Notes under the pieces: model-generated
What the model saw: only the letters and a program-made list of their open reading frames with translations
What the model was told of the DNA's origin: nothing
The model's database searches: none
Program-made: the position numbers and the translations under genes
Shown: in pieces, positions 1-64,000 of the stretch
Layout: every line of letters begins with the position of its first letter
How positions within the stretch are numbered: the stretch's first letter is position 1
Assembly: GCA_020536535.1 (NCBI GenBank)
Contig: JAHLWZ010000733.1
Span: 1-64,000, forward strand
DNA length: 64,000 bases
Origin: Pelomyxa schiedti
Lineage: Eukaryota; Protista; Evosea
Direction of reading: 5' to 3'

Positions 1-436
1 CCCTTCCCATAACCTTCCTTTCCGTTTTCCTCTGTGACCATATGATGGATTCTATGCTACTAGCTCTACATAATAATCCACTGCACACAGGAATCGTTAT
101 GACAGTACTTTGTTCCCTCACATCCCTTGTAATATCTCTATACATCTGACATAAAGAACAAAATGCATAACTTCTTTTCTGATGTAGAACTGTAGCTAGA
201 TTTCCTTCACCCCTGGTTGTTGGTTTTTTCCACCACACCACACAGCACAAGTTCCACATCCAACCAACACACCTCCTGGGAAAACACAACATTGAAAACC
301 CAAAAAGTTCGGTAGCCCCGCAGGATTTGATCCCCTAGAGCATATCTGGTTCATAGGGGCGAAATTTTTTTCATGTAGTTTTCCTCTGTGAATTTTTGCC
401 CTTCGCCCCGCCCTTTTTGCCTGGGGCAAAATTTGA

Positions 437-621
437 TATTGGCCTGACGATTCAAGTTCAGCAGAGCGTGTTGGGTTTGAAAGCCAGTTTCTCTGAAATC
501 TGTCCGTTTTTGGTTGTTGGCACCTTTTTGGGGGTTTCTCCCTTAGAAAAGAACAGAAGAAAATAAATAGAACTTGATCTCTTAATGTAACCACGGGTGG
601 CATGCGCAGCTCCGCGCACTC
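437..621 (-). repeat. Left arm of ~185-bp inverted repeat (partner 2205-2376); exon-intron-exon fragment
   Basis: Reverse complement GAGTGCGCGGAGCTGCGCATGCCACCCGTG...TGAACTTGAATCGTCAGGCCAATA matches 2205-2376 with one ~11-nt indel and a few substitutions. It contains a GT..TTCTAAG intron-like segment. Confidence 0.9.
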
Positions 622-692
622 CCTGCAGGTTGACAACTGTGCCCCCCAGGCATGCAGCGGGGTCTGTGGGCGGTGTGGGTGTGAGGTGAAAA

Positions 693-1639
693 GTCCGCCA
701 CCTAAAACAAATGTATGTGAGATGCGGAAAAAGAGAAAGGAGGCCACATACCAGTATCACAAGGTGCCAGAAATACAGAAATATGCTGTGGTGTGCAACG
801 CTGGGAGCCTGGGTACCAACGCAACCTATCATGGTTGAGTGGGGTTATGATACAAAGGGAGGGGGATTTACCTTGGTGACAAGCTGTCATCTCAGCAGCT
901 GGCAGGCTCTCCTGTGCTTGCCACCTCATCCAGAGGAGGTGACCTAAGGGTAGATGAGAAGGAGAACTGTGGGTTAAAGGACAACTTGCCTATATCAGCA
1001 GCCAACTACAACGGGTAACATCTATCGTGCCATCATCTGCTGTTCCAAACTTGGTCATTCCGGGTGTCTGCCAGCATGTTAGTGGGACCGGGGAAGGCTA
1101 TGGTGGGTACAAACCGAATTCCAAGTCAGTGAGGAACAGTTTCCAAAGGTGTCCGCTTAAGTCTAGGGAAGACGTGAGGGGAAGAAAGAGGAAAGACAAG
1201 GGGACCTACCCAACTTCCCAGTCAGCGTGGAGTGAGTGTAAGTTGGGAACACGGCAGAGTGGAGTGTGGGAGCCCAGTGAGTGGGAGTGTAGGTGTGCAA
1301 GTGCAAGGGGTATTAGTGCTCAGGGGAAGAGGGTGAATGGCGGGTAAAGCCTGCCATGCACTATGTTTGTCAGTGGCGTCCATTGTCCTGTTGTTGTTGA
1401 GTGGTTATAAGACAAGGGAGAGGGAATGTACCTTGGTGATAGATTGTCAGCAGGTCCGCCACCTAAATAATATATGTGAGCTGCAGGGGAAAGAAAAAAA
1501 GAAGCCACCTACCAGCATCACTGTTCAAAGTGCCAGAAATGCAGAAAAGGGCTGTGGTGTACAACACTGGAACCTGGGTCTGGTTACCTACGTATCATGG
1601 TTGGGTGATAATACAAAGGGAGAGGGGGATGGGGATTTA
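693..1639 (-). pseudogene. Decayed, internally duplicated multi-exon gene fragments (diverged direct repeats ~693-870 and ~1453-1639)
   Basis: Both blocks share GTCCGCCACCTAAA...GTGCCAGAAAT.CAGAAA...GCTGTGGTGT.CAAC.CTGG...TATCATGGTTG...ATACAAAGGGAG. On the minus strand both keep a ~50-nt GTA.GTGGC...TTTAG intron. There are stops in the flanking frames. Confidence 0.5.
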
Positions 1640-1795
1640 CCGATTCCCTGCGGCACTCAGTCAGACTTCCGAACCAAGCCAGAGCTGCAGGTATCTTCTC
1701 TGTTTTTCTTTTTCGAGTTCACACTTTATAAGTGAAGGGTCTATGTTGCAGTCAGGAAATGGAACACAATAGTAAGTTTAAACAAGACTAAAGAA

Positions 1796-1884
1796 AAACG
1801 AGACGAGACGAAACGGAGTGGAGCGGAGCGAAACGGAACGGAACGGAACGAAACGGAGCGGAGCGTAACGAAACGAAACGAAAC
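1796..1884. repeat. Degenerate pentanucleotide microsatellite (AAACG/GAACG/GAGCG/AGACG)n, ~17 units
   Basis: AAACG AGACG AGACG AAACG GAGTG GAGCG GAGCG AAACG GAACG... read directly. Confidence 0.95.
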
Positions 1885-2204
1885 TCGAAAGGAATAAATT
1901 GATACGATTACTTCCATCCTCGCTAATAAGCTGAAAAACCAAACATAAACTGAAGAGTTTTTATAAAAAGAAGACGATGACAACCTGCTGTCGATGTGGG
2001 TGTTGCTCTGTCTTCATATGTGGTCCGCCACCGACCCGCTGTCTATGTGGGTGTTGTTTGTTGGTCACGGCTCTGGGCACTTACGTCGGTGTTGTTTCTT
2101 TTTATTGTCGTGCAACTGATTGTTTTCACGGAAAGTGCAGTTCACCAACACAGAGCACTGGCACAGCTGCTGTCACATTCTCTACATGCGAGGCATTGTC
2201 CTGC

Positions 2205-2376
2205 GAGTGCGCGGAGCTGCGCATGCCACCCGTGAGATCAGGTTCTATTTATTTTCTTCTGTTCTTTTCTAAGGGAGCAACCCCAAATGGTGCCAACAAC
2301 CAAAAACGGACAGATTTCAGAGAAACTGGCTTTCAAACCCAACACCCTCCGCTGAACTTGAATCGTCAGGCCAATA
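2205..2376 (+). repeat. Right arm of inverted repeat (partner 437-621)
   Basis: Direct comparison as above. It contains a 42-nt GTGAGA...TTCTAAG intron-like segment. Confidence 0.9.
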
Positions 2377-2689
2377 GGGTGCTCCCGGACTGTCCATGTG
2401 TGTAACGTACTACATAGTACTGAGCTAGTTCCAGAATAAAAAAGAAGTGTAAGTTAGCTTCCAAATGAACAAACAAAGTGGGGCCGCCTTGGATGTATCC
2501 AAAATTGGCTACCAAAAAAAATGTTTTTTTCCCCAGTGTATGTGTGGGTTCTCAAGGAACATTGGGTGTGGGGAAGCGGGGAAGAGCCGGGGAAGCGGAG
2601 CTGGCCCTGAATGTGTGAGTTGCGGGAACAGAAGTGGTTATAACATACCAACGTGAAAGCTAGAAGTGTAACCAGTACTTCAGAACCTG

Positions 2690-3896
2690 TTCAGGTGGGG
2701 ACCACAAGGTCCATCAGCCTATCCCTGACCATGGACGCTGTTATGTCCGGGAACACCCTCAGCAGCATTCTCCAAACTGACGGCTCCACATCTGCGTACA
2801 GTGATACTATTCATAACCTGTGGGCTTTGTGAGTCAAAAAAGAGAAAAGGGAGCTTCTCTACCTCCTCCAGAGTGATGAGGAATGTGCGGGTCAACGACT
2901 CAACACAGCTTGTGGTTGGACATATTCAAATCGCGCAGCCAAAGAGTTATTATGTGATTTCACTTGATCTACATTTATGTGCACATGTTTTTAGAGTTGC
3001 ATGGTGGTATGCAGGCAAGCAATTTAGTTAAGAATATCTATTGTATTGACTGTCACACTGAAAGGCTATCTTCGTAGCCTCGATGACAGCATTCCGTGAT
3101 TACATCATTTAGGAGGTAGTGCTGAGAGATGATGGGGTGGGTTGCTTCCACTTGTTTTGTGGTGGGTCCAGAAATTGTTGTGGGGAATGTAATTAGTGAA
3201 AGAGCAGCTTTAATACCCAAATGTCCCTCCTCACTTAATTTTTTGTACGAGGAGCTTTTCTGCAGGTACTGACAAGAGATCCCATGTTCACGCAGGAGAG
3301 TATGTTAGTTGTAACTTGCACTTGCGCGTAGATAGGTCTGACCTATTAGGTCGCCTTCCAAGTTGGGATTTTCTGTGTACTTTCTGTGATTAATCAAAAA
3401 ACAAGCTTGAGGAACGAACAAAAACGACGGTTTTGTCAGTATTGCCCGTGCGCACTCAACAACACAACTGCAACAAGTGACCATCAATGAATGATACGCA
3501 AGAGAGAGATTAGCATAGAATTCCAACAGAATGGAAATGCACACAAACACAGCCCCAGCCCGAGACTGGATATTTTCGCACTCAACTCCGTCGGCTCATT
3601 GCATACGCAATACACATGTGTGTGAATGGAGTCTCAGCAGAATTCCCCAACGCACGCGGTCACACAATCCGCAATCACGCTTCCGGCACTCTCATCGTCA
3701 ACCCAACACCACAGCGCATCTTTACGCGCAACAATGTCCAGCAACAACAACAACAACAACAACCAGCCAATGGTGTCATCAGGCACGCAACCACCGCGAG
3801 CGATCTCGCACCGCTGCATGGCATTTGTCTGTGTGCGTAACAACAGCGACAGCAACACTGCACGCCCCCACGTCGCAGCGTTGATCTCGGCATCAC
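2690..3896 (-). CDS. Hypothetical multi-exon protein (boundaries uncertain)
   Basis: Protein-like exon segments on the minus strand (MPRSTLRRGG..., ENPNLEGDLIGQTYLRAS, QHYLLNDVITECCHRGYEDSL, VEPSVWRMLLRVFPDITASMVRDRLMDLVVPT) are separated by GT-AG candidates. A poly-A/T tract lies upstream. No family recognised. Confidence 0.3.
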
Positions 3897-4253
3897 CAGA
3901 TCCCTTTCGAAATATTTTAAGTCTCCCGGAGTTGCAAGATCTCAGGTTGCAAAATCTCAGGTTTCCCCTCGATAAAAGGGTGTAAAATCAAAAAAAAAAA
4001 ACAAGGACAACCAACCAACCAACCACGACGACTACTACGGCGACAAGTAAGACTAAAACCAACGGCAACAACGTGCGTCTTTTCCCTGTTTCATTTTTTT
4101 CTTTCCCCGTAAGTTTATTATATTTCTCAGCCAATACTCGCACCACGGTAACGTACAACACACTAACTCAAAAAACTAAGTGGATTCCAATACCTTTTAA
4201 AGGTAAATAGAGGGTTAACCGTACCATTTTTATTTACGAACATCCACTTGCAT

Positions 4254-4890
4254 TTATTTAACAATGAGGTTGTACAATTTACCCATTCTCGAACTTATAC
4301 TTATGTATGCAATAGGAACTTCGAGAGGAGTGCGGGCGGGCTGCTTTTGGCAGGCAAATCCCCAGATAACGCCCCCAGCACTCTTCTTCTCAACAGAACA
4401 GTTGGATTTGGATTTCTGTCTGGTCTCAAGGTTGTACAATTTACCCATTCTCGAACTTATACTTATGTATGCAATAGGAACTTCGAGAGGAGTGCGGGCG
4501 GGCTGCTTTTGGCAGGCAAATCCCCAGATAACCCGAAACCTCTGAATTTCTTAGAAAACAATTGTTTTCCGTTCTCACACCATTTAAAATATCGGTTTTG
4601 TCGGGCAGGAAATTCGGCTGGGCTTTTGCAGGTATTGTGCACTCGGCGTACTCGTGCAGGTATGGTGTGCACCTGCGTGGGGCAGGGCCGACGCTGCCCT
4701 CCTTCCCCGCTTGCCCCCTTGCGCCTGCTGTTGGTGCTTGGGTTGCTTGGGCTGCCAACTGGGTTTTGTTGGTGTGGCTGCTGTGGTTGGTTGTGGTGGT
4801 TGCAGTTATGGGTGCCGCTGTTGGTGGTTGTGGTTGTTGGGGTGCTGGCTCAGACTTACGGAAAACACCACAATTCACTTCCACATGCAC
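4254..4890 (-). CDS. Hypothetical protein with Q/P/T-rich N-terminus and an in-frame duplicated ~34-aa C-terminal segment
   Basis: ORF 4890 joins through a 37-nt GTGAGA..TTCAG intron (4578-4542) to an open frame reading VIWGFACQKQPARTPLEVPIAYISISSRMGKLYNL twice, with a stop at 4254. Confidence 0.3.
4267..4532. repeat. Perfect 104-bp direct repeat x2 (4267-4370, 4429-4532), 58-bp spacer, period 162
   Basis: The two copies AGGTTGTACAATTTACCC...CCCCAGATAAC are identical base for base. Confidence 0.97.
4554..4569. repeat. Perfect 16-bp palindrome GAAAACAATTGTTTTC
   Basis: Equals its own reverse complement. It lies inside the putative 37-nt intron 4542-4578. Confidence 0.95.
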
Positions 4891-4976
4891 TCAATTTCAA
4901 TGGCAAGCCCAACCCCTAAGCCAGAATGGACAAGGTATACCAGTGAGGATGAAGTGCTGCTATCATGTTATAATGT

Positions 4977-5793
4977 TTATAGAGGAAAGAGCATTGACGC
5001 ATCTTCAACATCCACAAGTATATTCATATGAAAGTTCTCAACAGTAACTTCCTTGTAACAACTGAACCAATCAACGTTACCTCAGCCACTATACCAACTG
5101 CCCTTAATATCGTTCCCATATCTACATCACGAACCTAATTGATCCCAAAGTGGCAGTGGAGGTAGTGAGCAGTGACACTGCTTAAGTACTTACAAGGTGT
5201 CAGAAGGTTAAATAAGGAGAAGATAGAAGATCACACATAACAATCCTGCCACATCATAATCTCACGCATTGTGATCGAGTTCTGGAGGACAACCACACAC
5301 TGGAACACTACCGAGTTTTCCATAGAGACACTCTGCTCTTGAAATTCACTTCGCATGTGGGGTATGACCTCAACAGGGTTTTTACAGGTTCTAATTTCAG
5401 GCAGGTCATTGACAAAGCAATGTGTCCAATTCGCACTAAAGGGCAGAATTATGTGAGGTTCTGCACAGGGCTGATTGATTATGGAGAGCTATGAAGGTAT
5501 TGTTCAGACAAATGTTGACTTAACAGATCCACATATGCATTCCACCAGAATATGTGAACAAGGTCTTACTCTCATGTTACAATGTTTACAAGATACTCAG
5601 CATTGAAAGCACAACTGTTCTGGCTGTGAGACACATGGAAGTTCTGAACTACCACGATTACCATAATGACTTTCTTTGCCAACACACACTCACTTGAGGT
5701 AAAAAAGACCACCACCAGAGTCATGCCAAATTTGTTGAAGAAGAGGGTTTGTACCTTTGCTTCAACACCAAGTAGACATTGAAATTGGAACAC
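4977..5793 (-). CDS. Hypothetical multi-exon protein
   Basis: Minus-strand segments (MTLVVVFFTSSECVLAKK..., PHMRSEFQEQSVSMENSVVFQ, DVDMGTILRAVGIVAE, NFHMNILVDVEDASMLFPL*) with short GT-AG candidates. It is divergent from RNase H1. Confidence 0.3.
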
Positions 5794-6005
5794 GGTGGTC
5801 TTATTATATATTTATTTTTATATTTTTTATAAGTGTGTGGCGGGGAGCCGCGGAGGACTGGTCCGAGGTACCTTTGCCACAAAGTGGCTGAATAAAATAA
5901 TCAACAGACCGGAACGCTGTCATTTTCGTTATCGTCGCTCAGGATCGGCGGTCTGGTTTTTTTTATTCTTTTCGAAAATCGTAATTAGAAAACTTTGCGA
6001 CAGAG

Positions 6006-7142
6006 ATGAGTGGATCTACGCAGGAGGATCTCGTCCTTTATGCTGATGGTATGCGTTTAATACAGGTTTTTCTTTTTTTCATCAGTGGTGATGCGCAACA
6101 CCAAAACAGGGTCCTGCAAGAACAACGGAAAGAAAGTCAACTTGCGGGCTGGTGTTGGAGTATTCCACGAGGGTTAGTTGTTGATTGCCACTACTTCTGA
6201 CATTTCTTTTTACTTGCACACAAGAGTACTCGTCATTGAACGTGTGTGAGAGTTGGAGTGAGAGTTTAGGACAACCCACCAACCAACGAGCCGAGTTAGT
6301 GGCTGCTATTAGGGCTATACAGAAAGCCAAAGCAAAAGCACCGCTGCGGACTCTAGAGATAAGGACGGATAGTGTTTATGTTGTAAATGGTGGTTTAAAC
6401 CAACTACTTGAACCATCTAAACCTTGACAGGAATGAAGCAGTGGATTAAAAACTGGAAGAAAAATGGTTGGCAATCTGCTTCAAGGGCACCTGTCTGCAA
6501 TAAAGATTTATGGCAGACATTGGATGCCCTTGCATCAGATACACTGATTGCAAAAAATATTGTATGGACGCACTGCGCTGGACATAGTGGAATGTGCGCA
6601 CGCAGAAAACCTTTTTCTTTTATTGTTTACAATGTGTTCTATATTCAAGATATGGCAACGAAATGGCTAATAAGCTGGCCAATGATGCTGCAGACCAGTC
6701 TGCTCCTTCCGCAATCTTAGAACCAACTGGCCACGTGACCTCCCCCTTGCCTCGTTCTAACTCCTTTTCATCTACCACCACCAGTGCCCAGTCATCACCC
6801 GTCACACCAGTCCGCCTTACTATCTCCGCACCACTCCCGGCTTTGCCCACAATCCAATGTACTACCAAAAACCGCCCATCCACACCACCTCCATCAGCCG
6901 CGACCAACACTCCACCTTCACTCACTCCTGACACCACTCCCTCTTGTACCGCAACATCCGTACCCACACAACCCATGCCGCTGGGAAAGCGCGAAAGGCC
7001 TTTCCCTTCCCCCGACGTGACAGTCTGCACTGAACCTGACTCAAAAAAGTCTTGCATTCAGATACAGATAGTGGTTTCTACAGACAACACCAGCGGCGCC
7101 ATCACTTCTGTTGTTCCGTCTGTCACTCAGTACGACTTGTAA
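6006..7142 (+). CDS. RNASEH1: Ribonuclease H1 (type 1 RNase H) with long Ser/Thr/Pro-rich C-terminal tail; 4 introns
   Basis: Spliced motifs LYADGSCKNNG, RAGVGVF, PTNQRAELVAAI, IRTDSVYVVNG, WIKNWKKNGW, NKDLW, HCAGHSGIYGNEMANKLA. Confidence 0.93.
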
Positions 7143-7221
7143 TCTTAGATACACATTTAAAATAGTTGAACTACCTTATCCGCAACAACAAAGACGAAAA
7201 TTTTATCTTTTTTTATGTTTT

Positions 7222-10200
7222 TTAACAGTTGACTAAAGCAATGTAACGAATTCTTACACGAGCGGGATCGTAAACCTAAGGCAAAGGAGGAGGGTGTTTA
7301 GTGGTAACATAAAATTTGTTGAGCTACATACAATATACTCACAGTGGCTGTTCGGGAAGTACTTGTGTGGTGGGGTTGGCTTGAATTCCGTGGGCTGAAT
7401 TTTGTTTGAGGATTGTTAGTATGATGAAGGGGAAGGGGAAGATTGGGGGTACACACAGGCTTATTTGGGACCATCACACCACAAGGGAGAACAACGGATT
7501 CATTAAAGTCTGGGCCTCGGGAGGCAACGGCTTTGGTGCTGTCAAAGCCCTCTGGGGGAGCTGTCATGTCTGTGTTTTTTTGGTTGTTTTTTTAGATCAC
7601 GGCGCTTTAGACTTGGTTTGGTGGTTACATTTATCTTCGTAGAACTCAGCCATTTTTCCCATTGCAACTTCACATAGAAGAAGTAACCCCTGGGAACCAT
7701 AGTGCGCTCTGCAGTAACCAACACTCTTCTCCAGCATATCTGCGAAGTAGATGCCCTTACCCCACCGGTAGCCAGTTGAAGGGGCTTCAATGGGAGCGAT
7801 GCACAGACCCTTCACAAGAATGCCAATAAAGTTAGAAACGGAGGAACCGTGCCACTAAAAAAAAAAGGTTAAAGAAAATTCAGAGGGAGGGTGGATGTCA
7901 ACAAGTAACAGCCGATTTTCACAAGTTTCAAAGGGTGCAAAGCGGGTAACTTCCTCCTCCCTTCTAACTCTGAAGAAAGTTTTCACAGTATCACGGTGAG
8001 AATATGTGTTTCGGGCGTATTTGAAAAGCAGCTACAGTTTTTGTAAGATTAATAGTTGTAATTTCGGCATCACACTTTAGCTTCTGTTGAAGTTTTGGGA
8101 ACTTCTTCAATAGAAATGTTGAGAGCTCGGAAGCAATAGTCGAAGGGATTCATTGAGGTAATATTAGCCTGAGCACCAAGAATAACCTTTTTTGGCCATT
8201 GTTATCAGTAACCTGAAGCGGAAAAGAGGTACCTTTGCTGCCACTTCAAGATTCAGAAGGGAGTGTATCATTTCAAGCTTGCTGGATATGTCTTTCATCT
8301 TCTCAAGTGGTTTCATGGGGGAGTTTTTGAATTCACCGTGAGGTATGAGTTCATAAAACTTCGAACTCTTAGTAAGGGACTAAGGCGATATCTTTACGAC
8401 CTTGTTGCTGAGATCCACAATTTTTTGGAAGACTTCAGAAATTTTTTCAGAGACAAGGGGCAAAGCTTGTGTAACAGAGGTATATTCCTCGGAAACAGCT
8501 TTCAGTTGTAAAAGAAGGGCACCTGCTTCCTCCAAGGTCGATTTTTGTAGCATTCCAAGAGGCATCAAGTGCTGGATTGCTCGCGTGAGATAAATGGAAA
8601 TAAAAAAAACCGCGTACCGTGTTAATTCCACTCGTTTTCATAGCTTGTGTTAGTGCAGACATGTCGGAAAGAAGTTTGATAAGCTCACAGATGCTATCCG
8701 GCAAATGGGATGGCGGGTATGTGTCAGGTTTGTTAAACGGCACCATGAAATCACGCAAATCAAATTTGCGGTGGTCTAGAAGAACCATGTTATATTTTCC
8801 CTTTTGTTTTTGGAAATGCTCTCGGTTACTCCAAAGGTTTCCAGATTTGGCCTATCTGGGTGAAAAATGAAAACAAAAAGTGAGAAACTACCTTGAAGAT
8901 ACTTTCAAACTCTTTGATGCACTCCGCACAATTGGAGAATGGAGTGTTCTGGAATTGCCCTGATAGAGGTGAGGTTGGTTTGGGGTGTGCTGCGGATTTA
9001 CCTGGGTCTCCCACTCTCCCCCATCGGTTCCACAAAATGTAAATATCCTTAACACTGTTGTAGAGAACTTGCATCTTATAGAACCTGGAAAAATAACCTC
9101 AAAACGAGATGAAAAATAACCATGTAACTACATGTTAACGCCATAGGCTCCACTCTTGATGTCCACTTTCATCATCAACAGGTCGTAAATATCTCCGGTT
9201 GGAGAAATGTAGACAGACACAGCATCACCAACGTTGAGCTTGGCTCTGTCGTCGACCTGAGAAGGGTTAACAGACCGTACACAAACAGAATAAATACCTC
9301 TGGAACACTAGAAACGACAGCAGTGGAGCGTGCCAAGTCTATCACTTTTTGAGCGTCCCCCATATAATCCACTATCGGCGGGAAGGCCACTGAAGTAACA
9401 GTACGGGATATCTTTCTACGTTCTTCTTCCACAATGCCGAGCTCGGAGAACGCCCGGAGCATCTTGGGCCTTTAAGACTTATGGTACAACAATGTTGTTC
9501 ATACCCTCTTGTCCCCTTGGAGATTGGAATAATGCACGGGTGTGAAGCCAGCTTTATCGGGAATTCTGGGGTCAGCACCATGCTGAATGAGATACTTGAG
9601 CATCTCCACATTTTCGTAGGAACCAAATCTCAGGGGATTCACCTACATTACTCGTTAAACATATGAAGAGCGACGGAGGTACTTACGCAGTGATGCAGTA
9701 CAGTCTTTCCTAATATATCTTGGAGGTTCATGGAGGGTTTGGGCTTGGAAAGAACCAAGAAATTGACCGCACCCATGTTATTTTTGCGCACAACGATCAT
9801 CAAAGGTGTCATCCTACCCAGACACGTGAACACTTCAGGAAAAAAAAGGTGACACACCCCCTGTCATCAGTCTGATTAATATCAGCACCATAGTCCAGCA
9901 GCATTTTTGCAGTTCCTTGGTACTCCCCAGATGGTCTTTGTGAAAATGCACCAGCCAGGAGTGATCTGGAAGAAATAAGTGTTTTATTACAAACTTGGTG
10001 CAGTACCGAATTAAAAGAGTAGTAGAATGTGTTTTCAAGGGTTCTCTGAATGTTAAATTCAGTTTGCACCGCGCAGAAAGGAGAAGTGCTGATATTTCGC
10101 CAATGTAACTTATCCTGGAGCCCTATGTTGTTTCGTAGTCAATTTATACTGTAAACAGGAAAACATCTAAGCATACAGAGAGCGAGTAAATGAGTGGAGT

Positions 10201-13200
10201 GAGTCCGGTGCTATCGACGACATCGTGATTAATGTTACGATTTAAAAGAAGTCGGCATAATTTCTCATGATGGTTAATAACAGCATAGTGGAGTGCTACA
10301 CATCCATAAGTTGGAGTTAGGTAGTAAACAAACCATTTTTTCCAGTGTTATCTAGAGTATCTAGAGGAATCTTCTTTTCAGTAATTTGTTCCATTAACGT
10401 ATCTTCCCATCCGGTAACATTTGGGCTTTGACACAAACTGTGGTACAGTGTTTGATTGGACTCTTTGGCATAGATGGAATCATCCTTTGTTTCTTTCAAC
10501 TGTAAAAGTATTAAACGCCATCATTTTTTACAGAACTTAGTTCCCTTACCTTACGGAGAAGCGTGTGGGCTTGTTGGCATTTTCCCAGGCGAAGAACATC
10601 ATGAATGGCTTGGAATAGGGAAAATCCCGCGTCAAGTAGAACGTAGGCAACACCCTGCCAATCATTGCTTGCAACAAACTTGAAGATGGAGTGTGTTGTT
10701 TTGCTGTCCTTAACATATTCCCCCACTGGGAATTTGCTTCCTTCCTTTACTTCCTTCTCTGTAACAAAGTGTCCCGTCACCGCCACAAGAGGAACTGTTG
10801 GTTTTGCACCCCTTTGAAGGAGCGCAATAGAGAAGTCAGGAAACTTGCTCAAGAGACCAATTGCCAATGGGCTAAAACAGGGGTAAATGGGAAGGTTTAT
10901 ATGAAAAAATGAAGTACGTGTTGCCATCCTCATCAGGGCGTACCAAATCAGCACCCCTTCAGGTATGATTTGAATAAGAGTTTGAGTGGAAGAGCACATA
11001 CCTCTGTATAAGAGTGTGTGCACAAATCGTGGCACCTCTTTGCGATGCGTAGTGCAGAGGAGTACGGCCAAACTTATCCACCACATCAAGCAAAATACCA
11101 TCAAGGGTACACATATTCGCAAGCTCCTCAATTGGATCCATTCTGTAAGCGGTTTATTCAACAAAATGAGCTAAGTACAACAAACTTGCTGCCGTCAAGG
11201 TGGTTCCCCGCTTTTACAAACACGTAGTGTACGGCTGTGCGCCTGTAAATGGTGAGAAGAAAAGTGAAGGAAGTATTGCTAACCCCAAGGAATCAAGTGC
11301 ATTTACATCGGCTCCTTGCTTCACCAACAACTCCTAAAAAAAAAAAAAGGTTACCACAGGGGTTATGTGGAAAAAGAACCTCAATGTAAAATGATGTGTC
11401 AGAAGGCGTGCTCGCATTTACAGCATAGTGCAGTGCGGTCCTATCCCTGGGACCCGTTTGTTTTGGGTCAGCACCTGCCAGGAGAAGCATCTTGGCAACA
11501 TCTGTGCACCGTTTCTTTGCCAGTTTGTGGAGCCTTTGAATTGAAAAAAAGAAGAGAAAATAAATCAAAATAGAAATAAATAAAAAAAAAGAGAATTGAA
11601 TACGGTGCGATTTTGTCTTTGTTTGCTATGTTTGGGTTAGCCCCAGAGTCTAAAAGCAACTGTATAACTTGACTGTGCAACGAAGAGGCAAGCTGGAAAA
11701 GACTTTGCTTTCTTAGTAAGGCACTTAGTATTGCAGACATACGCCGTTTCACCGTCACTGTCTTGAGAATTCAACATCTTTACCAGACTATCTTGCGGAC
11801 AAAGAGAAATCATCTTCTGCACAACGTCAAGGAGCCCCATATTTGCAGCAACCATGAGAGGAGTTTTGCCGGTAGAATCACCTTGCCTACGGTGAAAATA
11901 CATAAAGAAGCTCAACACACATACAAAGGAAAAGGGGTGCCCCTGCATCAAGAAGTGCATGGACAATTGTATAAGGCTTTGGCTCAGAATTCAAAGCACA
12001 CATCAAAGGGCTAGCACAATTCAGTTAAGGACAAATTGAGGGAATAAGTACGTTTGCTTATTTCTGATTCCTTGGGCAGTTTGATTAATTTTGTGTGCAA
12101 TAAGCCATTGGACTATCTCCTGGGTGAGGGGCTGAAGAAAATTAGAAGAATGGAAAAAGGAGTGGGTCCCTACAGTCCTCCCGTGAATAACAACAAAGTG
12201 TAGACCACAATAGGTTCCATTAGCACTGTACTTGTCTTCCTCTTTCTACAAGGTGTAAGAACCTATTAGGGTTGATGTTGGGCACAATACCATAGGGAGT
12301 GGTGGTGGTGGCTACAGGAGAAAAAAGTTAGATAAGAAATAAACGAAAGGGGAAAAAGGAATACAGGAGAAAGAGTCGCAGAAGCAACGGGAGTCTGCTT
12401 AAGAAAAGCCATGTAAGAAAGTGTGAGGAAGGGGGTGGGAAGATACTCCTTCCACAATTGGAGGGGGCTGACGGTATTTCCAGAGCTGTTGTACTGTTTG
12501 ATTTATTGTGTCAGGAGTACAGTAGACGTCAAATATTATCTTGACTCTGCCTCAATTAGATCTAGTGGTATAACAAATCACATGCCTCTTAACCAGTTTG
12601 CCCCATTCTTGCTCCATCTTTTCTTTTAATTGTTCCGGGGAGAGCGATCGTGTAACTGCTGGGCGAAGGGAGGGTGCCAGTTTTGCTACATTCTGAAGAA
12701 GAAGCAAAAATGGTGTCAATCCCTCTTCATCAACTTGTTGAAGTAGTGTAGATACTGAAGCCTTTCTGTAGGGTACTTTACAAAAAGAACGGGGGGGGTG
12801 GGGGGGAAGAGCAAACTCAGCAACAAGGTGAACAAGTTCATCCACGTCTTGTTCACACACCATGTCCGCTAGTTGATGTAGAATGTTTCGTTTTTCAGGA
12901 AAAGCGATATCTACATGAGCTCCAGACTCAATAAGAAGACTGTTTGAGTTTTGTAAGAATGAAATACAGCTCATGTTCATCAGACCAAATAAGTTTTTTG
13001 TTTCCTCGTTGGCATGCAAAACTTAATGCTGTTTCCCCATTTTTATTTACTGCATTCACTTGTGCTCCGCCTTTGAGAAGGGCAGAGGCAATCTATTGGA
13101 AGATTAAACCATTTCACTGTTGTAAGTTGGCTATACCAGTACACAGAAATCGGGAGGTGGTTCAGTGCTTTTAGAACTTGAAGTTGCTTCTGTGAGAGGC

Positions 13201-16200
13201 GCACTTGATGAGGGTGCACTCGATGAAGGTGCGCTCAATGAAGGCATGAGAAGCGTTGGAATGGGGACCGGATGCATAATTGCGCTTGAAGCTGTTTCAA
13301 GAGTTGCACAAGGTGATGATGTCTGAAGCTGAGAGAGATTAAGAAGGGAGCTCAGATCAGTAAGTGCTGTTGGGGAAGCGGAGAACGGAGGGGGAGTTAA
13401 AGAAGGTAGTTGAGGTAAAGAAGGAAGTTGAGCCAATAAGCTGGTGAGGTGCAGAGAAGGTTGCTGAGTGGGTACAGCACAGTGTAGTTCTTGGGTAAAT
13501 GGTGTTATGCCTTCGGAACTCTCGTGCATGGCTTGATCTTCGTGCTCACCATCTTCATTTTCTTCATCTTCGTTTTCTGAGTCCACACTTCCTTCATCGT
13601 CATCGTCATCGTCATCACTGTGAACAAACCGCTTTCTCTTGCAAATTTTTTTCCTGCCAAAGCTGCGTAAACCAGACAATGGGGTGGATGAAAATGGAGA
13701 ATCATCCACCTCTTTCTCTTCCTTTTTGGGGACAAATTGGGAAAGGTAGTGCAAGGGTGTGTTGCTGTTTTTTTTTTTTTTTTTTGGTTGTTTAAGAAGG
13801 GGAGAGAGGAATTAGTAAAACAAGGTGGAACAAGATGATTACTCGTCTTTGTCAGCCCGGTTGACATCAGCTGCTTTTTTAGACAACAAAAACTCGATCT
13901 GTGTCAGTGACATGGCACAAGGAGTTTCGGCTGCATGGGAAATCAGGGTTCTACCGGAGTCGTCAGGAAGGTTTACATCAACTTCTGTAAAGTTTTATTA
14001 GAAAGTCGTACAAGTTGAAGTAACGTAACTGTCATTATTCAGCATCTCGTTAGCGCATGCCATGTGACCTTTAAGCATTGCTATGGAGAAAGGGGTTACT
14101 ACCCACTCGTTGGCAACAGAAAGGGCTGCTCCTGCTTCTATCAGGAGATTGAGGCATTGCAGCCATCCATAAGCTGGCTCAAAATGAGGGCAATGCCAAG
14201 AGGAAATAGAATACCAGCAGCATAGTGGCAAACACTGTTCTTTGAAGAATCGACAGCATCCACGTTAGCTCCCTTTTTCAGTAGATAGCTGGCAACATCA
14301 ACATGACCGTTCTTTACAGCGTGCATTAGGGGTCTGGCTTAAAATCAGGTCGTGGGAGGTCAAATAAAGAGACACACGTCTTTTTAACACCATCACGAGC
14401 ATCAAGGGCAACCCCTCCTTTCAGAAAGGCTTTGATGCATCCAAGGTACCTACGGTGTACAAGTCAGAGCAAAAATCTTACCGAGTCAAGTTCTACCCTT
14501 TAGCAGCAGCAATACTGATTGGAAGTTGCTTGTTAGAATTCAGAACCTGAGCTTTTGCCCCTGCTTCCAGTAACAGTTTGATAACAGTAGGATGATTACC
14601 GATAGCGGCATGATGTAAAGCTGTAAAAGTAAGTTCAGAGAAAAGTATGGGTGTTTGGCAAACCAGTATTGCCCCCACGGTCTCGCAAGTCAAGACTATT
14701 TGCCATGGGTTTCCGCTTCGTAACGGGTAGTTTCTTAGCACCCCTACCAAGAGCTTTTTTTGGTTTTGGTTTTCCCTCCCCATCTGAACAATGTTAGCAG
14801 AAAAAATTAAGCAGAAATAATCGCAAACCACTGTCTTCCATATTCCCATCACTCAGATCCCCATCTGCTTCAACTTGTGAGGCAGGCATCATTATTGATG
14901 GGAAAGTGGGGGGAACTATCGATGCGGGGGTAAGCAGTGTAGGTGCTGAAGCTGCAGTAGGGAGAGTGAGGGACGTTGGGAATGACAGTGACGGAAGTGC
15001 GGGTGCTGTGAGGAGTGTCTGGGGTGTCAGAGACGTTGGGAAGGAGGGGGGAGTTAGTAGAGGAAGTGCAAGAGATGCTGCAGCTGTTGATGGAGTTTCC
15101 ATTCCTGGCACCGGTAGTATAGCTGGGAGGGACTCAGACCCTGGGACAGGTGGCAGTAAAACATCTGCTTGTGCGGCAAGGTTTTCTTTTTCGATTTTTT
15201 CACGTAGTTCCTGTTTGTTTTTCTAAGTCTAGAACGGGGAGGAGAAATCCAAACTTTCTGAGCCTTGATAAGAAGTTCGACATTTTTCTCTCTTCCGTAA
15301 CGGGCAGCAAGCATCAAAGCTGTAATCTTGGCGTTGTCTGTCTCCAAACAATTGGCATCATGGGAAAGAAGGTATTCAAGTGGACCTGTGAAGAGGTTAT
15401 GGAGGAAGTGGGTCACATGGCCAAAGTCTACCAGTGCCATCACAGCCAGCTGCATAGTGGATCAGTTTCCTTCCTCTGTTGTCAACAACGTTTCCTGCTG
15501 GAAGGGCAGTTTTGAGAGTGCGAATATACTGGGAAATGGTTAAAGTGGAAACGGAGGCAGGGAAAAACCTTGGGGTTGGGATTTATTGCAGCACAATGAA
15601 GAGGTGTCACTGCATGGTTTTCAATAGGTTTCTTTGTGATTGACGGAATTCGCGGGACGACTAATTCTTCATTGTTGTATGCCAGAACCTAGGAGTGTTT
15701 AGAGAAACAACCTACATCAGGATAGAAACATTTTTATGCAGCTCGTTAAACCCCCAGCCACCACGAGACTGCATTTTCTCGATTAAGAAGGCTGCTAGTT
15801 CTCTGTTTCCTATTTGTAATGTGGGTTGTTGTTGCAAAGAGTTGTTAAGGAAAACTGAGCACCTGCTTCAATTGCGTAGACTATGTTATTAGGGAGGTAC
15901 TCCGCGAACTCGGAATGTTTAACAAGAAGAACCTCAATGACTTCCTTTATTTGGCGAATGAAGACAATGGTAAGGGAGTGCGTTAGTGCTGTGCCAAACA
16001 GGTAAGAAAAAACACACTTTCGAGATTCCTGGTGTTTGTAGGACCCAGGCCACAAATTCTCCAGTAGTTTCTTCATCATCGTAATCATCCAAATCGCATG
16101 CAAATGCATTGTTTCCTTCTTTGCCTTTGCGGCTGCAAGTGAGTTTCCTCACTGCGTGCCCGTAAGTGTATCTGGTAGTGTTAAGAGACCATTGTTTACA

Positions 16201-18453
16201 GTCTTAGTGATTCAAAAACCGCTACTATTACTACTATCACTCAAAACATGGAGGAAAAACCGACATGGAGTATGATCCGGTTTTTTGCACCACCAAATTG
16301 CATGGTGGTCGGGAAACACGGTCGATAGTTCGCTCTTTGGAACGATCAAGCAAAAGGCTATTTTTACAATCAGTCCAAAAAAAAAAGAATTAAAAGCAAC
16401 TTCAAGGCTTCAAGATTTCCTTGGAGAACAGCATAATGTAGAGGGGTGAGATCAACATCAGCACTCCGCTTTTCGTCTAGGGAAAAAACATTTTTATTTT
16501 CCTAAAAGGAGGTAAGCTTGACTGAAGAAGGCAAGGGATGAGGCCAACCACACAAGACTTCAAAAGGGGTATATCATTGGTAATAATGCTGCGAGACACT
16601 TCCCTTCCTGTGCAAAACACACAGCAACTTGTGTCTATTTTACATTCCTTTCGGTCAAAATACCAATTCTCATTGATAACTATACAAAGCAAAGGTAAGT
16701 GACACCACTTCCTCAAGGCTTACCTTTCATGTCAGGGCGTGGGGTTGGGGCATTTTTCCTTGGTTTGGTTGTTCCTACTGCTCTTCGTTTACGAGAAGGT
16801 TTGGTTAAGTCGGAAGCCGGTTGGCGTTTTCGTGGAGCACGTGGAGCTCTAGGTTTTTTGGGTGCTTTTGGTTTCTTTGCCACGGAAACTCGAGTGGCCC
16901 TCTTCTTTCGGATGGCTACATGTGTCAATTAAAATAATCAAGTTACGAATCACACCTGGTTTTTTTTTTGGTTCTACAACAGAAAGTATGTCGTCATCAT
17001 TAGAGGAGCCATCATCACTTTCTGGTTCACTCCCAGGTTCAGAAACGTCAGAGGAAACACTCTGCTTTTTGGGGGCCTATGCTTCATGAATAAAGAGTAG
17101 AACCTGACGTCCCTACTTTCTGCCTTTTTTTTGAGTCCTTAGTGTCATCCTTTTCCATATCGGCAAACAGAATTTGTTGGATCAAATGTCGCTCAGAAGG
17201 TGGCAAAGTAAAATACACTTTGACTTTTTTAGAACGAGGGAGTTTGCAGACGTGCTTTTGTAATTTAATAGGTCTTATGAATGCGCCCGCCTATGTTAGG
17301 GTAAGGGAAGAAAAGCAGCAAATGAAACAAACATTGATCTCATCATCTGTTCCTTTCACATAAACTCCATCACCTTCATCTTTTTCAAACCACATGACCT
17401 GATAATGTGACTCTTCATTCTGAAGGACACCTTATACCTTAATTTTGTCAGAGTCTTGTTTCAGTGGTTCCTTGAGTTTGGCAACATAGTAAAGACCAGG
17501 TTCAGGTGCTCGTACAGCAATCACAGTGTTAGTTTGGCATTCAAACGTAGCCCACTTGGTAAGTAAGTGAAAGAATTATTGATAAGGGAACTAACATCCT
17601 GCTCAGATAACATAAGAGTACGAGACTCCCTGGTACAACCTTTTCCGTACTTGGCAAGTAAGGGTTCATCATCCTCAGAACCGTCACCTTCATCGTCACT
17701 CCCGCCGTCGCCACTCTCTCCACCACTTTCCATTTCCGTAGTTTGCTTGGAGCTCTTGTCAGGCTCACTACTGTCCTTCTCCGTTTCTTGTGGGCTAAGT
17801 TCTCCTTCCTTGCCTTGAGCAATGTTTAGTGGTTCTTTGGGTGCCACATCAACACTGAGTGGCAAAGCCGTCGGAACAGTAGGAAGAGTGGGGGTTTTAG
17901 AGGCCGCTGCACCAGTCTTAGCTGTGCTCTCCTCCGTCATTTCAGCCTCAGCTGGCTTCTCACCACCTTCGTCCTCCCCCTCTTCACTGCCACTGTCCTC
18001 AGAGTCCTTGGCAACCTTTTTCGCCACACGTTTGGGAGCCACTTTCCCCGATTTACTTTTCGGAGCTGCCGATTCCGAGACTTTCGGCGCCGCCGAGGGC
18101 GTGGTAGTTGCAGCCGCAGCCGCACTTGTACTAGTCGTCGAAGCTGAACTGCCAGTAGCGGAACTAGTAATGACGGGCTTAGGGATCACTTTTGCAGTAG
18201 TCATCTTGGGGACTTTCGCCTGTGCAGGTACGATCTTGCCGCCCAAAATCTTTTTTGCTGGAGGAGTCTTTTTCTTTGGTTTCGGCGACCCTTCGCTATC
18301 GCTTCCGCCTTCGCCTTCGCTGCCGTCTTCGCTTTTCTCGTTTTCACTTTCGCTTTTTTCTTCCTCTTCCTCGCTCTTTTCTTCTTCCACCACACTGTCT
18401 TTCTTCTTACGTTTCTCCGCGGCCTTGGGCGCTACTCTCTTCGGTCTCGGCAT
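7222..18453 (-). CDS. Giant multi-exon poly(ADP-ribose) polymerase: acidic/basic N-terminus, many ankyrin repeats, WGR, PARP regulatory and catalytic domains (PME-5/tankyrase-like, no SAM seen)
   Basis: Ankyrin motifs include [47 protein letters not shown] and [14 protein letters not shown]: [11 protein letters not shown] (~9030). Regulatory helix [14 protein letters not shown]. Catalytic [34 protein letters not shown] and [15 protein letters not shown], with TAA at 7222. The N-terminal ORF 18453-17521 splices in frame (SEQD|[27 protein letters not shown]). Confidence 0.9.
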
Positions 18454-18704
18454 CGGTGCGCAGTAGATCTCCTCTTTGTTGTTTTGCTTTGCTTTTTGAT
18501 TTTTTTTTGGTTTTTTTTTCCTTTATTTTTGGTTTTTTGTCTACAATCTACTGCGTTAATGCGATTCTGCGGGCAATTTTTGTGTCCGTTTATTTTTAGG
18601 AAAACGGCCGGTCAAAAATAAACCCTTGGTGTAAGCTAAAAAAACAAATGACTCCTGAAGGGGTGGACTCTTACAGTTCCTCATCATGAAATTCACAATT
18701 GTTG

Positions 18705-21700
18705 TTAGGGGTAGGTTTTTCTTGTGGGTGATAGGCGTGCTGTTTTGGCTTGCTCTTCACATTCAGGTTTGATTTGAGTGTTTGTAGCATCAGGTGTGCT
18801 GTGTTGTTGTTGTGGTGGTGTGGGGTTGTTGTGTGATGAGGGTGACACAATTGTATCCCCTACTGTGTTGTTCATTATGTTGGAATTTGTTGTAGGACTG
18901 TTGTTGTGATTTGTGGGAGGGTCATTTGGGGTTGTTGTGGTGTTGGAATTTGTTGTTGGAGGTCCGGATGTTGAAGTGGAACAATCTGTTGGTCCAACCA
19001 CAACACTGATTGTTCCTTGTGACAACAAGTCAACTCCTAGGGCATTGGGGTACTGGGGGACAGTATTTGCGAGGTACATCGCGAGAACGGTGAATACTTT
19101 CTCAGAGACTGAGGAAACGCGTTGCTGTGTTATGATTGGGGATGTGAGTGGTATGGCGACACTGAGAGTGAGTGAAACGGTTCCGTGATTATCGGGGGTA
19201 TCTAAAAAAACAGAGTTAGAGACAAACATAAAGTGAGGAGGTGGATATGTACCTGGGGCAAAATATCTCGATTTCACATTTTCTACAAACGGTATGCTCT
19301 TGATGAAAGGGCTTATGGACAAAAACAACAGAGACCACTGCTTCTCGGTCAGTGCAACCTTCAGCCATCTCACAACTTCACTGACGCCATCCAAAGGCTT
19401 TGTTGGTGTGGGTGTGGCTTGCAACGAGGCTGAGTCAATTTGGTTGTCCCGGATTTCCGAGGGTGGGGATGTGTCTGGTTCTTTCGATTTGCCTTTTTCA
19501 TGCTCCATCTTCTGTAGATTGGCTGCAAGAATTCGGATTTCAGAACCCATCACTGAAAAATCTCTTGCGGCTTGGGCTATGGAAGAGAGGTGACTAGGAA
19601 CTAGAATGTGAGTAGAACCACCTGAATCGCTGGAATTGCTAGTTGGAGAAGGTGGAGTGGCAGGCTTTTGAGGTTGTGTGTCCGTAGGGGAATTGGGAAA
19701 CCCAGACATTATATTTGGGGTTGTAAATGTAGGTGTGAGTGTGACTGTTTGATTTGAAGATACGGTATCAGGTATAGGGTTGAAAAGAGGTTTTTGGGAT
19801 TTGTTCCTATCAGTGCATGCACGTTTGGCAGAAGAATTGCTTGCTAAAAGGGAATGTGAGTGTTATTTGTAAAATAACCTATCCTTACGTTTTTTCCTAG
19901 CGCGCAATACAAATGTTGGAGAAACAATGTAGAGTTTGTGACTTAGCCTACATTCCATAACAAGTGTGGATTTCAAGTGGTCTCTTGATGAGGAGCAGTT
20001 GCTCCGGATAGTAAATTGATATTGTTCGGTTTTTCCATCAGGTGATAACATTTTGGGCAGGACACCAGTCACTGAAATAACGCTTTTCGAAGGGCAGCAG
20101 TTAGGGCATACCGCTGGCTCTGTAAAGCATAATTGAGCTTTGATTTTAAACTGAGGGTAGATTACCTTGGGGTTGCCCAACTTTTCTGCATTGCGCCATG
20201 AGACCGGCGTTTTTCACTTCCATCTCTGTGATATTAAGCATCTTTCTGTACTCAGTCCCAATGTCCAACTGCATCTGAATTCAGAATATCAACAAAAAAT
20301 GAAGCAGGTTTTCCTACAAACCCAGTAGGAGCCGTATTTATAAATCTTCACAGCAGAAAGGGATAATGTGGCTTTACACTCTCCCGGGGGGATAAGAGCA
20401 CTGATTATAGGTGGGGATACCGACGCCAACAGCGAAGACGGTAAAGCGAGATCAGAGGGATGCGGTTCTCTACCACGAGGGAGACGACTAGCAGTTTCAC
20501 CGGGTTGCATATGTTCATACTTCCACCGAAGTTGCCTTATCTGTTGCTGCTGCTGCTGGAGGGCTTGCTGTTGCTGTATAAGCAGTTGCTGTTGCTGCCA
20601 TTCTAGGAGTCCCTCACGAAGAAAATTGTTTGGCGGGGAGCAAGTGGCAGCCAATAGATTGCGCAGAGTCTGAACTGCACCTGCCACAGCTGAGCTCGTG
20701 GCCAGTGGGGGTACGAGACCAGGATGAGAAGGCTGAGTGTTGGATATTTCATTCCCATCACTTGGGCCGTCCTCAGAAGCACCCTCAACCTCGAATCGTT
20801 CGTTCCAGCCCCGCTTTGTGCGAGCGAACGTCCTGCCCCGCTTCACGTTGGAATCCATCTGAGGAGAAACGGGAGGAGAAGGCGACTCGCTCTTGGCAGC
20901 CCCACCGGATTGCAGCTGTGCAGAAGACCGTGAAGTCGTAACCCGTGGTGGAGAGTGAACCTGAACCTCGTGGCGAGTGAGAGACGTGCTTGCCTGCGAC
21001 GAAGAGTCAGCAGAGTCCGGGGATTGTTGGGCTCTCAGTGACCTCAGATAGTGTTCCAAGTCAGGCAATGATGAAGACCTCGTGGGTATGGCTAATCCCT
21101 GTTGCTGCTGCTGTTGCGGTTGCTGTTGTTGTTGTTGTGGCTGCTGCATAACGGGTGAAGTTGAATTATCTGCATGTTCAAACGACGTTGGTGAGGCTGC
21201 ACTACTGCGAGATGATATAGAAGTCTTGATATCTTTTGTCATATCTGAGGCAGCCATGGAAAGCAGAGAGAGAAGGGAATTGCCGCCACTATAGGTACCC
21301 ATAATTCCACTCCCTCCAATACCAGGAGATGCAGATAACAGGCTCAACATTGAAGGTGATGACCACAATGAACCATGTGATCCAGAATCTGCGCTGTTCC
21401 CATTGTTGGTGCTATTTCCAGATGAAGCAGAAACAATTCTCCCCTGCGATCCTCCCACAATTGTCCCGTTGCCGACAGTCTTTGCACTCGAGACAGCGTG
21501 ATTCGTGTTGTGCTCTGCATCCTGTTGTTGCTGTTGTTGTGGCGGCTGATGATGATGTTTGGTGTTGGCTAATCGGTGGTTATGGGTAGTTTTTGCTGGG
21601 AAGAGTAGCCTCGACGTGGGCGACGGCGACGTGTTGGAATTGTGGGACGCACCCATCACACGAGGCTGCTGAGTCTCTGGCTCCGCGTACTCGGAGTACT

Positions 21701-21881
21701 CGTCGCAGAATCCCGAGACATCCTCGGAGCAGTGCCCCCTGCGGCCGTAATTATGGGTGTGGTTGCGGTTGTGGGCCATCCGTGAGGTTTCACTACTGCA
21801 CGACGAAGAAGAAGAAGAGGTCGGCGGGCTGTCACTGGCCACCAGGCCTGGAAAGTGACAGCCGGGTTTCATGTAGGACAA
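18705..21881 (-). CDS. Putative transcription factor: poly-Q/Ser low-complexity N-terminus, central Cys/His domain (CPNCC...NCSSSRDH...FVLRARKKRK), C-terminal globular domain
   Basis: Three long ORFs (21881-20289, ~20270-19870, 19840-18705) are joined by GT-AG introns in frame. The central domain reads YKYGSYWMQLDIG...QPQEPAVCPNCCPSKSVISV...YQFTIRSNCSSSRDHLKSTLVMEC...VSPTFVLRARKKRK, followed by a basic NLS-like stretch. Confidence 0.65.
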
Positions 21882-22259
21882 AAGGGAGGACAGTGCCAGT
21901 GTGTTTTGCTACACACGGTTGTCGTGGACTGTTGCTCAAAAAAAAAAAAAAAGAGGATAAAAAAACCCACCAATAGAAAAAGGGTACGTGTAAGAGGGAT
22001 GATGAAAGGGTTGAAAGCGGTTGGGTTGGTGAGTAAGGAAAAGGAGGGTTTTTAAGATGTCTGTCACTGATGGGAGTTGAGGGTACGAGCGATGTTGCGG
22101 AAGTGAGGCGAGAAGAAAAAGTTAGGCCTTTTTTTTAATTTTTTTGGTTTGTTCCTTTTTTTTCTTCCTCTTTGTTTGTTGCAACAACGGATAACTAAGC
22201 ATTCCGGTAATCGCGAGTCAAGAGGTTGTATCAATCAACCCAAAAAAAATGCAGAATCC

Positions 22260-23696
22260 TTAGATTTCTCCGTCGCGAATTCGAAAATAGAATGTACTGC
22301 CTGAAATTTGTACCACGGGAGGTTCACAAAACGCTAGTTCTGTACCTTCCACCCCTGTTCTGAGTAGATGGAAGGTGAAAAACTGACTGAACTTCGTCAG
22401 ATTTGTATCCGTACCGCTCTTCCTATTTTTGTCCGTATGGACATAGCGAAAAATTTTTCGCAAATGCATAGACCCACTTCTCAATTCTGGTGACTGGGGC
22501 TCTGATTTTGCTCTGTGTTCTTCCTCCCTGAGCTCTGTCTCCTTGTCTGCTTGTGTTTAGAGGAGGAGAATTGGGCTCTGGAAGGTCAAAATTTATGTGT
22601 GTACAATTACGCCTTTTGTTTATAACTTATAGACAGATTGGGCTACTTATGGGTGAAAAATGTCAATTTAACCCAAAAGCTTCTTTTTGCTTTTGAATTG
22701 CCGGACCAAAGTCCTTAAAACTGTTCAAAACAACCTCTTCCAGCTCCTGTCAGTGTTGTAAGGAAACACATCACCCTTCCCCATAACATACAGTCGAGTC
22801 AGTTGCTTTGGTTATTTGGTCAAATGTAGGTTGCAACTCTGCAAGTAGCTTGGCATAGGAATCCAAGAAAAGCTTCGCAACAGCTTCAGTGTACTGTGTG
22901 CACATGGCAACCTTTTAAATGTTATCTTAGATGTAACGGGGGGCAACAAACATCATCCTCGGGTTCAGTAAAAACAGCAACCACAACATTGTCTATTCTT
23001 CGGGAAACGAGTCTGACAGGGGGACCAACCTTCTGACTGTTGACATCAGTGTCAATTGTAGAATTACAAATATTCTTACCCTATTGCGGTCAAAGAAAGA
23101 TTTAATGTGCAATGCAGAGCTTACCTCGAGCAGGCTTCTTCCCAGTCAAGACTGGTTTTTGAAGTAGAACTTGCTTGAAAGCTGTTAAACAATGTTACGG
23201 AAGATGAGGAAAAATTAAAAAATGAACACCTTGAGCACCCATTTCCCTTGCTAGTTTCTCGAAGTTAACAACCATTTTGCATACATTCGTCGGGCTGAAG
23301 TCCTCAATAGTAGTTGTACTTGGAGCCTGTGCAGAAGAAGAAGCTGTCCTTGTCTACACGTGCCGCTGTTAGTTTCATCACTTATCCACGTATTTACAAT
23401 TGCATTACTCGTATCACAATAATATATAGAAATATATCTCATAGTATTCTTACCAGCGTTGATGCAGTTACTGGTTTTAACAATGCCGCATTAGTCGCAG
23501 ATGTCGTGTGCTTTATATCATCCACAGGGCTGCCAACCACGCTGCTCGTGCTACTTGAAGCCGTCGTTGTACTGGTGGCACTAGTGGCAGTAGTTGAAAT
23601 GGTGTTTGAGGCAGATGCAGTTGGCAATGACGTGGCAGAACTGGAATTGGGCCCGTGGGAGGAGTAGGACCAGGGGAACCACACTCTGTCGTGCAT
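22260..23696 (-). CDS. Hypothetical multi-exon protein with Ser/Thr-rich N-terminus
   Basis: Exon-like segments MHDRVWFPWSYSS..., IEDFSPTNVCKMVVNFEKLAREMGAQ, KVGPPVRLVSRRIDNVVVAVFTEPE, YTEAVAKLFLDSYAKLLAELQPTF and ELAFCEPPVVQISGSTFYFRIRDGEI*, with canonical splice sites. Confidence 0.5.
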
Positions 23697-23877
23697 GCAC
23701 GCCCCTGAGTGTCCCTCGAGCACAACAAGCCTCAGTAGCTTTTGATACCAAATGTCAGGTGATAAAACCACGTTAAAACGGAAAACGCAATACAACAACT
23801 GGTGCGCACCACCATAACACAGCCACTATCGTTTTTCCTTTCTTTTTCTTCTTTTCTTGTAAATCAAAACAAAAATT

Positions 23878-25984
23878 TTAAACGATCGTTCGCCGCCTTA
23901 GTGAACGAGTGTTTTGTAGAATGCGTAGCTGCCAATGGTGAACACCAGTTCTACGGCGACTTTCCATATAGACTAGGGTAAATGTTAGTGTTAACATATG
24001 TTTTGCTGTTGAAGGACTACACACTGTAAAGGTTCTCCAGTAGAACACCTTCAGCAAAAGCAGGAAGGCACTGTACGAGAGGAAAATGCTGGCACCACAG
24101 GAACAGCCTTGGAAGAACTCAATTGCCATGAAAGCAGCAATGTGGTGGATCTGTGTAAAGGTCAGTTGATGTGCCATAATTTGCAATGGGCGGACCTGGT
24201 GGGGTTCACCAAAAACCATGCAGAACACTAAGAAGCGACGTAGACGCAGTCCGTTAGGCTTTGTGAAGTGCAATGTGAGCAACCAGATACAATAAAGCCA
24301 GCCAATATATGTGCAACTCTCAGAAAGCTTTTTTGTGTTGATGTGAAATGGTCAGCTACTTAATATAAGCTTGGGGTGTTCAAACATTTTCTTGCAAAAA
24401 TGCCATAGGGTGCAACCAAGATATCTTCGAAAAAACGGACCACGACAATTGTGCAGTAAGAAAGAGGCCGGCAGTGTTTGCTAAAGCTATCATGAAGTTA
24501 TTTCTGCCTATCAACAAGTTTCTTTGAACAAGATCACAAGCAAAATACGATACCAGGACTGAAATTTCGCGATTAGTAGGAAGTGATAAAACGTGGGGCA
24601 TACTCATTGTAAGAAATACATATGGATGCCGGTATATACATGGAGGGGCACTGCCCGGTAGAGGGGAAAGGTAGTTCATAAATTTGCCAAGAAGGTAGAA
24701 GGCCACAAGGCGAACTGCTACAGCTAGTTCTTTGGAGAGTGGGGGTTCAGTGTGCGATGAATGACTTGCCGGCGCGGGTGCTGGCGCTGCATATCCAGTA
24801 CTGCTAGCTGTGATTTTTACGGGGTGTGGGGTAACTGGTGTGTGTGAAACGTGCTGGGCAGTCTTTCTCCTTGCTCTTCTTCGTATGACCTTATCCCTGT
24901 TACGCTGGAGGTCAACTAACAAATGCCGGTAACTGGCCGGGGGGAGTTTCAGTGAAGGATCAAGTAGTCGATCAGCCTCCAGTGCATGAAACCGCAGGTT
25001 GAGGCAAAAATTTCTTTGGAGGAGACGCCTCCAAGGCATGTCATCTATTGGTAATGATCATGAATATCATAATGTTGAAAGTGACACACTTTGTCGAGAA
25101 ATGACAGCCCATTTCTTGCAAACAAGGGCGCACTGCAGTAGTGAAAAAACATCAAGAAAGCAAAAAATGTTCAGGAGACAGTCAAAAGGAAGTGACAGTA
25201 TCGATACAGGCGTATTTAGGTGAATTTCTTCTGGTACATAATACAGTGGGTCATCAGACCACCACTCCTGGGGTTTGACCTTTTTTGGGAGGGCCTTTTT
25301 GCCTTTTCCAGGTGGTTTTGCATATGAGGACATGGGGTAAAGGTACTGTGATGACAACGTGGAATGCGGCACATGTGAATTGTAAATCTCGGGAGCATCT
25401 ACAGCAGCATACCAGGATGGTTCTTCAAAAAGGTCCCCAAAACCAGTATCTGGTACTAGTGGTGATTTGGACGTTTGGGATATAGGCCAACTGTCCGTTG
25501 TAGCAGGAGGGTGTCCATCCATATGTGGTGGCGCACTTGACTCGGGTGGAATTTTCGAGGGTAGAACACCAAAGGCATCCTTGTTGGCAGTCAATGGCAT
25601 ATTTGTCCCACTTGGAAAATCCTCAAACATGTATGACATATCAACATCGTCGAGTTCTTCAGAATCCGTTTTCCCTATTGTGGCCGATGTAGAGGTTGAC
25701 GGTGGAGGAAAATGATATGCAGGTGCAGCTGCCAAACTCTGACCAGGCGTGAATTCAAAAATCGGTGGAGACAAAATAGAGGCAGAAGAAGAGGTAGTGC
25801 TCGTCGTCGCCGTCGTTGTAGCGGCGCCTGCATTTGGTGCCTTTTGCAGAAAGTTCCACATCTTGACTATTTCATCCACCGAGACAACAACCTTAGTCGG
25901 GGCGCCCGTAGAGGAAGTAGCCGTAGCCGCAACTGCTTCTTGTGGTGTCGGTGCGGTGAGTTTGTTGCCGTTACTACTACTCAT
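23878..25984 (-). CDS. F-box protein (long disordered N-terminus, central F-box, helical C-terminal region)
   Basis: F-box SILSLPFDCLLNIFCFLDVFSLLQCALVCKKWAVIS near 25100-25200, followed by LLQRNFCLNL... Downstream exons continue to a stop at 23878. Confidence 0.8.
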
Positions 25985-26099
25985 TAGTACGTCAGATCCG
26001 CACCACCTTCCGTCACGATACACGTCGAGATGTATGGTTTTTTTTTTGTTTTGTTTATTTTTTTTTTCCCTTTTCTTTTCTGATTTGAGATCCAGACTT

Positions 26100-27240
26100 T
26101 TCGGATGACAGGAATAAAGACTTGACAGGTGTCAAGGTTTTGCTTGATTGAGTTGATCTTTTGGGCAACACAGTGTTTAGGGGTCGCTTTTGAAAACAAC
26201 TGAGCGTTTTGCCGGAGGATTTCGGGCTGATTTGGGCTTTGCTGTTGTTGATGTTGTGGGTTTGTGTGCACACACTTTAGTTTTTGGGGGATAGAGACAA
26301 GGCAGATAGACAGAGTTGGTGGTGAGGAATGAGTGCAAGAAGAGATTCACTTCCAGTAGATCTTGGGTCCACCGGCGGTACAGGTAGCTGCATCGATCAC
26401 TTTGCACCATTTCGCATAGAACGGTGTAATCGTCTATTCCGGGGTGTTTGGATCTGTTAATGGGAAAAAAGATAACAAAAATTAGTTGGAGAGGAATGGT
26501 CAGGGGAAACTATTTGTTTTGTGCATAGAAAAATGAAGGTTTCCACCTAGTAATAAAATAAATAGTCATTCAACCATGAGGGGAAGAAGTACTTCGGATG
26601 CAATCGTGGCCATCGATGTATTTAATATATCCTGTGGATTGAGAGGGAGAAAGGAAGGAAAAAAAGGTTTTTGAGTTGTAAATGAAAAGTTGCACTATAA
26701 CCTGAATTGTTCTTTGACATTTGGTGGAAATAATACCGAGATATGAAGCAAGTCTTTTCTATGAGTTTGTTTGTTCTGTTACAAGAACACTGATTTGCAG
26801 AAATACCTGTAAAACAGTTTCGAAATCAGTTGTATCTTCTATTGCAGGGAGATTGAGTGAAAGGGAGAGCTTTTTGGGAGTCAGGGGGAAAAAAGTTAGC
26901 TGATGTGTAGAAAAACCTGTAGAGCGTGGATAAATTCTGTAACTTCACTTAATTCTGACAAAATGGTGGCTGTTGCGAACATTGGTTTCTCCCCATTCCC
27001 TAATCTCTCCATCTCCTAATCATTTTATTAAAACACGGAACAAAGGCACAATACAAAGAAACGAAACAGTAGCAATAGTAAACATAAGTACAAAGAAATG
27101 CACAAATATCGAAATTGGAGACGCCAATTGCCTGCCTGCACGATTCTGGTGAGCTTCAAAATTTGATCAGGCAACTTCACACTGACCATCTCGGTCGCTG
27201 TCTTATTCACTTCAGTCCTCCAGTCCTCCATTTTATCCAT
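26100..27240 (-). CDS. Divergent proteasome activator PA28/REG (PSME-like) subunit; 3' exon structure unresolved
   Basis: MEDWRTEVNKTATEMVSVKLPDQILKLTRIVQ resembles the PA28 N-terminal helix. LSELSEVTEFIHALQLSLSLNLPAIEDTTDFETVLQ resembles ...KMWVQLLIPRIEDGNNFGVSIQ. SKHPGIDDY resembles AKYPHVEDY. Confidence 0.62.
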
Positions 27241-27367
27241 GTTACCGCAGACGACACACCACTAACACAGGGGAAAAGGTAATAGATACTAGATTGATCA
27301 CAGCATTTTCGTCGTGCTGAATTGGACTTGGACTGCGTTGAGAAAACAATCAAGTTAACCGAAAGAA
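27241..27367. promoter_or_regulatory. Very short bidirectional promoter region between PA28-like (-) and kinesin-2 (+)
   Basis: The start codons are only 127 bp apart in head-to-head orientation. Confidence 0.45.
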
Positions 27368-30300
27368 ATGAAAGCCACAACGGGTGGCGTTGCCAAGGCC
27401 ACGACGCCAAAAACGGCGGCAAAGGCGCCAACTAAATCCCCCACGCCCAGCAGGCTCAGCTCCGCCAACTCGACGTCTTCCTCAGTCTCCGCCAAATCCA
27501 CCGCCAGATCCACCGCATCAGGCGCCTCCGCCAAGTCTGCGCCGTCCCTCGCGCCCCGCGGAACCCCGACCGTCGTAGTCGACGCATCAGCCCCCGGAGG
27601 CGCGAACGACGACGGCGGCGGCGCCGACGTGGCGCGGGCCGCGAGCGCGGTCGGGGTCGGGGTCGGAGTCGGCGGGCCGTCGGTGGTCAAGACCGTCGGG
27701 GGGTTTGAGAACATGAGGGTGTTTGTGAGGGTGAGGCCGCTCAATCCCATGGAGCTCAGGGAAAACCAGACGAGCGTGGTGCAGCTGGCCCCCGAGCTGT
27801 GCTCTGCCAGGATCGAAGTCCCCGGGAGGATGCCCCACAATTACACTTTCGACGGCGTCTTTGGCGAGGAGTATTATTCCCTTTTTGACCAACCCCCTTG
27901 GCACTTAAACCCTGTAACGCAGGTCAACTCAGAAGCAGATTTATTCTCGTGCAGCTGCCAATGTCATTGATGGAGTTCTTGAGGGTTTCAATGGTGCCTA
28001 AGCTCAGTCTTTTGTTCTCTATATATATCGCTGACAATGTGCCTAGGGACTATTTTTGCATATGGCCAAACTGCTTCTGGAAAAGTATGCCCACTTTCTT
28101 CAACTTCTTGAAGTCTGAGGTATTGTTTTCAAGACCTACACAATGTCTGGTGGTACTACTGAGGATGACAAAGGGATCATACCCCATGCTATTGACCACA
28201 TATTCCACCATATTGCTCAGGACACATCACGAGTTATACCGCCTCATCCGTTTTTGAAGAAACAAACTAAAAATATAGGAATTTGTTGTGTCAGTTGCTT
28301 GCCTTGAGATTTATTGTGAAAAAATAACCGATCTTCTGGGCAAATCTGAGGAAAGACTAAAGTTACGTTTAGATGAGAAAGGGAAGTTTCAAGTCCAAGT
28401 AATACTAATAGTCACAACTATCACAACTCAACAAACACAGGGACTAAAACCCAGAATAGCCAATAATCCAGCAGCTATTTTAAAGAAGATGAATAAGGCA
28501 AATGACAGAAGACATGTAGGGAAAACAAATATGAATGAGAGATCATCCCGGTCACATTCAATATTTCAGGTCCGCAACTGTACAGTCTTGCCTCTGTAAC
28601 TTTTGGCAGATTATCATTGAAAGTAAAAAAAAGAACTCAGAATCCAATGATGTTTTAAAAGCCAAATTAAACTTGGTTGACCTGGCAGGAAGTGAACGAC
28701 AAAAGAAGACCCAAGCAGAGGGAAAGAGGTAATTAGTTACTTTTTTTTTTCATAATCCTGAAATGTGGTGTCCAGATTGCAAGAAGCCACAAAAATCAAT
28801 CTCTCTCTTATGGTTCTTGTCAATGTTATTAATGCTTTGGTAGCTGGAAGTGGAAAGCATGTTCCATACAGAGAAAGCAATGTGAATCCTACTCCTGTCT
28901 ATCCCCCACCCTATTAATTTTCCCCTCCCCCTCAGCTAACGAAACTTCTGGAAGACTCGCTCGGAGGAAATACTAGGTGCACAATGATGGCTAATTGCAG
29001 CCCGGCTTCAAGTAATGCCGACGAAACAGCGAACACACTAGCGTAACTACCGTATATTACTATCCCTCTCTCAATACTTGTAGATATGCACATAAAGCAA
29101 AACAAATAAAAAATAAACCCCAAAAAAATGCCGATGGCCAGGATGGGATACTTGCTCAACTTCAAGAACAAATTAGAATGTTTTTCCCCTTTCACTTTTG
29201 GAGAGATTAACCGCGTGTCCAGGTTAAACGAGGAATTGAAACGCATTGAAGATAGTAGGCCTGTTGGAGAAGCAGCCCGAATGGCCGAAGTTAGTGGTAA
29301 CAGTGGTGTCTCTCCAGAATTACTCATGAATCTACGGTTCGAGAAGGACGAGAAAATCAAAGTACTTCTTTACAACCCTGGTATGGTTAATGGTTCCAAA
29401 CAAGGAAGCACTGGCAAAAGCAAATGTTGCCCAATCTGAGAGAGATCGTATTTACAAGCAACTAAAAGACATGCAAGAGGAAGATGAAAAGGTATCTTTG
29501 AGGTTGTTTCCGATTTACAATAATTGTCGTTTCAGCAAAGAAGGGAAATAGATACCGTCAAGTCCAAATTAAAAAATACTCAGGACGCCATATGCGTTGG
29601 GGGGGTGCGTGTTGCATTCTGTAATATTTCTTACGTTAATAGGTAAACCTACTGGATGAGAATGCACGGCAATCTGCCGAGTTGCTGCAAGCACAGAATG
29701 AAATTGAAATGCAAAAAGTATTCTCTCCAACTAGCTTACTGGTGAACTTTCTTATCTGTTTAGGCCAAAGAGGCACAGCTCCTGCAAGAGTTACAAGCTG
29801 AAGAAGAGGCAGCCTTATTCAAAGAAGAGATGTACAAATCTGTAGAAGACGAGATTGCCAAAAAGACTGCAAAAGCAGAGAAGGTGTTCGCAACGTTAAA
29901 ATCTATGCAAGAAGAAACAGAAGTAATGAAAGCTCAATTTGAAGAGGTTGGCTACACTTTCTTGCTAGTACCCTAACCACAACCAGGAACGGGACTTGTT
30001 ACTGGACTCTATTCGAGAACTAGAGCGGGACTGCAGCTTTCAGGATTTGATAATTGACTACTTCATCCCCCCTGAATACCGGAATCTCATTGAAGAAAAT
30101 GCACGACCTGTAGAAGGTGATAATACCTGGTATGTTCGTCCCACTGTTGAAAATTATTTACCCAGCTCTTATCAAGGGCTCTTATGCACCTTGGACTAGC
30201 AGGGAACAGGGTGTCCAAGCATAGCACCTGGCAGGCAACTTCAGCAAATGAGATGGTAATACTACGAGATGGAGATGAGGACAGTGACCCTGGTGAATGC

Positions 30301-30603
30301 GATGCAGAAGAGCTCACTCTTGTCACCACACAAGAGAGCCCATACCTAAGCTACAACGACCAAGGGATTCTTTCCTCCCGGCCATTCTATTCCCCTCCCT
30401 CGCCCTCGCCCTCGCCACCTGCCTACCAGGCCGCAGAGCCGTCCCCGCGAAGTTCTAGGTCCTCTGCTGCATCATCATCATCACAGTGTCTTCAGGAACA
30501 GCACACAACACAACCCCAACCAACAAGAGCCCACCACTCACACTCACCAACACCAACATCCAGACCACAATCGGCACACCCACACCCAAGGACAGGGTGG
30601 TAG
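27368..30603 (+). CDS. KIF3: Kinesin-2 (KIF3/FLA10-like) heavy chain
   Basis: Motor motifs [96 protein letters not shown]. After the coiled coil comes the kinesin-2 signature [21 protein letters not shown] and the tail motif SPYLSY. Confidence 0.9.
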
Positions 30604-30764
30604 GCACTGTGGGTTTCCAGAGACTTTGTAGCTATTTGTATAGAACAACCACGAAAACGAAAACCCCTTCAAAGAATTTTTTTTTTATTTTTGAGAGGTG
30701 GAGGGCATTGCCAGCCTTGCACGTTGTTGTGACATAAAAAAAAAGTGTTCAGTAGTATTAACAA

Positions 30765-33700
30765 TCAATCATTTACATTCGAGGAGGCTTTGGCCATATC
30801 AGCCAGTGTGTGATCGATTTGGACAATCAGGGGAGAAGTGGCTGTGTAATAACCCGTTTGGAGTAGGGTGCTCCTTTCTTGCAGGAGCTGTAAAGCAATC
30901 TCTTGCTGTTGTGGTGTCATGCTGGCGATAGAGATGCCCCCAGGAATACCGTTTGTGAGGTTGCCGGTGGTTGTGAGTGTAGCGGCACTGGGTATGGCAC
31001 TGGAGGGTGTTGTGGTTGTTGTTGCTTTAGGAAAAGCGAGTGGGACAGAGGATGACAAGGTGCCTTGGGTAACAGTGGGGAGTTGTTGTGTAATGGTGGG
31101 GGGTGTCTGCTGTGGCAGAGTGTTGTAATTCATTGTGGAGAATTCAGTGTGATTGGTGGTGCCTTTTAATCTAGCTATATTGGTGTTAACAACATACAAG
31201 ATGTGTCTAGACAATAGAAACCAATCTCTTGGAAGGCTCTCATCAGTTTCTGCTTTCTGTTGCTGGATTCTTCGGACACCTGCTGGAGTTTTCTTTCCAA
31301 CTCGGATTTCTAGGTAGACTTTAGGAAAGGGCAAAGTATGTACTAGTAAACCTGTGAGTTGAGAATGGCGAGTTGCGCTTGCATAGAGGCGGATGGTGAT
31401 GTTGCGTGTGCTTCTTTGTAAATCTGGAACTTTTTTTCAAGGTCCCTGGTAGATACGTTATTTTTCTGTTTTTGTTGGTGTTGCTGGTAAATACAGATAA
31501 CGTGACTCGTGTGAGGAGATGGAAGCTTGAAGGTGAGACTTTTCTGTAATGAGGTCCTGTATCTTTTGCGATAGTGTGAGCTCCTTTCTGGAAAAATCCT
31601 CCGTCAGCCGTTTGGCTACAAGTTGTAATTCTTGTGTTTTGAGATCAAGTTCGTGTTGAAGAGCCTCTTGTTTGTGACGAAGCTGGGGTGGAATCATTGG
31701 AAACAATATTTTAGTACAATAAATGATACTTTCTCTTCTGCTGCTGCCAGTTGGTGTTCCCTTTGATGTATAATTTCAACTCCACTGGTCAGTTTCTCCT
31801 GGTGAAGGGTTAGAATAACAGGAGGAGAAGATGGTTGACACATTGAGGGAGTTGTATTGCTGTTCGTAAGTACGGAATTTTGCTATCCTTTGCTGTTCGT
31901 GGAAGATGAACTGCTGCTCTAAAGCTGCAAGCAATTTGGCTTCCACTTCATGCAAGTCTTTAACATACTTTTCTGATTTGAAGCAAAAGGTTAGTTTTTG
32001 AAGCCAAGGATTGTTATCAACGTTGCTGGTCATGTTTCCAAATCTCTAATTCCAAGGCTGCGGCGTATTCCTGGCTGTCACGATATACGACAGTATCATT
32101 CTTGTCTCCGATAGCTTGTGAGATCCCAGAAGATATGTAGGCTGTGTCAGAACTGTCACCACCAAGATCCTCCAATGTCATAGCTAGCATGAGGTCTCCA
32201 ATCCTCTTGCTCCTGTGGCATTCTTAGGAGGCTGTTGTTTCATGTTTTATTGCTCACATGGATTTATCAGTTGAGATACAGATGGGAAACCAATCTGAAT
32301 TGGCATGAACAGATGCAACTGATGACGGATTATGGCCAGGTTTGCTGATGGGTGGACAACGGAGAACGGTATCCAACCCAATAATACACATAGCCACCTT
32401 CATGGACACTGTAAGAAAAATGCAAAAGATGGAGGGGTTACAACAAACCTGAGCGAAATTTCCACTTCCACTGGGTGGTTGCTCTGACAAGATTTCCACT
32501 ATGAGTGGTTCGTCTTTCAACGTTAGTGACAGCTGTGGCCAACTTTTAGTGAATGTGAAGCTTGTGAAGCCTCCTGGAACAGCTACAGATTGCCCTAATC
32601 CCACCCTCCCACTTTTGGACAGAGCATGTGAAGAAGACACCATAAAAGGTTCAGAAAAGACAGAAGCACTGGATGAATCAAAAGCGGTGTAGTTGTAACG
32701 CAGTACAAGTTGCTTTCCAGAAAAGACTTCAAGCCCACGTACAGATTTGAGTTCCAAGCTGTGTATTATCGATAAAAAGTAAAGAACTATGATATGCTGA
32801 CCTGAAGCGGAAGTGACGAATATCCATCTGGGAAATCACGTTTGGTTCATGTGGTGACTGGTGCCTTGCACTTCTACTTAAATAGGCAGGTGAATAACTT
32901 GGCTAACTGCTAATGAGATATTTATTACCGGGTCGCATTTGAGGCCACACTGGAGGTAGACAGGCTTCTTGTGCCTTGCTCAATGCCATCATGGCAGTTC
33001 GTCAGAGCCTCTGCATCTCCATCACTTTCAATTTGTTTGGTGTCTGAGTTTGTGTCCCGAATATTAAATGACACATTTTTGTTCTGAAACAAATTAGTTC
33101 TACTGGACTGTAGGAAGTGTCGATAAAGAGTATGCTACCGGAATGGGTCTTGTGGTTTCCATTGTCTCTTCAGAACTTCGTTCCTTGGCCATAGAATCGA
33201 CTCCGCTGAAGGTAGAACTTTTTTGGGGTTCTGTTTCAGGTTTTTTCTCTATGGGACTTGCGCGATCTTGTTCACACACTTCACTCATAGATTCTGTTGG
33301 ATCAGAAGAAGTCTTTCTTGTTGTCTCTCTGGTGGTAAGTTCTATTTCTCCGTCAGTATCACTGCTTCTGTCCTCCTTAATTGCACCGGGTGTGCCACCA
33401 AACTGTGGTGAGCCCATTTCGTCGTTTGCCATCTCCATTCTTCTACTCTCACGGGGATTGGTGGTAACAGGGGGACCCCCATGTGGAGATATTGAGGGAG
33501 CTGCCACAGGGTGAGCAATTTTTTTCCTCACTAATCGGGCAAGAGAAAGGTGCACAAAAACACTGGGCTGTTCCGCAGGTGGTAGAAAACTTTCCTTTGT
33601 TGCAGAATTAGTTGATCTATATCGTTGTCTTTCATTCAGGCATACTTGATCCTGAGAGGGTCTTAAAATGTAGGACTGCTCTATTTTGTAGTTGGGTGGT

Positions 33701-34854
33701 CCAGGGCCTGGAGTGTTGCTGGCCAGACTTGCGGTGAGTGTTGATAGAGAAAGTGAAGCACAACCAAGAGGTTTATCCCCTTTGCAAAGAAAGAGGTTCT
33801 CATTGCAGAATGTTAGGTTTATTGGATTGAAAATGAGTGTAATACAAGTGGTTTCTGAAGACTGAAATACTCCTGTAATTCTTTGACACTGCTTAAAATG
33901 ATAAATGAAGCAACCCAGGGACGAAAATCTGGATTGGTAGCGTCTGTGAAAATGACCTGGATAAATTTAATGGAGTTTCCTTGGATAACTACAGTTTACC
34001 TTTGTTGTGATTGGGTTGTCAAAAAGAGTGAAAAAGAAATGGAACCCGTCAGGTGGTTTTGGGGTTGTATTGCTACCACTCATCAAATGAACCAAGTTTC
34101 GGCATGACACTATTACGAGTTTCATTACAAACTGATCTTTTCCATCTCCAATATCAACACGTACTTTCATCTTGTTGTCGTGACATGGAAGAAAAAAAGA
34201 AAAGTAAATCAAACCATAGGAGGACACCGCAAAGGGGGATTTTCACTTCCCAGTTCTTTATTTCGCAAATTTGCACAAAGGAGTAACTCTAAAAAATAGT
34301 CAGTGCAAGTAAGTTCTTTCTATTTAACCTGGTCCACCAGATTTTCTTGCATTAAGCAGAGGTTCCCACGCAGGCCTGGAAGGAGGTTGCCCGTTAGAAA
34401 TGACAGGGATGTCTCTAAGCATCACCATAATATGTCCTAGGGGTACTCCACCAAGGCATAGCTTTTTATTTTTCTTTGTGAACTGGGGAAAAAAAAGGGT
34501 AGGGAATGGCACTTGAATTTTTACAGAGGCCCTATTCTGCCGCAAAATGAGAAGTTGCTTCTCAGATAATTCCCAACGAAAATCTGCATTCCAGGTGGGG
34601 TTTGCTTCCCTGGGCGGGGCAGTTGTCGTTTGAAGGCACTTGTTGGCAAACGTAACCTGCACATACACGCCACCACTTTCGCCTGCAAAAAGTTACGCTA
34701 CGAACAGTACAGTGAAGTACCTTTATCAGCAGACGACGGCTCGAGCAGGTAGCGACCTGGATTGAAATGAGATTAATGCTAACAACAACCAGTACCAACC
34801 TTTAAGCACACTAACAACCAACAAGTATTTGAGATCTCTCCTCCCTGCGCTCAT
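30765..34854 (-). CDS. CEP120: Centrosomal protein CEP120 ortholog (three C2 domains + coiled coil)
   Basis: C2A: LLVVSVLKGRY...FRWELSEKQLLILRQNRASVKIQ. C2B: FVMKLVIVSCRNL...FHFFFTLFDNPIT...LFLCKGDKPLGCASLSL. C2C: ELKSVRGL...LVLRYNYTAF...FTSFTFTKSWPQLSLTLKDEPLIVEI. The C-terminal LLQERSTLLQTGYYTATSPLIVQID matches the CEP120 LIEERDTLMRTGVY motif. Confidence 0.88.
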
Positions 34855-35201
34855 CTTCTCATTTTGATTTTAAAATTCGCTTTTGGTGCTTCATGGGTGA
34901 ACCGTTAGACATAATTAGGCATTTTCGCGAAGTGAGAAAGCACGCTTGACGCTACAAGCGAAGGAGGGATCTACCTGCTCAGATCGTGATGAAGGCATCT
35001 GTTCAACCGAAAAAAAACAGGCACTATTTATACAATTGAGCGAAAATCTTGAGCCGAAGATAAGAAGCACAAAAGCAAGGAAAAAAAAAGAAAAAAAAGA
35101 AAGCAACGTACCCTCCAACTACGAACAGGCACCACTCCCCTGCGTGTTAATCAACAGAAAAAAAACACCCGTCGATCACCATAACAAATACAAAATCGGA
35201 G

Positions 35202-37744
35202 ATGGCCACACCTGTGTACGCGGTTGTCAAGTGCAAGTTCGATGCCCAAACGGAAGTGCAATTGTCGATACAACTTGGGGAAACAGTGGAGGTTCGCTTT
35301 TAGTTCTCTCCCAGGAGGAGTGTACTTACAACCACAGGTTTTAAAAAAATACCCCCAAGGTTGGACGTATGGGCGAAACAAAGACGGAAAGGCTGGTATT
35401 TTCCCTAGCAATTATGTTGAGGAAGTGGTTGGACCTGTTACTACACCCGGACCACAAGGAGGCCTTGGCCCTGTTAAATTTAGGTTTGTGCCTTAGCAAA
35501 AAGGTTCCTTTTATTCTGAACCTTCTTTTATTGTGAAGAGTTCAAGCCATCTATGACTATTCGGGCAGTTCACCAACTGAACTGTCATTTAAAGCTGGGG
35601 ACGAGTTAGATGTTGTAGCAGATAACCTCCCTGGAGGCTGGTGGAGGGCTGTGATGAATGGGAAAGTAGGTCATATTCCATCTGGATTTGTGCAACGCCT
35701 GCCTGATCAACCTACTCAACCAAATAATCCTACTCCCGCACCAATTTCAACACCAACCCCCACGCCAACCCCAACGCCCACTCCCACCCCCACTCCCACC
35801 CCAACCCCAACCCCTACTCCCACCCAAAATCCTTCTGCCCCACCAACAAGCACAGGCAGCCCCACCACTCCTGGGAGTCAAACTCAAACTCCAACTCCAA
35901 CCCCTACGCCAACACCTACACCTGCACTCACACCTACGCCGATACCTACCCCAACCCCCAACCCACCCCCAACACCAACACCAACTCCGAATCCAACGCC
36001 CGTAAATCCGACAGTATCTACACCCACTCAATCACCAAACACTAATCCTGTAACGCCCACTCCAGCACCCACCAATACACCCGTAGCCGTCCCTCCACCA
36101 TCGCAAAATACAGGCAATCTACCGCCTCCTGACCAGGCATCTGGTGGGGATGTCTATCCCTACAAAGCAAAGGCAAAATTTGCGTATACTTCAACAAAGG
36201 ATGCAGAGCTTACTTTCAACTGTGACGATGAAATTACCATTGTCAATCCTGGGAGCAATGGTTGGATTCTCGGCTTGATCAATGACAAATATGGCTATTT
36301 GCCTGCCTCTTACGTGGAAAGGATAGGTAACTTCCACTTTGAGAACGTATGTTCGTTGAAGTTTTCTCAGACAGCGTTGTTGAGCAGACACCAACAAATC
36401 CCGATGTTGCTCCGCCTACACAAACTTCTAAACCTACTGGAGCACCAGCTGAACAACCTGCAACTCAGCAAGCAATTCCTCCTCCTACAGAGACCCATCC
36501 TCCAGCTCAGGCAAGTGAGACAACACCTCCACCAGTGGACAAGCCAGTAACGTCAACAGTGCCACAACCTACTGTTGAATCTGCCGGCGCGGCGGCACCC
36601 CAGATTGTGTGCTGCATGTCTTCATTCATCTTGCTAATTTTGTCTCCGTAGCTACTTCCTTATAAAGCAATTGCCTTGTACGACTACAAAACCACAAAGC
36701 CTCACGAGCTTGCTTTTAATAAAGGAGACGAACTCACTATTGTAAAATCTTTGCAAAAGGTGACAATGTTCTCTGTGAAGCTTGCCCTCACCACCAACAG
36801 GGTTGGCTCTTTGGTACCCTAAACGGAGGTGCGGGAGGCTTGGTACCTTCGAAGTTTATTAAGGAGATTGCTCCACTTGCCAGATATACAAATACTACCG
36901 ATACTCCGCCTGGAATGTATGTGTGAGTGGTGTGTCAACTGTTAATAATAGCCAGGCCAAAACCTATGACCGCCGAACTGCAAAAAGATCAAAATTTCGG
37001 ATTTAAGGGCTTTTCTCTCGGTCTTTTTACATCTCAACCATCTGCTTTGCCATTCTTGTGTCCAATATGCAAATCTGTTGCAGAAAATCCAGTAACACAC
37101 TTAGCCACAACTGAGGTATGTATTAGACATCTTCATATCCGTACCCAACTTTCACAGAACACTGTTTTTTGTCACAAATGCATCAATAGTTGGTTGGAGA
37201 GGTTCAAGAGTTGCCCGATGTGCTCCAAAGCTGTCTCAGCCTCTGAAATGGGAGCCGTTCCACCTTCTGTTATGGCTAATTACTCAGCGTAAGTGTATTT
37301 TTTGAATATCACCCACTAATGTCCTTCAGTCTATGCATGCAATGCGTTAACAGTGCCTATGGGTGCAAGAATATTTCTACTCTTGCTCAACATGAACAGC
37401 ATGCTCTCGCATGCCCCTTCCACCCCGTTCATTGCCCACACACGCAATGCTGGAGGGTTTTCAGCCGTGGCACCATCGAGGAGCATACAAAAACGTGCCC
37501 CCACAAACCCTCACCAGCAACAACACACTGCACAGTTCCAGTTTGTGAGTGGAAAGGAACTCCGGAAGAACTGCCAACCCATCTTAAGGAATCCCAGTCC
37601 GCACACATTTCCACTCTCTCCAATGTCGTTAATACACTGATGCGGGAACACACGGAAACCCAAACTGCACTAAGAAACCTTCAGCAGACGGTTATGATTC
37701 AAAAACAGCTGATTGACAGTCTTCTCGCTGCCAAGCGCACTTAA
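35202..37744 (+). CDS. 4xSH3 + Pro/Thr linker + RING-like + TRAF-type zinc fingers + coiled coil protein
   Basis: SH3 motifs: AVVKCKFDAQ..GWTYG..GIFPSNYV; AIYDYSG..ELSFKAGDEL..GWWRA..GHIPSGFV; AKFAYTS..ELTFNCDDEI..GWILG..GYLPASYV; ALYDYKT..ELAFNKGDEL..GWLFG..GLVPSKFI. RING CPIC...FCHKC...CPMC. TRAF zinc fingers CVNSAYGC..HALACPFHPVHCPHTQC..HTKTC. Confidence 0.88.
35745..36010 (+). repeat. Coding (ACN CCN)n repeat encoding (Thr-Pro)n linker
   Basis: ACACCAACCCCCACGCCAACCCCAACGCCC... translates to [10 protein letters not shown]. Confidence 0.9.
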
Positions 37745-37846
37745 GGAAAAACCAAGAGTAATGTTTGAACAAAAAAAAAGGCCAAATTGCCTTTTCACTA
37801 GTACTAGTTAAAGAATATCTTTGATTCTTTCCCCTTGTTGAGTGAA

Positions 37847-39890
37847 CTAGGAGTCCACTGTTGTCAGTTTGGTTTGTAAGTACATTTGTTGTTTTACAAG
37901 GATGTGCCGAATAGGCTTGTAAATCTCTTGGTGGTGCTGCATGGTGTATTCCGGCAGCAAGTCAACCGTCAGAATTTGGTGGTGTGTGGTTTTGGCGGAG
38001 AAGTAGCAAAAGGCTGTCAGGGTAGGTCCCGTTTTTGCTCCTCGCCCTAGTATCGTCTTTATTGGGCGTCTCATGTAGTGGCCTTTCTTTATCTGGGGGA
38101 ATTATTTAATAAGGCATTGGAAAAACAAATGTATACCCCTTCGTACTCATCCAGGTTCATCAGTGTTTCATCATCTATTTCCCACAATTCCCCATATATT
38201 TGGTGACCTTGATCTGTTTTATATTAACGCAGGTCAAAAGAATAGCTGCAACCATGTACTTCTGGGTCATAGATAAGGTAAGGAACTCCACATTGGCCAA
38301 TGACTAGCGGGAAGGCATCCATTGTGGTTGCTTCTCCAATAAAGTGGGACTTACTCAGAAACTTGTGGTTCCAGTGGAAGCCTCTTTTAAGTGTTCCATA
38401 CACGAAAAGTGTGTGACTCTGTGAGGAGGACTTTGTACTCCAGAAACAAAAGTACAGAAGGGAAAGTGCAAGCCCAGCAACCCACAATAGAATCCAAGGG
38501 AAACCTGGTACAGAGTTTGCACTTAAACAAAAGTACTACAAGAGTAAGTACCAATGGGGAAAGAAAAAGGTACATTACCATAAGTAGTCCACAAATGGTT
38601 ATCAAGATGAAAATTGATTTCCAGTGCAGAGAAAGTGGAAACTTATGCTTACAAATAGCACCAGCACATATGCACTTACTTCTGCCGAAAAATGCAAAAT
38701 AAGGATCATGGCGTAAGTGCCACCTGTTCTCCCAACTGTCGACAATTTGGTCAACTTGTGGATAAGGTTTGGTGCGAACACGAAATTCCAATGGGCCATT
38801 TTCCAGAATAGGGAGATCTTTCTGTAGAATTTTCAAAACAAATACCAATGAAATGAGTGAGCACCTGCCAACGGAACATGGCAGCGCTAGTACAAGTCAA
38901 AAACGGGGATAGCTCAATCAAAATGACACGTCTGCTCGAAGGTAGATATGCAAGGTCCATAACATAGGTGTCCTCCCCAACATGGGGGTGAACTTCTGAC
39001 CAGTAGTCCAGCAGGGCCGGCTTCAACCATTCGATCTCTTCAACTAAGTGTTCATATAGAACATAATGGTCGTACTGGGAAATAGCAGTAACATGACCAC
39101 TCTTGACAAAAACTCGGAACTCATAATCATAACGCATTTCTGGCTCCCATGCACGTAATACTACTTGCTCAGGTTCACCGAATTCCAGCCAGTCTATCAA
39201 ATCAGAAAAAACCCTCTCACTGCTCAGAAGTAGGCTCATCGCCTCTTCCCCAGATCTAACGCACAAATCAAGGGCTCTAGAAGCTGCTGCGGCCCGTATG
39301 TTGGCGCGGGAGGCGTCAGATACATCACCTGATGAAGTAAATTCTTCCTGAATGGCATAAAACCGCTCCAAAACACGGTCCCGGTTCAGAGGCTCTGCAT
39401 CTTTACTAGAGATTGGTAAAGAAGATTGCAAAAGTTTTTAAAGAGATGGGAGGGGAAAGAGAAAGCAAGAGAAAAAGTTATGGGTAATAAACGTTGATCT
39501 GCCACAGAGACGTAAAAACGCTCCGTTTTTCTTGAATTGGCTGTTGATGATGGCATCCAGTGACGCCGTCAGTTTCTTCAGTACGGCCACAGCATCGCAC
39601 GTAAACTTGCAAGTTGTAGTTGTCACACCATCGCCGTTGATCACAACAAACTGGTCCCTTTGCGTGTACCTGCAGGAGTAAAACGCGATAATCGCAGCTG
39701 CCTCTGTCCTGGTCAAAGGCACGAAAACAGTGTCGAACGTGAATCTCTGCAAAGCCGGGTACCACACGTCTATGTCGAACGCCAGGTTCTCCTGCCTCAG
39801 CCTATGCTCCGAATTGATCATCAACTTACGTGCCGCCCGGTCCTGTCGCACTTCCGCACAACCACCAACCTGCACCCCGGCACCACTCAT
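37847..39890 (-). CDS. CDC123/R2K-like ATP-grasp domain + 2 TM helices + gamma-glutamylamine cyclotransferase (AIG2-like/GGACT) domain, apparently one gene
   Basis: ATP-grasp: FDIDVWYPALQRFTFDTVFVPL, GAFLRLCGRS(T)KD, LLLSSERVFSDL, YEFRVFV..HVTAISQY, YVMDL, VILIELSPF. Hydrophobic segments SIFILITICGLLMYFCL and WILLWVAGLALSLLYFCFW. GGACT: LFVYGTLKRGFHWNH, PLVIGQCGVPYLI, IYGELWEID..LDEYEG, YMRRPIK. A 43-nt phase-0 intron (38578-38536) joins the frames. Confidence 0.78.
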
Positions 39891-40016
39891 TCCCCCTTCT
39901 TTCGTGTTGTTTTTTTTTTTGTGTGTGTGTTTCTTCAACCGTTGAAGATTGCAAAAAAAAACAACATGTCAAACAAAAATTCATGTGACATGAGATGCCA
40001 AAAAAAGGGGCCTGGG

Positions 40017-41792
40017 TCACAGACCCCACATGTTTGTTGTTCCCAAGACCGCCTTGCTCAGAGCCTTGAGCTTCGGCGTGGTCCCTTGCCAATCTGGAAG
40101 CTCCAGGTTGTCCAGGCACGTCGTGTCGGGCACGCAGTCGTCCGACGTGACCAGCGTCGCGAGGATCGTCAGGCCGCAGGGGACGTCGGATCCCACAACT
40201 GGCGAGCTGATGATGGTGCCGTGGGTGGCGTAGTCCACGGGGATCAGCACGGACTTGGCGTTGCCGACGTCGGCGATGCGCTGCGCAGTGTACGACGCGT
40301 ACGTCAGCGGCGTTTGGTTGTCCCAGTTGCCGTTCACCACGTAGACAGGGACTTGCGAGTACTGCGGGATTGTGGGTTAGTTGGGGGTCAAGGTTCTCGT
40401 TTGGTTTTGTTTTCGTTGTTTTTTCGCGTTTGGCAGGATTTTTGGTATTATTAGTAGTATTGTTTTTTTGTTTGCCACAGAAAAGAGATTGATACGTTGG
40501 GGACTTGTCTCCAGTACTGGTCAATTGGGTATCTAGGCCAAGCATTTACATCAAGTAGCCAGGATTCTCCGGCATGGGTTGTGAAGAAGTAAGTTTTGTC
40601 TTGGGCACTGAGTAAGTCGGCGGGGTACTCAGAGCCAGGTTCCATGAGAAGAATCTCCGATGACATGATGTTGTACTGCAGCGGGGCGTCATACAGGCCG
40701 CCCTCACCAGGGGGGAAGGAAAAGAGCTGAGTGAGGGCTTTGACGTCATCAGCGTTGCACCGCACAAAGCGGTAAATGATTGGAGGGATGAGCATTCGCG
40801 CGTACTGGTATGTCATTCCTGTAGAAAACAGGGCCTGCAGGGTGGATACGTATGGCTTTGCCAGGGGAACCTTTGCGGCACATGTAGTGTTCACCAATTC
40901 GTCGTCTGAAAGAGCTGTGTACATTTGTCGGAGAGTAACAAGTGGGTCCAGTGCTCCCCACAAAGAGCTGCACCAGGGATCTGTGCCACAAAGAGCCATC
41001 ATATACCTCCCCACGCTATCGCTGATTTGATCCATATCAATGAGTTTATAGATATCTGGAGGCACTGTGCCGTCTAGGAATATTGACTTTGGGTCTACCG
41101 TGCGAATGAACATGAATTTGTGAGCCAACCAGGTGCCGTGGGACCAGGCGTAGAGGTGATAATTATTGCCAACCTCCGGGACTGTAAGCTGTTGAATTAG
41201 AAAGTCCAGGTCCCTAGCTGCATTCAACTCTGTGAATTGGGCCAAGTTGTCACCCCATATGTTCTCTAAGTCCTGAGCGCACTGGGCGTCGGGCCAAGCA
41301 ATTCCGGAAGGGCAGACCAACGGAGTAGAGAGTCCAGACCCGCGCTTGTCAGGAAGCATATATGCCACTCTATTAGAGAACAAATCAGGCACATCGAACG
41401 TTGCCCAAGCTCCCTCGAATCCCTGATGCAAAAACAGACTTCCACGACCTCCTCCACCCTAAGAAACAAACATTAATGCAACCTTAAAAACAAATATATC
41501 TCTGATTTGGTATTTAAAAAAAAACCTGCAACATCCACAAGTGGGTGTCCACAACTGCTGTGGGGTCAGAAGGCACCAACATCGTAACCCATAAGTTTAT
41601 GGTGGCGGGGTTCTCGGGGTAGTTCTCCCAGTCCAATGGCACCCCGGTCACGTTGGCGCACCACGCCTCGTACCAACTTGGCAGAGACGGCTGGTTGATC
41701 AGGTCGTCGGGGCACGACCCCCACGCCCACGACGGCGACGCAGACGACCCCACAACGATCGCTGTGAGACACACCAAGACGGCCGCAAGCAT
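40017..41792 (-). CDS. Secreted alpha/beta-hydrolase (peptidase S33/TAP-like)
   Basis: Signal peptide MLAAVLVCLTAIVVGSSA; WMLQGGGG oxyanion region; DKRGSGLS; AARDL; nucleophile YAWSHGTW; IFLDG; NGNWDNQTP (Asp); ATHG (His). Confidence 0.85.
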
Positions 41793-42055
41793 TTAATTAT
41801 TTTGTTGTTTCGATCGGGTTTTCCCTTTCTCTTCTTGTTGAGCCCCAAAACCCTTTTTTAAGAGAACACCGGCGAGATTGAAAGTGTGCAGGTGTGAAAG
41901 TCAGTCCAGAAAGTAATCACGGCCACAGAGCAGTTCCAGTCCCTGGCATTGGGCAAGAAACCTCCAGTGCCCAGACACCAGACACCCTTGAACCCACCCC
42001 CCCCCACCAACTTGCCAAAACATAAAACGAAACTACAGCGTTACGTTGACCGTCG

Positions 42056-45000
42056 ATGGCCACCCAGCCCCTCAGCATCGCCACCAGAAGCAGCAGCACG
42101 GGGCAGACGATGTGCTCCACGCAGACGAGCAGCGCGTCGTCGTCGGGGGGGGACAGCGGCGTCGCCTCGTCCGCGTCGCCGCTCGTCGACGCGGGGACCC
42201 GCTACATGCGCGGCGGGGGGTACGACAGCGAGCCCGCCCCCGACGAGGCGCCTCCTCCTGGGGAGGACGCGGTGTGCTGGGACGACGTGATGTGCCCGAT
42301 GTGCGCGGGGGTGTACGAGGACCCCGTGGTGTTGTCGTGCGGGCACACGTTCTGCCGGGGTTGTGTGTTGTTTTTGATCGGTGCCAAGTACCTGGAGGTT
42401 GTTGGGCCTGTTGTATTATTATTTTATTTATATTTATATTTATATTTATATTTATAGATCACTAAATTGTGTGTGCTGTAAAGGTGGAAGAAGTATCAGA
42501 TAAAGATGATCTTGTTGTGGCCATTGAATGCCCACTTTGTAAGGCCAATCCGCGGGTTCTATTTTCAGGTTTGTTTGGGTACATGTGCACACACTGGCGC
42601 TCAAAACCTCCCTCTCTGCAGGTAACGGCTTGGTTCCTGATAAAAAAATGGGGATCAAGATAGATTTGGTAAAATCAGATTTCCTCTAAATGTTCACTTA
42701 AAGCACCTTCCAGTGGCACAATCCTCCCTGCCAATGGATAGAAGATTGCCCAAATAAATCTATGATAGAGTGTCCTGAATGTGGTGGGTTACGGTACTGT
42801 CAAATATGTTGGAGTACTGCTCATGCAGTATGTATTCTCTTTCCCCCCCTTTTTTTCTGTAACTCCTATCAGAAAACCAAGTCTCCACACCATCCACAGT
42901 ACATCAATTTGTCTAATAGAATTGATGACTGCCCACTACATATGAATGAGCCACTTGCTGTGAGGAACTGGTACTGTAACGCTTGTCAGCAGCCTGTATG
43001 TTCACACTGCAAGACACACCCCCATAATAGTCATAATATTGTGCCCCTTCATTCTGTCCAAAGCGATCTATCTAAGCAGTGTGAGGGTACTATACCACCC
43101 TTCACAGATCTGTAATTCATCGACACTCAAAAGAGGAACTTCATAGACACACGCATATTCTATCACCAGAGAGTTCAGACATTACTATAGCCCTGGAATC
43201 CCAACACACACCTTTAATGGAATCCCTGAAATCCTTTTCTGAGACAATTGATCTCTCTCTAACTGAACTTGAAGCCCGGGTTCAACAGTTAACAGATGAT
43301 GCAAGTATGAGGCGCACTCCCTCTGTTTATTCTTATTTTATTTTCTGGTTAACCAAGGAGAAAGACTCCAAGCCCAAAAAATGGCTACAGAAAAAGTTAT
43401 TGAATATCACAGCTCTCTCTGTAGTTTATGGGAATCCGCAATGTTGTCAAGTGACGAGGTCACGCTCTTTCTTATTGATAAAAAGTTAAAGGAGCTGCTG
43501 TCGGTATATCTACCAATAGTCTGATGCTTTAGCTATTTTGAACTCACTTCAGAGGTGAGTCCCTGAACCACATTTGTTGATGCAGGGTTCTGTGGAAATG
43601 AGTCCCCTTGGCTCCCAAAGCGAAGGACTCCTTATTCAGGCTGACCCCATTGATCCCACCATCACTGAGCAGAAACATGGAATTACATTTGGATCAATTG
43701 CTTTGTACAAATGTTTCTTACACTAGAACATTTCTCCAAAATTGTACTGTTTACCATGCCCCAGGCACCACCAAGAAACTGTGTGGTGGATCTGCTAGAT
43801 ATTCTGAGGAGCCTTCTCAATTCAGTGGTCCAAGATCCATTGTATATGATCCACGCTCGAAGTTTTTCATACTGGCTGATTCTAAGAATCATACAATTAG
43901 AGCTGTTTATCCGACCGGTTAGCAGTGTTGTAATTGCTTGTCCTAAGTAACCCTTTTTGAAGGTCAAACAACACTCCTTTCTGGGACACCTGAAAAGGAA
44001 GGCACTTCAGATGGCGTTTGCCAGGAATCGAAATTCTCCTTCCCCATGGGAGTTGCACTCAATGAATCCTCAACAATTTATGTCACAAATTCTTCCCCTA
44101 CATCATGTACCCTGAGAAAGATAGACCAAAGTAGCCTGCCCCCCTGTACTCAGCTTCGTTTTCTGAATCCTCTTAGAATCAGGTTTGGTTTTCACCTGTA
44201 CTTCCACTGGGCTGTCATCCCCACAAGGAGTAGTTATTTACCAGGACAAAGTTCTTTTCGCCGAGAAAACCTCTCACTGCATAACAGTATACACTGAAGG
44301 AGGTTTTTCTCCCTCTACCCCCAATATTATTAACACTTCACTTGAATAACAGAAGTTATCCTCACATCCCACACACATACTCACATACTCACAGGTGGAA
44401 CCTCTGTACTGGCCGGATCATGCGGGCAGAAAGGTTTCCAGGACGGGCCATACAACCAAGCGCAGTTCTACCTCCCAACGTCACTGTGTGTTCTGCAGAA
44501 CGTGGTCTACGTCGCCCAAGCCGGCTGCATCCGCGTGCTCGCCGACGGCCTAGTGACCACGCTGGGCCCACGGCGCCACTTGTCTGAGTTTGAAAGCGTG
44601 GACTATGAAGCGGCAACGGCAGCAGCAACGGGAACAACGGGGGATTCGACTATTTCTACTGCTGCTCGTGCTGATGCTGGTTCTGCTACTGCTACTGCAA
44701 GCACAGCGGCAACAGGGGCCTCAGCCTCGAAGAGTGGGATCCAGGATGATACCAGACCAGAGGGCCCGATATTGGGGGACCTATTATCGGCGATTGTGCA
44801 TTACAATGGCAGTCTGTTAGTAGCAGACACACACAATGATGCAATTATGCAAGTTACATTTAGTGGTGTGTTGATCTCAGCACAACAACTTATCCAACCT
44901 CAAACCAAAAACAGGATTGGTTTCCACTCTGGTGAACATACCACGCCCAAGAGGAATTGCAGTATACCCAAGTGACTGCAGCCCATCAGGGGCAATGTGC

Positions 45001-45087
45001 CCAGGAGATCTCCTAGTATCTTCGTTTGGAAAGAATAAGGAGCACTGTCTGTATGTTGTTCACATGCAGTGTCTCGATAGCATTTGA
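42056..45087 (+). CDS. TRIM-NHL-like E3 ligase (RING - B-boxes - coiled coil - NHL repeats)
   Basis: RING CPMCAGVYEDPVVLSCGHTFCRGC...CPLC. B-box-like CPEC..YCQICWSTAH and CPLH...YCNACQQPVCSHCKTHPHNSH. NHL: FSGPRSIVYD..FILADSKNHTIR, FSFPMGVAL, LSSPQGVVI, GFQDGPYNQAQFYLPTSL, LLVADTHNDAIMQV. Confidence 0.85.
42420..42457. repeat. (ATTTAT)n hexamer microsatellite at the 3' end of the first TRIM-NHL intron
   Basis: TTTTATTTATATTTATATTTATATTTATATTTATAG ends at an AG acceptor. Confidence 0.85.
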
Positions 45088-45418
45088 AAACAAAAAACCA
45101 CAAAGTCCCATCTATTTGGGGGTTCTCGAGTTACAGGAGTTCTCTTGAAGATCAGAAACCCGCGGGACAGTCGACGTGCTTTTCTCCTTCCCATCACATC
45201 TGTGAAAAGCAGAAGTTTTGGGGTTTTGGGAAGAGACACTTCTCTCTAAGGAAACCGTCGATCGGAAAACTCAACCAACACCAAAAAGCCAAACGAAAAA
45301 ACAAAAGCAAAAAAAAAAAAAAAAGTCGTTTGATCGCAACCTACGATGAAGGTAGAAAACCAACACAGCAACCTTTATTTACTTGCTATTTGATCCTTCT
45401 TTGCTTTATGCATTTACA

Positions 45419-47008
45419 ATGGCACAGGTTGCGTGTTTTTTCCTTGCAGCCTTGGTGCTGTGCGCCTCTGGTGTGTGGTTTAAAAACCAACCCCCACATT
45501 TATCTCCTACGATACTCATTTTTCTCTTTTTTGCAGCCGAGGATGTGTGGAGTGTGTTGTCTAAGGACATCATGACCATTTGCATGGACGTACACTTCTG
45601 GAGCCCGCAAGAAGGACTGGTGTCTGGCATGCAAAACATGATTGGTATGTAGCCGACACAACACTATCATAAAGTTCCTGCAGTTTGAATCTCTAAAACA
45701 TTGGGCTTACATTGTTCTGCAGGTGCTCTTGTCTTGAGGACGGTAGATGCTGGCGCCAATTGGACCGTCATGACCAAGATTGCTGGCTTGGAGATGTGTG
45801 TTACAAATTCCCACAATGCATTTTTTGAAATTTCTCACTGCCAAAATAGGTTCATGTGCCTCGCCTTTGGAGACTACTACACAGGAGTCACTGCTGGACT
45901 TGGCTGGGATTTGGTTGAAATGTCGTCAATGTACACGCATGACGCTGGTGAGAGAACCTATCTTCCCTCCGTTTCTTTAACAGGGAAAATACTTCAAACA
46001 GGCTACACATGGACTGAAACAAATGACAACAACTTCATTGCCTCCTACCAAGACTGTGAGCCCGTTCCCAACAACGACGACATGTTCGTTATGGCTGGAT
46101 TCTGGGATCACGTTGTTCTTCCACACGAGTACGGCTACGGTGCAGCTATCTCAACCAATGGAGGAGTCGACTTTGTTCACTACGACTGGGGGATTGACAC
46201 TGAAGCAAGATACATCTCTTTTGCCAGTACCTATGTACGCCTTCCCTATTTTTGTCCGTTTTCCATGTAATTTGGAAAAAGGTTGGCTGGATTTCTGGAG
46301 GAATGTGGCCTGAGACACCTGAGGATTCCAAATACCACCTCAGGTTTCCTCCCTCGTTTTAAGTATTTACTTATAGTCCACAGACCAGAAATGCACCACG
46401 GAATTACAAAGGATGCTGATGGTAACTTCCATCAGGAGTTCGTTAACACAGGCAAACTGGGTGCTGGCTACACTGGTATTCTTGCTAAGACCACTGATGG
46501 AGGAAAGACCTGGGTCATGCAGTACAATGATACAACTAGCACTCGCTACTTCAATGGCATCCACGCTGCTTCCGAGAAGGACGTCTGGGTCGTTGGTGAG
46601 GGTGATGACGGAGCTTGGATCACACACACTGGCGATGGAGGGTTGACTTGGGAAGACCAGGTCCAAAATAATTCTATCCCCAAAACAACGCAATTCTAAT
46701 TCTGTACAGTTGTTTGTGGACGGTGGCTCCATGATGACTGTCAAGTGCTTTGACAATCTTGAGTGCTGGGTTGGTGGTAAAGCAGCTGGCCATGGAATGG
46801 ATGGAGGACTTTGGCACACTGTGTGTTTTAAAACCTTTTTCTTTTACAATAACACTGGATTAAGACTGATGGAGGTCTCTCATGGCACCTTACTGAAATG
46901 CAAGGATACTACATCAGCTACATCGATCTCCTTGACAGAGACCACATTTATGCCTCTGCCTTTGACACAGTTGGAGTGTCTGCCCTTCTGGAATACCTTC
47001 CAGAGTAA
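45419..47008 (+). CDS. Secreted BNR/Asp-box repeat beta-propeller protein (Ycf48/HCF136/sortilin-like repeats)
   Basis: Signal peptide MAQVACFFLAALVLCASA. Asp-boxes RTVDAGANW, THDAG, STNGGVDF, KTTDGGKTW, HTGDGGLTW and HTTDGGLSW. Stop TAA at 47006-47008. Confidence 0.82.
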
Positions 47009-47154
47009 ATGGACCTTGTCTCCCCCTAATTATTTTTGTGTCTGGTTAAAACCAAAACAACATTTTTTAAGTTTTTCCGTCTTTCGTGCCGTTCTCTGTT
47101 CTTTCTACCCGAAAAAACAACAACAACAAGAAAAAAACTCGCGTTTATTGGAAG

Positions 47155-50100
47155 ATGTCTGGAGTGACACCGGTGGGCCAGCTGCTGAGACAAGCGAAAG
47201 CCTGTGTGGAGGAGAAAAACTGGGCCGAGGCCAGGACCCTGTGTCGCACGGTCCTGGGCCGTGACCAGGCCAACTACAGCGCGAATCTAATGCTGGGACT
47301 CAGCATCAGTTCCCTGCTGCCGACTCGCCCCTCAGTCTTTGGCCAGCCCAAGCCGGCGGCTGCAGCCCAAACCAAGCAGCCCAAGCCTGCCGCCTCAGTC
47401 TCGGTCACCCGCACGTCGGTTGGCTTGGTTCTGGGCGGCCCGGCCCCGGCCCCAGCAACCCAAGCCCCGCAGCCTCAGTCCCAGTCTCCTCCGAGTTTGG
47501 ACGCAGAGATCGCCAAGAGTGTGGGAATGACTGAGGACGATGTGAAGGAGGGACTGGCCGCGTTCAAGTTGGCGTCTGGGACTGAGCCAAATAACCCTTT
47601 GGCGTGGAAGGGCCTGATGGACCTGTGCCACAAGTTGGGACACTGGAGCGATTTGATTCCTGCGGCTGTGACTCTGATCAAGTGTGTTGGCAGATCTCGC
47701 CTCGCTTAGATTCTTTGCCTAAGAGCAAAAAAAAAAAAAAAAGATTGGCCCCTGCAAAGGCACTTGAAGTGCACACCAAATTGGCTGAGTCCTATTTTTC
47801 ATTAAAAGACTGGAAAAAAGCCAGGAATTGTGTTGTCCAGGACTTGCTGCCATTGTGCACAACTGATCTTCAAAAAAAAGATGCCTATGTGAAGCTTGCC
47901 GAAATACATGAACGCGAGGTTTAATTACCCTTCTTTCTAAGTTTTTATATTGTTCTTCCTTGACGCTCATCCTCCAGTTTGAAGCTCTTAAGCAGTCAGA
48001 ACTAGCCAAGGCAAAAGATTTGCATGCCACTGAAGCCAAGTTGCAGGCGCAAGATCTAAAAGACCTCACAGTACTCTACATTTGCCATATTGAACCTTAC
48101 CAGTAACTAGCTTGACTCCTATTACAAAACAGTAAAAGATCTGGACCGCACCATAACAATGGAGTCAGGATCCTGCATCACACTGTGTCCACAGTGGTTG
48201 AGCCTGGTTCAGAGAACGAACCAGCGCCGACTTTGTTCTTCATTTACGGCAGCGGAGCGACTTCAAGTTTAACTGATATTCACTCGGACCAGCCCTCTGA
48301 TACCCATTTAGTTTAAGGAATCTCTTGAATTAGAGTGTTTGCAGATCATTGAACAATGTCCTTCATCTCCCGTCCCTTTTGAGATTTTGTACCTCCTCAG
48401 TGAAGAAGATGGGACAGGTAAATTCTTCCTGGCCCTGCCACTCTTTTTCCTCAAAACAATTAGTCACAAAAGTGGACCCTCCTTTGCTTGGCCAGAAACT
48501 CATGCACAGGTATTACCATTCCATGAGGTTCAAGTTGAGCTGAGATTATTTTTTCAGTTTCCCTTCAAGGGGAGTGGGTTGGGTTGCTGTGGGATGTGCA
48601 TCTAGTAACTATGCTTTTCATTTGAGCCGGAGTTACTCAGTACAACAAGCACTTCTAGAGACTGGACTCAGGGTATCATTTTTCCTGTAACCAATGATTA
48701 ATTCATTCCTTCTGAAGGCAAATACAAAGTGTGTAAGTGGGTGGAGTGCTTTAATAAAGTGTTTGTTCCACCTAAAGAACTACAAACTTTGCACATCCCA
48801 GTTCGAACTGGCAATACAACACTTGAACTCTCGCTGCACAACTGACAATGCCACCTTTAACAAGTTACCCCAAATCAATTAATCAACAGACGTTTTAGAA
48901 CAAACCTTACGTAGATTTATGTTGGAGATGAGCTTGTATGCAGGGCAGAGGTACTATCCTTATTCCTCAATAATCTTAATACTTTAACAACAGTTATGCA
49001 ATACTTGGATTAGCTGAGAAGTCACTTGAACTTCTCAATATTATCACTGAACACCCTAATACTGAAGCTGCCATGCGTGTAACAGCATTAATTGGGATCG
49101 GGAAACACTACAGTGGCAAGGGGGACTATTCAGCTGCCAATAGCATATTTTGTAAGGTGTCACAGCTGTACTGGGAAAGCAAGAATAAACATACATAGGC
49201 TTTAGCTCTGGAGCCAAAGAACCATACTGCACTGGCTGAAAGTGGTTGGACGTTTTTCCAGCAGAAAGAGTATAAACAAGCCCAAGTGTCTCTGGAAAAG
49301 GCTGTGTCTCTTTGTAAGGATATTGCACATTACCACTACTGGCTTGGGAGAGTATACTGGGAACTTGGCGGTTTCTTCACTTCCAAAAAACCTCCAAGGT
49401 AATCCAACTTGTAGGAACTCACCGATCACAACAGGAATTTGCTTACCAGTGTTTCATCACGGCAACAACTCTCGGTGTTAGCCAAAATGATGCTTGTGTT
49501 GCTCAGGCCTATACATTTCTGGGACATTATAGCCGTGTGGTGGCTAACACTCGGGATTTTGCCCATAGTTGTTATAGGAAAGCTCTCTCGATTGGTATTA
49601 TTTCCTTTCCTTTTCTTTTTTCACATGTAATTCCATTGAAAGACTTGCTTGATGAAGCGGCAGGAAGAAGTCTCAGTGACTCCCTCATGGAAAGTAATAT
49701 GTCCGACGAAGCGTTCCAGTTACACAAACAAGTCCGTTCCTCAGGATACTCAATCCTCATCTCACATTTTCAAGATTACTGACTGTGACTCTGCCTTTGA
49801 TCGCCGGGCTGCCTGGGCCTGGTTCCGAAAAGGACAAGCACTTCTTGTATTCAGGCATGTTGGAGAGACGCGTTTTTTGAAATTCGCTTCAGATCAAAGG
49901 AGATGGAGAGGAAGCCATGAAAAGTTTCCTCACTGTGTTGCGATCTGAGCCACGGAATACGCAATGTTGGCTTCTACTGGGTAAATCTTATGTGATTCAG
50001 GGTAAACTCATTGCAGTAGGCCCACCCAATCTCTTCACCCTTTTCTAATTGGTCATTTGGACTAAAGGCACTGAAATGTTTTTCCAAAGTTGCCACTCTG

Positions 50101-53100
50101 GAACCAGAAAATATTTATGCCCTTTATCAGGTTACCTTTATGCATCCCCTTTGATGACCTGAGCTAAGAACTTTCAGGCTGCAACAGTGCAACAACAAAT
50201 AGGAAATTTGGAAGAATCCATCATACAATACAGGCAAATACTTTCAACTGCCCCCCGTCATGTCCCATCAATGATGCGCCTTGCCGAAGTTCTTCATTCC
50301 CAAGCAATGTAAACTTTTCTCACTCATTCTACCTCTCAAATTCCATGTCACCAGCTCCAATCTCAATGAAGGCTTCATTGGAAGGAGCTGCAATTCTTTC
50401 AAGGAGGTATTTTTATTGCCAAATTCCCAATTTTTGAATGGTATAAGGCTGCATCAGCGGCAGCTCAAGCCTCACAAGCAGGAAATGTTAGCTGTTTATG
50501 GAAACTTCTCGGTGACATTCTCACATTCTGTTATCACCTGCCATTGCCCTGTAATCATACACTCTTTCTTTCTTGGGAAAAACTCAGTTAATCACAGTGG
50601 ACGAAAAGAAGGCACACTTGCTTTCAGCACAGAACGCATTTAATACTGCACTCAAACTTCAGCCTTCCATTCTCAACTTGAAACTTGACGTGGGGATAGT
50701 TTTGACACTCCGCTCACGCCTTGAGCCAGCAAATGCCAATAAACTTTTACAAGAAGCCATATCAACCTTTAAGGTTACTTCTTTATCTTAATTCAGACAG
50801 TTAAAAGTAATTTAGGAAGTTATATCTTTATCGCCAAATAACGTGGAAGGATGGAACGCACTTGGTGTGATACTCATTCCAACAAATAAGCTTGCCAGCC
50901 AGCATTGCTTTATACGAGCTTTACTGTTAGACTCCAAGGTCAATTTTACTTCCTTTTTCCGTTTACAAATTGGGTTAAGAATCCTACTGTGTGGAATAAC
51001 CTCGGTCTCTTATATCTCCTTTCCAACGAACCTGAGTTGGCCAAGCAAGCCTACACTTGCGCCCACAGAATAAACTATATGCTTCCAGACCACTGGTTTG
51101 GGGAAGCTGTGTTATGTGAACTGGATGAAACAAACAAGGAACCTTGTGACCCAACAAATAGTCCTGAAGTTCCCCCTGGGGGAGAGCTTCCTGTGCAAAA
51201 TGGCCACGAAGATCACGGCAGTACTTCACCTGAGCCAACTCATAAAAGAAAGGGAAAGAGCAAGAAAAACAAAGAGCTCTCCTGGGTCAAAAAGGCTCTG
51301 GAAGGCTACGAACAATCTCTTTCCACCACCCCCACATATTATGCTCAAAGAGCATATGGGTTCGCATGCTATGTCGCAGGTGACTACGAGAATGCACGAC
51401 AGGCTTTACATTGTTGTGCACGACAAAATCCTGAGGACATTGCCACTCTGAACACTTTAGGCTTGTCTCTTGAGGGTCTGGGACATGAGAAACCTGCTGC
51501 TGAAGTCTTTAAAAAGGCCATATCTCTGTTGCAGCAGCCCAGGGAGCGGGCTAAACAAGATACCTCGAAGTAAGAATTGGGGCAAGGTACCGAATCGAGC
51601 TGATTCCCTTTAAAAAGAGAACATAAAAGAACCAAGACTGTAACGCCGAAGAGCCCACAGACCAACACAGTATATGATGCCTTGAACGTCAATTACATCC
51701 GAGCTTCAGTGTAAGTATTTATGGAGTTAATTTTTTATTCATGCAAGGGACACAGGTTGGCAGATCCTCTGTTTTGTCCTTCTATATCAGACCTTCCACC
51801 AGTTGACCCTTGGACTTTGACCACCTTATGCATTGCATTGTGTCACAACTCACATACAAGCACCTCACAGCGAGACTATATTCAAAAGATTGAAGCCTGC
51901 TTGAAGTCTTTGAAACCCCAGCAACATATGCACACTATACTGGCACTTGCTTGCTTACACATTGATGAAAAACGATGGGAATCTGCCATTCATATTCTCT
52001 CCACCTGGTATTCTATTTTTTCCTTGAGTGAGAAAGACATCTTAAATGTTAATAGTACTGTGCAATATGCCACTATTCCATCCCTCTGGAATCTTATGTG
52101 CATAAGCCAATTTGGAGCTGGAAACATCACAGCTGCTCTTTCAGCCGTAAGGAAAGCTATCGATTGCGGTGGAATGACATTGGAGACATGCCACTTGGCC
52201 ACTCGATTGTTCCTTCACCAAGTAAAGCTAGTCTTTGTCTAGAGTGCTGCATTGACTGAATACAGGACCAGTACAGTTCCGCTAAAGCTGCGTTACTAGC
52301 GTGTATCCACACAAACCCATGTTCAATCAGTTCATGGAAAGCCATTTTGCACCTGGCACTTCAATTTCTACTTCCTAAAATACCCACAACACCAAGTACC
52401 GCATTGAACAATGAGATTAAAGACATCTACCAATTGAGCAAATTGTGCCTGGGAGTTCTGACCCTGCATGTAGTGCCCTTGCTACCGTTTTTTTGCTGAC
52501 CAAACAAACCCGTAGGAGAATAAGCCATGGTACCATTTTCTAACCGCGATCGTGGATTGGTTAGCTCCCACAGCAATTCTCTTACAACCAAATATGGCGC
52601 CGGTAGCGGTTCCACAAACACTTGCATCTCAAGAAAGTACAGCACCAAAAGCTCAATCCCCCTCAAAATCCCCTTCCAACCAAACTTCCATCACACACAT
52701 GCAGCACTTTGTCCACGGTCACCCTGACAAGCTCCTCAGTTGGATGGCACTCCTTGCCGCAACCAATCAATCACAATTTCCAGAGCGAGCATTCCACAGC
52801 ACCGATGATGACAGTTCAAATACCACTTTTGGAACCTTAATGTGGAACCGCACCCTCTGGGCACATGAACTTGGAATGAAGGAGAGAGTTCCAAGAGATA
52901 AGGTTCCACATTCAGGCTATGAAATTTCCTAATAGATGCAACTCTTAAAGCATATTCAAGTTCAAGCCGCGTTGTGCAGAAGTTCTCAAAGTGCCCCGGC
53001 TCAGGGTACAACATGTAAGATTTCCAAGGCAATCAAGCCCTTCAAACCTGGGGAGTACCTACTCCAGTTGGCAGAAAAATATGTTGAAAGCACCCCTGTA

Positions 53101-53515
53101 CTTGCGGCTAGGCTATTTAGGTCTGTGTAGTCAACCTAATAAGAAAAAACCAAAAAACAATCCAGACAAGCTGCTTTTTGTGAGGCTGCTGACAGAAGCT
53201 CTTTGACTTCCAGCATTGAAAGCCGTCTAAAACAGTCACTTCAAAGTGATCCTTCCTATTTTCCTTCATGGATGGTACTTCCCCTGCTTTCTGATTTTCA
53301 AACCAAAAACAAAAACTCAAACCATAAGGACCTACATCTTCTTTATCTGCACACTGGTCAGGCAAAGCTCTCTGAACACTGCCAAAGAACATATGCAAGG
53401 TATAAACCACTTACTTTCCCTCATCAACTCAAAGCCACAAAGCATTTTGCAGGAGAATACAAGCTTCACCAAAATACTGCCAGACCCCAAACACAAACCA
53501 CTTCTTTGGACCTAA
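47155..53515 (+). CDS. TTC37: Superkiller complex TPR subunit SKI3/TTC37
   Basis: The N-terminal LLRQAKACVEEKNWAEARTLCRTVL..DQANYSANLMLG and FKLA...EPNNPLAWKGL match the SKI3 start. About 6 kb of TPR exons follow (WNALGV..ASQHCFIRALLLD..VWNNLGLLYL..ELAKQAY). Confidence 0.85.
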
Positions 53516-53684
53516 TTAAAAAAACTTCTGTGCTCCAATATCAAAACCAACTTTTTTCTCTCGACAGTCTTGCAAAACCTCGTTTCCCAACCCAAACGAC
53601 AGGAAAAGGAACCGAATTTTATCTCCAAAATTCCCCACAACCAACAGCGGCTTCTGTTGTGGGCTTCACGCACAGGCACAGGCG

Positions 53685-55892
53685 ATGGGAGTCGACGGGA
53701 TCATTGTGGGAGTGGTCGTGGCGGTGGCGATTGGGGTGATGGCGTACAAGCGGGCCCACGTGAGCAACGCTGGGTCGCGGGCCTGCACCCGCGTGCGGTG
53801 CTGCGCCCAGCGCTACATAGACAGGCCGGAGCACCTCGTCTCGGCCAAGTGCCGCTCCCTGCCCCCGCTGCCCCGGCTGTGGTCGGGGGGGACACCAGGA
53901 GGGGCCACCGGCACCGGGGGCGGGGGAGAGGGGGCGGCCACGGCCGCGGCCGCGGAAGGGGGCGACGCGGGGGCGGCGGGGGCTGGGGAGGTCGTGTGTA
54001 GGGTGCTGAAGCTGCTGAGAACCGCGGTGATGTTAAAATTGAAAAATGTGAGTGCGTGTGCGTGGTGCCTGCCTGCCATTGCCATTAAGTTATTCCGTTG
54101 TTCGGTTGCTGCTTGTGCTTGTCAGGTACTTACTATGCGGTTTTTGGGGAATAGAAAAAGGAGCAGTTGGAACAGGACTACTCTGCATTGTATCCAATGT
54201 CGACTGCTGTTCAAGCTGAAGGTGCTGTTATGCCCTCCGAAAATTTCGAACAAGTGGAGCAGCGGTTCCTTCACAATCTGGTTAGGATGCTAAAAAAAGT
54301 AATTGCTTTGTCTCTTACTGTCTGTTGTCATTGACTTTCCAAAAAGGCCAACTACACCCCTTTAACAAAAGAAGAACTTGAATTTGCCTTGGCTGATGAG
54401 TATCTTCTCACCGTCCCTCTCCAAGTAAATAATAAACGCCTGTTCCTTTAAAAAACTAATAACATAGTCCGATTGGAACAAATTGGAATCGAGCATGCTC
54501 GACCGATTTCTTAAAATTGATAAATATGCTCCCAAGATCAACTATCCTTATTGCAATAAGGTTCGTTCACTCTCCAGCCTATCTTCACCATCAAAAACGT
54601 TCCAACCAATAGCCTACCAACAGTTTCTTGTATTCCACCGTGGGTTCATAATAGATAAGACTAGTGGAGTTCTGTTTAGAGAGAAGCTCGACGTATTCAT
54701 AAATCGAATCCTTGATATTTTGGGGAAACCTTTTTGTTCCTCTGGAAAGGCAAGAGAGCCTTTAGGTAGTCTACTTTGCACACTTTATTTATTAAAATGA
54801 CATAGAACTGGAGTGCAATGAGGATCCTTCTCTCCCAACATATACAATCGATCGTGTCCGTTTGCAAAATTCCCTTCTTCCGGAGTTTTGGAAAAAAAGC
54901 ACCGTGCAAGAACCTGCTTTCAAAGAAGTGTTTACCCTTGTAAGATTTCTTTACAAATTTTCAAGTCTCTCAATAAAACCAGTGTAAGCCTACTCCTGAC
55001 TCTCAGACAACCAAAGCCCTTTTGTTGAAGGGGTTTGCTTCACCGTTGAATGCACACGGTATCTTCCTGCATTCATTCTGCAATATTCCCATGGTAATCC
55101 CCTCGATCTTGAACTCCACACTCATTCTCGCAGGCCGATCTTGAACTTGTATTCCCAGAGCAAAAAATTGGCATCAAGGTATGTTATCCTCCTCGTACAC
55201 ACCAGGTCATGATTTTTTTTCTTGTCAAGCCCCTAGATCTGGTTACTCTTACTATAGGAATTGTATTTTCTGTTATTGGACTACTCCGTGAGGTGTTTTA
55301 TGATAATGGCCCTGGCCTCTCGGCTCTTCTTATTGGCGGGGGTGCGTTATTAGTCCAAACTATATTCTCTTATCTCAAGAACATGCTTAAATACCAGGTT
55401 TTTTCACTAAGATTCTTTGTAATCCCTCTAACCTGCATCAGAACATTGTCAACAGCTATTTGAATGTCAAGCGGCCAGCTTCAAACAAAGCCGCACTTTC
55501 GCATTTGTTAGACTGCGTGGAACAGCAGGTAACTAACAGAGTGCAATCGAACACTAATGTCAATCTGCAGGAAGTCAAGGAAGTTATAATCGGGTGGAGT
55601 GTACTCAACAGCTACGGTGCTCTCACTCTTCAGGAATTCCAGAATAAATGTGATGCCCTTCTCAAGGCTCTCGCCCCTCCAGTATGTACAGTAACCAAAC
55701 AGTACCAGAAATAATCACAGCTTCCACCAGGACAATAAAACGCCACTATCCTTTGAAGCACCTGACAGCCTAAACAAACTGCAGAAGTTTGGCGTCCTGA
55801 CTCAGTCCAATGTGTGGCCATATCCATACATGACACCCCATTTGTATGAGGTGGAGGCTATCCTCCATAAATACATCAACAGCCACACATGA
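53685..55892 (+). CDS. TMEM143: TMEM143 / DUF3754 family membrane protein
   Basis: QRFLHNLVRMLKKANYTPLTKEELEFALADEYLLTVP; ADLELVFPEQKIGIKPLDLV; TM pair IGIVFSVIGLL / ALLIGGGALLVQTIFSY; LLDCVEQQEVKEVIIGW. Confidence 0.75.
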
Positions 55893-56070
55893 GTACCCAA
55901 AAAGAGAACATTTCAAATTTTGACTACAATTATCAAAAAAGCGAGACGTGTCTTGGTTGTGATTGCAGGGTGCACAAGGTACTTTCTGGATAAACAAAGG
56001 TATCCTTTTTTCTCCTTCCAAAGAACTTGTTGCCCAGAAAATGGGCACACAACCCAAGAACACTGTGATT

Positions 56071-57569
56071 CTATTCATTTCCTGAGGCCTCATTGTACAG
56101 TGCTGGTGCAGGTGTAGGTGTAGTTGTAGTTGTAGTTATAGGTGTAGGTGTAGGTGTAGGTGTGAGCACGAGAGGTGGCATTAGAGGTGATTTGCTGGGT
56201 TTTGTTGTGTTGGTACGTACAATTTTGTATGATGTGGGGGGGTGCGTGGTTGGCTTGTGCTTGGAAAGGAGTGTGGGATCAACATGTAGGTGTGCAGCTC
56301 GGTCAAGAAGCCTTAGCCTTTTCTGTCTAAGATCAGCTGCTGAGGCGCCTCCTGTGTGTGCACCGAAAATGCTGGCAGAGGTTATTTCGTTCTGCCTTTT
56401 TCGAAGGGTCTGGTCTGCACTCAAGAGGGGTTTCATAAAGGATACCTTGGATGATATAGAATGTTAATAGATAAGAAGGGATCAGGCAAGGAAGAACCTT
56501 GGCAGCTTCAATTGCATCTGATTCAGAGGGGGGAAGCAATTTGGTAGCAAGGCCAAGCTTTTTCCCATCAGCTTTCTGTTTTCGTAGCTCTACCTTCTCT
56601 TCCTTCAACAATAGTCAGTTTATTTAACAAAAGAGGGATTTTGGTAGCACACTCGAAAAGAATTTCTTAGTTGTGAGTTCATTGCATAGTCATGATGCAT
56701 GCGTTGCTGCGTCTCAAGCAACTCAGTAACTTGCTCTCGACTTACAACACCTTTCTTCTCGTCATCTACCTTGTGTTCTGTAGAAAGTGTGAAGGCAAGT
56801 ACAAGAAAAGAAACACTCTACCGAGTTTGTAGAAGGGATCATCGATAAGACGCTTGGCTTCATCATCATCCTTCAGAGCAACAGTTCCCGTTTCCTCTGG
56901 ATTAGATTGCCATGTTTCAACTTTCCTTGAAGCTCCACTGACAATGACGTAGTCTGAGTGCTTGGAAAAGGGAAAATTTAGTGAATACTTTTATTAGAGG
57001 TCAGTCAAAAATACCTGGGGATCCGTCTGAATCTCAAAATAATTAGGACACAAATGACACCGCATTCTGAACTTAAAAATCTTCGTAGAGAAGTAATTCC
57101 CAACACACTTCTTCTCTGCATTGAATCGCTTTCCTATCATTCAGTGCACATGAGCGCCCATTTACTGGATGTTTTTGGAGTTATCTTACCCTTGGCAATG
57201 TGAATCCCACATCCTCCGCACCAAATGTTGTAAGGAAGCTCAAACCTATTGGTAGTTATGACACCGCACTATGCCCTGTTGTGAGAGTAAATATACCTTA
57301 TTATGATAATTCCTTCATGTATTTTCCTAGCGCGCTCATGCAGTGGATGCTGCCCGTGGTATTTTGTCAGAGAACCCTTACATTCGTTAAGCGCAATCAC
57401 TCTCAACAAACAAACAAACGAGAAAAAGGCAAAGAAAGTGAAACAAAGGACTCAAAAAAAAAAAAACGGGGATTTGGTAAGAAGCATCGACAATCGAAAC
57501 CAAGAAACGCACATACTCCGGACGCCAATCGGGTGGGTAGTACTTGTTCACCGCTTTACGTTCTCCCAT
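56071..57569 (-). CDS. CCDC130: CCDC130/YJU2B (CWC16 family) splicing factor
   Basis: MGERKAVNKYYPPDWRPE; IRFELPYNIWCGGCGIHIAKGKRFNAEKKCVGNYFSTKIFKFRMRCHLCPNYFEIQTDPQ; DDPFYKLEH. It has a PT-repeat tail. Confidence 0.92.
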
Positions 57570-57785
57570 CTCCCTCGCGTATTTGTTTCAATAAATTTGA
57601 TTTGGAGTTTTTTCTGCAAGGAGTTTGGGACTGAAGTCTCCCAAGAAGGAGCCCCACGAAGTGCCTTCATGACCACCTGAATTGCTGTTGAATGTTGGTT
57701 CCTGAGCATTTCCACTGGCTGCCCGATCTCAGAGGGATCATTTTCGAGAACTTCGACGAAAGATCTCCACCAGGTTGTGAAACGG

Positions 57786-60038
57786 ATGAGGAAAGGCGAA
57801 GTCGACAGCTTGTTGGGTGTGGTTGTGGTTCGTGTTTGTTTGTCTGTGCCTGGTTTGCTTGTTGCCTACTTCGAGACCCCCAACGCCCATAATCCACTCA
57901 CGCAACACCAAACACAGCCGATTCTGATTCCGACGACGACTCCCTTCTTGGGGCTGGCGGATCATCACAAACAAACTCGTCCACGTCATCACACCACTGC
58001 TACGCCAGATCACAAACACACCCTCAGGCGTCCCACTCTCAATCCTCAGCCTCGGCATCTGGGGGTTCGTTGATAGACACCACACCACCTCCCTCTTCCT
58101 CTTCCTCTTCCTCTTCATCTTCTTCTTCGTCTTCGTCTTCGGCGTCTTCTACGATTCTGGATCTGTTGACGTCGATTCCGACGACGCTGCAGTCGTCGGC
58201 GTCGGCGGCGATTACGGGAATCGGCGCCATCGGCGACGTGGTGCAGGGCGTCACGCTCGGCGCCGATTCCGAGAAGCAGGCTGACTTCTGGGACCCGGAC
58301 ATCGACAGCCCAAAGATCTTCGAGAATTCGAGGGAGAGGCCTCTGGTGTACATGATTCTCACTGGAATTCGCGCTGCTGTATGTTATGTTCTGTTAATAT
58401 TATTATTTATCTAGGGATACCATTGATTGGTTGGTTGCTCCCTGTTCATTTTTTGTTATTGTGAATTGGATGTATCACTATCAGTCCCATCTCACTGACC
58501 CCTGCCCTCCCCCTCTCTACGGCAAAGTTAAGAGCAGCTAATGTGTGGGCAGCTCTTACTAACGACTTCACAATATCACACAAATGTTCCTTCAAGAGGT
58601 ACAGGCAGTTTGTCTGAATACCTTCACTTACTCTTCACCCCAACGAGAGGTGCTACCCAATCCGGTGTCGCAAACGCTCTCTATGATTTCACTTTTGTCG
58701 ATTTCGCCACAAGTGTCTTCCGTAGTATGCGAGCCAATACTGGAATTGAAGAAATGCTATATCTGGTGCCCTTTTCTTTCGAATATTATTTTGTGCTTAA
58801 CAAGGTGTTTATTACAGGAGTCTTTCCTACAACCATTTCTCTACGAGCTCCGCTCTCCTGGAAAGAGTGGAAGTTTCTTCTACGGCTCAGCAGATATGAA
58901 GTAACAATTTATATCACATTTTTTCCCCCCAACTTCTCTAAAATAGGTATATCCTTAAATCTGTAACCAAAGATGAGCACAACTTTCTCATAGAGTTCCT
59001 TCCTGATTACACTGCAGTACTTTTCCTCACCATATGACCGTAACTTATTTCTACTACAGTATCTCCGCAGTACAAAGGATTCTTTACTTATTAAATTTTT
59101 TGCCCTTCACACAATTATCTTCCCTGATGAGAAAGAGTTCAGCTTCATTGTAATGGAAAACATTTTCCCACCAAACAAGGCAATGATAAATAGGCGGTTC
59201 GATCTCAAAGGTTCCATATGTTACTATGCTAATAGTATTTTAACACATCCTACAGGGTCGACACATGGAAGGTGTCTATTTTGTTAAGAGGGAAATCAAA
59301 AAATGATGCTCAAATAGGGAGGCCTCAGCTTCCGAACGGAACTCCAGAGACGCAATTTTCAAAGATTTGGACCTATATCATGAGATTAGGGATAAACTTC
59401 ATGTGGGGCCACAACGCAGGGCACCTCTGTTGAAAATCGTTAGTTCCGATGCCAAGGTACACCAAATTGACAATATCTTTCTTAATCTTGCTAGTTTCTT
59501 GCTAAACACAATGTTATGGACTATTCACTGTTAATTGGAGTTCACAACATCATAAATAGCAGTTCAATTCCAGAAACAGAGTAATACATGGCATGCCCTG
59601 CATGCTTAAAAACACCGCATCCCACAGCAACACATTTACCGACACCCTTCTCTTATTTCTCTGATGTAAGTTTACAGTTTACTTGGGCTTGGTCGATCTT
59701 TCCGAAGTGAAAATGGTGGTTTCAGGGCTACCGATGAATATGACTCTCCTCTACCATTTTTGTACTACCTTGGCATCATAGACATTCTGCAGACCTACAC
59801 TGCCAGAAAGAGAATGGAACATTCTCTAAAATCACTCACCACAAGTAAGGAAATATCCTGTGTGGATCCCCAGACATACTGGTATATCTACATACCACAT
59901 CCCATTATACTCCTCACTCTTCTTTCTCTTTTTTACAGTGAGCGGCTGATGTTGTTCCTAACAACGTGCCTCACTCCCGTCAAGCCAGGTGAGGAAGCCC
60001 CAGTAATTCCAGGTAAAACAACTGCCTCCCATAATTAA
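57786..60038 (+). CDS. PIP5K: Phosphatidylinositol-4-phosphate 5-kinase (start uncertain)
   Basis: FTFVDFATSVFRSMR; LRSPGKSGSFFYGSADMKYILKSV; LLIKFFALH; IVMENIF; RFDLKGS; FKDLD; VMDYSLLIGVH; YYLGIIDILQTY..KRMEHSLK..ISCVDP..YSERL. Confidence 0.93.
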
Positions 60039-60272
60039 TTCTCACATTCGCGCAGGCACCACCCACCACGCTCCCACCCCAACCAGGGTTGGTGGACTTT
60101 CCACAAAAACTAGGGTTTTTGACGACCTACTATTTTGACGACCTCTTTTGGTGTTGTTTGGTGGGCCCCATTGTAAAGGAAAAAGAATGCAAATAACACC
60201 ACAAGGTGTTTTTGGGGCAAATCTGCCTTTCTCTTTGTTGTTCCTCATGGGATTTATTGGTGGTTTGGTTCT

Positions 60273-61427
60273 TTATAACCATTGAACAACCAGAGGGTTG
60301 CGGGCTACCATGCGTTGATACTTGAGCTGTGGCTCTCCAACCATAAGCTAAATGTAAGTAAGTGGAGTGAGGGTAGTGTTGCGTGTTTGGGAATGGAATT
60401 GTTGTTGATAAGAGGAGGTACGCAACTGCACCAAGGCACAATTTGCCGCCGAGTTCAGCTTTAAGGGGTTCCCAGGCAGCAACAGCACCTTGGAAGAAAC
60501 CAGCCCAGCAAGTTCCAAGACCCAAAGAAGGTGCCGCCAACTCCATATTTGCCAGAGCAATTGACACATCCACAACCCCCAGGTGATGGTATTGCTTGGG
60601 GCTTGTTGCTGGGTCAATGACACCAAGAATTACACAAGGTGCCTTGCGGAAAATGGGATCAAAACCCTTGTCCCACGCGGAAGAAATGCGCTCGGCTGCT
60701 GGGTGCCCACTGGCAGCTTTGAGCCAGTCTATGGTGTGCTGTCCAAACCTGTGCAACTGGAAGATGAAATGAATACGTAATAACACTTAGGGATGGAGGG
60801 TTACTTGCTCAGGTGTATGGAGTACAATATACTGCACTTGTTGAGCATTTCCAGCAGAGGCAGCATGATGACAAAGTTCAAGCAGGCGCATTACTTTAGT
60901 TTGGTCGATTGGTCCAGGCTTATAGACCCTGCAAGACCGTCGGGATCGTATGAACTGTTCCACCTGTTCCATAAGTCATACTCGGAGAACAGGGTGGAGG
61001 GAAAAAAACTTGAGCAGTTGATAGACAAAGAGATGGATCAATCGGAGGGAAATCCTCAATAGGTTTGTTTGAAAATGTCAAGGCGCTCTTAGGGCACACA
61101 GCAACACAGTGGCCACACTATTTGGTATTTCAAAAAGGTTAATCCCGTTAGGAAGGAAAAGCATACTTTTATGCAGTTGGCAGCAGAAGAGAGACGAGGG
61201 TTCTCGCCAGGAGGCATAGAAATGCCTTCGAATTATTTTTCACTGGTCGAAAAAAAAAAAAAAAAATGACATGACGTACATCTATTCACGCAATCTTTTA
61301 CGCAGAGGCCGCACTTGACGCACTTGTCGGCATCACAACGAATGTCGAATGTAGGCTGGATCTCAGCAGGAGTAGTTTGACTCGTTGTTGTGCTTGTCGT
61401 CTCGCTCGCACTCGTGCTCGTAGCCAT
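60273..61427 (-). CDS. Nitroreductase with N-terminal 2x[4Fe-4S] ferredoxin domain
   Basis: CVKCGLCVKDC and spliced CIK|CGHCVAVCP; FIRSRRSCRVYK; HAASAGNAQ; IFRKAPCVI; DVSIALANMELAAPSLGLGTCWAGF; VGEPQLKYQRMVARNPLVVQWL*. Confidence 0.92.
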
Positions 61428-63631
61428 GGCCCCGCACTTTTTTTTTTTTTTTGTCCTTAGCCGAAAAGAAAGAAAAAAACCCTAAGTTGGAAGAGGTGCC
61501 AAACAAGCGGACACTACCTTGTTTTACTAGAGAGGTGTGGATTTTGAGTTCACATTTTCATGGCCGATTGTGGACACTATTCTACTGAATTCACCATTGT
61601 CTTGGGGGTGGGTAGTAGTGTGTTTGTGGCATTGTTGTTCAACATGTAGTTGCGGCTGGATTGTTGGACTGCCAACCTGTTCAGAATGTGGTACCTGTGT
61701 GGCACTACTGTGGTTGCAGTTGTGGTGTTGCAGCTGTGGTCAAGGACTGCACACTATCTTGTCTATTTCCGCTAGCGGTTGCTTTCTTTCAAAGCGTGGT
61801 TAATAATTGACTCTGATAGCAGGATGGCACTTAGCCTTGCCTCTCTGTGCCATAGAGAGGTTGCTTGTAGGGGAACCTCTTCACCTTCACTCGGTGAGGT
61901 GGTGTTGAGCACGAGGCAATTAATAATATTTTCCCCCACCTGGAATATCAGGTTTGCAACAAACAGCACTATCCCCAACTCAACTCCCACTCTATACTAT
62001 CCCCAAATGATTCACTACCTGAAGCTCCCCAAATTGCACCACCTGACACTCCCGCCACTCAAATGCTCCCAAAATGCACCGCCTTGCTCCAAATGCACTC
62101 CAAACTGAAGCACCACTCTCCACACAAGTAACATGCTCTTAATGACCACTCTAGGTACGATTCTCCTTGTCAGTGTCACACATTCACCTCTCTTGTCTTG
62201 GTTCTTTCTGAAATCTCTCTGGGAAGTGCAATGTTGGTGAAGGGAGCTTGAAATTCTGATTGACTGTCAGGAAGAGGAAGTGATGGCATGCATGGGTAAT
62301 AAGGGCAGAGAAGAGCGAGAGAGTTGGTTGTTGGCCTAGTGGGACGTGAAATTACCTTAGAGCGGATCATGTAGTAGAAAGGGCCAAGAGAGGTACTGAG
62401 GTGGCTGGTAAAGGAAAAAAAGCGGTTAACAGATTGTGCTACTAGCAGGATTGTTGCACATACCGAGAATTACACCAATAAGAGTCAACATGTCAGATAT
62501 CATAAAGTCAGTTACCAAGCTAGAGGTATTGAAGGAACTGAACGTTGTGACAATTGATCTGTGGGTCCCTCCCCAGAAACCAGTCTGATCAGAATGAGAG
62601 ACTCTGTGGTTGTTTAATGGTTGATCTATATACTACACACAACTGATCTGGCATAACGAGAGTTATTTTACGTGTGAGCAGGAAGCAAAAGTCACGAACT
62701 CAAGTCAACTTGAGGAAACATTGTCTGATGTAACCTGTTGGCCCCTCAACAGTAACGACCAACGTAACGGATAACGGACAGTTCGTTGCTGTTGCTTATG
62801 ATGCACCCACAGGTTGATGAACTCCTAGCAACCCAACCGTAATCTGTGGAGCGGAACCTGTTGGGCTGAGGTGAAGGAGTGTGTCACTCTCCCAGAGGCC
62901 ATGTCGTTGTGGGGCACCCCCCACAAAAACCCATCTGGCAACCCTTTTCTGGCAGGGAACTAATTGATTTCCAAGTGGTTCGGTTGGCAGAGACGGTTAT
63001 GGTGTTGTGCGCGTTGGGGTTGTGCCACGGCGAGCTCGGTTGTATTTTTTCCCCGTCGGCGTTGGACCCGACACGGGCCGCACCTCTGCGGGGACACTCG
63101 CACACAATAAAAACCAAGCGGCACACGCGAGCAACTACCACGTTTCTGGCCAGAAGCAACGCTTCCGTAGTCGCAGATCTGGAGGTGTGGATTTTGCCAC
63201 ATATCTGGATCTCTCACTCTCAGTCCTCACAAGTGACGCGTGTGGCTCTTTCATCCTGCTGCCACCTCCACGTAACCACGCAACAGCCAGGACTCCTCAA
63301 TTGCTGGGAACTTTCCAAAATATTGCCACGTGTGTTTCCCTCAAAACCAAAATTCAAAACTAAAGGCCATAAATTATAAAAAAACGACCCACTAGATCTC
63401 ACGTGATTAGTTGATGCCTTCTTTACAGCAAGTATACGTTTTGTCCTCGTCGTCGTCGTCGTCGTGCGTTGATATATTACGCACCGAAGGTAACCTCCTT
63501 CCACACAATACACGTTGATTACATCACTCACGCGGTTTCTTGGTATCTTTTAAGTGTCAATGTCTGCACTTTTTTCGTTTTAACTTACTTCACACTCTGT
63601 TTTCTTTATTCATTTCATGTGCAGAACACAC

Positions 63632-63744
63632 CACCTTTTCTGGGGTCGATTGATTGGTCCCAGAAAGGGTGTTCAAGCAAGAGCGGACTTTGGCGGCTGC
63701 ATGAAGCACCTTTTCTGGGGTCGATTGGTCCCAGAAAGGGTGTT
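63632..63744. repeat. Two tandem palindromic (hairpin) repeats, 42 and 38 nt, 33-nt spacer
   Basis: CACCTTTTCTGGGGTCGATT(GATT)GGTCCCAGAAAGGGTGTT at 63632-63673 and 63707-63744. Confidence 0.9.
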
Positions 63745-64000
63745 TTGGCTGGGGCTCTCTGGGCATGTGGGTGTGGCTCTTGTTCGAAGAAAAAAATTAT
63801 GTGAAAAGCAAAAATTGTGAACTGTATTGGAGAAGCTGTGGTGTGTGCGAAAAGGCACTAGCCACAGAACCCCTTACGAAAGGAATGATGTGGACAAAGG
63901 GGGAGTGCGCAATGTGGGGTGGAGAAGAGTAGTAAGGAATGATTGCGTTGGTGTGGTGTTATTATTATGGGTTGTTTTGCTCCGCAAGGTATACCGGGAT

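Follow-up and report, generated by a model that had tools for sequence, protein, structure and literature searches.

The window analysed here is a 64,000-nucleotide stretch of Pelomyxa schiedti DNA (positions 1 to 64,000 of contig JAHLWZ010000733.1), and its minus strand carries, from 39890 to 37847, a gene of six exons. A single spliced reading frame joins a D123-like ATP-grasp domain, a pair of hydrophobic helices and a C-terminal domain of the GGACT (gamma-glutamylamine cyclotransferase) type. This architecture, proposed in an earlier note made from the sequence alone, is borne out by spliced RNA, by at least 41 fused relatives and by a two-domain structural model of one of them, P0051. Our best explanation, held tentatively with the balance close to even, is that one gene encodes a protein of ~595 residues in which a non-classical Cdc123/R2K.1-type ATP-grasp enzyme is followed by a tight two-helix hydrophobic hairpin and a GGACT enzyme. 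The features of the locus, with the evidence for each, are as follows; X1 and X2 denote the contigs of two RNA runs on a single sample, and such contigs drop rare forms.

39493 to 39890, minus strand: exon 1, N-terminal segment of the D123-like domain (pre-ATP-grasp/RAGNYA), including the start codon (translation)
39406 to 39492, minus strand: intron 1, 87 nt, GT..AG, phase 2, predicted (sequence)
38865 to 39405, minus strand: exon 2, ATP-grasp core with GEPEQ, EFRVFV, SQYDHY, YVMDLAY and IELSPF (Pfam D123)
39036 to 39075, minus strand: 40-nt GT..AG stretch within exon 2, skipped in the contigs that span it (joint 39035/39076 in X1 and X2)
38822 to 38864, minus strand: intron 2, 43 nt (joint 38821/38865 in X1 and X2)
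38579 to 38821, minus strand: exon 3, last residues of the D123-like domain (NGPLEFR, SWENRW), basic linker and start of helix 1 (translation, hydropathy)
38536 to 38578, minus strand: intron 3, 43 nt, GT..AG, phase 0, within helix 1 (joint 38535/38579 in X1 and X2)
38253 to 38535, minus strand: exon 4, end of helix 1, loop, helix 2 and start of GGACT with VYGTLKRG (translation, Pfam GGACT)
38214 to 38252, minus strand: intron 4, 39 nt (joint 38213/38253 in X1 and X2)
38137 to 38213, minus strand: exon 5, middle of GGACT with GELW and LDEYEG (Pfam GGACT, alignment)
38093 to 38136, minus strand: intron 5, 44 nt (joint 38092/38137 in X1 and X2)
37847 to 38092, minus strand: exon 6, remainder of GGACT, conserved C-terminal tail and stop (translation)

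The exon translations and intron phases are mutually consistent, and all the motifs quoted in the earlier note (RLCGRS-T-KD, EFRVFV, IELSPF and LDEYEG) lie in translated exons. Exon 1, which shares 51% identity with P0051 residues 7-99, terminates in the basic loop RLCGRS (39495-39512), and joining it to exon 2 across intron 1 gives RLCGRS-T-KD, in agreement with the family consensus RLCGRSPKD. RNA cover of exon 1 consists of a contig over 39737-39886; no contig of either run lies over 39474-39661, which leaves the exon 1/2 junction uncovered. Between the D123 core and the stop codon, spliced contigs give unbroken cover, the border between the ATP-grasp and GGACT domains included. X2 record 9 (919 nt) connects exons 6, 5, 4 and 3 with a 58-nt part of exon 2, record 10 starts at the adjoining base and extends to 39175, and every joint is also found in X1. 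Introns 38822-38864, 38536-38578, 38214-38252 and 38093-38136 are all spliced out in both runs. The 43-nt GT-AG phase-0 intron predicted at 38578-38536 is removed exactly as proposed, with 79 nt on the shorter side of the joint in X1 and 243 nt in X2, and it carries the reading from the D123 frame into that of GGACT. The GGACT domain is indeed reached after this intron, but two further introns, of 39 and 44 nt, must be removed to arrive at LDEYEG. The stop codon, TAG, lies at 37847-37849, and the RNA contigs terminate at 37801 and 37834.

Other gene models were considered and rejected. An alternative donor, GTAAGT near 38680, which would keep the D123 frame up to a stop at 38387, is not used, since the RNA contig spans 38579-38821 without interruption. 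Read-through of the 43-nt intron would yield a tail-anchored D123 protein that stops at 38387, and the RNA shows no such form. A separate GGACT gene is opposed by the continuous RNA, a stop directly upstream in frame and the lack of an in-frame Met before YGTL. Exon 4 has its first in-frame Met only after YGTL, and exon 3 contains a single Met, as its final codon, so that the GGACT domain lacks its own start codon, in keeping with the earlier note.

The RNA contains a sixth joint, 39035/39076, which was absent from the earlier note and is placed without ambiguity. Skipping these 40 nt deletes the conserved YDHY segment and, by changing the frame, brings in a stop after 4 codons, and the sole RNA form found across 39036-39075 (one sample, two runs) is the skipped one, in which the D123 frame is broken. 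The stretch is intact in the genome, where it encodes the invariant QYD and YDHY segment. At the exon 2 acceptor there is also a 44-nt loose RNA end, for which a search across the window with up to 3 mismatches gave no match. Because it encodes ..WVRLCGRS-V-KD, unlike this locus, we read it as the probable transcript of a paralog.

Pfam D123 (PF07065) matches exon 2 at 65.9 bits (cut-off 24; 4.5e-18), over profile positions of about 105-254 of 300 only, and R2K_2 and R2K_3 match more weakly. The 10 D123-like matches checked among the best 150 (49-91 bits) likewise extend no further than about profile positions 97-293 of 300. The catalytic set of the R2K clade comprises two basic residues in and after strand 2, ExR, a strand-4 Asp and a last-strand ExN, represented in the human protein by K104, D233 and D246xN248 (PMC4431377). 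Read by eye from the motifs and not by structural superposition, the window protein keeps the basic pair as R...K in RLCGRS-T-KD, ExR as EFR in EFRVFV (39105-39122), the Asp of YVMDLAY, which is invariant in the family, and the last-strand Glu in IELSPF (38901-38918). The ExN motif reads E-L-S here, and Ser for Asn is nearly invariant family-wide.

Exon 3 aligns with P0051 residues 282-323 and runs into the first hydrophobic helix. Helix 1 has 13 residues before intron 3 (38579-38617) and 6 after it (38518-38535); a 7-residue loop separates it from helix 2 at 38440-38496. The earlier note had the ATP-grasp reading into both helices before the intron; the hydrophobic pair exists, but the intron falls inside helix 1 and helix 2 lies downstream. 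Kyte-Doolittle (KD) hydropathy is 2.29 for helix 1 and 2.01 for helix 2, basic residues stand on both flanks, and the protein is without a signal peptide. It is plausible from this arrangement that both domains lie on the same membrane face and, because the signal peptide is lacking and the loop has only 7 residues, the hairpin probably keeps them at the cytosolic one. Membrane anchoring as proposed earlier fits the two helices at this locus, but it is not a family-wide trait, because a hydrophilic linker takes the place of the hairpin in more than half of the relatives, P0054 and P0052 (514-518 residues) among them; about 40% have a hydrophobic hairpin.

GGACT converts a gamma-glutamyl-amine into 5-oxoproline and the amine. 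Pfam GGACT (PF06094, cut-off 22.8) matches exon 4 at 29.5 bits (1.2e-6) and exon 5 at 24.4 bits (4.5e-5). Exon 4 aligns with residues 4-57 of mouse and human GGACT, its VYGTLKRG (38380-38403) corresponding to A2LD1 residues 6-13. Exon 5 aligns with residues 59-82 of 2kl2, so that the final Glu of LDEYE (38140-38142, within LDEYEG at 38137-38154) falls on residue 82, the catalytic Glu82. In human GGACT the YGSL-type motif lines the pocket and Glu82 is catalytic, according to PMC12569754 (citing Oakley 2010). As judged from alignment and motifs, the catalytic residues of both domains are retained, the change of ExN to ExS excepted. The tail of exon 6, EYT...YKPIRHILVKQQMYL at 37877-37951, matches P0051 residues 574-602 and the family consensus.

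The folds were examined with AF2 and Foldseek on P0051, which is 53% identical to the window protein. Its model (pLDDT 86.8, pTM 0.81) has two long helices between the domains. The N-terminal domain matches solved Cdc123 structures at 16-20% identity (4zgp, E 8.4e-12, TM 0.71 by target; 8phd, 1.5e-11), and the C-terminal domain matches human GGACT (3jud/3juc) with TM 0.75-0.77 at 28-29% identity (3jud: TM 0.77, 28%). Identity to other branches is 17% for GGCT, 14% for ChaC2, 16% for plant GGCT-like and 22% for YkqA. The fold named earlier for each domain is thus recovered in this relative, and the model of P0051 places its C-terminal domain in the GGCT fold, with GGACT as the nearest branch of the superfamily.

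The expectation that D123 and GGACT would co-occur in relatives was borne out. A length-limited search already gave two fused proteins. There are 57 relatives at E<=1e-30 to exon 2; among 47 long representatives all match D123 and 41 match both domains. In P0077 and P0072 the fusion is an uninterrupted, intronless ORF on a genomic contig. L001, a locus in a second, related genome, is laid out collinearly to the window gene, and a 41-nt intron interrupts its helix 1 at the matching position. Fused relatives come from Gefionella, Acanthoecidae, Picozoa, Epipyxis and Nonionella, representing a malawimonad, a choanoflagellate, Picozoa, a chrysophyte and a foraminifer. By sequence matches, then, the family ranges over malawimonads, choanoflagellates, Picozoa, stramenopiles and Rhizaria, in addition to this amoeboid protist. 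The top matches of ~300 aa that appear unfused were rejected as counter-evidence: most stop within 60 residues past the core and are cut gene calls, and P0001, for instance, reads into an intron and has GGACT exons downstream. In bacteria and archaea, three family patterns gave 138 pattern matches, none confirmed by tblastn, a weak negative. A literature search for Cdc123/D123 or ATP-grasp joined to GGACT/AIG2 found no report of the fusion; the family is unstudied, and it is conserved across distant protists.

In the tree, all 41 fused rows stand on one side of a branch with SH-aLRT 98, and the opposite side holds 44 D123-like proteins, none of them fused. In one subclade the ATP-grasp residues are intact and both YGTL and the catalytic Glu are gone from GGACT, which suggests that the ligase domain can work without cyclotransferase catalysis. 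The tree held no classical Cdc123 sequence, so it is likely rather than proved that the fused clade is not orthologous to classical Cdc123, the factor that acts in eIF2 assembly.

Cdc123 is an essential eukaryotic protein whose fold and residues are those of an ATP-grasp ligase, yet we know of no product of its ligation and, more widely, of no Cdc123-type protein with a known substrate or product. The window protein shares with classical Cdc123 (S. pombe 4ZGN/4ZGP; human 8PHD) the Pfam D123 match, the fold (on P0051, E 8e-12, TM 0.71), the basic pair of the strand-2 loop, ExR, the strand-4 Asp and the last-strand acidic residue. It differs in having R...K for K...R and ExS for DxN, in lacking the acidic low-complexity insert and in carrying the hairpin and GGACT; whereas classical Cdc123 is single-copy and pan-eukaryotic, the fused clade has at least 2 copies in this genome. 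To GGACT (A2LD1; 3JUB, 3JUC, 3JUD, 1VKB, 2KL2) it is linked by the best structural match (P0051), YGTLKRG and Glu82. Human and mouse GGACT, however, are free-standing, soluble proteins of ~150 residues, and the domain is here the C-terminal part of ~595, with the extra conserved tail EYT...Y.PI.HI.VKQ..YL. A 'second set' of CDC123 homologs has been described in amoeboid eukaryotes, Legionella and giant viruses (Burroughs, Zhang, Aravind 2015, PMC4431377). These resemble the fused family in being non-classical, often multi-copy in protists and predicted protein-modifying ligases. The paper mentions neither a GGACT/AIG2 fusion nor a transmembrane segment, and the family patterns found no bacterial or archaeal relative of the fused family.

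A precedent for ligating and then cyclising, the logic that would apply here by analogy, is the butirosin pair BtrJ and BtrG. An ATP-grasp ligase reportedly adds a gamma-glutamyl group to an amine, and a GGCT-fold enzyme is said to remove it later as 5-oxoproline; in this bacterial system the two enzymes are reportedly separate proteins, and their substrate is an antibiotic precursor bound to a carrier protein. BtrJ is not known to belong to the R2K clade. The genes btrJ and btrG belong to the AHBA side-chain gene set, and BtrG-like proteins are a branch of the GGCT superfamily (PMC12569754). The BtrG-like YkqA is a weaker structural match to P0051 (E 5.5e-5).

From the known chemistry of both folds, we infer that the protein may make and remove gamma-glutamyl isopeptide bonds. 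The ATP-grasp domain would turn a carboxylate, in the simplest case that at the gamma position of free glutamate, into an acyl-phosphate and ligate it to an amine; candidates for the amine are a protein lysine, a polyamine and a membrane amine. GGACT would then strip the gamma-glutamyl group as 5-oxoproline and free the amine, so that the outcome would be a reversible mark or a protect-then-deprotect step. That both domains act on the same bond is conceivable by analogy, with our judgement leaning somewhat against it. Several observations speak against such coupling: the role described for classical Cdc123 is that of an assembly factor, ExS replaces the metal-binding ExN family-wide, one subclade has a dead GGACT, and if both domains handled the same small molecule, ATP would be burnt only to turn glutamate into 5-oxoproline. 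Against the best explanation as a whole stand the 40-nt skip in the sole RNA form, the uncovered exon 1/2 junction, the many relatives (over half) whose linker is not hydrophobic, and folds taken from a 53%-identical relative.

The domains may instead be fused and chemically uncoupled, the D123-like part being, like classical Cdc123, an ATP-binding assembly or chaperone factor for a partner protein that makes no bond, and GGACT either salvaging gamma-glutamylamines independently or just binding a ligand. The nearest solved structures, of Cdc123 bound to eIF2-gamma domain III, point this way, as do the altered ExN and the subclade that pairs a catalytically dead GGACT with an intact ATP-grasp. 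We nevertheless consider it rather unlikely: the fusion is kept across supergroups with both catalytic sets conserved in most members, the D123 domain shares only 16-20% identity with solved Cdc123 and its clade stands apart from non-fused D123-like proteins, and most R2K enzymes have been argued from conserved residues to be active ligases (Burroughs et al. 2015, PMC4431377). A version coupled on a small molecule, and not on a protein mark, would be a membrane amine capture/release or protecting-group cycle, comparable to the gamma-glutamyl cycle or BtrJ/BtrG, in which an amine is gamma-glutamylated, handled by another enzyme or transporter, and released with 5-oxoproline. It overlaps our best explanation, differing solely in the target, and draws on the recurrence of the hairpin in part of the family, on the placement of the BtrG-like family in the same superfamily (PMC12569754) and on the use of free gamma-glutamylamines by GGACT (Oakley et al. 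2010, cited in PMC12569754). Yet the gene has no linked partner enzyme or transporter; its neighbours are alpha/beta-hydrolase-like, RING/Sina zinc-finger and SH3 genes, and the family-pattern search found no bacterial operon relatives, and we judge this version improbable.

Mostly separate or truncated products would result if the 40-nt splice ended the D123 frame at about residue 246, with the hairpin-GGACT part untranslated or made from an internal Met (the first in frame being the M of YVMDLAY). The skip occurs in all contigs over 39036-39075 in both runs, and the frame upstream of the remaining ORF is without a Met. This outcome is nonetheless very improbable: the invariant segment would be unexpected in the genome if it were always removed, both runs come from one sample and rare forms are lost from contigs, and relatives carry the whole protein in one ORF.

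Returning to the writer-and-eraser reading, fusion to an enzyme of defined bond specificity yields a concrete prediction of the bond made by a Cdc123-type domain. Taken furthest, the fusion could be a 'Rosetta stone': the whole Cdc123/R2K.1 clade would make gamma-glutamyl-amine (isopeptide-type) bonds undone by GGACT, classical Cdc123 would mark eIF2-gamma transiently, and protists would own a membrane-bound, single-chain writer/eraser of reversible lysine gamma-glutamylation, a speculation to which we give little credence. On the coupled reading, a Glu-to-Gln mutant of the cyclotransferase would be predicted to trap the ligase product.

Exon-by-exon translation of the minus strand resolved the fusion gene into six exons with compatible phases and a total of 595 codons, set in eukaryotic DNA with very short introns.

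Exons of the fusion gene, from translation, with the Pfam domain where one matches
39890-39493, minus strand: exon 1
39405-38865, minus strand: exon 2, D123
38821-38579, minus strand: exon 3
38535-38253, minus strand: exon 4, GGACT
38213-38137, minus strand: exon 5, GGACT
38092-37847, minus strand: exon 6

The introns measure, in order, 87, 43, 43, 39 and 44 nt, and all are GT..AG. Pfam D123 matches exon 2 at 4.5e-18, and two further ATP-grasp models, R2K_2 and R2K_3, match it more weakly; GGACT matches exon 4 (1.2e-6) and exon 5 (4.5e-5). The motifs quoted in the earlier note were all found in sequence and translation, each where it had been placed. Its claim that GGACT has no start of its own held as well: a stop closes the GGACT reading frame immediately before exon 4, within exon 4 no Met precedes the YGTL motif, and the sole Met of exon 3 is its final codon, so the domain could not be produced alone.

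Two RNA runs, X1 and X2, cover the stretch; both are single-cell RNA-seq labeled protist metagenome, from one sample and from the study that also supplied the window's DNA runs (X3 and X4), and they are available as contigs, in which presence and joints can be read and amounts cannot. The joints 38092/38137, 38213/38253, 38535/38579 and 38821/38865 are present in contigs of both runs, the third being exactly the 43-nt intron over which the two domains had been proposed to be joined. A 919-nt X2 contig (record 9) runs from 37834, just beyond the stop codon, over exons 6, 5, 4 and 3 and 58 nt of exon 2, and record 10 begins one base after it and extends to 39175, within the ATP-grasp core. Neither a contig start nor a contig end was found between the domains in the two runs. 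Positions 39474-39661 are without RNA cover and the joint of exons 1 and 2 is predicted from homology, its reading RLCGRS-T-KD agreeing with the family consensus RLCGRSPKD. At 38501, one T of a run of three in the loop between the two hydrophobic helices is missing from the X2 RNA contig, which at face value would shift the GGACT frame; since X1 and both DNA runs keep this T, its loss probably reflects an error of sequencing or assembly.

The fusion of the two domains is also found in relatives. When the exon 2 region was used for a word search among proteins of <395 residues, two cut proteins already came up in which GGACT follows D123. An exhaustive search gave 57 representatives at E<=1e-30, the best of them mostly 480-790 residues long and matching at about residues 100-300. 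The combination of D123/R2K with GGACT, which the earlier note had suggested looking for in eukaryotes and bacteria, is present in 41 of the 47 long representatives that we aligned, and D123 in all 47. Those with a named source come from Gefionella okellyi (a malawimonad and the best full-length match, 53%), an acanthoecid choanoflagellate, Picozoa, the chrysophyte Epipyxis and the foraminifer Nonionella; one JGI entry among them is annotated just as gamma-glutamylaminecyclotransferase. Exons 1, 3, 4 and 6 of the window gene match the Gefionella protein in the same order. Two relatives, P0077 (606 aa, from an NCBI assembly) and P0072 (586 aa), are unbroken open reading frames on genomic contigs, and the fusion in those genomes is therefore independent of splice prediction. 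The exon-2-like core was also placed in a tree by a quick IQ-TREE search with 120 rows (classical Cdc123 sequences left out). One branch, of SH-aLRT 98, has the window and all 41 fused rows to one side; to the other are 44 rows, D123-like proteins of 267-482 residues with no fused form. Searches with family-specific patterns returned no bacterial or archaeal relatives, a weak negative. We regard the fusion as very likely real.

The closest relative overall, P0001 (58%), seemed at first to be unfused, but its gene call had read on into an intron placed like intron 2 of the window gene, and on the 234-kb contig that carries it (L001) the remaining exons continue in order after that intron. At L001 4925-4965, an intron after ..FRWE seems, by eye, to require GC..AG (36 nt) for frame.

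The evidence on the folds comes from a relative, the Gefionella protein, whose AlphaFold model, made with the alignment of the 47 long relatives, is confident (pLDDT 86.8, pTM 0.81). The N-terminal part of the model matches the fold of Cdc123 of S. pombe and human (E ~1e-11, TM 0.71 by target); for the C-terminal part, human GGACT (TM 0.75-0.77, identity 28-29%) is a better match than GGCT, ChaC2, plant GGCT-like proteins or YkqA, which is BtrG-like. Of the R2K features that Burroughs et al. 2015 (PMC4431377) list, the fused family, judged from its motifs by eye, retains a basic pair, ExR, the invariant Asp and, in the last strand, the Glu; the basic pair is R...K where Cdc123 has K...R, and the Asn of the R2K ExN is replaced by Ser. 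Window YGTLKRG aligns with the YGTL motif of solved GGACT, and the Glu of LDEYEG with Glu82, residues whose roles are described in PMC12569754, citing Oakley et al. 2010.

Helix 1 of the hydrophobic hairpin is formed in the window by the 13 residues closing exon 3 and the 6 opening exon 4 (mean Kyte-Doolittle 2.29), and helix 2 by 19 residues of exon 4 (2.01); the Pro/Gly loop between them has 7 residues, and the flanks are basic on both sides. The window's fusion protein has no N-terminal signal sequence, and both domains should therefore face the cytosol, as judged from sequence. Two hydrophobic helices are encoded by the L001 gene too, and its helix 1 is interrupted by a 41-nt intron at the same position as in the window, and the Gefionella model has two long helices in the linker region (343-371 and 377-417). 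A crude 19-residue scan of the linker found at least one hydrophobic segment in 14 of 36 relatives and at least two in 7 of the 36, the remainder having short hydrophilic linkers. The anchor is thus real and recurrent, yet not a defining trait of the fused family, and membrane anchoring itself is probable.

GGACT cleaves gamma-glutamyl-amines and cyclizes the glutamyl part to 5-oxoproline. ATP-grasp enzymes of the R2K assemblage activate a carboxylate and join it to an amine as an amide (PMC4431377). With the architecture and the conserved catalytic sets in hand, we infer the chemistry from these known activities of the two folds: the conserved fusion suggests that one bond may first be made by the ATP-grasp and then unmade by GGACT. 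In the simplest case a gamma-glutamyl group would be put onto lysine or another amine and later taken off, and this would serve either as a reversible mark or as protecting-group chemistry like that of BtrJ/BtrG. That both domains are coupled on one bond is a possibility we put forward tentatively. One main rival is a Cdc123-like, non-ligating assembly role, with the GGACT domain independent or merely binding. This uncoupled reading draws support from a subclade in an AT-rich organism group (P0088, P0093, P0097, P0113 and P0140), in which the ATP-grasp residues are retained and the YGTL Tyr and catalytic Glu of the GGACT part are lost, with Tyr or Cys at the Glu position; in these proteins the GGACT-like domain is likely a pseudo-enzyme or a binding module.

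The other main rival is that the locus yields mostly truncated products. Contigs of both X1 and X2 carry the joint 39035/39076, which removes 40 nt (39036-39075, GT..AG on the minus strand) from within exon 2, and in the depth figures of both runs, from one sample, no contig retains them. The skip loses the YDHY segment and shifts the frame to a stop four codons on, and the upstream exon then has no Met in a frame that continues into the rest of the protein. However, the skipped stretch encodes family-invariant residues (QYD) and is intact in the genome, and for that reason we take the skip for an unproductive alternative splice rather than the sole product. The stretch has the size of the usual introns here (39-44 nt), and it may be an exitron or an unproductive splice.

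Paper searches for Cdc123/D123 joined with GGACT, AIG2 or cyclotransferases found nothing, and the R2K founding paper (Burroughs et al. 2015, PMC4431377) mentions neither such a fusion nor a membrane segment. Fused sequences are present in public collections without useful names; new at the window locus are the RNA support and the extra 40-nt splice.

X1 contigs have loose ends at 39405 and 38165 that run on into sequence absent from the window and, in our own translation, encode ..WVRLCGRS-V-KD and ..LIGLDEYEG, which suggests that a paralog with the same fusion is expressed. At 40182 and 40251, G>T differences common to RNA run X2 and DNA run X4 and absent from X1 and X3 suggest two haplotypes or strains in the material. 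A convergent neighbor gene on the plus strand (36927-37791) encodes a RING finger and Sina/TRAF zinc fingers. Its RNA contigs end at 37764 and 37791 and those of the fusion gene, on the stop side, at 37801 and 37834 (compare 37801-37847), so the 3' ends lie just tens of bases apart. Also on the plus strand, at 35651-36822, lies a gene that encodes long Pro-Thr repeats together with SH3 domains (Pfam SH3_2, 1e-7).
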